Both the position numbers and the translations under genes were made by a program. From NCBI GenBank assembly GCA_039096225.1, contig JBBPEB010000019.1, forward strand, positions 186,001 through 250,000: DNA of 64,000 bases, in the 5' to 3' direction. This DNA is from Blastocystis sp. Blastoise (taxonomy: Eukaryota > Protista > Bigyra: Opalinata). This document shows positions 1 through 64,000 of the stretch, piece after piece. How positions within the stretch are numbered: the first letter of the stretch is position 1; each line of letters starts with the position of its first letter. A model generated the notes under the pieces. It was not told the DNA's origin. It was given only the letters and a program-made list of their open reading frames with translations, and made no database searches.

Positions 1-1205
1 TTCCATCTTTTGTAAATTGAATCCTATGTCTTATATTATTTATAGTATATTGTATTCTATTATATTCATATTTATATATTTATATCTATTTATATATATT
101 CATACATTTCATTTGCCCCTAATTTCTACTGTTTTCAATTTTCTTTTCTTTTTTCTATTTACTGTTTATTATTATTTGATTTATATTTATATAATTCGAA
201 TAATTTTACTTTTGATTTTTTATTAAAAAGTTTTCTTCTCAGTTTTTTTTTGTTTTTGTTTTTGTTTTTGTTTTTGTTTTCTTTATGCAAGTATATATAT
301 ATATATGTGAATTATTTTAATAATTCATTTCATTCTTCTTCTTTTTTTACTTTCTTATTTCTTCTATGCTATATATAAATATTTATTTATTTTGTTGTTA
401 ATTATATTACCTTGTCCTGTTTTTCTCTATTGGTTTTTAAATTAATTCTTTTCTATTCCATAAATAATCATTTATAGATTTCTAAAAATATATACTTGCT
501 TTTTTTATTTTCGTATATATATATATATATATATATATTCCTTATTTAAACATTCATATATAGAGTATTTGTTGAATCATATTCTTATTCATTTAATTTC
601 TATATGTCTTCTATTGCTTTTCTATTTTATGTGATTCTTTTACTTATTCATTTTTCAAATAAATATATATAAAACTCTTTTCTTTCCTTTGTAGTATTTC
701 TCAATTATTTTAAATTTATTGTAACTATATAAAACTTTGATGAAAACATCTATTTTTTGATGATTTACATTGTTCTATAATTTAGTTTTATTTTTATTTT
801 ATTTATTTTGTTTTATTTATTTTCGATTTATTCTCCATCCTATTATTTTGCGAAATGTGTCTTTATGTTATTATTTTTTGTTTCGTTTATTTTTTCATTC
901 AATAATAGTTTTTACAGTTTAGAGTTCTGGAATTATTATAACTACTTGTGACCATAGTTTATACAATAATATATAAGAATAACGTTATTTATTTTTTAAA
1001 TTATTTCCGTTAATAAATCTATATATCCAACAAAACAAAAATATAATACAATTTAGATTTAGATATATAGTAGAATATATCTATGAGTTTCTTATATTCA
1101 ATGGAAAATAAGATATGGCAAAGGCAAGATAATAATAGAGATTATAATATGAATATATGGAAAAAGAATCAATTTAAATAGAAATATAATAATAACTACT
1201 TGTTA

Positions 1206-2269
1206 TTATATTCTAGAATTATTATTTGATCTTGGCTTAGACTTTCCGACACGAATGACGACGACAATAATAACAGCAACAATAATAACAACAGCTATAA
1301 CGCCAAGAAGAATCCAAAGCCAAAGTAAATTAGTACCTTTAGATTATATTGTATAGATAATATTTAATATTTAATATAATATTTAATATAATATTCAATA
1401 TAATATTCAATATAATATATAATATAATATATAATATATAATATAATATAATATATAATATATATGAATACCAGTTGTTGAGGCGGGTGGACCTATAAGT
1501 ATATAGAATAATAATTATAAATATAAATAAACATATATACATGAATCATCAACATAAGTAATTTCATGGGGATAGGTTCCCATTTTCATATAATATTTAC
1601 CATTATCAACGTAAAATAAAGAGCCTGCATACATATCAATCATTCCAATAAACATAGAATAAGAAAGTATTAATTCTGATCCGTTTACAGTAATAGATTG
1701 ATCCATTGTTCTAAATGAAATATATGTATAGTATTATTATGATTTATAATATATATATATACGGAAGTGCAACTTTGTTTCCATCAGCTAAAGCAGGGTT
1801 AAAGACAATTTTACCTTTCTTACAATTATCATTACTTATCATAAAGACATTACTACTAATCACTTTATCAAAACTAAAGGAAAATCCACCTGTTATCGTT
1901 TTGACATCTTTAAGAGAATATCTATAGAAATATAATTCAAAATAACAACTCCAAACAATAATAGTATTTATATATATATGTACTCCATTTCTGCATAATA
2001 AGCGAGAGAAGAACTGGTATGTTCAGTGCTTCCATACTCATTCCAGTGCATATACATTTTTGTTGGAAAATCATTGTTATAATTACAAAAGTAATAAAAA
2101 TTAACGGCTAAGATCAATAATCAATAACTATTTAGAATAATATACATTGATCAGATGAGAATTTTTTGCAACCTAGTTATAACATAGAATAGATTTTTTA
2201 ATGTCAATTATAAAAAATACTATCTCCAAGAACAACTGCACATAAAGCTAATAAGAAAACGAATCTCAT
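1206..2269 (-). CDS. Small type-I membrane/surface protein, multi-exon (signal peptide, ectodomain, single TM); paralog of 3417..4624
   Basis: Manual splicing gives MRFVFLLALCAVVLGD...VFNPALADGNKVALP...TMDQSITVNG...GTNLLWLWILLGVIAVVIIVAVIIVVVIRVGKSKPRSNNNSRI*. All introns are GT-AG and in frame. Confidence 0.8.
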
Positions 2270-2354
2270 GTTTATAAATTAACTAACAATAAAACTAATT
2301 TCAAATCTTAAAAGAGAAATAAATAAAAAAATGTCAAATTCTTATTATTTATTT

Positions 2355-2400
2355 TGATCCCTCAAGTATACGTTTCTCCATTCTAGTTTTACTAAAATTT
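2355..2400 (-). promoter_or_regulatory. Upstream block conserved with the paralog promoter (4701..4748)
   Basis: CCCTCA..TATACGTTT...CTAGTTT..ACTAAAA lies about 85-130 nt upstream of the ATG in both paralogs. Confidence 0.5.
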
Positions 2401-3416
2401 AAATCTTTTATTTAGTAGTTTCCATAGTAATCCACTGTATGGATGCTGCATCTATTGCTGAACTACAATGAAGATATTTGAATACTCCGTTTTGTATTGG
2501 TTGCGAGTGTCTAGTTTCTTCGATGACACATTTCTAGACTCGTAGAGTGTCATTTATTGACTCTCTACTGACGAGTATCAACGTATTCTTTAGATGTAAA
2601 AATTTTTTAATTGAGTTTCAAATCGATATCTTGTGAATTCATTTTATTTCATTTTGAGTTTTTGTTTTTATTTCTTTTTGAGGATAATTTATATAATAAA
2701 TGACTATTGAATCTTTGCATATTGTGAGAATGAAATTCTGTCTATCAAGAATATCGACTTTGATAAAACTTATTTTTGAGTTTTTTTTTAATTTTATGTA
2801 TATCAATATAGAATCAGTGTTTCACAGTGTAAGATAAATAAAATTATTTGTTTTTACTGTAGTTACTTTATTTGATAATATATCAGCAGTACATGATTTA
2901 TATTTAGAAAACGAACAAAGTAATCCTAGAATAAGACATAAAAATGTCTGGAAAGTATTTAAGAATGTGTTTATTACAGATACTGAAGAAAATAAGTCAG
3001 ACATATATATGAAACATACTTTTTTTCATAAACTATATATTTGTTGAATATAGATAGAAATAGCTTTTAAGATTTATAGAAATATGACCTATTGTCATTT
3101 TGAAAAGTTATTAAATAAAATATTTATTTAAATGATGAATATAAAACTGTCAAGCATTTTTCTCTTATCACTTCATTTATGAATTATTTTTGTTGATTTG
3201 TAATGAACAATCAATCGTTTCTACTTTCCTATTATGAGTATAATAACAAAACTATAATAATTGATTAGATATCAGTAAAGACATAAGTAATACTAGGATA
3301 ATGACTTTCCTTGATATAATTTAAATATTTATAAAATAGCAATAGCAAGATAAATAAGATATATGATAAGTATAAATAGAGTATAATAAAACTAGAATAC
3401 AAAACGGGAACGATAA

Positions 3417-4624
3417 TTATATTTGATTAGTATTTAGTGTTTTCGTTTTTTTAGGTCTAATTACAATGATAACAACAATAAACAAAATAACTATCAGAAT
3501 AATAACTCCAATAGGTATCCAAATCCAAAGAGGTAATGAACCTAAAGAAAAAGAATAGTCATAATAAGCATTATTATAATAAATCATAGAATTGAATATA
3601 CTATTTGGGTCATCAAGTATTGGACCTAGATATATATGAAATAATTATATATTAATAATAATAATTATTATTATTATTAAACATTATAATAATAAAAAAC
3701 ATTATAATAAACATTATAATAATAATAAACAATATAATAAACATAATAATAAACAATATAATAAATATAATAAACAATATAATAAACAATATAATAAATA
3801 TAATAAATAATACTTACAGCTATTCGTGTTTTTTGTGAGGAGATAAACATTAGCACATATATATAAAGTTAAGCTAGCTGTATATATATATATATATATT
3901 ATATAAAGAATAATTCAATGCTAATTATTATATATACATGAAGAAAGTAGTTTGCTGTTTCCGCACATTGCTAATGTCTTCATCTTATTAGCATATCCTG
4001 CAAACAGATCGTCTTTACCCTTTATAATCTTTTGATTGTCTTTTCTATAATAATAAACATACATAAATAGTGTGATTACATATAGAATCAATATAGATAA
4101 TAAATATTATGATTCACTTACAACAAAGAGACCTTTTTGCCTTCTTCAAGTGGAGGGTTGAATACAGCCTGATAAGTGTCAGTGAACTGCTGGTTTATCA
4201 TAACAACATTGCCATAATAAATTGAAGTAATATTAAATAGAATTCCATTTCCAACTTGTGGTTTAGCACATTTAATAGTATAACTATAAGAAATCAATAT
4301 ATAACAATAGTCTTACGATATACCTAAAAAAGATATATATACACATATTCAACATAGTATGCTAGCTTGTCTTCTGTACCTACTAAAGCATAAATATTCT
4401 GTCTCATATATAAAATAGTAGGCAGATCATTCTCCTCATTCATAAAATAAAAAGAAGTATCTTCTAGATATATATGTATATATAGCACAATAATATCAGT
4501 ATACGGAAGCTGTTATAATATTCAGTGCAATCTATATACAAAGGAATGATCATCATTGACATAATTTTTATTTACATTGACCAAGAACAACACCAAATAA
4601 CAAAAGGATAATGACTGATTTCAT
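3417..4624 (-). CDS. Small type-I membrane/surface protein, multi-exon; tandem paralog of 1206..2269
   Basis: MKSVIILLLFGVVLGQ...VFNPPLEEGKKVSLL...SLPLWIWIPIGVIILIVILFIVVIIVIRPKKTKTLNTNQI*. Shares the VFNP motif, WxWI-TM segment and exon layout with gene 1. Confidence 0.75.
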
Positions 4625-4700
4625 ATTAGCTTTTATTCAAATAATAAAGAATAACAAAAATATATATTTTTATAAATTAAAAAATAATAATAGAATCTTA

Positions 4701-4748
4701 TGAAGCCCTCATCTATACGTTTTTTTAAACTAGTTTCTCTACTAAAAC
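4701..4748 (-). promoter_or_regulatory. Upstream block conserved with 2355..2400
   Basis: Same ordered motifs CCCTCA, TATACGTTT, CTAGTTT, ACTAAAA at a similar distance from the ATG. Confidence 0.5.
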
Positions 4749-6252
4749 TGCGATCTTTGATTTCTTTAGTATTTTAATTTCTTCAGTTTTTTCTCACATT
4801 GAATGGTTAGAATCATCAAATACCATTCATAAATCACTTTCTTGTTTATTATTACGAAAAGAAGATAACTTTTTATATAGTTTTTTAAACAACAATAACA
4901 ATTAGACTTTTGACATTTTAAGAAAAACAATTGGATAAAAACGAAAATTTAGCCAAACATATGTGCAAATTAGGCAAAAATGCCTAACAGGCAGGGTTTA
5001 CCATACTCTAACATAAAGTTTGAACTTTAAGAAAGTTTTTCTGAACAACTTGAGAGTCAAAAAATACGTATAAAAAGGATTGTTTTGGACTTTGTATTCC
5101 AAGAGAGTTTTTATGGTACACTCTTTAAGTAATAGACTCTGGTAAATCAACGAAATATAGTTGTGTTAATCATATATTTAATATGAATTCTTCGTAGCAG
5201 AGTTATCTAAGCAAGAAACATACTTTTATTTACATATCACTATATATGTAAATCAGATTGATTCAGGAATTTTTGTATTGTAAATTGAATATTAGTATAT
5301 AAATATGTCAACAATAGAGTGTAGAATTCAAAACTATTTTTATTTTCTTTTTTAAAATACGAAACAATATGTTTGAAGTTTGTATCATTTGTTTTTTTGT
5401 TTTAAAGCAATAAAAATTTTTTAAATTTTAATAAATTTTTTGAATAAAATTTTGATAAATGTGATTTTTAAATTTTATGTATATCATAATATGTCTAATC
5501 ATTCATATATAATAACAGCATAACAATTGAAGAGCTAGTGATAATTGATATTTTCGTAGTGTTTTATTTTACAAAAAAATCATTCATATATTAACACAAA
5601 ACTATATTGAGAATCTGCTAAAGATAATTTCAGATCATATTATCTTTAAAGGTTCTCACAATTATGTTGATTCTTGTTTTTATTTATTCGTTTATTACAT
5701 AGAATGTTCTCTCGTTGCCTAGTCTTTATTCTGAATGGAAAGTATTAGTATAAATTAATTCTTTTATCATTAATTCAAAATTGTCTAAGAAAAATATGAT
5801 TCTATATATTGTCTTTTATGATTCTCTGAAATATAACCATTATATCAACAAATCAGGAAAGAAATAACTAATGAAGAACAATTTTTCAAAAGAATTAATT
5901 ATATAATTCTTGTATTTGTCATGTAGAATAGCTTTATTTTCTCTATTCTATGTTATTAAGTTTCTACTTTTGTCATCAATAATCAATTTTGATTGAATAC
6001 ATATTTTTAAAGATAATTATAACTTTATCACTATTTCAAAAATCACTTTTTTTCGATAATATAATCCTTAAGTTCTCATAAATATATTATTTCTTAATTT
6101 AGTATCCATGTAATTATTTTATTAAAAGCATAGAACACTCTAGTAAATAAAAGTAAGTAAAACTAACAATTATATAATAAAAACGACTAAAAATTGAAAT
6201 GAATTCATAATATCAAAGAAAACTAATTATAGAAATAAATAGAATGTTCTTA

Positions 6253-6827
6253 TTATATAGTTATTATAGGAGTTTTTGAGGAACTACTTCTCTCACGAAG
6301 AAGATGATCTGGACTTTTAATTTTACGCAATTCTTCTCTATAGAATACAATAGATATTGATTATAAAAAAGAAGAAGAACATTAATAATAGATAATATAT
6401 ATATATATATATATACTTGGTTTGTTTATTGATTCGATAGCTTAGATAACAAACAATAATAAGAACTATCACAAGTATAATACTTGAAGATGCAAATACT
6501 AATGTAAGAATACTGACGCATTCATTGTCATCTTCAACTCCCCACGTGACATGATTATAGATATCTAAGTCACAAGGTCGATGTTTCTCACCAATAAACC
6601 CATCTCCACAAGGAATAGATCCCTGTGAATAAAGAGGAGTTATAGTGTACAGACCCTCAGCATAACAGTAACCGTTTGTAACAGTCATAAAAAGAGTGGT
6701 TGTAATAGATCCAGTAGGATTAGATCCAGTCACTGTATATAATTGTGTTCCATTCGTAGTAACTAATGGTATTCCAGAAATTGAACCTGTCTGTATATTC
6801 AAATGAAGACCTTCAGGAAGACCTATA

Positions 6828-6879
<52 letters not shown>

Positions 6880-8882
6880 ATAATTATATTTAAAAAAACT
6901 TAAAAATTATCACACACTATAATATGAATATAATTATCTAGTTAAGAATATATGCATATATTAAAATACATATAATTTTAATATAATAAAAAACTATGAA
7001 AATAAATAGCTTATTATTCAATAATATATATATATGTTAATATCAAGTATATGAATAGAACAATATACTAGGTTGAATGGAGAATTCTGTAATAATATGT
7101 TTGAAAGTGGGTGTGATTTCATGAACAATATCATATAATGCATATTGATATTGTTGTTGAGGATAATAGAGATCAAAAGGAAGTAAGAGAACACAGTTAT
7201 TAATTTCCTCTTGGAGTTCTAAGCCGTCACATTCCCTACTTTTATATCCTTGATAATCCTCATCACATAATGTATAACTATATTCCCATTCACCTACTGC
7301 TGGATATTTATTTTCTGGAGGACAAATTGAGTTCAAATACTGAGTATAAGCAAAGGAAAACTCAGAGAGATAAAGAGGAGACTCAGAAGTAGAGGTAAAA
7401 CGGATTTGAAGATAGGGGAAAGAAAGAATTCCTTTTGGAGTATCAATATATATAGATCCAACTTGAGATTGTATAAATGTATACTATAAATAGATTATAT
7501 TTATATATGAAGTAATAAACTAATATATATAATATTTATATATGAAATAATATAACTAACATATATAATATTTATATATGAAGTAATAAATTAATATATA
7601 TAATATTTATATATGAAGTAATAAATTAATATATATAATATTTATATATGAAATAATAAACTAATATATATATAATATTTATATATGAAATAATAAAATA
7701 ATATTTATAATATTTATATATAAAATAATATATGAATATATATATAAACATATTAATATACATTTTGAATGGAGATCCAATTGAAATCTTCTTGTTGTTT
7801 TCCATAGAGTTCTAATGATAGATTTTTCGTTTCATTATAGAATTGAATATAAATAGAGTTAAATAGAGAAGGAGTATTTGTTATATAATGAATATTCAAA
7901 CGAATAGAGTTGGATAGGAAAGTAGTATAAGTGAAATAATCATAATCAAATAGATTTTGTATAGGATAGAGTGGATTGATGTCTCCTTCAGTAGTAACAT
8001 TAAATGTATTTAAATATCGAGTTGAAGGATTATAATTCAACGTACAATCCAAATTAAAATATGTATCCAAGAAGAATGTAGAAGTATATAAAAGAATACC
8101 TACAATATTATTCTTCTGTTTTATCGCATTATTCTGTAAACGAACTGTAAAGAAATGCTCTTTTTCTTTATTCTGTTCACTTTCTGTACAATTGTAGGAA
8201 TACACCATTCGACTATTTATATATACATGAACAGACCCCATTGTCACGAAACGGAAGTCAACAGACGAACTCTGAGAAAAATCATTAATATCAAACTATA
8301 GATTATGATTATTATAGTATTATATTATTATAATGTCATTATATTTATTATAATTATATATGAAGAATTAAAAGAGTTGCAGACAAAATAAAATAAACAA
8401 ATAAACAATATATATATATATAATATTAGCATACATTTTGACGGAGATGTATATATTTATTTTGATTTCCCTTGATTATTCCTCCTTTTGTTTGTTTCCA
8501 TGTTTCTACAGAATAATGTTTATCTGTCCAGTTCTCTATAATACTATTTGCTTCTTGATATTTCCATATAGAATTGTATTTCTGGAATGGCATATATGTA
8601 TTAAATGAGAGAGTGAGTTCTTTATTGTTTGTATCTATACTACCACTATAGAGTATAGTCTTAGCATCATTATATAGAGAATAACCACTGGGACTATGAA
8701 GTACTTCCACGTCACTTACAGTAAAGAACAACGTGTAATAACCGTGGGGAAGACATGTAGGATAATAAGCAGTTAAATAATCATCAGAATCATCTATGGG
8801 TCTATATATATATATAAATAGAAAGAATAATATATATATATATATTTATATACAAATAGAAAGAATAATATATATAAGAATA

Positions 8883-8924
<42 letters not shown>

Positions 8925-11027
8925 TCATCATAGGGGTTTTTAATACTATAAGCTTCCCAAACATTTTGACCTGTAGTATCAATTCCATTCTTCATTCCAA
9001 ATCTTATATTTCTCTTCTTATTATTATAAAATAGTTTTAGAGTAACCATACTTTTCTCTCCAATACATTCTTCGAAAGACAATTGGATATTACTCGTATG
9101 ATCCATACCATCTGCAGATGTAGCCGTTACAGTGTAAACGGTTGTTAACGGCATGACTTCCATTCGACCATAGAACACACCATTTGAATTGTCAAACGTC
9201 ATTCCCGTAGGAATATCGGGAGTAATTCTCCAATTATGATAATACATAGAATTTGAAGGATATTGTTTTGATATATATTGTCCTACATAATAAGTAGTAG
9301 TAGAAGGAGTATAAGAGAAAGAAGGATAAGGACCTAATAAAGGAGAACTATATAATTCAATTTCATATATATAAACATATTCTGTAGATAAACTATGGAA
9401 ATTAACAAATCGATATTGATTATATATTCCCGTGGGAGAAGGGTTAATAAAGAAGACTCGTCGTTGAACTGTGTTATCCCATCGAACGTTCTTTCGAACA
9501 TCCAGCGTATTCCATGTATTCTCTTTATTACTGTCTCTCGCTTGTAATGTCCACGAAATAGGTCGAGAATCAGAAGCACGATTATAAGGAGAGAAGAGAG
9601 CATAATGAGTTATTTGAGAATATCTATTTATTGGGTTTATTAGTAGTTAACGTTTATTATTATTTTATATAATGTTTATTTTAATTATATTTAATGTTTT
9701 TAATATTTTATATGTGATATTATTATTATAGTTAATGTTTATTATTATTATATATGTGATATTATTATATTTAATGTTTATTATAATATATATATATATA
9801 TGATATTAATAAGAATACTTATATACTCATCATTAGTAGTATTGAGTTGAATAATAGTATTTGTTGATGAAGAGATCATTACAGAAGTATCATAATTCAT
9901 GTCTATTGCATTTATATAGAGAGGGTCTACTGAGGGAGACAAACATATACGTGTTTCCACTAGGGAAGAAGAGAAGTAAAATATATTTTATAGATTAAGT
10001 ATAATTATTATTATTTATAATACATACTATTTTCAAGATATTTCCAAATCATGTTAAATATATAGTGTTGTTGTATAAGAGAAGAAGAAGTAGAAATATC
10101 AGGGAATAAACCTATAGCAATAGTATTGCTACCTTTATGAAGACAAGACATAGGAAGAAGAATTCTATAATATATATATAATGTAGTATATATAAAGTAT
10201 ATATATAGTATACCTTCTGGGTTGAATCGATTCATAGGATTCTGTTACAGTAGTTATGTCACTAGGAGTAAGAGAAGAATAGAATGAAAATATAGAATTA
10301 CTAGTATCGTATATTTAATATTAATATAGATAATAATAAATATAATAAAATGATAACTTTATATATATAATGAGAAATGATATTAACAGCAACAACAAAT
10401 AAACAAAATAATATATATATACATATATATATACCTCTTCATATTATGTGTAAATACAAGTTGTTCATTAATATAAATAAGAAGGCCACTTTGATATTGT
10501 ATGTAGACTTCAAAGCTTCCTTTCGTAGTCAAATCTCTATCAATAGACACAGTATTTCGGAATAAATGAATTTCATTGGATATATCAATATTCAGTTGAG
10601 TTTTCGTCCAATGAGAATCATCATAGGAGTTTATGTACCAATTAGGATCTAGTTGACCAATTGAATGTTTCCATTCAGTATTATATTCCATTATATATTG
10701 GACTAGAGAATTATATACAGTTATAAACATTATATATACAAGAGAAATCAATAGTATTTAGTCCATATTGATTGAATCGTCCTTTATAAAGTAATATATA
10801 ATTGTCTATTGTTTCTAGGGGATCTGTATGTATAGTAGTATCCTTAGCCATATATAAAGAAATAGAAGAATTTGGAACCCATTTCAATTCTTCTTTATCT
10901 CTATATATAAAAGTGTATCTATATACATGTAAATCTATATAGATATATACTCATAATCATTAAGTTCTAATTGATACATGAGATCTGGGACACAATAATC
11001 ATAATATTGAGTTGACTGTAAAATATA

Positions 11028-11106
<79 letters not shown>

Positions 11107-11107
11107 A

Positions 11108-11163
<56 letters not shown>

Positions 11164-13672
11164 TATATACATTTGATCGTTGAGTTGTGTAGGGATACTG
11201 TGTAATAATATATTGATTTGTCGTTTTATCTTTAATTGAAAATGATTCTGCATATATATAATTACTCAAAGGGAATGATCGAACTATTTTAAGATGGGAT
11301 GCACAATCTATAGGATGAAATAAAACACTTATATATTAAATGATTAATAAAATACATGAATAGAACGATATTATATATATTACATATATTAATACGTATA
11401 ATAATATAATAAATATAATACTAATATACCTTGAATAACATCTATAGAGAGAGTAATAGCAATAGGAGAAGGAGTAGAAGCCGTCAGTGTATAATTTGTG
11501 ATGTCATGAATAGATAAGGGAATTCCTGTGATTCTTCCAGTTTTGGAGTTCAATAGAAGTCCTTCAGGAAGAGAGGGAGTGATAGAAATGTCTGAATAAC
11601 CGTGGAAAGATGGAGTAATAGGAAGTGTTTGAATATGTTTATAGGTATGATAATATGTTTGTGCATAGAGGAATGAAAGAGGTATTTGATTACATGTAGC
11701 TATATATATACCAGATAACATTGTATTTGATCGACCTGAATTAACTATAATATATACATATATAATAGATTATTATGATATATAAATAATGTTGTTATTA
11801 TAGAATAACAATATTAAACTACACATATATCATCATATTAAAAAAGAAAGTCGATATCTATACTTATAGATTTGAATTGTATTTGTCGGTAGGGAAGAAC
11901 ATTACTGTCGATAGGGAATGTACGATTCTTAAGAAGGATAGTATCTGTGTCTCTATAGTCTATCGTTGTCCAATCAGATGCATTTGTGTTTCTGCCAAGG
12001 AATGTGAATGTGAGTGGATTCGCATCAGGATATGTATTTGATATCATTGTATATTGATTTATAGTTATATAACTAGAGAGATGAAAATATAATAATAAGT
12101 AAATATACTAGATAAAAGGAATACAAGAAATATTTAAATGATAAGATAATATGTATAATAAAATATATTTTATATTAAATATTCAAAATATATATTATAT
12201 ATATAAATAATAATAATAAATATACTATTGATTAAGAAGATAGATAGAGACGCCGGTATTCGTGGTTGTGGAAGAATCCCATCCCAAGGAAGTATAGTCG
12301 AAGAGATGTTCTCCTGAAGTCGCCGATGGAAATCCTTCGAATGTATAAGTATCTAATGTATAAGCACATTCTATATATATATATATATAAAGAAAAAATA
12401 GGTAGAAGAATGGTTTTTAGATATAAAGAATTAATAAGAGTAAATACAGAAAAGTAGAATCAATATATAATTCATATGAAATGAATAATAGAATAATAAT
12501 CAAGAAATATATATAATATAAAATAAGTATAATAATGTTTTAATGTTAATTTATATATTTATTAATACTATTATCGTTATTTGTATAGAAGAGTGATAGA
12601 TAAAGATTAAGATAATGAGTAGAAAGGGTAGTAAGAGGAGTAACTTGAATAGATAGTATGTTAGATAGAGATAATGTATATCCACTGAGAATAATTCTAT
12701 ATTATTATAGAATAGAGAGTTACAATAATAAATATATAATAAGTATAATAATAATAATAAACTAATAAAGTAATAATATTAATAATAAACTAATAAAGTA
12801 ATAATAATATTAATAAAGTAATAAAGTAATAATAATATTAATAAACTAATAAAGTAATAATAATAATACTTGGCATATTCTTCTTCTTCTTCTACAAGAT
12901 CTATTCTATAAAAAATATAAATATATTTCCTTGAATAAACTTTATCAAATAGATTATATATATACATATCATTATTGAAGATTAATATATCATTCATATA
13001 AGCCATCACGTGTCCATTTGTACGAACAGCTAACGTATAAGCAGCAATATGTTCAATATCATTCATAGAAAATGTATAACGATATTGTTGTACAGAAGAA
13101 GAAGGATTGGATATTTCAGAACCACTAGTAATAGTATTCCATGTAGAATCATCATAAGCTTTTGTATACCAATCAGAAGAAAGATCTCCTTCTTTGTACT
13201 TACTTGAAATTGCTTTGTTTAGAGGATGAAATACTAGAATCAATTAAAAATAATTTTACTTTTAATGAGAAAGAAAATACGAGAAAAAGTATAGTGAGGA
13301 GTATCTGATAGACTACCAACTTCTTTAAATACCAAGGTATTGAATTCATCATAAATAGAAATTGATGTATATGTTGAAGATCTTCTATAGAATCAAATCG
13401 TTCAAAATGTACTTTTATTTCAAATAAGCAACATACGATGTATAATTTGCATAATAAATCATATCAACGGTAGAGTTCACTGATAGAGATCCTTGTCCAC
13501 TAACAGACTGATAACAATCAGCTTCAAGACCTATCTCTATTTGTCCATTTACAATTCCATAAATTGTCCAAAGACCACTATATCTACTTTGACAGAAATA
13601 TTTATAGGTTAAGAGAACAGTTGAAGCCTGAATTGACTGAAAACAGAAACCTATTACAAAATAGATAGTCAT
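6253..13672 (-). CDS. Large multi-exon type-I surface protein with putative Ig (He_PIG-like) repeats and galactose-binding/F5-8-like modules
   Basis: About 20 exons, most checked to join in frame. Repeated PSLPEGLxxN..TGxIxGIP motifs, W...YDDSxW modules, a Cys-rich CP.E..YP/G.K.R.C segment, a C-terminal TM (ILTLVFASSSIILVIVLIIVCYL) and a short tail ending KTPIITI*. The start codon is tentative. Confidence 0.75.
7498..7700. repeat. Intronic AT-rich minisatellite (about 35-bp unit)
   Basis: Tandem copies of ATATTTATATATGAARTAATAAAYTAATATATATA. Confidence 0.7.
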
Positions 13673-14309
13673 AAAAATAAGAAGGCATACAGGTCAATAT
13701 GAAAAATATAAATATGATTCTATTTAACATTTTAAACCTATTCTTTTGATAAAAAAATACTAGCACATTCTGTCTTCATTAATCTGCTGAATCCATCTTA
13801 TTCGCGTTGAATATTGATTATGTTAAAAGATATTCTTAAAATAAAATCGTATATTATTGGATATTCCCATTGTTTCTCTGATCTCACTGGCCAATAGTCT
13901 TTAATGAACCAATAAAAGAATCGGCTTTCTTATCATCATTTTTGCTTTTTTTGTTTTTTCATTAATATATCCATTTCACTTTATCTGAAGTGAAATTATA
14001 TGACTTCTGTATACATGAGTATTGATCTACAAAATTAATATATATTATTTTTGAAAATAGTCTCCATAATTTATTTTTATTTTGAGATTAAAATTGTATC
14101 GTAAATCTACAAACATGTAGACAAACAGAATAAGTGAATGAATCTTGCAAAATAAACATGTATTGTTTTTTCACATCTACTTCTTTTTCAAACTAACTTC
14201 TTTCATATTCACGCTCAACACTATTTCCTATATATATTATTTTCTATAAATAATATCAAAGTGTTTTCAATAAATTATGGAAAGAGAAAAAAGAGTTTGT
14301 ATTTTTATA

Positions 14310-14440
14310 AATAAATGATTGGATTTCGTGTTACGAACTCTCTTTTGAGTGGTTCATTTCTTTTCTAAAGCCAATAATAAAAGAAACCAATCAGATGTAT
14401 ATGAAAATGTTTCAAATTAAAACCATAATTATTGGAAACT
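14310..14440. promoter_or_regulatory. Cluster of CCAAT boxes upstream of the first MFS gene
   Basis: GATTGG, GCCAAT, ACCAATC and ATTGG within about 130 nt. Similar motifs occur upstream of other genes (e.g. 13890-13915, 61688-61731). Confidence 0.35.
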
Positions 14441-14526
14441 GCCGATTTCTACAGAATTAATGGTCTTAGAAAGTGTCCTTATTATAATCATTTATTTTTA
14501 AATACTACATATATTGATAATATAAA

Positions 14527-15705
14527 ATGGGATATCAAAAGAAGTTGATACTTGTATTCTTGACTGTTTTCATTGATGCTGCTGGGTTTTCATTCGTGTT
14601 ACCTATACTTCCAACATTGACAAGTTCATTAGGAGGTGGTTCTGTTGAAATGTCATTATTATCTAGTTGCTATGCGCTTACTCAAGCTCTGAGTATGATT
14701 TTTTTATTATTCTGAAAACAATTATTTTTATTTACTCTTTTTTAGGTGCATATATTATGGGAACTCTTTCAGATAAATATGGAAGACGTGCTTTCTTGTT
14801 ATTATCTTTATTCGGTTCTGTCTCAGGACCTTTACTTCAAGCTTTTTGTGGTAATATTCCTCTTTTGGTTTTGTGTCGTGCTTATACAGGTCTTCTTGGT
14901 GGAAGTCAAACTATTGGTCAAGCTTATATAGCTGATGTTGTACCTCATGATCAACGACCAAAGTTTATGGCTGAAATGGGAGCTTTCTTATCCTGTGCTT
15001 TTGTATTCGGACCTGCTATTGGTGGATTCCTTGGACAAATCAGCCTTCAAGCTCCATTGTAAGTTTTTGTGTGTCCATATTTTTTTTTTGTTATATATAT
15101 ATATAATTTTTTTTTCTGTAAATAAAAGGATAAATATATATTATCATATATATCCTATATAGTTTTGCTGCTGCTTTATTAGCTTTAGTTGTGTTTATCT
15201 TATCGATATTCTTCTTAAAAGAAACAAATCCCGTTATTTTAAAGAAAACCAACTTAAAACAACAGAAAAAAGTTTTATTACAAAGAACTGCCTTATGTAT
15301 ATATATACTATAATGTTAGGATTATATTTATATGGTTTATTATGTTTATTGTGTTTATTATTATTATTATGTTTATTATTATATTATTATTATATTATTA
15401 TATTTATTCTTATTAATATATATATATAGCTGAAGATGAGAGTCGTCTTGTGGATGATATTAATCAACAATTAAAAGAGATAGAAACAAATAGTATATAT
15501 ATATATATATATATATATTCTTATATTCATTCTAGGCCATAAGAAACAAGAAAAAGTGAAAATACCATGGAATACTTTTATTATATTCATGATTATTTCT
15601 CGTTTCCTCGCTGAAGGTCTTTGTATTCTCTATGATTCTACTTATGGTTTTTATGTCAAAGAAGTATTAAATGGTTCTTCTTTAGATTATAGGTATATAT
15701 ATATA

Positions 15706-15736
<31 letters not shown>

Positions 15737-16061
15737 GTTGGTTATTAATGGCAACAGGAATAGGTACTGGTATCAATCAACTCTTTATATTCCCGTGGTT
15801 ATCTCAAAAACTCAAGTTATCCTTAGGTATATACTATTATATAATAATACAATTAATCATATATAGTTGCTATTGGTATTATTGGTGCTGTTTTAACAAG
15901 TATATAGAATAAGATAAACTATATATATATATATATATTATATATAGTGATAGGTCAGATATTAATGTGTGTCATTCCCTACTTGTGGTTTGCCTATATA
16001 TCCGGTACAATGATGTTTATTGGCTATTCCATGATTATTCCCATCATCCCCTCTATTCTTA

Positions 16062-16099
<38 letters not shown>

Positions 16100-16713
16100 T
16101 GTTTACTATATATATATATATAAACTATTTACTATATATATAGGCTCAGACTCCATCAAGTGTTCATGGACAAGTTCTTTCTTTTGGTATATATTAATAT
16201 ATATATAATTAGTATACTAATAATAATGAATATATATATATTCATATATATGTTTCATAAATCTCTATATCTTATACTGTATATACTATGTTATTCCCGT
16301 GATTCTCTGTAGGTATGATGGCCGGTCAAATCGCTATGATTCTCGAACCCTTGTTAACCGGCTGGATCTATACCTTCAGTCCCGTAGGCAGTATTTGGGC
16401 AGGAGTTGCTAATGCTATATTATTGGTTATATTAATGATTACTCTATTTATGATGAAAGGAGGTCGTACATGTCATGTCTCTCTCTATCCTGATTTATCT
16501 GAAGAACAAAAGACATCTGTTGATGACAAAGAGCTCGTCACACCAATTCCTAAAGAAGATAAAGATATCGATAATCAGGATATACATATAGTTATACCTG
16601 TTATTTCTAGTGATATCGATCCTTCAGCAGCTACTGCTTCGCCTCTTAATAGTCCTCTGCCGACTGAAACCGTCTTAGAAGGCAGTCAGACACGGTCTTC
16701 TTCAGAATCATAA
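14527..16713 (+). CDS. MFS transporter, TetA/DHA1 (MFSD10/14-like) family, copy 1, multi-exon
   Basis: TVFIDAAGFSFVLPILP, motif A GTLSDKYGRR, RAYTGLLGG, QAYIAD, FVFGPAIGG. Confidence 0.9.
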
Positions 16714-17440
16714 AGAATCATATGCTATTTGTACTATACTGTTGATCATTATACAATATCTTTAAATAGCATTCCTATTTCTATGTTCTCTACATTATCA
16801 TATTCTTATATATACAATAGTCTATACTTTATTTCTTATTTACACTTATACATTATAATCATTTTTTTTCATTTTACCAATATTTTTCAATTTTTAAAAA
16901 GAATCATATATTCTTTTTCTTTCTGTTTTACTATTTTTATGAATAGTATCTCCAGTTTTCTTTTTCTTTTTTTTTGTCATAATGTGTTTCTATTTATTTA
17001 TAGATATTTATCTATATCCTTGTTTTGTTTGGGAAAAAAAATAGTCATTGTTTATATATATACATATTTAATATCATTATAAGTCATTTATGTTTTTAAC
17101 CAAATTGACTGGATAAAAAAAATTATATAATAAATTAAAATAGTCAAAAATGTATTCTTATGATTTCTATAATAGAGTCGCTCAATACATACAAATTTTA
17201 TTGGTTTAAATCTATGCTAAAGAGAAAATTTTAACTTAGGGATATTACAAAAGGGTTGGGGTTAGATTATTAACTTAGGAATAAGTAATAAACTGAGATT
17301 TATTCAAATTAAAAATAACTACTGGATATTTTATTATTTAAAATAAAATCCATTGAAAAGTATTATTACGAATATATATTTATACAGTTATATTTTTATA
17401 ATAATAACTATGTTATTTTATATTATTTTAGAAGTAATAT

Positions 17441-18102
17441 ATGGTTTTTCCTAAAGGATTATTACTTGTTCATTTAAGTGTTTTTGCAGACAGCTTTGGC
17501 TATGCATTTATTATGCCTATTATTCCATTTTTTGCTACTAAGCTTGGTGGAACAGCATTTGAACTTGGATTAACCGTTGGTAGTTATGCATTATTTCAAG
17601 CATTAAGTATGTTATCTTCTTAAGACAATCGTGTAACTATCAAAGGTAATGTTATTATGGGCACTTTGTCAGATATTTATGGAAGACGTATCATGCTTTT
17701 GTTATCCTTATTTGGTTCGTTTTCAGGTATCTACATGTGCTATAAATAGATGATTATCTCTATATAGGTCCATTATTTCAATCGTTTTCATGGTGTATGT
17801 GGGCATTTATTGTATTTAGAGGATATACGGGGTTGTTAGGAGGAAGTCAGACGATAGGTCAAGCTTATATTGCTGATGTTACTAGCATTGAAGATCGACC
17901 TAAGTATATGAGTCAACAAGCTGCTGTAATATCTTCTGCTTTTGTGTTTGGTCCTGCTATTGGTGGATTCTTATCTAATTATTTATTAGAAAGTCCCTTG
18001 TATGTTTAACTATTGTTTAATTATTGTTTAATTATTGTTTAATTATTGTTTAATTATTGTTTAATTATTGTTTAATTATTGTTGAATTATTTCTTTTATT
18101 TA

Positions 18103-18139
<37 letters not shown>

Positions 18140-18784
18140 GGTTAGCTAGTGTTTGTGCGTTAGTAGTATTTGTGATCTCTATTTTCTCTCTTAAAGAAAC
18201 GAATCAAAAGATAATAAAGAAGAATGAATTACAAAAACAAAAAAAGGATATTTTAAAAAAGAAAAGATTAAGTATGAAAATATTATGATATATATATTAT
18301 TATTTGTTATATAAAGATGAAGAAGACCATCAGAAAATTAACAAAATTGATAAAACAATTCAAAAGTTAATGGAAAAACGTATATGGATAATATTATTAT
18401 ATAAATTATAGGAATAATTTTTTATTATATATAGCAACAAAGAAGTCAGAAAGTGAAAAGATTCATTGGAATGCTAGAATGGTATATATATATATATATA
18501 TATATTAATTATTATTATAATATTATATATATATATATATTTGTTAATTATGTTTTTTTTTTTAATACAAGTAGTTATCTGTTATATATATATATATAGG
18601 TGATTATGGTTATAGCAAAGTTCTTTACTGATGCCATTACTATGATGTTAGATTCAATGTATATATATATATATATATATATATAGTTCATCTTTCTATT
18701 TCATATTATTATTATTATTGATATATATATAGGATGGGATTATATATGATAGATAATTTTGGGGCAACTGCATTAGATATTAGG

Positions 18785-18867
<83 letters not shown>

Positions 18868-19959
18868 GTGTTCAATGTATGACAGGCATTCTTATGTTAT
18901 TAATTCAAATCTTTGTCGTTCCTCCTCTTGTTAAATACTTATCTTTACGTATAAATATATATATAATATTATTTTATTTATTTTTTATAAATATTACTGA
19001 TTATGTAATATTATAGTACATAATATAATATATTTATGTATAGGTTATTTAACCATAATTGCTGCTTTTATCACTTGTATGTTTATATATATATATATAT
19101 TCATTATATAGTAATAGGAACAACATACATGGCTTATTCGTATGATCTTCTGTCTTCTTATTTAAGTGTTGCTATCATGTTTACTGGATACAGTCTTATT
19201 TATCCTCTTATTCCCACGGTTTTATCAGTATATAATTTTATTGATGATAATCATTATTATTATATATATATAGACTGAAGCACCTAAAGAATCTCAAGGA
19301 ACTGTATTATCTATAGGTATATATACATATATATATAATAAAATATATAGTACTATTATCTCATATATATATGTTATTTCTATAGGTACGTTATCAGGTC
19401 AAATAGCTCAAATATGTATCCCTTCTCTTGCTGGATTGATATATGAATATTCTCATTTTTGGAGTATGATGTGCGGTACTATATGTGGTATATATATATA
19501 TATATATATATAAAATAAATCAATGCTATACTTACTTTATTTTAGCTGGTTGCTTAGTTATTTTGATGATATTATTAAATATATTGTGGGGAGTTTCCAA
19601 TGTGGAAAAGTATTATAAAGAAGACGAAAAAGAAAAAGATATAGAAGAAAAAAGTATATATATATATATATTAATATATATATTCTATTTATATTATATG
19701 TATAGAAGATAAACGTAATTTACAGAATAAAGAAGAGGATAGTAAAATAAAAAGTATATATATATAGTTCATGTTAAATCTATATTATATATTCTATATA
19801 TATATAGAGGATGATATTCATATAGGGAATAAAGAGAAAGAAAGTATTTCTGAGTCTTCATCTGTGTCTACTGTTCCTTCTTCTGCTATTATTGTTACTC
19901 CTTTAGAAACACAGACTGTTTCTTCTTCTAATACTATACCAATCATTAATAATTGTTAA
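17441..19959 (+). CDS. MFS transporter, TetA/DHA1 family, copy 2, multi-exon
   Basis: MVFPKGLLLVHLSVFADSFGYAFIMPIIP, GTLSDIYGRR, QAYIAD, FVFGPAIGG. Confidence 0.88.
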
Positions 19960-20885
19960 ATATATTTATGAATACTTATTATTTATATATCATTACTTTT
20001 TAAAAATATATATGAATACATGTATCTATCTTTTTAAATGAAGATTGTTTCTTCACATAAATTACGGCTTTATTCCTTTTTAGAAAACGTGTTTTGTATT
20101 ACTTTATTATTATTTTAGAAACATATTTTTTTAAACAATAATCATATTGAAAAACCTTTTTTATTATTCATATACAATTGCGTATACAATTATATGTACT
20201 TGTATTCCACAATACCATATATTATTTATCAAAATATATAATGGCAAAAACAACTTTTATAAAAAAAAATCTAATTTTTTTCTATTAATTGAACACTTTA
20301 TTACTCATTATATTCCATGCATGTTCCTATATTAATTTGTCATTGACTTTCAATGAAGTAATGTCAACAACAATGCAAAAGAAGAAAACAATGCAAGAAT
20401 TAATTAAAATGGCACTTACAACACTCTTTTTAATGTTTAATAATCATATTCAAATATCTATGATAAATCTATTACAATATATATTTATTATATATATTAT
20501 ATATATTATATAGCCAAAGATGTATAAAAAGAAGAATACATAAAAGAACATTATTCATAATGATTCATTCACCATAATGCATTTTTAATATCTATAAAAA
20601 GCAACTGAGGAGAGAACACAATAAAAAGCAACGGATAAAACAGCTGAATGACCCTTATTGACGAATCATTTCAAAGTAATGATATTCAGTGAATTCAGCT
20701 TGTTGTTTCATCAGTTCTTTTTCGATAATTCATTTTCATAATTACATTATAATTCGGTTTTTCCTTAGAAAGTAAATCATTTATTCTTTTCTTCTATTCT
20801 AAATCTATTTTCTTAATATATTGTCTACTATAGGCTATATTTTTAATTAAAATATTTTTATAAATTTCCTTTTTTTAAAATTAAA

Positions 20886-21893
20886 ATGGCTTTCCCTAAA
20901 GGATTATTACTTGTACATCTTACTGTATTCATCGATTGCTTTGGATATGCGTTTATTATGCCTATTATTCCGTTCTTTGCAGACAAATTAGGTGGTACTT
21001 CGTTTGAACTTGGATTAACAATCAGTAGTTATGCATTATTTCAAGCATTAAGTATGATCTATTATGTTTCAATTCTTTTATCAACTTAATTATTTATCAA
21101 ATTTCTAGGTGTTGTCGTTATGGGCTCTTTATCTGATATTTATGGACGAAGACTCCTTTTATTACTGTCTTTGTTTGGTTCATTCACAGGTATATTAACT
21201 TAAGTAATTTTTTTACTAATTATCTCTATATAGGTCCTTTGTTGCAATCATTTTCATGGTGTATGTGGGCATTTATTGTATTTAGAGGATATACGGGGTT
21301 GTTAGGAGGAAGTCAAACTATAGGTCAAGCTTATATTGCTGATGTTACTAGTACTGAAGATCGATCGAAATATATGGCTCAACAAGGAGCTATTATTTCT
21401 AGTGCTTTTGTGTTTGGTCCCGCTATTGGTGGATTCTTATCTAATTATTTATTAGAAAGTCCCTTGTATGTTTAACTATTGTTTAATTATTGTTTAATTA
21501 TTGTTTAATTATTGTTTTTATACAATTATATATATAGTTGGTTAGCTAGTGCTTGTGCTTTCATTGTGTTTATTATCGCTATTTTTGGTTTACAGGAAAC
21601 TAATAAAAAGATAATAAAGAAGAATGAATTAGAAAAAGAAAGAAAAACGTTATTGAAAAAGACTGCTTTATGTATATGATTTATTTATTATTATTATTAT
21701 ATTATAATTATTCATATATAGCCAACGAAGAAAGCATGAGAGTTGATGAAATTAAAAATGAAATCCATAAATTAATGGAAAAACGTATATAAATATATAT
21801 TGTTATTAGTATATATATATCATATAGCTAAAGTAAAAGCTGAAAGTGAAAAGATTCATTGGAATGCTAGAATGGTATCTATATATTATTATA

Positions 21894-21962
<69 letters not shown>

Positions 21963-22241
21963 GGTTATCATGGTATTAGCTCGTTTTTTCAATGAAGCAG
22001 TTGCTATTATTTTTGATTCTATGTATATATATGTAATATAGCTTTATATATATATATAGGATTGGATTATATATGAAAGATAATTTTGGTGCTACTTCTT
22101 TAGATATTAGGTATATATATATTTGATATTATTATTATTATTATATAGTGGTGTTCAATGTATGACAGGTATAGTTACCTTATTAATTCAAATGTTTATT
22201 GTTCCTCCTCTTGTTAAGTGCCTATCGTTACGTATATATAT

Positions 22242-22287
<46 letters not shown>

Positions 22288-22748
22288 TTAGAAAGAACTG
22301 CCGTTATTGCTTCTATTATTACCAGTATATATATTATAATATTCATAACCATTATATCATTTTTATTATATATAGCTTGTGGAGCTATATATATGGCTTA
22401 TTCTTATGATCTTCTATCTACATATTTAAGTGTTGGCCTTATGTTCTCGGGATATAGTCTACTTTTCCCTCTTATTCCCACGGTTTTATCAGTATATAAT
22501 TTTATTGATGATAATAATTATTATTATATAATATATATAGACTGAAGCACCTAAGAATTCTCAAGGAACTGTATTATCTATAGGTATATATATATATATA
22601 TATATAATTCTTTAATAATGAAATCATATATATATAGGTATTATGGCTGGCCAAGTAGCTATGGTTATTGTTCCTTCACTTGCTGGTGTTATCTATGAAT
22701 ATTCACCTTTCTGGAGTATATTATCAGGAGGGGTCAGTGGTATATATA

Positions 22749-22836
<88 letters not shown>

Positions 22837-23200
22837 GGTTGTTGCTTAGTTATTTTGATGATATTATTAAATATATTATGGGGAGTTTCCAATGTTGAAA
22901 AGTATTATAAAGAAGAAGAGAAAGAAAAAGATATTGAAGAAAATAGTATATATATTAATATACATATTATATACCTTTTACATATATAATTATTCAATTT
23001 TTATTTATTACTATATAGATAAAGAAGAAGATAATAAGAAAGAAGAAGATAATAATCAGGATAAAGAAAAAGTAAACATTATTGTTCCTGATACTACATC
23101 AAGTAATGGTAATAATAATTCTCCTTCACTTCCTGTCCCTGATACAGCTATATCTACTAATAATAATCAATCTATAACTACTTCTGTTTCATCAATTTAA
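20886..23200 (+). CDS. MFS transporter, TetA/DHA1 family, copy 3, multi-exon
   Basis: MAFPKGLLLVHLTVFIDCFG, GSLSDIYGRR. Several segments are near-identical to copy 2. Confidence 0.88.
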
Positions 23201-23909
23201 GCTATCTTTTATTCTATGTTTTTTACCATATATAATTACTATATGTTTTCATATATGTAATATATATATATATATATATATTTGAATTTTCTTTTGTTGT
23301 TTTTTTGTTAGTTATTTTTATAACTATTTTTATTCTTGTTTGTTCTATTTTTACTTTTTTGATTATTCAAGTTTACTTTTTTTTAAAGAGCTTGTGTATC
23401 ATATACATATAAACGACTATAAATTAATAAAAGAACATTTTTTCACTCTATGGAATGGCAATCATTCCACTTTCTCCTTTGAATAATCCACAGTATTTTC
23501 CATTATATCACATAGATCACAATAAGTAATAAATTACTTCCGTTTTAATAAAACTCCTTTGCTTATTGTTAAAATAAATAAAAAAAGCAAATGAAATATC
23601 AATAACACAAACACATGATATTTTCCTAAATGAGATAAAACATAAATAAATCAGTTTCAAAAATCAATACCTAAATAAACTAGAAGTCTTATTTCTGATT
23701 ATTTTCATTATTCAAGTCATTCTTCGCAATAATTCTGGAATAAAAGTTTATTCTTGTTTGAGATTAAAATCAAGCCCTAAAATGCGTCATTATTTAAAAA
23801 ATGACTACTTAAAATAACATTTCGATCTTTATTTTTCACATAATTTTATATTTTATAAGATTATAAAATAGAATATCTAGTTTATAAACATAAAAATCGA
23901 TCAAACAAA

Positions 23910-24509
23910 ATGTCTACTGAAAAAGAAAAGATGTTAAGAGGTGAACCTTATGATTCTACTGATCCTCAATTAGTAGCTGAACGTATTCATATTCGTAAAT
24001 TAGTGAAGGAGTTTAATAATCTTGATCCTGAAGATACTGAAACTTATCAAAAATTATTTAAGGAAATGATTCCTAATCAAGGTGAAAAATGCTTTGTTGA
24101 ACCTCCTGTAAATTATGATTATGGTTCAAATATTACTATGGGTGAAGGAGTCTATATGAATTTCAATTCAATCATTTTAGATGTATCTCCAGTACATATT
24201 GGTGATCATTGTTTATTTGGACCTCGTTGTAGTATTTATACTGCTACACATCCTATAGATGCTGAAGAGAGAAAGCTCTATGAGTATTCTAAGGCTATTA
24301 CGATCGGTAATGATTGTTTTATTGGAGGTTCAACTACAATTTGTCCTGGTGTTACAATTGGAGATCGTGTAGTTATTGGTGCTGGTAGTGTTGTCTGTAA
24401 AGATATTCCTAGTGATTGTGTAGCTGCTGGTAATCCTTGTAAAGTTATTAAAACTCTTCCTAAACCTGAAAAGAAGGAAGGAGAAACTGCTAAACCTTTT
24501 TGGGCATAA
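23910..24509 (+). CDS. maa: Maltose/galactoside O-acetyltransferase (Maa/LacA family, hexapeptide repeat), intronless
   Basis: TEKEKMLRGEPY, EPPVNYDYGSNI, IYTATHP, ITIGNDCFIGG, PGVTIG, VIGAGSVVCKDIP, AAGNPCKVIK. Confidence 0.93.
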   Translation: MSTEKEKMLRGEPYDSTDPQLVAERIHIRKLVKEFNNLDPEDTETYQKLFKEMIPNQGEKCFVEPPVNYDYGSNITMGEGVYMNFNSIILDVSPVHIGDHCLFGPRCSIYTATHPIDAEERKLYEYSKAITIGNDCFIGGSTTICPGVTIGDRVVIGAGSVVCKDIPSDCVAAGNPCKVIKTLPKPEKKEGETAKPFWA

Positions 24510-24895
24510 TTCTGTGATATTTTAAAAAAGTTTTTATTGTTTTAAAAAAAATATGTTTTTCATATTCTAGTTGCATCATTCTTCTTTTTTTTTGATTTCT
24601 TTATATATATATTTTTTTTTCTAAGAATGTTAATAAATTAAATATAAAATTGTTGTTTTAAATAAAGGTTTTCAAAAATTTATTTTTATTTCTTTTTCTT
24701 TATATATTTTTCTAAGAATATTAATAAATTAAACACAAAATAGTTGTTTTGAATAAAGATTTCTAAAAAAATATTGATTAACAAATATATATTTATATAA
24801 TGATGACTACTAATGTGGTTAATAAGAAGACACAAATGACAATTTGAAAAATGGAAAAGAATGTAAATGAATGTATATAGTTATATTCATAATAA

Positions 24896-25289
24896 CTAGA
24901 TTTGTAAAAAGCCCATAATAACAGAATCAGGTTCAATTTTATAATCTTTCAATTCTTTAGTTACTTTCATTTCTTGACCCATATAAATTAATCGTAATTG
25001 TTCAAGAGTAAAATCTTGTTTTATTTTCTATATAAATTATATATTATTATTAACATATAAATATATGATAGATTCATTAATAATAATAATAGATTATATA
25101 TATATATATATACATCATGAATTTGTTCTTTAATAACAGTTTTCATTTTCTCAACTGAATCCTTAGGAATTAATCGAATACTAATAGGCATCTCCTCATC
25201 CATTCTAGCCTATATAGAATAATATATAGACATAAGGAATATTTTATCAATATTCTAATATATATATATATAGTTGTAACATAATAAAG

Positions 25290-25346
<57 letters not shown>

Positions 25347-26021
25347 TACACATTGAACTCTCACTTTAAATTCATGTTCTTCATTTGTTTTAACTTCACC
25401 TTTATTAATAAGAAATATTAATAATAAATATAATAATAATAAATAGAATAATAATAAAACATAATTATGAATATACTTTGTCTTTCATATTTAGCTTCTA
25501 ATAAGTTAGAGGGAGTTGAATAACAATACTTTTCTATTCTATATTTAAAATCACTAGTATCAATACATAATGATAAATCACCATTTGGTATTTGTAAACT
25601 AAGTTCATCAAACAAACTATTAGCTTCGGCATATTTATCTTTATATATCATTTATTTTAGAGAATTTTAGACTTTTTATAATTATATATATATACTATTA
25701 CAAATATCAATAAATATAAAAAGAATATATATTAGAATGAAATATAGTTAACTTACTTTGTAACATTAATTCACAAACTTGTTTTAAAGATGCCCATTTA
25801 TCTAAATCTCCTTCAACACGATTATCCCAGAATTCCTTTAGGTAATAAAAAATATCAAATAAACTGATCAAGAGGATAATATAATGAATTCAATATACTT
25901 TTCTCATTTGTTGCAAATCATTTTCATTCAAACCTTTACTTCCTGAAGGGTATTCAATTGACCAAGGTTTCTCTCTTCTTAAAGATGAACTCCCTTCTGG
26001 TAAACTAGCAGTACAACCCAT
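24896..26021 (-). CDS. Ubiquitin-domain-containing protein (UBTD1/2, DC-UbP-like), multi-exon
   Basis: MGCTAS N-terminus (myristoylation/palmitoylation), MRKEFWDNRVEGDLDKWASLK, PNGDLSLCIDTSDFKYRIEKYCYSTPSNL, C-terminal Ubl segment QLRLIYMGQEM...LKDYKI. Confidence 0.85.
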
Positions 26022-26831
26022 TCTTTTAAATATATATAAATTGAATATGTAATTCGATAGAAGACAGTAACAGAAGAACTAATTATTTCTCTAATTAAAG
26101 AAATATATAACTAGATAGCCGAGTTTATGTCTCAATTAAAAATTGTTTTACATCACAAATATAGAAATTTCTCTTTTCGACCGAATTCTTTATTTTTAAT
26201 CACGATTATATGTTACACTAAAGACTGCACACATTTAAAAGGATATATTTATTTTGTTTTTATCCTTTTTATCCAATAAATTATAGGATATATTATATAG
26301 AAATTTATTCAGTTTATTTTAAATAGAGAACTAGTTTAGAATTATGGAATTATAGAAGATTTCACTGTAACTTACATTAATTTCAAAACTAAATCACCTT
26401 AAATAATTTTATTTTATAATTGGATATGACCGAATAAAGTTATTAATACATAGAAATCTTATGATATTTCTATTTATATTACTTTTTATAGAAAGTAAGA
26501 AAAACGAATAATCGAAAGAAGCAAAAATCAAAATACAATTCTAAGAGAAATTCTAGTGTTTCTCCTGATTTCTATTCGAAGTATCTGGATTCATTAAGAA
26601 ATTCGTTTAGAAATCGGGTGATTGTTCTTAGAACTATTCTCACATTTTCTGTTTTTATTCTTTTTTGATTCTTAGAATAGTGCAAGTATATAAAAGGGGA
26701 AATGACCAATAGATTTTTGTATATTTATCAACCCAAATTAAATTTACACTTGCTCTTGATTCTCCTTTATTGTTCTTTTTTTCTCACATAATTTATTTCT
26801 TATCTATTCTATCTGTTTTTCATTTATTTCA

Positions 26832-27262
26832 ATGGATTTCACTGTCAAATATATCTCCGGTTGTAGTTTTGATAATACTCTCGAAAAAATCAAAACTCAA
26901 ACCACTAAAAAGTTTCCTCAATTAGAAGGCTCTATTGAATTCTTAGTATGTTTTTTATGTTTTTATTAATTCATAAAACTTATAATAAACAGGCTACAGG
27001 AGAAGTCGGCTTCGTTCAAGCTTTTCATAAAGGTCTTCTAATTTACTCTAAGAAACTTTCTATGAGTGATACATCATTTGATGTATATATATATATTTTT
27101 TTTATTTATTCATTTTTATTGTTTTGTTTTGTCATTAAATATATATATTTATTTATTTATTTTTAATTTTGTTATTATATATATATATATTCGACTTATA
27201 TTCCATTTATTTAGGGTCTCTTTAAGGCTATTGAAGAAGCCCTTTCTGAAGATGAAGAATAA
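26832..27262 (+). CDS. Rdx/SelW-family thioredoxin-like small protein, Cys form (IxxC), 3 exons
   Basis: Spliced product MDFTVKYISGCSFDNTLEKIKTQTTKKFPQLEGSIEFLATGEVGFVQAFHKGLLIYSKKLSMSDTSFDGLFKAIEEALSEDEE matches the SelW pattern (V.YCxxU...FP...G.F.V...G.LIHSKK...AI..AL). Confidence 0.7.
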
Positions 27263-27491
27263 TATATTTTTATTCTTTTCTTATCCTATAAATTGTTCAA
27301 TCGTTGCTAAATGCTTATGTATTCATTATATATTACAGCTATATCAAACTAGTTTCTGTCATTTTATTTTTTTATTATTCAAAAACTTCAATTTTCTTTC
27401 TATTTATTACAAATAAATTTGCTTTTGTTGTTTTAGATATTATGTATATCATTTTAAATATAAACTACACTATATATATATAACAAATTTA

Positions 27492-28525
27492 TTATTTTTT
27501 AACGCCAACTTTCGAAGATATTTGTTTTTTCTTTAAACATGGTTTTTCTTTCTTCATCGTATATAGTTCGTAACTCTTAATGTTTGTTTTTCCTTTTAAT
27601 TGATATCCATTCTTTTCATAAAACTCTTGTATACCATCTAATAATGATATTGTAGACAATTCAAATGAAGATACTATATATATATAATGATTAGTAATAT
27701 AAGAATATGTATAGATATACATGGATTTTGTGTATATGCAAATGTTTCCGCTCTAGATAATAATCTCGAAGCAATTCCTATTTTTCTATAATTCTTATGT
27801 ATTGCTAATCGACATATTTCAAATTGATTATTATCATGAAGATTATTTTTATTATTATTATTATCATCTTTATTATTATCTTTATTATCATCTTTATTAT
27901 CATCTTTATTATCATCTTTAATATTATTATCTTTATTATCATCTTTATTATCTTTAATATTATTATCTTTATTATCATCTTTATTATCTTTAATAATTTT
28001 ATCTTTATAATTATTATTATTCTTCAATTGAATCGACTTTAAACCAATACAACTAGAGTATAATACTTTTAAATAAATATATATAAAGATAAAATACCCT
28101 ATAATCTTTCCAGTCTTATTTGTTGCTACCCATTTTTTATATGGCAAATCACTAGTTATGAAATTTATAATAAAAACATAAGTAATTCCAATCATATACT
28201 TTTGAAATTTAGGTTTCACAAATTCTCTTTTGATCATACCCTTCACAAACTGTTGGACATCTTTGTTTTCAAAAGCAAGTTGACTATGAACTTGTTTTAA
28301 CAAAAAAATGACTGAATGGAGATCTTTTTCTTTCATTTCCCTTATATTATAAATGGAATGATCATCTGTTGTATCAAACTAATAAATAAATCAAAATATA
28401 CAGAATATTAGAATACATACATCAGCAACTAACCATTCAAGCTGTGAATAATCTATTTTATTTCTTGTGTTCTGATAGAATTTTATTTGCTGAGAATCTT
28501 CTTCGTTATATTCTTCCTTTGTCAT
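27492..28525 (-). CDS. GNAT-family N-acetyltransferase (NAT8/camello-like), multi-exon, with KDDN low-complexity insert
   Basis: IREMKEKD, WVA...GKIIGCIGL, EICRLAIHKNYRKIGIASRLL (acetyl-CoA motif A), FYEKNGY. Confidence 0.8.
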
Positions 28526-28595
28526 TAGATCTTTGAAAAAATATTTAAAAAAAATAGTAATAAAAATCTGGAATTGTTTTTTTTTATTGTTACGT

Positions 28596-30329
28596 ATGAG
28601 TTTTCAAACATTAGAAAATGTTAGATATAAAATCCATTCAATACAAGTCCTGAAAAATCTACCAGATTCAGAAAAAGCTATGAATATCATGAAATGGATT
28701 CAAGCGATGGTATTTTTATCTTCATTTATATCAAATGTTTATTCTATTTATTATAATTATAGAGTAAGGAAATATTAAATGAATATCATTGGACAGTTGG
28801 TCTCTTAAAAGAATTTATTCCTAATGACTCCTCTTTATTAGGTTTGAATGAAAACAGTGGAGAGATTATTTCTATTCGAAGTATATAATGTAAAATTGAT
28901 TTATAATATGTATCATTATGATTTTTTTTAGTGAGAAATGTAAATGATCAGACTCAATTTTATCGTGATTGGGATATTATGGGTACTTTTCTTCATGAAC
29001 TCGTTCACAATAAAATAGCACCTCATAATGAAGAATTTAATAAATTACTTATTGAATTAAAAAGAAAATTCTTAAAAATAGTTCATAAAACTCCAAAATC
29101 ATTTCAATCTATTGGTATTTTATTTACTATTTTATGTTTATTATATATATTTTTTGTATGTTATTTATTTTATTACGATTATTATATATATATTTTATGT
29201 TTATTATATATGTATTTATGTTTATAATTATTATTATTATATATATATTTTATGTTTATTATATGTTTATAATTATTATTATTATTATATATATAGGAAA
29301 TAGACTTGGAGGTCGATCTAGAATACCTTTAACGCCTTACGAACGTCTCCAAATGACTTTATTAAATAATAAGGTATTATTATTATTAATATTATTATTA
29401 TTTACTTTTACATAATAATTTTTAATCTAATAATTTTTTTATTTGTTAATAAATATAATTTAATGTTATATTATAATTTATATCCACTTATATATATATA
29501 ATATATAATATATAGAAACATAATATTCATGGAACACAAGGAGGTACTAGACTTGGATCTCAATTAGAAAGTAAAAAATCGCGGTTATTATCTCTTTCTT
29601 TACCTTCTCTTTCCAATAAATATCTGCCTTCTCCTTCTCCTTCTTCTTCTCCTTCTTCTTCTCTATTATCAGCATCTAAAAATGAGCATTTAAATGAAAA
29701 GAATCATATTCAATTAAAAACAATGAATATAAAAGATAGGGATACTACTAATAAATCAAATGAAAATGAATTCTATATATCCAGTACTATTCATAATAAT
29801 AATGATCCAATTGAGAACTACGACTCTTTCATTCATGACTCTATTTCTACTTCTTCAACAGATATTCTATCTTACTCATTATTTGATATGTATATATATA
29901 ATATCTATTAATGATTTTCAAGTATATATTAACTTATATAGTTGGACTTGTTCTAAATGTACATATATAAACAAACACTTTAAAAATTCTTGTGAAATGT
30001 GCTACTCAACAAGGCAAAGTAAAAAACGTATTCATTTATCATTTCTTTATAATAAATAAAACTAACTATACATTATAATCAATATTTAGAAGAAAATGAT
30101 ACTGTTAATATCCACTTAAATAATGGTTCATCGTCAGATTTCCATCAATTCAAGTATATGTTTTTATTACCTTCAAATAAATATTGCTTATAGAACAGAC
30201 ACTAATTGGATTTGCCAAAAATGTCAACATATCCTTCCGAATACAATTCTTTCATGTCCAATATGTCATGCTAAGAAAATGACATCTGATGCTGTAATCA
30301 ATTTAATATCAGACAGTGATGAAGAGTAA
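28596..30329 (+). CDS. WSS1: Wss1-like WLM metalloprotease (DNA-protein crosslink repair) with two RanBP2-type zinc fingers
   Basis: WTVGLLKEFIP, LLGLNENSG, TFLHELVHNKIAPHNEEF (HExxH), GNRLGG, WTCSKCTYIN...CEMC, WICQKC...CPIC. Confidence 0.88.
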
Positions 30330-30660
30330 GTTTTTCATTTGAATATAAAATTCACATACAATTCACATAAATTCGAAACGAATTGTTGTTTATTATTTTT
30401 GTTTTGTTGTCAACACTTATTTTTATAAAGATTAGCATCAATCTATTTTTATTTTTAATATCTTATCTCAAACACATGACTGAATATATATTAAATTATG
30501 ACAGAGTCGTTTGTGTCTTTGAAATTCGTATTTACGGGAAATTTTTATTACACACAAAAATCATTATTTTTTTTTTAATTTATTTTTTTTATCATAAAGT
30601 GTTTCGTTCTTTCAATTATATTATCATTTTGCTTGAATTATTTCTAAGGATTATCTGAAG

Positions 30661-33299
30661 ATGCAAACAGATTTTGGAATGTGTGTTCAAAACTGGATTC
30701 TCACGCTTCTCTATGTTTCATGGTATTTTTTTTTTGATTCTATAGATTATAAAATATTGTAGTGGGATTACAATAGCAGCAAGTGTTATTCAAATATGGA
30801 TTTATTATCGATTTCCTAAAACTAGACGACATCCAAACTCTATTATGATATATCGATCGTATGTATTCATTATTACATCTAATCTACTATTCATTAAAGA
30901 TTCTTCGATGGTTTCTACTGTATTTCGTTTATTCTCTCTACAAAAATAGAATTAACTGGAGAAAACTGTGAAACACCTTTTGGTATATTTACTTTTTTGT
31001 GTCTATCATAAAATCTATATAATGTTATATTATATATATAGGAAGAGGTTTGTCTATGCTTTCACAAATTTGTTTGTTGGGTTCAGAATTGTCTTGTTTT
31101 ATTGCTGTTATTTATATGCTTCCTTTAGTTGTTAATTACTTATCAAATTACAAACAATATCAAATATAGTATAATTATTCAAACATTGTTATTATTTATA
31201 TCTATATGTTATATATATATATATATATAGTTTTGATGTTGGTTTTGTTATATTCAGTTTTATATCTGGTATAATTGTATTTATTAATCCTGACTGGCAA
31301 GGACGTCACGATACAGGATTATGTTGGGTCAACTCACTTCCTACAGATCCTGTGTTTAATTAGTATATTTTATTTATTATTTTATTTATTTTTTATGTAT
31401 TATTTTATTTATCTTTTTTTTTTATTATTATTTTATTTATTTTTATTATTATTTTATTTATTACTATTTTTTATTATTAATATGATGCTGACTATCTATT
31501 ATTTCTCTAAATATATCTATAGTAAGACTTTGGATTTCTTCTATATTCCCACGGCTATTTTATATATAGTAGGATATATAATATTATGGATAATACATCA
31601 GCATTTGGACGAACTTCCTTTCTCTACTGCTAATAGTGATCCCAAGGAAAATCATGAAGGTATGAAGCATATACAAAATGATACCAAACAAGAAGAAGAT
31701 AATGCTATTGAAGTATAATAATATATTTATTTATTTATTATTTATACAAGTATTTGAAATAGTATTTCTTTTTATTATTATATATATTATATTATATATA
31801 TTATATAGTATCGAGTAGAAGTATTACAAAGAGCATTTTTGTATGAATTATGTTATCCTGTATATTGGCTAGTTATTGCTGTTACTTATTTTGTGATTGA
31901 ACAGACGGGTCTCTCTCTCTTCCTCAAAGACACGAACTCTAGTGTTATTCAAGTATTATCAGCAAGTTTATACTTATTGATGGGTTGTCGTGGGATATTA
32001 ACCTTTATATTATTTTGTTGTGAACTCAAATTAGATGACTTTAATAATGTATATATATATACATATATCTATAAGTGAGCTCATTATATAGGAAACAATT
32101 ACATTAATGAATAGTGATGATACGTTGAATCCCCATTTACAACAGTCGGTGCGTCATCAAGTCATGCAATTCTTCTCTTCTGGAGTTGAAGTATATATAT
32201 ATATAACAAGTATTACTATTGTATTCTATATATTCTAGTTTCTCAATGATGTTCAGAAAGATTCTAATGATTCTAAATCTAAATCTGAAACCACGACCAA
32301 TTCTGCACCTGCCACTAGCGAATCATCTTCTGTTGCGTCCCCCGCATCCCCCACATCCCTCTCGGGAACAACCAATATAATTACATATAAAGAAGCTCAA
32401 CAGAAACGAGTGGATAATATTATGAAGCAAACTACTAAAGTCGTAAATATGTGTGTGAAATATTATCCTGGTATATATATAGATATTCTAATATTGTATT
32501 ATATATTATTAATATATTGTTATATTAATAATATATTATTCTATTTATATATATATATATATAGTTCAAGAATCAGCAGATATATCGAATGAGAAAGTAT
32601 CTGTAGATTCACCGCATTATATTCCAAGTATAATGACAAAAGAAAGTCTTCAGACTATTCTCTCGAACTGCAGTTTACATAGTGAGATGGCATCAGAAGA
32701 TACTCTTATTAAACATGAATCCAGTTCATCCAATCATATTTATTATCCTGATGTATTCAGTAAAACGGCTCTTCCACGATTTAAATATTCATTTAGTAAT
32801 AGTAATAATAACCTTAATAAATATAATAATAATAGTAATATGCATATATCTAATACATTAGAAACAGATAACTTACATCATGCTAATTCTTTAAGTATTC
32901 CTTCATCTTCTAATAATAATAATAATAATATCTCAGATAATAATAATATTCCAGATAATAATAATATCACGGATAATAATAATTCTTTTCCTCTTATTTC
33001 GAAGTTCCGTCAGTTCTTCTCTTTAAGACATATACGAGATAATATAAGTAGTGTATCTATAAATTCAAATAATAACCATGAGAATATGAATACTACAATT
33101 CCTGTAATTCCTAGTTATTCGTCTCTTCATTCTAAAGTTATCGAAAGTACATTACCTTCTCCTGCTACTCTCTCTGGGGGTCTTCAAGAACCTTTATTAA
33201 TACATACACAACAAGCAGAAGGAGAAGATATAGAGAAGAATCACAGTATTATTGATATGAATGCTAATTATTCAAATAATGGCAAGAATAATAATATTG

Positions 33300-33337
<38 letters not shown>

Positions 33338-33374
33338 CATAATAATAAACATAATAATAAACATAATAATAAAC

Positions 33375-33457
<83 letters not shown>

Positions 33458-36400
33458 CCTCTTCCTCTTCTTCCTCCTTCTAGCCCTAATAACTCTAATA
33501 ACTCTAATAACTCTCAATCCGTAGTTGCTGAGCCCTGTATGGAACAGACTATCGATATTCCCACGGTAAAACAGACCTCTCAGTCGGTAGCTCATAAAGA
33601 AAAGAGTATTGTATTCACAGAAATGTACCCTACTCTATTCTTAAAGATACGTAATCTATATAATATTGATGAAAAAGAATATATGGATGATATTACACAT
33701 GTATATATATATATTATTATTATTAGTAATATTAACATTTATTTTTTATTTTTTATTTTTTATTTTAATATATTATATTGTTCACTATATACTATAATAA
33801 ATATGTATATATATATATATAGTTACAAAATGAAAGTAGTAGTGAGGGTGCCAGTAGTTCTTTCTTCTTTGCCTCAAGGTCAGGAAAATATCTTATTAAA
33901 AATATTCAGAAATCAGAGTATAATATATTAGTAAGTATTCTTAAAGATTATTATATACATATACATGATATGCTCAATCAAACGAGAATATTAAAGAAGG
34001 AATGTAAGGATAAAATAGTAAAGACGAGACAAGAAAAACAAGGAAATAAAAAGAGAATTGTAGAAATAGGTGACGCACCTGATGTTCCTGAACCAAACTC
34101 TATGAATATTTATAATACTATTTCTGTTCAAATCAATAATAGTGAGAATGATATTATGTATTCAGATGAAAAGACTGTTTATCCAAGAGATGTCTCTTTC
34201 AATAACATAAGAGCTTCTTCTTCTGCTTCTTCATTATCTATTGCTAATAGTATTAGTAATAAAAATTTGAATAAAATGAATAGTGTGAATAATAATAGTA
34301 ATAATGATAATAATAACAATAATAGTAATGCTGATAATAATAATAGTTCAAATGTTTTATCTTCAGAATTACCAAAGTATCTTTCAGGAGGTCTTGCAGA
34401 AAATAGCACGTGCTTCGTATGTTCTCCAGAATATCAAGAAATCAATCAAATAGAAGAAGAAGTTAAACGTCTTTCTATTGGAGCTCAAGTTGATTCACCA
34501 CTTATTAAAGATCCTTCAAAATATCTTATTACTTCTCCCTCCATTTATCGTGCAACACCCTTAAGTACAAAATCTGATTCTGTACGAAGTACAGTAAGTA
34601 CACAGAGTGCTTCTAGTGTGAATGATGTGTCCTATAAGAAACATCTTCTCTCAAGGATTCTCTCTCCTTTCTCTCATAGTCATTCTTTATCCTCTTCTTC
34701 TTCTACATCTATTTCTACTCAAGATATTCATATTGATAATAATATTACAAATACTAGTAATAATAAAAATTTTCTTAATAATACTAATAGTAATGATATT
34801 CATAATGATATTCATAATGATATTCATAATGATATTCATAATGATATTCATAATGATATTCATAATGATACGCAATCTATTCAAGACCCTCCAAGTAATA
34901 TATATATAACTGACATCCATAACCGCGGGAATCAGGATGAGGAGTCCATTGATTTTATTCCTCCTCTTACTCTGAATGCTATTGAAAGTATTACCGAAGA
35001 ACAAGAAAGGATACCTGAAAATACCCGCGAAAATGAAGGTATCAATTGTAATTACTCAGTTTCTTCTTTAAATGGAGTGAATACTAATAATGAAAGAACA
35101 ACTATTTCTTTAAATACTTCCACTTCTAGTATAAATAACACTATTCACAATGAAGGTCCTCTTGCAAGTCCTTCTGAATATCAGGATTCCCACGGGGATG
35201 ATAGTACATCTATGAAATGTTTACCTCGCAGTATTCGTATACGAAATCGATCCAGCAGTGGTCAACACCCTTCTCTTACTACTCCTACTTCTACACATAA
35301 CTCTATAAATAACCATTTATCACGGACTCTCTCGGGAAGTACAGGACATTTGAAAGGAGACAAGAAGATGAAAGATGCTATTATTTATAGTATATTTATT
35401 TATTCATTCTATTTTATTTTATTTTGTTTTATTTTATTCTATTCTATTTTATTCTATTTTATTTTTAATAATATTTTATTTTTTTTTTTTTAATTATTAT
35501 ATTGACTTTTGTTTATAACTAATGTGATTATAATTTCATTGACTATTCTATCTTTCTCTCTATATTCTATATACATACATATTATACATATATATACTAC
35601 TATTTCTGTATAGATGAGTTCTGGTCTCCAAGTGATGAAATAGAATTAAATGAAGTTTGTCAAGGATCATTTCTCTGTAGATATTATGGATTATATAAAA
35701 TGAATATATTTAATCAAACTCATTACTTTGTTGTTATGAATAATTTCTTCCCTCCCGAAGGAGTACAAACTAAATATGACTTGAAAGTATGCATTTTATT
35801 TATTATATTAATTATTATATTATTTATTATATTTATTATATTTATTATATTTATTATATTATTATATTTATTATATTTATTATATTTATTATATTTATTA
35901 TATTTATTATATTTATTATATTTATTATTATATTTATTATTATATTTATTATATTTATTATTATATTTATTATTATATTTATTATTATCTTTATTATATA
36001 CATATTGAATAGGGAAGTAGTATGAATAGATCAGGAAAGGATATCGCACTTGGAAGTATATTAAAATGTAGTGTTTGTAAGAAAATATACAAATATGGAG
36101 AGAAATGTACATGTATAGATGGAAAGGAGCATATTCCTTCTGTTACTTATAAAGATAACGATATTCGTGGGACACTTCCTATATGTGAAGAATATAGTAG
36201 AATCTTATATATGCAATTATCGAATGATGTTGATTTCTTGGCTTCTCATAAGATTATGGATTATAGCTTATTACTAGGTGTATATACAGATAGTATTACT
36301 AGAGAAGAATATACAAGTATATTGAATAAAAGAAATGATGTAGAGAATGAAAATCGAGGGACTACACCTGCGGATGAAATGGAAAACACTCATTTGTATA

Positions 36401-36745
36401 TATATATATATATATATATATAATTATTTAATTATTTAATTATTTATTCAATATATAGTGGTTCAAATGATTTTATTACTTGTAATCCAGTATATATATA
36501 TATACCATATTCTATATAAATAACTTTTTATATATAGAATAATCCTCAAGGTATTCCAGCTGAAATTATTCAATTATCTCCAAAGTATTATTTTGGTATA
36601 ATAGATATAATATCAGTATATGATAATTCACGTTGGTTACAACACTGGTTAAAATCATTTTTCCATCCAAGTCAACGAAGTGAGATTTCTGCTACTAATG
36701 CAGAAACATATCAAAAACGATTTAAAGAAAAAGTTTTAGATCAAG

Positions 36746-36777
<32 letters not shown>

Positions 36778-36868
36778 TCCTACTTTCTATGTCATCTTAT
36801 TTATATCTATTATATATATATAGTATATTAAGTATCAGAATCATAGAAACCTTCCTCATATCTATTAA
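30661..36868 (+). CDS. GPCR-PIPK fusion: cAR-like 7TM receptor plus phosphatidylinositol-phosphate kinase domain, multi-exon
   Basis: N-terminal TM helices with RRHPNSIM, Q...LGSE and CWV. Linker VRHQVMQFFSSGV (LRxGI-like). PIPK motifs FTEMYPTLF..IR, EGASSSFFF, KYLIK, RYYGLY, VVMNN, YDLKGS, KDND, DVDFLASHKIMDYSLLLGV, YYFGIID, YQKRF. Confidence 0.9.
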
Positions 36869-37232
36869 AAATCATAATCACAGTCTTTTTTTTAATTATT
36901 ATAAAATTATTTTTTTCTTTTTTCCCTTTTTTTCTTGTATTCTTTGACATATATATTCTTAATAAATAAATATATATATATATATATTATTCTATTGTAT
37001 AACATAAAATTTTATTTTTGTTTTTGTTTTTGATCATATTCATAAGAATATATATATAATATTATTTAAATATAAATAACAAAACAAAAGATAGCAATTC
37101 AAACACATAAATGCAATATTAAACTATAGTTCAAACAAAAGGAATAACAGAAAAAAGCAAAACTAGAATATAATACAAGTCAAAAAAGAATATAGAAAAA
37201 ATATATAAAAAAAAAAAAATAATGAAATATAC

Positions 37233-38617
37233 TTAAACACGATCTTGTTGTACATAATATACAATTTTTTCTTTATCTTTCATAATTTTACTAGCGACAC
37301 TAAATGAGTAAGCACCCATATTTCTAAATAATAACCAATCACCAATTTCTAATTTAGGTAAAGAAATAGGATTTTCTAATAAAGTATGTTTGTTAGTACT
37401 CGAACCAACGATATAAGAAGGTGCAAAGCTATCTTCATCACTTAATAATGAATTTGTTGATGAGACAGAAAGAGGTTCAGGGACTTCATCTTGATAATCA
37501 TCACTCAAAATTCTTCTTCTAAAAGCACCTTGTAAACTCTCATTAATCTTATAAACATAATTATCATTAACTTCTTGAACAGATTCAATTCTTGTACATA
37601 AATCAGCACAATGATCACTGAAATAACGACCAGGTTCAGCAATTAATAAATTATTTTCAATTAAATTATATTTCTTTAAAGAGTTTTGAATACTATTCGC
37701 TCTTAAAGCAAATAAATTAACATCATCTTCTTCAGAATCAAAACTAACCCAACCTCCACCTAAATCAATAACATGGAAATGATAGCCTAATCCATTAGCA
37801 AGGTCAAATACTTTTTTAACAGAGGCAATAGCATCATTAAACATGGTTTCTGATTGACAAGAAAAATCTAAATGAAAAGAAACACCTACAATATTAGCAT
37901 GAATCTCTAAACCATGTAATAAGATCTCTTCAACTTCCTCAATACTAGCACCATATTTAGGTAATTCATTATGTTCTAATGAACTATAGAAAAAATAGAG
38001 TATAAATTTTGTATTTATTATTTTTTTTTAAATATATATATATTTAATGATAAAAATTCAATAATAATTATATATATATACCCATCATCTACATAAATAT
38101 GTAATAATAAATCAATATCTTGAAAATGAGAATCAAATAAGTCTTCCATCTTATCTAATTCTTCAACGCAATCAAATTTAGTAATATGAATTTGTTGTTG
38201 ATACATTGTTCTTAAATGTAAAGTTGATTTAATAGGGTTAGAATAGATAATACTACTTCTAGGGACATAATAATTTAATAATGTAGATATTTCTTTAGGA
38301 CTATTGCAAGCAAAACCTACATAAGGCATCATACTAAGTAATTTTATAATTCCTTGTGAAGGATTACTATTTAAAGCATATAAGGGATAAGTGTTTGGCA
38401 TATATTTAAACCATTCTTTGTATTGGTTAACGATGGAAGCACAATCAACAAAGAAATAAGATCCAGTGTGTGAGTGAGACTCAACATATTCAGAATAATA
38501 ATCATCAACATCTTTATCATTAGGAACAATATCAACGTCTTCAAATTCGTTTATAAAACTCTTTAAATTAAATGAGTTCACTTTATTAATATCAATAGCA
38601 TCAAAATGTAACGACAT
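37233..38617 (-). CDS. Ornithine decarboxylase-like protein, probably catalytically inactive (antizyme-inhibitor-like), 2 exons (intron 37984..38081)
   Basis: PLYALNSN, GFACNS, IIYSNPIK, FDCVEELDK, KYGA, GVSFH, IDLGGGW, IAEPGRYF, IGDWLLFRNMGAYS. The PLP lysine and the catalytic Cys motif are substituted. Confidence 0.88.
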
Positions 38618-38699
38618 GTTTTCAATTATAGAAAATATATTAATCAAATATTTCTTTATAAATTCAGAATAGAAAAAAAAATAAAATGAAAGTCTCAGA

Positions 38700-38896
38700 T
38701 TATCTTTCTTCTGACACCCACTGTGTCATTGGTGATAAAAAGACAATATTCGATGAAACAAGAATACGTCGATTTTCTCTGAATCCTTGTTGTATATCCT
38801 CCAATAATTTGATTTATAAGAACATTAGACTACACTTGATTGGATTTCAACGAAAACGGATATAGTGTCACAATTACCCAGGGGTAAGTATCCCAT
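38700..38896 (-). promoter_or_regulatory. Putative structured 5' leader of the ODC-like gene with uORFs (38896-38825, 38825-38814, 38729-38700)
   Basis: MGYLPLGNCDTISVFVEIQSSVV*, MFL* (TAATG overlap) and MTQWVSEER*. Hairpins TGACAC/GTGTCA and AACAAGGAT/ATTCTTGTT. Locally higher GC. The transcription start is unknown. Confidence 0.4.
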
Positions 38897-40539
38897 TTTA
38901 TTTGCTAGTCTAACTTGAGAAAGAATTCAACAGAACAACACGATATGGTTTTCATTCTACAGCGTCATTTTCATTTTTATTCGTAAAAAACTATCATTTT
39001 GGGTATTTTTTTCCACCATTTGGAATTATGAATAAAAAGTTCTTTTCTTGACTGGATTCAGGAGATCTCGCTTTTTATTTCTACTGTTATATTGTTATAA
39101 CTGTATTTATTTCTCTCCAAGATTCTGTACTTGTTTTTTTTATTGTTTTATATTATATACAGTTTAATAATGAGATATATTATATAAATATATGAATATT
39201 ATACTAAGAAATCGAACAATAGTATAAAAACTAATTTCTTTTCTTAAAGTGAATATCTAAAGAAATTCTTTTGTTAAGCTATAATTTAGTATCCTGAATA
39301 GATCATAAAAGCTTACGAAATAAACAAAATTTCTAAATGAAACATAACATTATTCTTTTTATCCAAAAAACTAATGTATCCTCTGTATACAGTTTAGAGT
39401 GACACTAAAAATTATTACTTTTAATCAAAACAATTCACTTTAGTATTCAATTAGCTGAATATAAACTTAGATTTCATGCTATTATACATTCATCTAGATA
39501 AAACCATCTGGACTATGTATTTCGAGTATATTTCAATCAAAAAAGAAAGAAAAATTTAATTGATATTTAAAACTAACGAATGATGCTTTCATTTTTCTGA
39601 TTATATCAAATAAAACAGATTAAACTCTCATCATATCGTCAATCCACATTTTTATTAAAATAATTATCAATTCTTTATTTAACAATACAAAAATATATTT
39701 TTGCTTATAAAAATTTTACATTTTTTATGCTCACAACATTTTTATATTCATTTTTTTTTATTTTTAATTTTATGTTTATTAATGATAAGTGAAATATAAT
39801 ATGTAACATACATGATTCATTTTCGTTGATTTTTATCAACAATGAAAAAAGTAGTTTTTGTCCAATGTCATTCATATATATAACTATATGAATTTCTCTA
39901 ACATCCACTTATTTTTAATATGTAATTACATTAAAAATACTCATATCAACAGTATACGAATGAAAATAAAAAATGAAAAGCTGGAAGTACTTGAAAAATA
40001 ATTTGTATAAAAATTCTTTTGGGATTCAAATTTTATGAAAATGACAGTTTCTTGGGTATTTATAGGCTCTCAAGCCGTAGAGAACACACTTTCTCAGAAT
40101 ACAAACCTGACTGAAAGTACAATTTTGATGAGGACGATTAAAATGACACAATTTTTTATTCAAAACAAAGAAAAGCAAAAGAGAAAAAATTCGTTTTTAC
40201 AATTCATTTTTTTAGAATTCCGTCCTAAGTAGGGAATCATGCCAAAAAAGTTTTTCTGTTATTTGAATCATCGACAAACCCATAAAAATTCTTTGTCAAA
40301 TAGATCCTAACAGAGTTTTTTTCTTACCCTATTATTTCTATATGATGATATTACCTTAACTAAAAACCAAAAAGATGAAAAAGCAGATGAAAAGTCATTT
40401 GATATAGACAGCTGTTTTTCTTTATCCATTAATTTTTCAGTCACCATTCTTAACCCCTATGTAACATCATTCCTTTATTTCTGAACAGTATTACATATTT
40501 TATTTATTCTGTATTTATCCAACAGCAAATTTTATAAAC

Positions 40540-41976
40540 ATGTCTGCTATTAACAAAAGTAACATAAAATATGTAGTTATTATTTATATAACTATGTTTA
40601 TGTTTGGCCTTGTTGAAAATTTGAAAGGTGTTGTTTTTCCTCTTATTAAAACGGTATATGGTGCTTCTTACGATAGCCAAGGTCTTCTATATTCTATATC
40701 CTGGTATGGTTACGTTATTTTCTGTGTTGTATGTACATTTGTTCTTGAACGTTTCTCTATCAAAGCTGCTATTGTTTCTGGATATGCACTCGTTGTTATA
40801 TCGTCAATCCTTGTTCTTTTCATCCCAAATTTCACCGTAGCTGTAGTTGTTATGATGATGGTGTGGATGGGTTTTGGCTTTTTTGAAGTTGGTAATAATG
40901 CCTTAGCTACAGTAATCTTCACTAGTTCTTCAGCTATTTTCCTTAACTTAATGCATTTCTTCTATGGTGTAGGTGCTGTTTTAGGTCCATATTTTGCTTC
41001 TTGGATGATCTCGTTAATCAATAACTCATTTAAATCTCCATATTACCCTACAGCTGTCATTATGGCTATTTTATTGATCTATATTTTATGTACTAAATTT
41101 ACAATTCAATCAAGCGATGAAGAACAAAAAGCTACTATGACTATTAAAGATTGTCTTAAGAATTGGCTTATTTGGTATATGGCTTTCACATTAGGATTTA
41201 TGGAAGTTATTGAGTTTGGTGCTTCAAATTGGGGTGGTTTATATTTCCAAGATGTTTATGGATTTGATATTGAAAAAGAAGGTGCTACTTTTGTTTCTAT
41301 GTTTTATGTTCTATTTACTGTTACTCGACTTGTAAGTGGATTTTGGATTGAGAAACTTGGCTATATGAATTCTATTATGCTCTATTTAGTATTATGTATT
41401 ATTATATATATTATTGGTTTCTGTGTGGGTAGTTATGGTATTTGGGTACTTCCTTTCACAGGTTTCTTTATTGGTGTTTTATTCCCTACATATATGTGTG
41501 TAGGTATGGAAGTATTTAAAGAGAATGCATCTATAGCTACAAGTGTTATCATCGTCATAAGTGGTGCAACCAATGGACTCATTCAATATCTTGTAGGTGT
41601 TATTAATGAATATATTGGTAATGAATGGGGTTATCGTTGTAATATTATCTATACTGCTATTCCTCTAGTATTATGTATTCCTTTACAATGCTATTTAAAG
41701 AAACATTTCTATAATAAACAGAAGAAAGATGAATCTAAAGAAGAAGAAATCAAAGAAGATGAAAATAAGAAAGATATACATATAGAAATGACAGAAACAA
41801 AGAAAGATACTAAGGATACTACTACGACTACAAGTGAGAATAATGATAGTAATACTATTATTCCTAATGATATGAACACTTCTATTAATATGCCTGCTAC
41901 TACACTTTCTCCTACAGATATAAATAAACAAATATCTACAACAGAAACATCTTCTTCTTCTACTGCTACCAACTAA
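40540..41976 (+). CDS. Intronless MFS transporter (bacterial-type, FucP/TsgA-like superfamily)
   Basis: 478-aa ORF with about 12 TMs; NLMHFFYGVGAVLGP, EFGASNWGGLY, RLVSGFWIEKLG. Confidence 0.9.
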   Translation: MSAINKSNIKYVVIIYITMFMFGLVENLKGVVFPLIKTVYGASYDSQGLLYSISWYGYVIFCVVCTFVLERFSIKAAIVSGYALVVISSILVLFIPNFTVAVVVMMMVWMGFGFFEVGNNALATVIFTSSSAIFLNLMHFFYGVGAVLGPYFASWMISLINNSFKSPYYPTAVIMAILLIYILCTKFTIQSSDEEQKATMTIKDCLKNWLIWYMAFTLGFMEVIEFGASNWGGLYFQDVYGFDIEKEGATFVSMFYVLFTVTRLVSGFWIEKLGYMNSIMLYLVLCIIIYIIGFCVGSYGIWVLPFTGFFIGVLFPTYMCVGMEVFKENASIATSVIIVISGATNGLIQYLVGVINEYIGNEWGYRCNIIYTAIPLVLCIPLQCYLKKHFYNKQKKDESKEEEIKEDENKKDIHIEMTETKKDTKDTTTTTSENNDSNTIIPNDMNTSINMPATTLSPTDINKQISTTETSSSSTATN

Positions 41977-42212
41977 AAATTATAAATGATATATATATTT
42001 TTTAAATATTTAACAATGTTATTTCTTTTAGATTAGTATATTTAAATTATATTACTTTCTTTAATATAGTTTTGACAAAAAGTATCCTGTTTTGTCTCTT
42101 AAAGTATGAGTATTCAAATTGTGTTTTGTTGAATTTTACATAAAAACAATTGGAAAATATCATACTATTATATTCCTTTCTAGAAAAAACGAAATTTTTG
42201 TAAAATAAAAAA

Positions 42213-42285
42213 TTCCCATGCCGGGACTCGAACCCGGGTCGGCGAGGTGAAAACCCGCTATCCTAACCGGCTAGACTACATGGGA
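42213..42285 (-). tRNA. tRNA-Glu (anticodon TTC)
   Basis: TCCCATGTAGTCTAGCCGGTTAGGATAGCGGGTTTTCACCTCGCCGACCCGGGTTCGAGTCCCGGCATGGGAA folds as a cloverleaf, has a GTTCGA T-loop and is followed by an oligo-T terminator. Confidence 0.96.
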
Positions 42286-42373
42286 TCGATGAAAATTATT
42301 TTTTTGTTACATAGACTATAACATGTATCACGTATCTTATAACAACAAAGGCATATCGTTTTTGTGTCTTAGT

Positions 42374-43003
42374 ATGCGTTACCATCAACTATTATCTGAA
42401 GCTAGATTTACTTTAAGTTCTCCACAACTGAGACAAACGAATGCAAAATATTTCTGTATGTTTCTATTGTGTTTTGTTGTATATGTATAGTAATTTACTT
42501 CCTTCTTGTGATACTTTGCCATTTGATTTCAATTTGTAATAATGTGTGGAAGTTCGGTATATAAAAAATTAATATAAAACTATTTTATTTTAGATTTTTC
42601 AATCAATTATCAAATAAAAGGGTTTAATATAATTTCTGCTTATTATTTACTGCTTTATTTTCTTGGTTTCTTTGGAATTATGCTTGAAAGACAACAATTT
42701 CTAAAATATTTCTCTGTATTTCTTGAATTCATTTCATTATCTATTTTCATTTAGACAACTCAAACGTGGATGTCTAAGCGGTGCAGACCTTTTATTATCA
42801 CGTATAAAATTGTTGGCTTTTATATATGATTCTATTGTATAGAAAGACTATGTTTCTCTTAATGATATCTTTATTTGTTGTCAATATATATTGTTGTTCT
42901 TCTTTATATACATTCTTAAAAGATATTGACAAACCTATTCTCGGGAAAATCAAGAAATTCACGGGAATCTGGCTCAATTATTTATGGGCATTTTCTGTAA
43001 ATG

Positions 43004-43072
<69 letters not shown>

Positions 43073-43125
43073 GGTATTATTTTGTACTCGAAACACTATT
43101 TGGCAGCATATATTACATCTCAATC

Positions 43126-43161
<36 letters not shown>

Positions 43162-43232
43162 ATATATATATATATATATAGTTAAACTCACTCATTTTTC
43201 ACCGTTTTATTGGAACTACCACTTATATAGTA

Positions 43233-43270
<38 letters not shown>

Positions 43271-44428
43271 GATTATTCATTTTGGTTCAATTTATCTCAA
43301 ATGGTTTAATGAGGATAGACTCGATAAATTATTCCATAAATTTGTAAATATATATAGTGTCATTATTATATATATATTATATATATAGAATAAATGGAAT
43401 GGATTATCGTGGGAAACTTCAACTCAATTATGGATATATATTTCTCCCGCGGTTATTTTTCTTTTAATCACAAGTCTCTATAAAATCCGACGATACTCAT
43501 GGGAATTTTTTTATATTGTAAGTATTATATATATATTATATATTATATATTATATATATAGCCACATGGATTAATAAATATTATTATGGTGAGTTTATCA
43601 CGTATATATATATTATATATATGTATATATATTATATATATGTATATATATTATATATATTTATAACTCTATAGTAATTCATTCACGAAACAGTGTTTTT
43701 TTCCTATTACCTGCTCTTTGTTTATATATATATGATAAGATACAACGACAAATTGATATATATATACATAAATATAGTATAGTTGATGCACTAGTTGATC
43801 ACGGTATATATATATATATATATTTATATATGTATATTTATATATGTATTCTAGCTCTACTCTATTTATGTATATAGGAATTATTCGATTAGACCTTATT
43901 CCCCGTGGGAATTCAAGGGTGACATTACCTTTACCTGGTCAATATATATTCATTAATATTCATATCCTTATATATATAGTGTTATTAGTTTAGTATACTA
44001 ATATATATATTATATATTATGAATAATAGAAGATATATATACTTAACTGTATACCTTTAGTATCTAAATATGAATATCATCCGTTTACTGTCGCTGAAGT
44101 GACGCAGAACCGTGTCATTCTGCATATTAAAGTATATTATTTTTCTATAATATTATTATACATATATGTTTGTATTCATTATTTCTTATAATATATATAT
44201 ATATAGCCATGTGATAGACACTCGTGGACTCAGAAATTGTATACTTATATTAATACAAATAAAATTCATACAAATACAAATATATATATTGAAGGACCTT
44301 ATGTATGTATATATATATAACTATATATATATAGGGAGAGATGGTAAATGTGAATCAGGAACGAGATATTATATATATAGGAGCAGGAGTGGGATTTGCG
44401 GGAATCAGCTATTCTATTCTTGTATATA

Positions 44429-44463
<35 letters not shown>

Positions 44464-45154
44464 ATATATAGAATACAATAGATCGTTATGATCGTGGTGA
44501 ATTGCCGAATTTGAAGAATATCGATATATATCTTACACTTATAAGTGATGGTATATATATATAGCTAAATATAGCTATATATATTTATATATATAGAGCA
44601 CTTATATTGGTATAGTCAACAACTTATGAAAATTAAAGTATATAATGATAATAAACATATAATAATAAACATATAGTAATAATAATAACTATAATAATAA
44701 ACATATAATGATATAAACATATAATAATAAACATATAATGATAATAAACATATAATAATAAACATATAATGATAATAAACATATAATAATAAACATATAA
44801 TAATAAACATATAATAATAATAATAACTATAATAATAATAATATTCAATAGAAATGTTCGATTGTTCATTTACATATATATATAACATTCTCAAAGTCTC
44901 CTGAGCGACGAATTACTACATTTAAAAACAAATCAAAAGGAAAATTCATTTTTTATCCTACCGTTGAATCTCCGACAGTTTTAGAGTTTTCTATTGGTCG
45001 AATGGACACGTGCTCTTTATTAGCGAAATACTCACCGGATATTCGTCACATGTTTTATATTTGTGCTCCTCCATCTCTATACTCATTGGTATGTGATCAC
45101 GTGTATACAAATCTAACTAAAAGCGTTGTTTATTCAGATCCCTTTGAAATGTAA
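42374..45154 (+). CDS. Ferric reductase / NADPH oxidase-family flavocytochrome, multi-exon, containing one U12 AT-AC intron
   Basis: TRNTIW, HRFIG...IIH and FFYIPH...LIH (four heme His), [22 protein letters not shown] (FAD), [15 protein letters not shown] (NADPH), GRMD, FYICAP, DPFEM*. Confidence 0.88.
43962..44054 (+). other. U12-type (minor spliceosome) AT-AC intron
   Basis: 5' site ATATCCTT, branch TACTTAAC ending 7 nt before the 3' end, terminal AC. Removal restores the conserved [21 protein letters not shown], while retention hits a TAG. Confidence 0.85.
44640..44845. repeat. Intronic minisatellite (AATAATAAACATAT-type units)
   Basis: Tandem 14-17 bp units visible in the sequence. Confidence 0.7.
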
Positions 45155-45481
45155 TTTATATATATATATAATTTATTATTATTATCTTGGGTATATATAT
45201 ATTCGTATTTTATATTTATTTGGCATGATATTTCAAGGAATATATATATATATGTTTTTCATGTGTTAGTAAATATTGCCAGTATTATTAAAAGTAGTGT
45301 TCTGTTTTGAAATAATTCTATGTATTTTATATTACTGCATTAAAATAAACAATCAATTTCTTAATTAAATATCATTTAGCAATTATTTATATAAATAGAA
45401 CGATACAATCAATCTTTTATGAACATATTTAGAAACATATTAAAAAATAAAAATATTAAAAAAACACAATTAAAAGATGCA

Positions 45482-45800
45482 TTAAAAACGACGTTTCACA
45501 CTTGCATATGTCCGTTTACGTTTCGTTTTACTTCCTGAAGATGACACAGTTAACGGATCTGAGGGATTCGTAACGACAAGAGGGACTAACTGTGGTATTT
45601 TTGAATTAGATATATTTGATATTTCTATTTTTTGTAGTGGTATATTCCCACGGGAATCTGTAGTCAAAGGTAAAACATCTTTCTTATTACTCTATATACA
45701 TTATTATTATATTTATTATAGTATATACCTTTAAATCATTAAGCTTTTGTTTTATTATTTCGATTTCTGTTTCCAGCGGAGATACACGTGATTTAGAAAG

Positions 45801-45836
<36 letters not shown>

Positions 45837-45892
45837 TTGTTGACATTCTTTCTCTTTTATTTTCAAATTTTTTTGAGTCTCTTTCTCCCTAA

Positions 45893-45923
<31 letters not shown>

Positions 45924-46235
45924 ATAACATATATATATATATATTACATAGATTTTAATTTGGTTTCGTATTCTTGTTTTTTATTTTGTAATTGCTGATC
46001 TTTTAACTGTATCGCTTGTTTCATATTATTTGCTTTTTCTTGTTCTTTTTCTTTAATAGAAATTTGAAGAGACTATATATATATATGAATATATATATAT
46101 ATATATATATACGTTAACATCTTTATTGAAATCAAGAATTCTTTTGCACGCGAGCTGTAGGAGGTTTTCTAATTCTTTCTTTTTACTCTCATTTCCCGCG
46201 ATTATTTGTTCAAGTGATGTAATTTTATTAAGGCA

Positions 46236-46277
<42 letters not shown>

Positions 46278-48194
46278 CAGTATATATAGAAATGATATAT
46301 TTTCTTTTTTTCTCTTTCCCTCTCTTTCTCTTCCTCCTCAGAAACTTGTCTTTCCATTTCATGAATAGTCTATAAATATATATATATATAACTTTATATA
46401 TATATATAACTTTATATATATATATAACTTTATATATATATAATTACATTTTCTAAATTATGATTGCTAGAATTGTATTCCGTTTGTGTTTCTTTGTGTT
46501 TTTGTATTTCTGTATCTAAACTATTCATCTTTGTTTTTTCTGACTCAATATCTTTCTTTACTTTTTCTTGTTCAGTTATACATGTTTGTCGCTCTTTTTC
46601 CATTCCTTTCACTTCATCTTCCAGTTGACTATATAGAGTATCCAGTTCCTTCTTCTCCTTCTCCTTCTCCTCCTCTATTCCTATATATCTATTTATAACA
46701 CACTCAATATCAAGTTTATCTTTATTCTGACTCTCTATTTCTGTTTCTTTTATGTGAATCAGGTCATCCAATTGTTTTTGTCCTTCGTGCATTGTGTTCA
46801 TAACGTCTGCTAACGCTTCCATGTGATCGTGACACAATTGAATACAATTCTGCAAATGATCAATTTTTTGTTTGTAGCTTTCAAGTGATATTCTTATTTC
46901 TTTCTCTTTTGTCTGAAGATCATTCATTTCATTCTCTAATGTACATTGCTTGTCTTTCTTCACATTTAATTTAGTTTTAATTGTGTTTCTCTCATTCTCC
47001 CAGTATTTTGTCTCATTCTTCAAATTTGTCATCGTTTCTTGATGCTTTATATCCATATTTGTTTTCCGTTGAATCAACTGATTGTGTTCTCCTTTTAATG
47101 TACTTGTCACGTGACTCTTTGTATTAAAAACCTATTAAATAATAATCATAATAATAATTATAATAATAAAAACAATATAATTATAATAATACATCATTAT
47201 TCTCTACTAATAAGAGTTGTATCTTTTGGATTTTCTGTTTCTTTTCTTCTTCTTCCTCCTGAATCTTTTTTAATGCACTCTGCAAGGACTTCAGCTTCAT
47301 ATGTGTGCATTCTATATATATATATAATATATATAGATGTTATAATATAATTATAATAATAATATATATATTAATAAAACTATATACCATATTGTGTATG
47401 AACATTTGTATATATAGTTTTCTGTTCCATTTCCTTCTCTTTTAATTGGTCAGTCTCGCGCGATAAACACATACACTTTTCTTCTACTATATATATGAGT
47501 CTATAGAATTCAATATTTGATTTCATATATATATTTATAGATCATTATAAAGATAATACATATATATATGTAACCATACAATTCTTTATTTTCTGAATAT
47601 TCTCTTTATATATGGAAAACATATTTTGAAAACTATCTAATAATTGTTGAAGAGAAAGACGACATTCTTCGGCATTTCTTTCTATATTATTGATATCATG
47701 CTTTTCTAAAGAATTATATCAGACATAAATCCACTAAAAAAAACATTAATTATTGATATATATATACCATTCTCTATACGTTCCAATAAATGATTAATTG
47801 TATCTAAAGATATGAATAATCAGTTTAGAAAGAATCAATGCAATACCTTGAAATCCCTGAAACTCAATACTTTGAACCTCCTGTTGAGATAACAATGAAT
47901 CGAGAGCGTGGAGTACATGTTCGTAATTATCTTTAATGTTGATATTTGTTGATTGCTCCTTTCCTAGATCTTCCTGTAATTGAACGATTATTTTTTCTAA
48001 TTCTTCCAATTTCTTTTTGTTTTTCAGTATTTCTTCTTGTTGAACCATTCCATCCTGCAATACCTTAACTGAAATCAGATTTGAAATATGTGAATAAGAA
48101 AAATAATAAAAATACAAGTGGATGTTCTCAAATCGGTGTAAACAGAATCCACATTTGAATCAAATTCTTCTTTAGAATTCAATTTACGATTCAT
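45482..48194 (-). CDS. Long coiled-coil protein of unknown function, multi-exon, with basic C-terminal tail
   Basis: MNRKLNSKEEFDS start, E/K/Q-rich heptad exons (46430..47110, 47794..48117), ends SKTKRKRTYASVKRRF*. Confidence 0.7.
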
Positions 48195-48405
48195 AATGAT
48201 TTACAATCAATATATACATTTAACATATAATGAATATAATAAAATTTAGAATGAAAATGAAAGGAGGGAATCTTTTTTTATTTTATTTTATTTTGCTTAT
48301 AATTTAAATTTAAATAAGTTAAAAGACAAAACAAAAGAATGCATAATTGCCAATATTATCATATATTGGAGAATAGGAAACAAACGAATTTATTGTCATA
48401 ATGAA

Positions 48406-49532
48406 TTAATTGTTTGGTACTAAACTGTTGTAATGGTTACCTAATGTTAAATATTGACGGTGATAAGAAATCATGAATGGCGGAGAAGTAAATTGTTCAC
48501 CCATAATGACTGTATCTTGATCAGCAGAATAAACATGAATTGGTCTTTGATATGCTTCTGAAATTGCCTTAATTTCTAATTGACCACCCCATTCTATATA
48601 TAAATATATTTAATAGAATAACAGTTTTTAAAATAATAAAATTATAGTATTAAGTTTAATGATTAAAAGAATAATAAATAAATAAATATATATACCATTT
48701 GAGTCTTGAACTTTATTGCAGTATTCTTCAAAAGAAACTGAATCTTCCATGAAGGGAACAAAATCATCCGAATGTTCTCTCATATAATCAGCAGCAGCTC
48801 TTCGAATTAATATATAAGAATAATTATTATCATATTTTGGTATTTCTAATCCAAGTTGTTTACATATAGCTCGATATCTATATAATAATATAATATACAT
48901 TCATTTATATGAAATATTAAATAATTATATATATATATATATATATTTATTAAAACAATATAAAAATACAAAATGAATATATAAAGTTATATATATATAC
49001 AAACAATTTCCATCAGCACCTACTTCAAATACATGTAAATTCTTATCTTTAACTTTATCATTAATTTCTTGTATTTCTTTATTTCTTGAAGCATTAAACT
49101 AGTTAATAATAAAAATAAATAAAAATAAATAAAAAAAAAAATAATTGTTACAATACTTCAGAATAAAAAAATATATACATCAATTGGATTTAATTTTTCT
49201 TCCTCTTCTTGTTGTTGAATAATTTGTCTTTGTTTCTTATGTCTTTTCTGAGATCTAGTTTGTTTAGCAACAACATTCTCTGAATTTTGTGGTTGTTCGG
49301 GCTGTTTAACAATTTCTGATGGCTCCGAAGATTTAACATCATCTACAATTCCATATAACTGCTTTTGCTTCTCGAGTTCTTGAGAAAATAACTTTTTGTG
49401 TTTCTTCCCTCCGAGATGGCTTGCCCATGTAGCATCATTTGTGGCTTTCACATTACACACGTTACAATAATGTTGATCTTCTAATATGATATACTTCACA
49501 ATATCTTCTACTGTCTGAGGTATAGTATCCAT
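48406..49532 (-). CDS. OTU deubiquitinase (OTUD6/Otu2-like) with N-terminal U1/matrin-type C2H2 zinc finger
   Basis: CNVCNV...WASHLGGKKHKK, GADGNCLYRAI, EWGGQLEIKAIS, ISYHRQYLTLGNHYNSL. Confidence 0.88.
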
Positions 49533-49756
49533 GATATTAATAAGCTATTTAATAAGAATCAATAAACGGTACGAACACAGAATTATCTGTTTTTCTATTT
49601 GAAAATGATGGAAATGATTTTGTAGGTATTCTTAAAGTATTATTTATGATTATTTTTTAAGTTTCTAAATGAGAAAACGGCTCATTTTTTAAAATTATTG
49701 TTTCTTAGTCGACTTTATATTAAATTTCATATTTCATATATATTCTCTCATCTTGA

Positions 49757-51557
49757 ATGAATAGAAAACAAAAAGTAATACATGATCCCAACGAGGAAGT
49801 TTGGCTCTCATTTTCATCCAAACAAGTCTCTGCACTTGAGAGAATTGCTCAGAATCTAAAGTGCTGTTTATGGTATATATGCATAGTAAACTATTATAAT
49901 CATATTTAGTGGTAAAATAATGAACGAACCCTTTTCTTTACGTTGTAATCATAATTTTTGTCAGTATATTTCAGTTGAATTTATATGATTTATATAATAT
50001 ATGAAATTCTTAGAGAGTGTATTGAAGAAAGATTCAAGAAGGACAGTCAGTGTCCGATATGTAACATCCCGGCATTTCCTGTAGAGTTACAAAAGAATCC
50101 TACTTTCGTATATTCATTTATTCTATGAATTTAAAAGTTAAATAGGACAATATTATTGGCTCTTTAAAGAATCTTCTACAAGTATTGCCTGAAGAAGTCT
50201 TTTCTTCTGAAAAACAAAAAATTAGTATTTATATACTATATTCAAAGATGTTCTATATTTTAGTTAATGAATGAATTATATATATTTCTTTATAGATGAC
50301 GAGATCCATGATGATGATGCAGATACAGTAATTATAGACGATGATACAGATACAGTAGAAATATACAATGATGCAAGTACTATAACAGCAACTCCTGAGA
50401 TTGCTCACCAGCCTATGGAGATTGAAGAACAGTCTTCAAATAAACAAAATCAATCTGATCCTTATGTGACTCTTCTTTCTCCTGAGAAATATGCATCTTG
50501 TAATTCACTACTGAGTGTACGACAAATTAAACTAGATTCTGATCCTTCTATAAATACAAGTAAAGAAGATCAATGTCCATCGTCTTCTTTGTTTGTCTCT
50601 CAAGATGTAGAAGATTCTTTATATAATTCACTCCCGATGAAACAAAAAATTCCCGTGAAAACACAGAGTATATTAAATGATATCGAATCCAATAATATAC
50701 GTTATTCACCGAATCCAAAAATTCATAAACGAAAAGAAGATCTTTCAAAATATATTCCTTTTTCTCCTGGGTCGTCAGTAGCTTCTTGTTCATTTTCATC
50801 TTCCCAATTACCTTCTTTAGATGAATATGCATTAGTAAATCAGTATGAAGAAGAAGAAGAGGATGAATGTATAATGAAACAATTAGAATATGAGAGTCAA
50901 TTGAATGAAGAGCAAGAGTATAAGAGAGAAGAGGAAATGATAATAGAAGAAGAGAATGACATAGAGAAAGATACTATGATTGATACTGTAGAGAATGATA
51001 CTGTAGAGAAAGATACTATGATTGATACTGTAGAGAATGATACCATACAGAAATCAATGAATTACTCTATAATGGAAGAAGAAAAGATGGATATAAAAGA
51101 TAATTCTGGAAGGAATGGAATAGATATAGAAATTAATTCTCTTCCTACTAATGAAGTATATAGTACTGTGATAAAATCAAATGAAAATATGAATACTATG
51201 GAAATAGAACCGTCTATTGCTTCATATACATCTATAGATGAGGATACTGTACAGAAGAGTTCTATTCGAAGTCTTGTAGATACAACAAATCATTCTCCAG
51301 CATCTACTTTACATAATATATCGAATAAATCGGTTCTAGAGAAAACTCCTCTTATTGATACTTTATATGAAGAGAATAATATACATAGAGATACTACAGG
51401 TACTATTCCTATAGAGAATCCGTCTATTTCGTCTATTTCTTCTTTATATATACCTACTTTGTCAGATTGTTCACTTCCTCCTTCTCCCCCTCGTCTCAAT
51501 ACACATACACAATCTATATCTTCTATGAATAATGTAAATAATAATAATATGAATAAT

Positions 51558-51594
<37 letters not shown>

Positions 51595-53464
51595 TCTCAA
51601 ATAATAATAATATCTCAAATAATAATAATATCTCAAATAATAATAATAATAATAATATCTCAAATAATAATAATATCTCAAATAATAATAATAATAATAA
51701 TTCAGTATCTTTATTATTATCATTACTTGAGAATGCACTACAAGATAACAATACACATTCGCTTTGTCTTCATTCCAAGAATAATGAAATTAATACTATT
51801 CCAATTCCAGAATTACAGTCTTTGACTATTACGGATAATGTTATATCGACATTCAATACATTGTCTTCTTCTTCTTCTTCTTCTATGGAGACTTCTATTT
51901 ATAATATAAAGGATCCTATAGAGAGTCGAAGTACTAAGAGTATACAAGATATATTTACTACAGAAAATGAAGAGGATTATATAAATCATGAATATAAAAC
52001 AGTTAAAACATTTTCTACTTCTTCAAGTAGTTCTGTATATACTAGTACTACTTCTGATTCTCATAATACCAGTATATCTTCCTCTACTTCTATATCTTCT
52101 TCTCTATCGAATTCTATGAGTACGAATCATCATAAAGATTCTGATCTAAAAACATCAAAACATACTGTTACAAAGAAGAAGAATAAACGTCAGTCTACAC
52201 ATAAAACTGAACGAAAAAGTCTAGATACATTACATAAAGAGAGAAGAAGTATTCGAGGTGAAGAGATTGAAGAGAATAAAGACTATAATAATAATAATGA
52301 GAATAATATGAAGAAGAAATCAAAACAGACAAAGTTATTAACGATACCCTCAAAGATCAAAAGCATAGTCTATGATAAACGTATGCTACTCTATATATTA
52401 TAATTATTATTTATATTTTTATATATAATATATATATATTTTAGTTATATCTATATTTATATTTATATATAATAATATCTATCTTCTTTTCTAGCTCGAT
52501 CCTTATGTTTTATATATTCCGGATTAACATACAAGGAAGAATCTAAATTGAAATTATTATCCACTGTTCTCAAAGCTACTATTTTAGCTCAATTCCCGTT
52601 GGGAAGTGAAGTCAATTTATCTCCAACACATCTCATTATGAATACCGACAAGAATAATATGTGCAAACGAACTATTAAATATCTTACTGCTTTAACAACG
52701 TATATTATTATATTGTTTGTTTTTATTATTATTATTATTATATTATTATTATTATTATTATCTGAGATATTATTATTATTATGTGATTATTGTTGTGTAA
52801 GCTAATAACACTATATTATTCTTATTTTAATTATGTATCTTATTTTATGTATTATATAATTATTCTTATTATTTAAACTATTTTATAATACTTTTTATTA
52901 TTTTTATAATATATATATTTTTTCATCGATAATTACGAATATATATCTTTATTAAATTCTTAAATAAAATGTTTATCGATTCTAATTAATATTTACTTTA
53001 TATAGAGATTGTTGGATTGTAAATATGAAATGGGTTGAAACATGTCTTTCTCAACGAAAACATATTTCTGAAGATTTATATCAAGTTACGGGTGATACCA
53101 AAACAAATATTTTAGGTATACCTTGTTCTATAAGAAGTCAAAGAGAGAAAGAAACACATTTTTTATTTGATGGGTATTCATTCTTTATTCAAGGACCCTT
53201 TTCATTACAGAGTCCGCCATTAGTTAATATTCAAGACTTAATTATTCGAACTGGAGGAAATATACTCAAAGTAGTACCATCATCTCAAATGGATACTACT
53301 TTTATTCTTCAAGAATCACCTAATTCTAAATAGTATATATATATATTTTTAAATCCTAAAAAATAATTTTTTTTTTATAAAGTTGTTCCTCATGTCCTGC
53401 TGTTAGTATTCAATGGTTCCTTACATGCATCGGATCTAACTCTATCTTACCAATCGATTCCTAA
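49757..53464 (+). CDS. BRCA1/BARD1-like protein: N-terminal RING, long low-complexity linker, tandem BRCT
   Basis: LKCCLC...EP...CNHNFCQECI...QCPIC. BRCT1 IYSGL...THLI...CKRTIKYL...WIVNMKWVETC. BRCT2 LFDGYSFFIQG...GG...VSIQWFLTCI. Confidence 0.85.
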
Positions 53465-54062
53465 TCTGAAAAATCATTGAGATTCTCTTCAATTTTTTAA
53501 ATTTTTCATTTCTTTTCTATTTTCTATTTTCTTCTTCATTTGAATTTCAAACTGCTCAGAGTTCACGCTAACAAAATTAGTTTTTATTTATATATTATTT
53601 AACACATTTTATTCATTCATTTTCATTATTTATTTCTGTTTACCTTTTTACATGCATTTCTATTGAACTTTTTGAAAAGAAGAAATCATGTACAGAATTC
53701 ATTTTATAAAATTAAGATTTTGTGACTTATTTTATAATAATATTTTTTTAAATAATTAAAAACAATTCTATATGAAGAAACACACCACAAGACAAATAGT
53801 ATTAGGGTTCTTCTCTGTGTCATTCAAAATGAAGTTATTGATTGGTCAATTTCAATGATGGAAACTTTTATTTTCAATAGGGAATTTTTTTTGGAAAATT
53901 GAATGATGATTTCTATGTTTTTAAAAGAAAAGTCTCTTTTTATATTGATTGTTGATAATAATCATTAATTACTTTTTCGGAACCATTCATCATACCCTGA
54001 TTATTGTAGAAAACTATTCAATTTGTTATATATCTTCCTTCAATTCACATTCTATTACATAA

Positions 54063-57880
<3,818 letters not shown>

Positions 57881-58218
57881 TCACTTTGTTTTATATACTT
57901 TTTATTTTTATTGTTTTCATTCTTTTTATCTTCTTCAATTTTTATTATTATTATTTTTTTTAATTTTTAAAAGTTTTTTTCTCTTTTTATATATTAATTT
58001 CATTCTAATTTTTTCTTCTTTCTATTCATTTTGTTATATATATGTTTTTACTTGATTCATGTTTTTCGTATTATAAGTAGTGTTGATTTATAAAAAATAA
58101 TAATCATTAGTACATGATTAAAATAAAACAAAATTAATAGTATATAACTGTAAAAATTAGAATACAAAGAAGAGAAAATATACAGAAAGAATTAAGAAAA
58201 CATAGAATCAACACAAAA

Positions 58219-58941
58219 CTAATAATTACTGGCATATTTTCTGGTCCATTCTATTGCTATGTAAAAAGAAACATAATAATAAGTTTCATAATAAACATAA
58301 CAATAATAATAAGTTTCATAATAAACATAATAATAATAATAATAAGTTTAATAATAAACATAACAATAATAATAAGTTTAATAATATATATAACAATAAT
58401 AATAAGTTTAATAATATATATAACAATAATAATACATATATATATACCTTTTTGTTTAGCTCCTTGTTCATCATCAGTCCAGTGTTTTGCTATTTTAACA
58501 TCTAAGGGATCAGAAGGATTAGGAGAAGATAATAAACCTCTTAATGTAACAAGGACATTGGCCATAGTTGTAATGGGTTTCCAATCGGATTTTAAGAGAT
58601 CTAAACAAATTCTGCCTAGTTCATCAATATTTGGGTGATATATAGGAGTAAGAAAACGAATTTGAAGAGCTTTCTGAGGATATCCATCGGGTAAAAAAAT
58701 CTCTAATTCAAATACACCTCCTTCATAAGGAGAATCTGCAGGTCCAGCTATTTTTCCTTTAAAATAACGTGGATTAGACGCATCTGCAAAGAGGGCACAT
58801 CCAGGAGCTAAAATATATAATAATTTATGAAAAATTTATACATACGACAACTCTTTATTCTTTCAGTTTCCTATAGAATTGACAAGATATATTATTCTAA
58901 GTAGTTAAACATACAACTTGAATTCTTCTAGGTAAAGACAT
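58219..58941 (-). CDS. E2 ubiquitin-conjugating enzyme, UBC13/UBE2N-like, 4 exons
   Basis: MSLPRRI..ETERI...NPRYF...GPADSPYEGGVFELEIFLPDGYP...IRFLTPIYHPNIDELGRICLDLLK..W...PNPSDPL..IAKHW...AIEWTRKYA. Confidence 0.9.
58268..58432. repeat. Intronic minisatellite (about 27-bp unit)
   Basis: Tandem AATAAGTTT(C/A)ATAATAAACATAACAAT-like units. Confidence 0.7.
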
Positions 58942-59235
58942 TGGGATTAATGAGTAATGACAAAAATATTTTATAAATAATAACTGAAAAAAAATGAAAC
59001 TAGTGAAGATTTCAGTGAAATAACTAGTAAAATCATGGTTTTTATGAACATAGTTTTTTACTTGATTTCTTTTTCTTTTCGGAATTACCAAAAGTAGCTC
59101 AATAAAAAAACATTGATAACACAAGAGATCTTCATATAAATAATTATAAATATAAAGTTCATTCAATTCTCACACTTGAATTCATTATTAGATCATTTTC
59201 TTTTCTTTTTTATTCTTGAATAAGTATTTCAGAGT

Positions 59236-59736
59236 ATGCCGAAGTCAAAAAGATCAAATGAAGTGAATCAAGAAAAGATGGAAAAGAAAAAGTCAACTAA
59301 AAAACATCATCATAAAAATGATAAATTGAAGTTGAAGGATAAAAGTGATAAATCGAAACAAATGAGTCTTATTAACAAAGTATCATCATTCCTTGAACAA
59401 CAAAATACGTTATCTAATTCCAATATACATACAGATAACAAATTCAAATTTATATCCTCAGAAATTAAACCATTACAAGAAATTAATGAGTCTCATAACG
59501 AACCATTTATTTCTATGCAAGACATGCAACAAGATAAATTAGAAGAAAAAGAAGAAGAACCTGTTTTTAAAGTTCATAAGAAATCACAAAGTACATCATT
59601 GGGTCCATCTCGTCCCTTTGTGTTATCGAATGAAGAAAGAAAAAGAATTGGATTATATTATAAACGTATTCCTATAAATAGAGAAGAAAAAGGATTTGTA
59701 GTTACTGTAGATACAGAGTATTTTATATGTATGTAA
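59236..59736 (+). CDS. Hypothetical lysine-rich protein (3' end uncertain, possible short terminal intron)
   Basis: 166-aa ORF with coding-like composition, divergent from the UBC13-like gene; no recognised motif. Confidence 0.6.
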   Translation: MPKSKRSNEVNQEKMEKKKSTKKHHHKNDKLKLKDKSDKSKQMSLINKVSSFLEQQNTLSNSNIHTDNKFKFISSEIKPLQEINESHNEPFISMQDMQQDKLEEKEEEPVFKVHKKSQSTSLGPSRPFVLSNEERKRIGLYYKRIPINREEKGFVVTVDTEYFICM

Positions 59737-59989
59737 AACATTTGTTATGTTGATTTATACTCGATTATTTTTTAGAATAACAGTTAATAAAAGAAAATGC
59801 AAATATATATTTTTTTTATTAACTGATTATATCTAATAAAATAATTACGTTTTCAAAAATAATTTAAGAAATGATATTAAAGAATAAGAACACAACATTA
59901 AGTAACAATACAGAGAGTAATGAAAAATAAGAACCCCAATAAAAAATAGAAAGTATATTAATAAATATGTTCTATACAGTATAGAATAT

Positions 59990-60521
59990 TTAAATAGTAA
60001 CTTGACCACCTAGAGGAGTATTTTTAGTTTCAGTTGTACCGACTTGTTTATTATTCTTGCGTTTACAGCATACAATAGAAATGACGACAATAAGAATAAT
60101 AACAACTACAATTACAACGACGCCAATAATAATCCACATTAAAGCTATACAGAAGAAAGTTATAGTGATTATTGAAGTAATTATATATAAAGTTAATAGT
60201 TGTTAACAGTGTCTTTGATAATAATATAGAAAATAGATATATACTCATATCTTTAGGAGCTTCAGTAGGAGCAGTAGTAGGAGCAGTAGTGGGAGAAGTA
60301 GTAGGAGCTTCAGTGGGAGCTTCAGTGGGAGCAATACAACCTATATAATGTAATTAATATATAAATATGGAATATATCATTTGTAAGTTTTAATAAATAG
60401 ATAGAAATTAAGATGTATAGAGTTTAGTTGAAAATGAAAAGCAACTATTATTTATAGAATATGTACCATTTTGAGAAGTTCTACCAACAGTCATAGAATC
60501 CTTCACAAATAATTCAGCACC

Positions 60522-60562
<41 letters not shown>

Positions 60563-61561
60563 CATAATAATAATAATAAATCTAATAATAATAATAAATC
60601 TAATAAACGTAATAATAATAATACTAAATACCTTCAATTTTAAAGTAAGTATCATCCGTAAATTCGACAGAGGGCATCATGCCTTCAGCTAATTCTCCAA
60701 GATTCATCATCATATATATAGAACATTTATTAGCTTCACTATACAATTATAATATATATATATAGAAGACTATTAACACTAACTGAGAAAAATATACATA
60801 TATATATGAAGAATTATAAAGAATAACTAAACTGATGAAAACAAAAGAATAATGATAATATTATTAAATAAATAGAAGCAACTATACATAAATGTATAAT
60901 AAATAGAATAACATATGTATACGATAAATTATATTCAACATCTTCAGTAATAGAACCATCGCAATCAGCAAGAAGAAACTCTTGAGCAGAAGTAGGATCA
61001 TTATATATAAATGTTTGAGTTCTATTCACTTGATTACACTTAAAATAACCTATAAGAATATATTCAATATTAAAAGAACAATAAATAATAAAAATATTAT
61101 TTGAAAATACCTGATAAACTAGGATGAGCAGTGCATCCACTAAGTTCAACTCTACAGAGATACAATATAGAGCATTTTAAATAATATATATATATTATTT
61201 GATCAAACAAAATTTTAAAAAATTTAGAAAAACAAACATACTGACTATTGAATATGAAAGCAGGTATAGCATAACAGTTTTCATCACCATAAAACTCAAT
61301 AGTAGACTTCAACTTAGTGGGTAACCCATCAGTAGGTCCAGAAAAAGAGTATACATCACGTCTGTCTATAATTGATCATATATATTTAAAATATTTATAA
61401 TTGTTTGAAGATTATCATACTTGATTCACAGTTAGCTGTAAATTGTCCACATTCTAAATAAAGATTTAAATAAATAATGACACTTAGCTGTAGATTTTAT
61501 TATAAATACGTTGAGCAGAAACAAGGACTATAAGTATAGCACAAGTAAATAAGAATTTCAT
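59990..61561 (-). CDS. Type-I membrane surface protein with Cys-containing ectodomain and PT(E/T)A mucin-like stalk, multi-exon
   Basis: MKFLFTCAILIVLVSAQ signal peptide, APTEAPTEAPTTSPTTAPTTAPTEAP stalk, TM MWIIIGVVVIVVVIILIVVISIVCC, tail ending PLGGQVTI*. Confidence 0.8.
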
Positions 61562-62488
61562 CGTTAATAAGCAAGAACTCTTGATAAATGAATGAATGAA
61601 AAATATGAACCAAAAAAGAATCGACGAAGAAAGAGCATGAAGAGCGAATTATTTTCCCCTTTGACATCCATACATGTTTATGTCAGTCCAATCCTTACTA
61701 TTTATTGGCTAATCAAGGTATTCCATCCAATTATATAAAACATCATCAATTTGTAAAACATTTTTGGTTCTTTTGTATCTTCAATATTGTTATTAGAATT
61801 ACATTCCATGATTCTTGTATATAACCATGATTATTATCATCAACAACAGTCTATTTTCATTTTTATTCAATTTACTTTAACGATGATGTTTTCATTCAAA
61901 CCTCATTTTTCATTCCTATCATTTAATTTTCTTTTATTTTTGTTTTCTTTAGAAGAATATGATTTATATATATATTTTTAAATGTTTATATATTCTTGAC
62001 GAGATGACGGATTTCTAATATGATAATAGTTCTTTATTTTATTATATTATTCTCTTAACAATACTGAAGAACAGTCGCTTATCATTAAATTCATAAAAAC
62101 ATTATTGAAAATAATCATAGCTTAATAAAATTAAATTAAGCATCATAAATAGTTAAAGTTAAAACCAATTGATCAATAAACAATTTTTTCAACTGTAATA
62201 TACATTTCATTATATGTAGCCCATGTTGTGTATATCATAAAACACGCATATATCAATGAATTTCAAATAATAAAGTAATTTTTAGTGAATGTCCAGTGCA
62301 TTCTTAGACTATTTGAATAAATAAATATACACTGAGTAACAATAATCATATATATATATATATATATTAATATTACCTAAAACATTATTCTTTAAGAAAG
62401 TAACCCAAAACGATAAACGAAAAAATTTTTATAAGAAAATTTGATGGTATACAATTCAAAAACTTCATTTCGTTATTATATCTGTATT

Positions 62489-63949
62489 ATGAGTCAAAAA
62501 TCTGAAGAAAATCCTTTAAAGAAGAATTTACTGTTAGTTATCTTCGTGTATGTAACCATGACCTATTTTGGTGTAGCTGAAGGTGTCAAAGGTGTAACAT
62601 TACCTACAATAAAAGAAGAATTAGGAAATGGTTATGATCTACAAGGTGTTTTACTTGCAATTACGGGATATGGATATGTTATCTTCTGTATTATTGCAAC
62701 ATATGTTCAAGATAAATTAGGTTCTAAAGTATCGTTCACTTTTGGATTTTCTTTATGTTGTATTGGATGTATTCTATGCTATTTCGCATCTTCATTTATT
62801 ACTTGTATGCTTGGATTTTTATTTTTTATGATGGGCTTTGGTTTTTTCGAGATTTCTTTGAATTATGTATCTACTGGAGTCTTCAATAAATGTTCTGCTA
62901 TCTTTATGAATCTTATGCATTTCTTCTATGGTTTAGGAGCAATTCTTGGTCCTTGGTTTGCTTCTTTATTCATTACTCTTTTACAACAAAGTTTTCATGG
63001 TCCTTATATAGCATTAATTGTACCTACAATTCTTCTCTTCTTCTTTGCTTTATTTATGAATTTCAAAGCAGTAACAGATGTCTGTAAAGATGAGCAACAA
63101 ACAAGAAAGAAAGAGAAGAAATCGACTTGCTCTTGGTTATCTAATAAATACGTATGGATCTTAGGAATATGTTTAGGTGTAATGGAATTAGGTGAATTTG
63201 GTGCTATGAATTGGGGTGGACTTTATTTTAAAGATTTATATGGCTATGATCCAACGATACAAGGAGCTAGTTTTGTGTCTATATTCTATGGTTTCTTTAC
63301 TTTTTCACGATTAATTAGTGGTTTTTGGATTGAGAAAGTAGGATTATTAAAATCTTTATATATATCCTGTGTAGTTACTATTATTATCTTAGCAATAGGA
63401 TTCTCAGTTGGCGAATATGGGTTATATATACTTCCTATAAGTGGGTTCTTCTTAGCTATTATGTGGCCTACATTGATGTGTTATGCAATGACTATTTTCG
63501 AGAAGAATACACCTATTGCGTCTAGTGTTATTATTGTTATTTCTGGGGCTCTTCATAATATATTACAACTTATATGTGGTTTTATAAATCAATATATTGG
63601 TTATGTTTGGGGTTATCGATCTAATACTATATATATGATTATTCCTATTATTATGTTAGCTATAGCTGATTGTAATCATAAGAAAGACTTAAAAGAGATA
63701 GAAAAGAAGGATAATGATAAGAATAAAGAGGATGTTGAAATGCAATCTATTGAAGAAACGACAGATTCACGTGACATATCTCAAGATCACGTGAATCATG
63801 AAACACCAGAAAACTCTATTCCATGTGATTCTAGTATTATAAATAATAATGATGATTCTTGTAAGAAAAATATAGATGATAATAATAATATTTATAAGGA
63901 AAAAGAACAGAGAGTGTGTACTACAAATGATATTATACAGAATCATTAA
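62489..63949 (+). CDS. Intronless MFS transporter, paralog of 40540..41976
   Basis: About 12 TMs; NLMHFFYGLGAILGP, EFGAMNWGGLY, RLISGFWIEKVG. Start taken at ATGAGTCAA (MSQK). Confidence 0.9.
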   Translation: MSQKSEENPLKKNLLLVIFVYVTMTYFGVAEGVKGVTLPTIKEELGNGYDLQGVLLAITGYGYVIFCIIATYVQDKLGSKVSFTFGFSLCCIGCILCYFASSFITCMLGFLFFMMGFGFFEISLNYVSTGVFNKCSAIFMNLMHFFYGLGAILGPWFASLFITLLQQSFHGPYIALIVPTILLFFFALFMNFKAVTDVCKDEQQTRKKEKKSTCSWLSNKYVWILGICLGVMELGEFGAMNWGGLYFKDLYGYDPTIQGASFVSIFYGFFTFSRLISGFWIEKVGLLKSLYISCVVTIIILAIGFSVGEYGLYILPISGFFLAIMWPTLMCYAMTIFEKNTPIASSVIIVISGALHNILQLICGFINQYIGYVWGYRSNTIYMIIPIIMLAIADCNHKKDLKEIEKKDNDKNKEDVEMQSIEETTDSRDISQDHVNHETPENSIPCDSSIINNNDDSCKKNIDDNNNIYKEKEQRVCTTNDIIQNH

Positions 63950-64000
63950 ATGCTACTAATAATAGTTCTCCTGTTAATATAAATCCTATATATTATTTTC

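Follow-up and report, generated by a model that had tools for sequence, protein, structure and literature searches.

AT-AC introns of the U12 type, together with the whole minor splicing machinery, have been published for Blastocystis ST1 and ST7 (PMC5608401, PMC10639083). For ST1, Gentekaki et al. 2017 (PMC5608401) described 346 U12-type introns, the complete set of four snRNAs and each of the seven specific proteins, and a later survey of this subtype counted 253 minor introns, 77% of which were AT-AC (Larue and Roy 2023, PMC10639083). Tortoise isolates of Blastocystis have genomes of 26-33.3 Mb with 21-23% GC, and the paper that presents these genomes makes no mention of U12 introns (PMC12129017). 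The DNA analyzed here, referred to as the window, is a whole stretch of 64,000 nucleotides (G000:C1:186001-250000) from the 33.3-Mb genome of the tortoise-gut isolate Blastocystis sp. Blastoise, which consists of 34 contigs and has about 23% G+C.

Positions 43962-44054 of the window most probably form a U12-type AT-AC intron of phase 1 within the FAD-binding domain of a NOX/ferric-reductase-family gene, and we estimate the probability of this reading at about 0.88. The proposal was first made by a sequence-only reading, and it is upheld here because of the splice signals, the reading frame, the spacing in homologous proteins (human NOX2 and the metagenome sequence L014), the conservation in a paralogue, and the snRNA candidates found in the genome. 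The predicted intron is similar to the ST1 and ST7 introns in that it comes from the same genus, has AT-AC termini and a ATATCCTT-type donor, and is accompanied by minor snRNAs in the genome, which are candidates in Blastoise. At 93 nt and with (TA)n runs inside, it is longer than the ST1 introns, which average about 42 nt; this length fits the longer introns of the tortoise isolates (PMC12129017). It also differs from the ST1 and ST7 introns in its phase, which is 1, and in being unannotated in the deposited genome.

The canonical U12 AT-AC consensus of metazoans and plants reads /ATATCCTT ... TCCTTAAC, 10-15 nt, AC/. The Blastoise intron agrees with it at 8/8 positions of the donor and 7/8 positions of the branch box, the box lies near the 3′ end without a polypyrimidine tract, and the Blastoise candidates for U11 and U12 retain their recognition sequences. 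The system differs from the canonical one in the short distance of 8 nt between the branch A and the intron end, and in the U6atac candidate, which has GCCGAG in place of AAGGAG.

The predicted intron and its host gene

The coordinates of the intron, its host gene and the related features are collected in Table 1. The sequence was re-read at this position, and the length, the ATATCCTT start, the TACTTAAC box, the AC end and the flanking exons were all found as originally described. The donor, which follows the pattern RTATCCTT, sits directly at the exon end. The branch box ends 7 nt ahead of the terminal AC and is followed only by TGTATAC; the likely branch A is nucleotide 44046. Upstream of the intron, the coding sequence runs up to ...ATT AAT ATT C; downstream, exon 9 opens with CT TTA GTA TCT AAA TAT GAA TAT CAT CCG TTT ACT, and the codon split as C/CT encodes Pro, the residue at the junction that follows ...GQYIFINI. 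The interior of the intron contains (TA)n runs as do the neighboring introns, the major introns of the host gene being of the type GTATAT...(TA)n...TATAG, and the filler is thus common to both classes, as had been noticed earlier. Retention of the intron would introduce three in-frame stops on straight translation.

Table 1. Positions of the predicted intron, the host gene, the paralogous introns and the snRNA candidates. Plain numbers are positions in the window; other positions carry the name of their contig or locus.
Feature	Position	Strand	Remarks
Flavocytochrome gene (NCBI WA158_000060)	about 42770..45154	+	~14 short exons; stop TAA 45152-45154
Exon 8	43878..43961	+	last base is the C of the split Pro codon; 68% protein identity to paralogue exon
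U12-type AT-AC intron (predicted)	43962..44054	+	93 nt, phase 1; paralogue intron at same codon
5′ splice site ATATCCTT	43962..43969	+	8/8 to U12 consensus; same letters in paralogue
First in-frame stop TAG on retention	43991..43993	+	first of three
Branch-site box TACTTAAC	44040..44047	+	7/8 to TCCTTAAC
3′ terminal AC	44053..44054	+	sole acceptor restoring family spacing
Exon 9	44055..44131	+	starts CT (rest of Pro codon); carries HPFT FAD motif
GT-AG intron of NCBI model, rejected	43938..44060	+	GTCAAT...CTTTAG, 123 nt
Paralogue AT-AC intron	L007:3124-3219 (G000:C34:697623-697718)		96 nt; codon position as in 43962-44054 intron
GT-AG intron of NCBI paralogue model	L007:3100-3225		GTCAAT...CTAAAG
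U11 candidate	C4:1684165-1684293		62.9 bits, over cut-off 39
U6atac candidate	C21:544821-544937 (L002:1501-1617)	-	63.8 bits, over cut-off 33
U12 candidate	C24:844725-844868		46.8 bits, under cut-off 53
U4atac candidate	C8:151033-151167		29.7 bits, under cut-off 53; relaxed threshold only

In the proposed mechanism, U11 would pair with ATATCCTT and U12 with TACTTAAC, leaving the branch A bulged 8 nt from the intron end. The RNA would then be cut at C/ATATCC...TATAC/CT, and the segment encoding ...GQYIFINI would be joined to the downstream exon. We infer that the 43961^44055 junction is in actual use and that the cutting is done by the minor spliceosome. The U12 reading is weakened by the one mismatch in the branch box; by the 8 nt that separate the branch A from the intron end, near the lower limit of what is usual in human; by the chance-level frequency of the motif in the window and the lack of genome-wide enrichment of the strict composite pattern; by the below-cut-off scores of the U12 and U4atac candidates and the missing AAGGAG box of the U6atac candidate; and by the deposited annotation, which uses a GT-AG junction here and comes from a pipeline said to favor introns with RNA-seq support.

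Judging from its Pfam domains and from profile matches to NOX2 and NOX5, the host gene is a NOX/ferric-reductase-family flavocytochrome, as the sequence-only reading had also concluded. The deposited model of the gene (P0001, WA158_000060, 408 aa) matches FAD_binding_8 with 31.9 bits and NAD_binding_6 with 25.2 bits, both over the cut-offs, and the model of its paralogue (P0002, WA158_008477, 567 aa) matches FAD_binding_8, NAD_binding_6 and Ferric_reduct with 28.9, 32.3 and 38.5 bits, respectively. A two-sequence profile matched human NOX2 structures with an E value of 5.5e-10 (~40 bits), and NOX5 was matched as well. When the reading with the AT-AC intron was searched exon by exon against Pfam and PDB, the matches were all weak. 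Exon 9 alone matched profile positions 43-69 of FAD_binding_8 with an E value of 0.024, and its best matches in PDB were of NOX5 type and not significant (E about 0.84 to 1.6). Ferric_reduct was matched in the host gene at the exon level only (E 0.14); part of this domain is missing from the deposited model of the gene. The sole matches for exon 8, to designed beta-trefoils, were discarded as spurious.

All 14 exons of the host gene are open and the family motifs are kept. The histidine pairs FHRF...TIIH and PHG...IHS can be read from exons 3, 4, 6 and 7. In terms of likeness to NOX2 (PDB 8gz3, 8kei, 7u8g) and NOX5 (5o0x, 8u7y), the Blastocystis pair shares the HPFT, GQYIF and GPYG motifs, and both the host gene and the paralogue share the Ferric_reduct, FAD_binding_8 and NAD_binding_6 architecture and the H-x13-H pairs in the membrane domain. 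Unlike NOX2 and NOX5, the Blastocystis protein is very divergent, without EF-hands, and short (~480 aa by the exon model). The organism is an anaerobe, and O2 or Fe(III) is a candidate substrate of the flavocytochrome. The intron lies within the FAD_binding_8 domain, but the earlier description of it as splitting the FAD-binding motif has to be narrowed, as HPFT is intact and the intron lies 8 codons upstream of it.

Several minor observations were made around the gene. A tRNA-Glu(UUC) gene is located on the minus strand at 42213-42285, ~0.5 kb upstream of the first annotated flavocytochrome exon (ARAGORN; Rfam 61.6 bits). Further upstream, the spacer contains two copies of TGTGTTTTGTTG, at 42120-42131 and 42468-42479, a sequence similar to the TGTTGTT 'downstream gene element' that has been described at the ends of Blastocystis transcripts (PMC12129017). 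The last intron (44638-44851, 214 nt) contains an imperfect tandem repeat with a AATAAACATATAATGAT-like unit, while the other introns are filled with (TA)n.

Splice junctions, family spacing and the paralogue

To establish which junctions are available, all in-frame, stop-free solutions with GT-AG, GC-AG, AT-AC and related termini were enumerated by script. Thirteen GT-AG solutions were obtained, and each removes or adds residues within the conserved segment, either by a deletion (43938-44060) or by an insertion of 12-17 TA-coded residues (for example 43979-44029). The earlier statement that there is no GT-AG solution therefore holds for restoration of the family motif, which none of the thirteen achieves, but not for frame and stops alone. 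Among all the enumerated in-frame solutions, only 43962-44054 yields the spacing G-x7-P-x7-H.

This junction is supported because human NOX2 and an intronless homologue show the same spacing. The NOX2 segment GQYIFVKCPkVSKLEWHPFT has a length equal to that of the AT-AC product and the same G-x7-P-x7-H spacing, and 14/20 residues are identical. The intronless homologue (L014:1964-3250), which was one match from a metagenome scan and served purely as a spacing reference, reads GAVIHLTVPSISIVQSHPLS and again has this spacing. It is a distant NOX/FRE homologue on contig JABLTK010121660.1, with a 429-codon open frame and 40% GC; the frame has no introns across the FAD and NAD domains, and it has HPLS where the others have HPFT.

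A search within the genome using the C-terminal exon found one paralogue, located on contig C34 (L007), with ~50% protein identity. All exons align between the two copies, and the clear matches have 39-69% protein identity per exon. The paralogue has its own AT-AC intron at the same codon position (Table 1), with the junction ...AAT ATT C / ATATCCTT ... TTCTTAAT ATGTATAC / CT AAA GTA TCT and the product NIPKVSFNEFHPFT, in which PKVS matches NOX2 exactly. Between the two copies, the 5′ splice site is identical in 8/8 positions, TTCTTAAT stands at the place of TACTTAAC, and the segments from the branch site to the intron end are alike. The identity of the intron interiors was 0.71 compared to 0.63 +/- 0.04 for shuffled sequences with a permissive aligner, which is near background. 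The shared codon position, the kept signals and the drifted interior argue that the AT-AC intron is older than the duplication that gave the C34 copy, and that its signals have been under constraint. The paralogue intron has no in-frame stop and its retention would add 32 residues, in contrast to the three stops in the window copy. Because the retained paralogue intron would leave an open frame, the conservation of its splice signals is not simply explained by the need to remove stops.

Orthologues were also sought outside the genome. A phmmer search of exon 14 against 1.84 billion representatives returned only the gene itself, the paralogue, and P0003, which was rejected as an orthologue since it is an unrelated MFS protein. 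A word search with P0002 matched only the two Blastoise proteins, and a search for contigs encoding P0001 gave no match.

The enumeration leaves room for a short internal GT-AG intron, such as 43979-44029 (51 nt), that would leave an insertion of 12-17 residues, or for an unspliced, decaying pseudogene. Several such internal solutions are open and in frame. Their donors, GTGTTA and GTTTAG, misfit the strict GTA consensus, and the insertion would be a translation of the TA repeat that neither NOX2 nor L014 nor the paralogue has; in the paralogue the intron interior differs in both sequence and length, and no insertion is conserved. A pseudogene is at odds with 14/14 open exons and the kept family motifs, and we regard explanations of this kind as extremely improbable.

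A U12-type intron that uses the ATATCCTT donor and an AG six bases further downstream (43962-44060, AT-AG, 99 nt) was also considered. In human U12 introns, a branch A placed 14 nt before the intron end is more typical than one at 8 nt. The AT-AG junction is in frame, and its AG is 14 nt from the branch A and so nearer to the typical human distance. With this junction, however, the conserved Pro and Val would be missing, and the P-x7-H spacing found in NOX2 and L014 would no longer hold. The sequence CCT-xxA-GTA (Pro-x-Val) after the AC is kept in both paralogues, with PKVS in the paralogue as in NOX2, and the other intron-like ATATCCTT...CTTAAC matches in the genome end in an AC 5-8 nt past the box. 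The AT-AG junction is thus highly unlikely to be the one used.

Motif statistics were rejected as the sole proof of the AT-AC intron, as the bare pattern is at chance level. For RTATCCTT, 11.5 sites are expected in the window and 12 are present; at the 11 sites besides the donor, no branch box was in place. The composite of ATATCCTT, a branch box with at most one mismatch and AC has an expectation of 0.27 per 64 kb, and 21% of the simulated windows contained at least one. Genome-wide, the strict composite pattern had 39 matches compared to 92 in the reversed control and is not enriched; roughly 1/3 of the 39 resemble short TA-rich introns. What gives the motif its weight is the precise place and the reading frame in which it stands.

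The deposited annotation of the two genes

The two genes are deposited as 'hypothetical protein WA158_000060' and 'WA158_008477 [Blastocystis sp. Blastoise]'. In both models a GT-AG intron with a GTCAAT donor deletes ten residues including GQYIF, and the paralogue model reads ...LPLPVSFNEFHPFT across the junction. If these models are right, then the major spliceosome removes 43938-44060 and the protein is truly short of ten residues. This intron is in frame and stop-free, and the GTCAAT junction is used in the models of both paralogues. The annotation was made with a pipeline (BRAKER3, StringTie, Mikado) said to favor introns supported by RNA-seq (PMC12129017), and the junction may have such support.

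Several observations stand against the deposited junction. In the two models, which together have 28 introns, the GTC donor and, in the paralogue, the AAAG acceptor stand alone; in the remaining introns, 26/26 donors are GTA and 26/26 acceptors are TAG. Both the GT and the AG are by-products of coding sequence: the GT belongs to the Gly codon GGT, and the AG arises where an A-ending codon meets the Val codon GTA. With the deposited junction, the last 24 nt of exon 8 would be intronic. These 24 nt are 92% identical between the copies, compared to 59% for the undisputed rest of the exon, and in both copies they encode GQYIF(I/L)NI in frame and with the exact NOX2 spacing. In addition, FAD_binding_8 aligns to both deposited models only from profile position 40-41. 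Overall, we consider it very unlikely that 43938-44060 is the intron that is removed.

The model WA158_000060 also skips other conserved exons, which suggests that it originated from an ab initio prediction limited to GT-AG introns. It lacks the exon at ~43269-43349 (TIIHFGSIY...), which carries the second haem histidine, the partner of FHRF. Exons 6-7 are placed in another frame with loss of the PHG...IHS pair (region 43233-43808), and P0002 retains both features.

The sequence-only reading had warned that an annotation allowing only GT-AG would mis-model the gene, and the deposited models directly confirm this, as both are without the GQYIF strand. Because a conserved strand of the FAD domain is lost where the AT-AC intron was not used, the deposited models would mislead any functional or comparative reading of the two proteins. 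Other minor-intron genes of the Blastoise genome are probably affected in the same way. The known picture of minor splicing is unchanged, U12 introns having already been published for Blastocystis. What is new here is very probably an AT-AC intron that is shared by a gene pair and absent from the deposited annotation, and its main value is practical, for the annotation of two NOX/ferric-reductase paralogues. It would also add one minor intron predating a gene duplication to a lineage with reported rapid minor-intron turnover (PMC10639083). In terms of regulation, it is conceivable but rather doubtful that the intron, which both paralogues have kept at one codon position, acts as a retention switch on the flavocytochrome. 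The idea that slow U12 splicing limits this enzyme was put forward with the sequence-only reading and is pure speculation.

Candidate components of the minor spliceosome

Whole-genome Rfam searches were performed for the minor snRNAs with the cut-offs listed in Table 1. The U11 and U6atac candidates score over these cut-offs, but those for U12 and U4atac score below. Together with what has been published for the genus (PMC5608401, PMC10639083), the presence of candidates for U11, U12, U4atac and U6atac favors the view that this protist keeps a minor spliceosome, which had been proposed from the intron alone.

The AAAGGG of the U11 candidate can pair with the ATATCCTT donor. The first 27 nt of the U12 candidate fit the consensus, including the recognition sequence GAGUAAGGAAA. 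The pairing of the 5′ 22 nt of the U4atac candidate with U6atac has an energy of -28.9 kcal/mol compared to -13.4 +/- 2.6 for shuffles (0/500 reach it), and stem I of the two candidates is complementary apart from a single G.U wobble. Because of this wobble (UGCUGAC in the candidate), searches for U4atac with two complementarity patterns gave no match. Among the proteins, a C-terminal fragment of PDCD7/59K was found with 25.3 bits, under the cut-off of 27, and zf-U11-48K domains with at best 40.5 bits, a domain that is not exclusive to the 48K protein.

The U6atac candidate, which is the sole one in the genome, has GAGCCGAGAGAAGG in place of the conserved Rfam consensus GAAAGGAGAGAAGG, with GCCGAG where the AAGGAG box is expected. 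In human, the AAGGAG box of U6atac pairs with the 5′ splice site. In the Blastoise candidate this box is absent, although the introns retain ATATCCTT, and the only pairing with the 5′ splice site given by duplexfold was CCUU:AAGG at nt 20-23. It is conceivable, but on these sequences rather doubtful, that Blastoise splices its ATATCCTT introns using a U6atac without the AAGGAG box. If true, 5′ splice site recognition after U11 release would work differently in this tortoise Blastocystis.

A U6-type catalytic box, AGAGAAGATTAGCA, is located on the minus strand at C21:551558-551571, 6.6 kb from the U6atac candidate, and a U6 gene may thus adjoin the U6atac gene.
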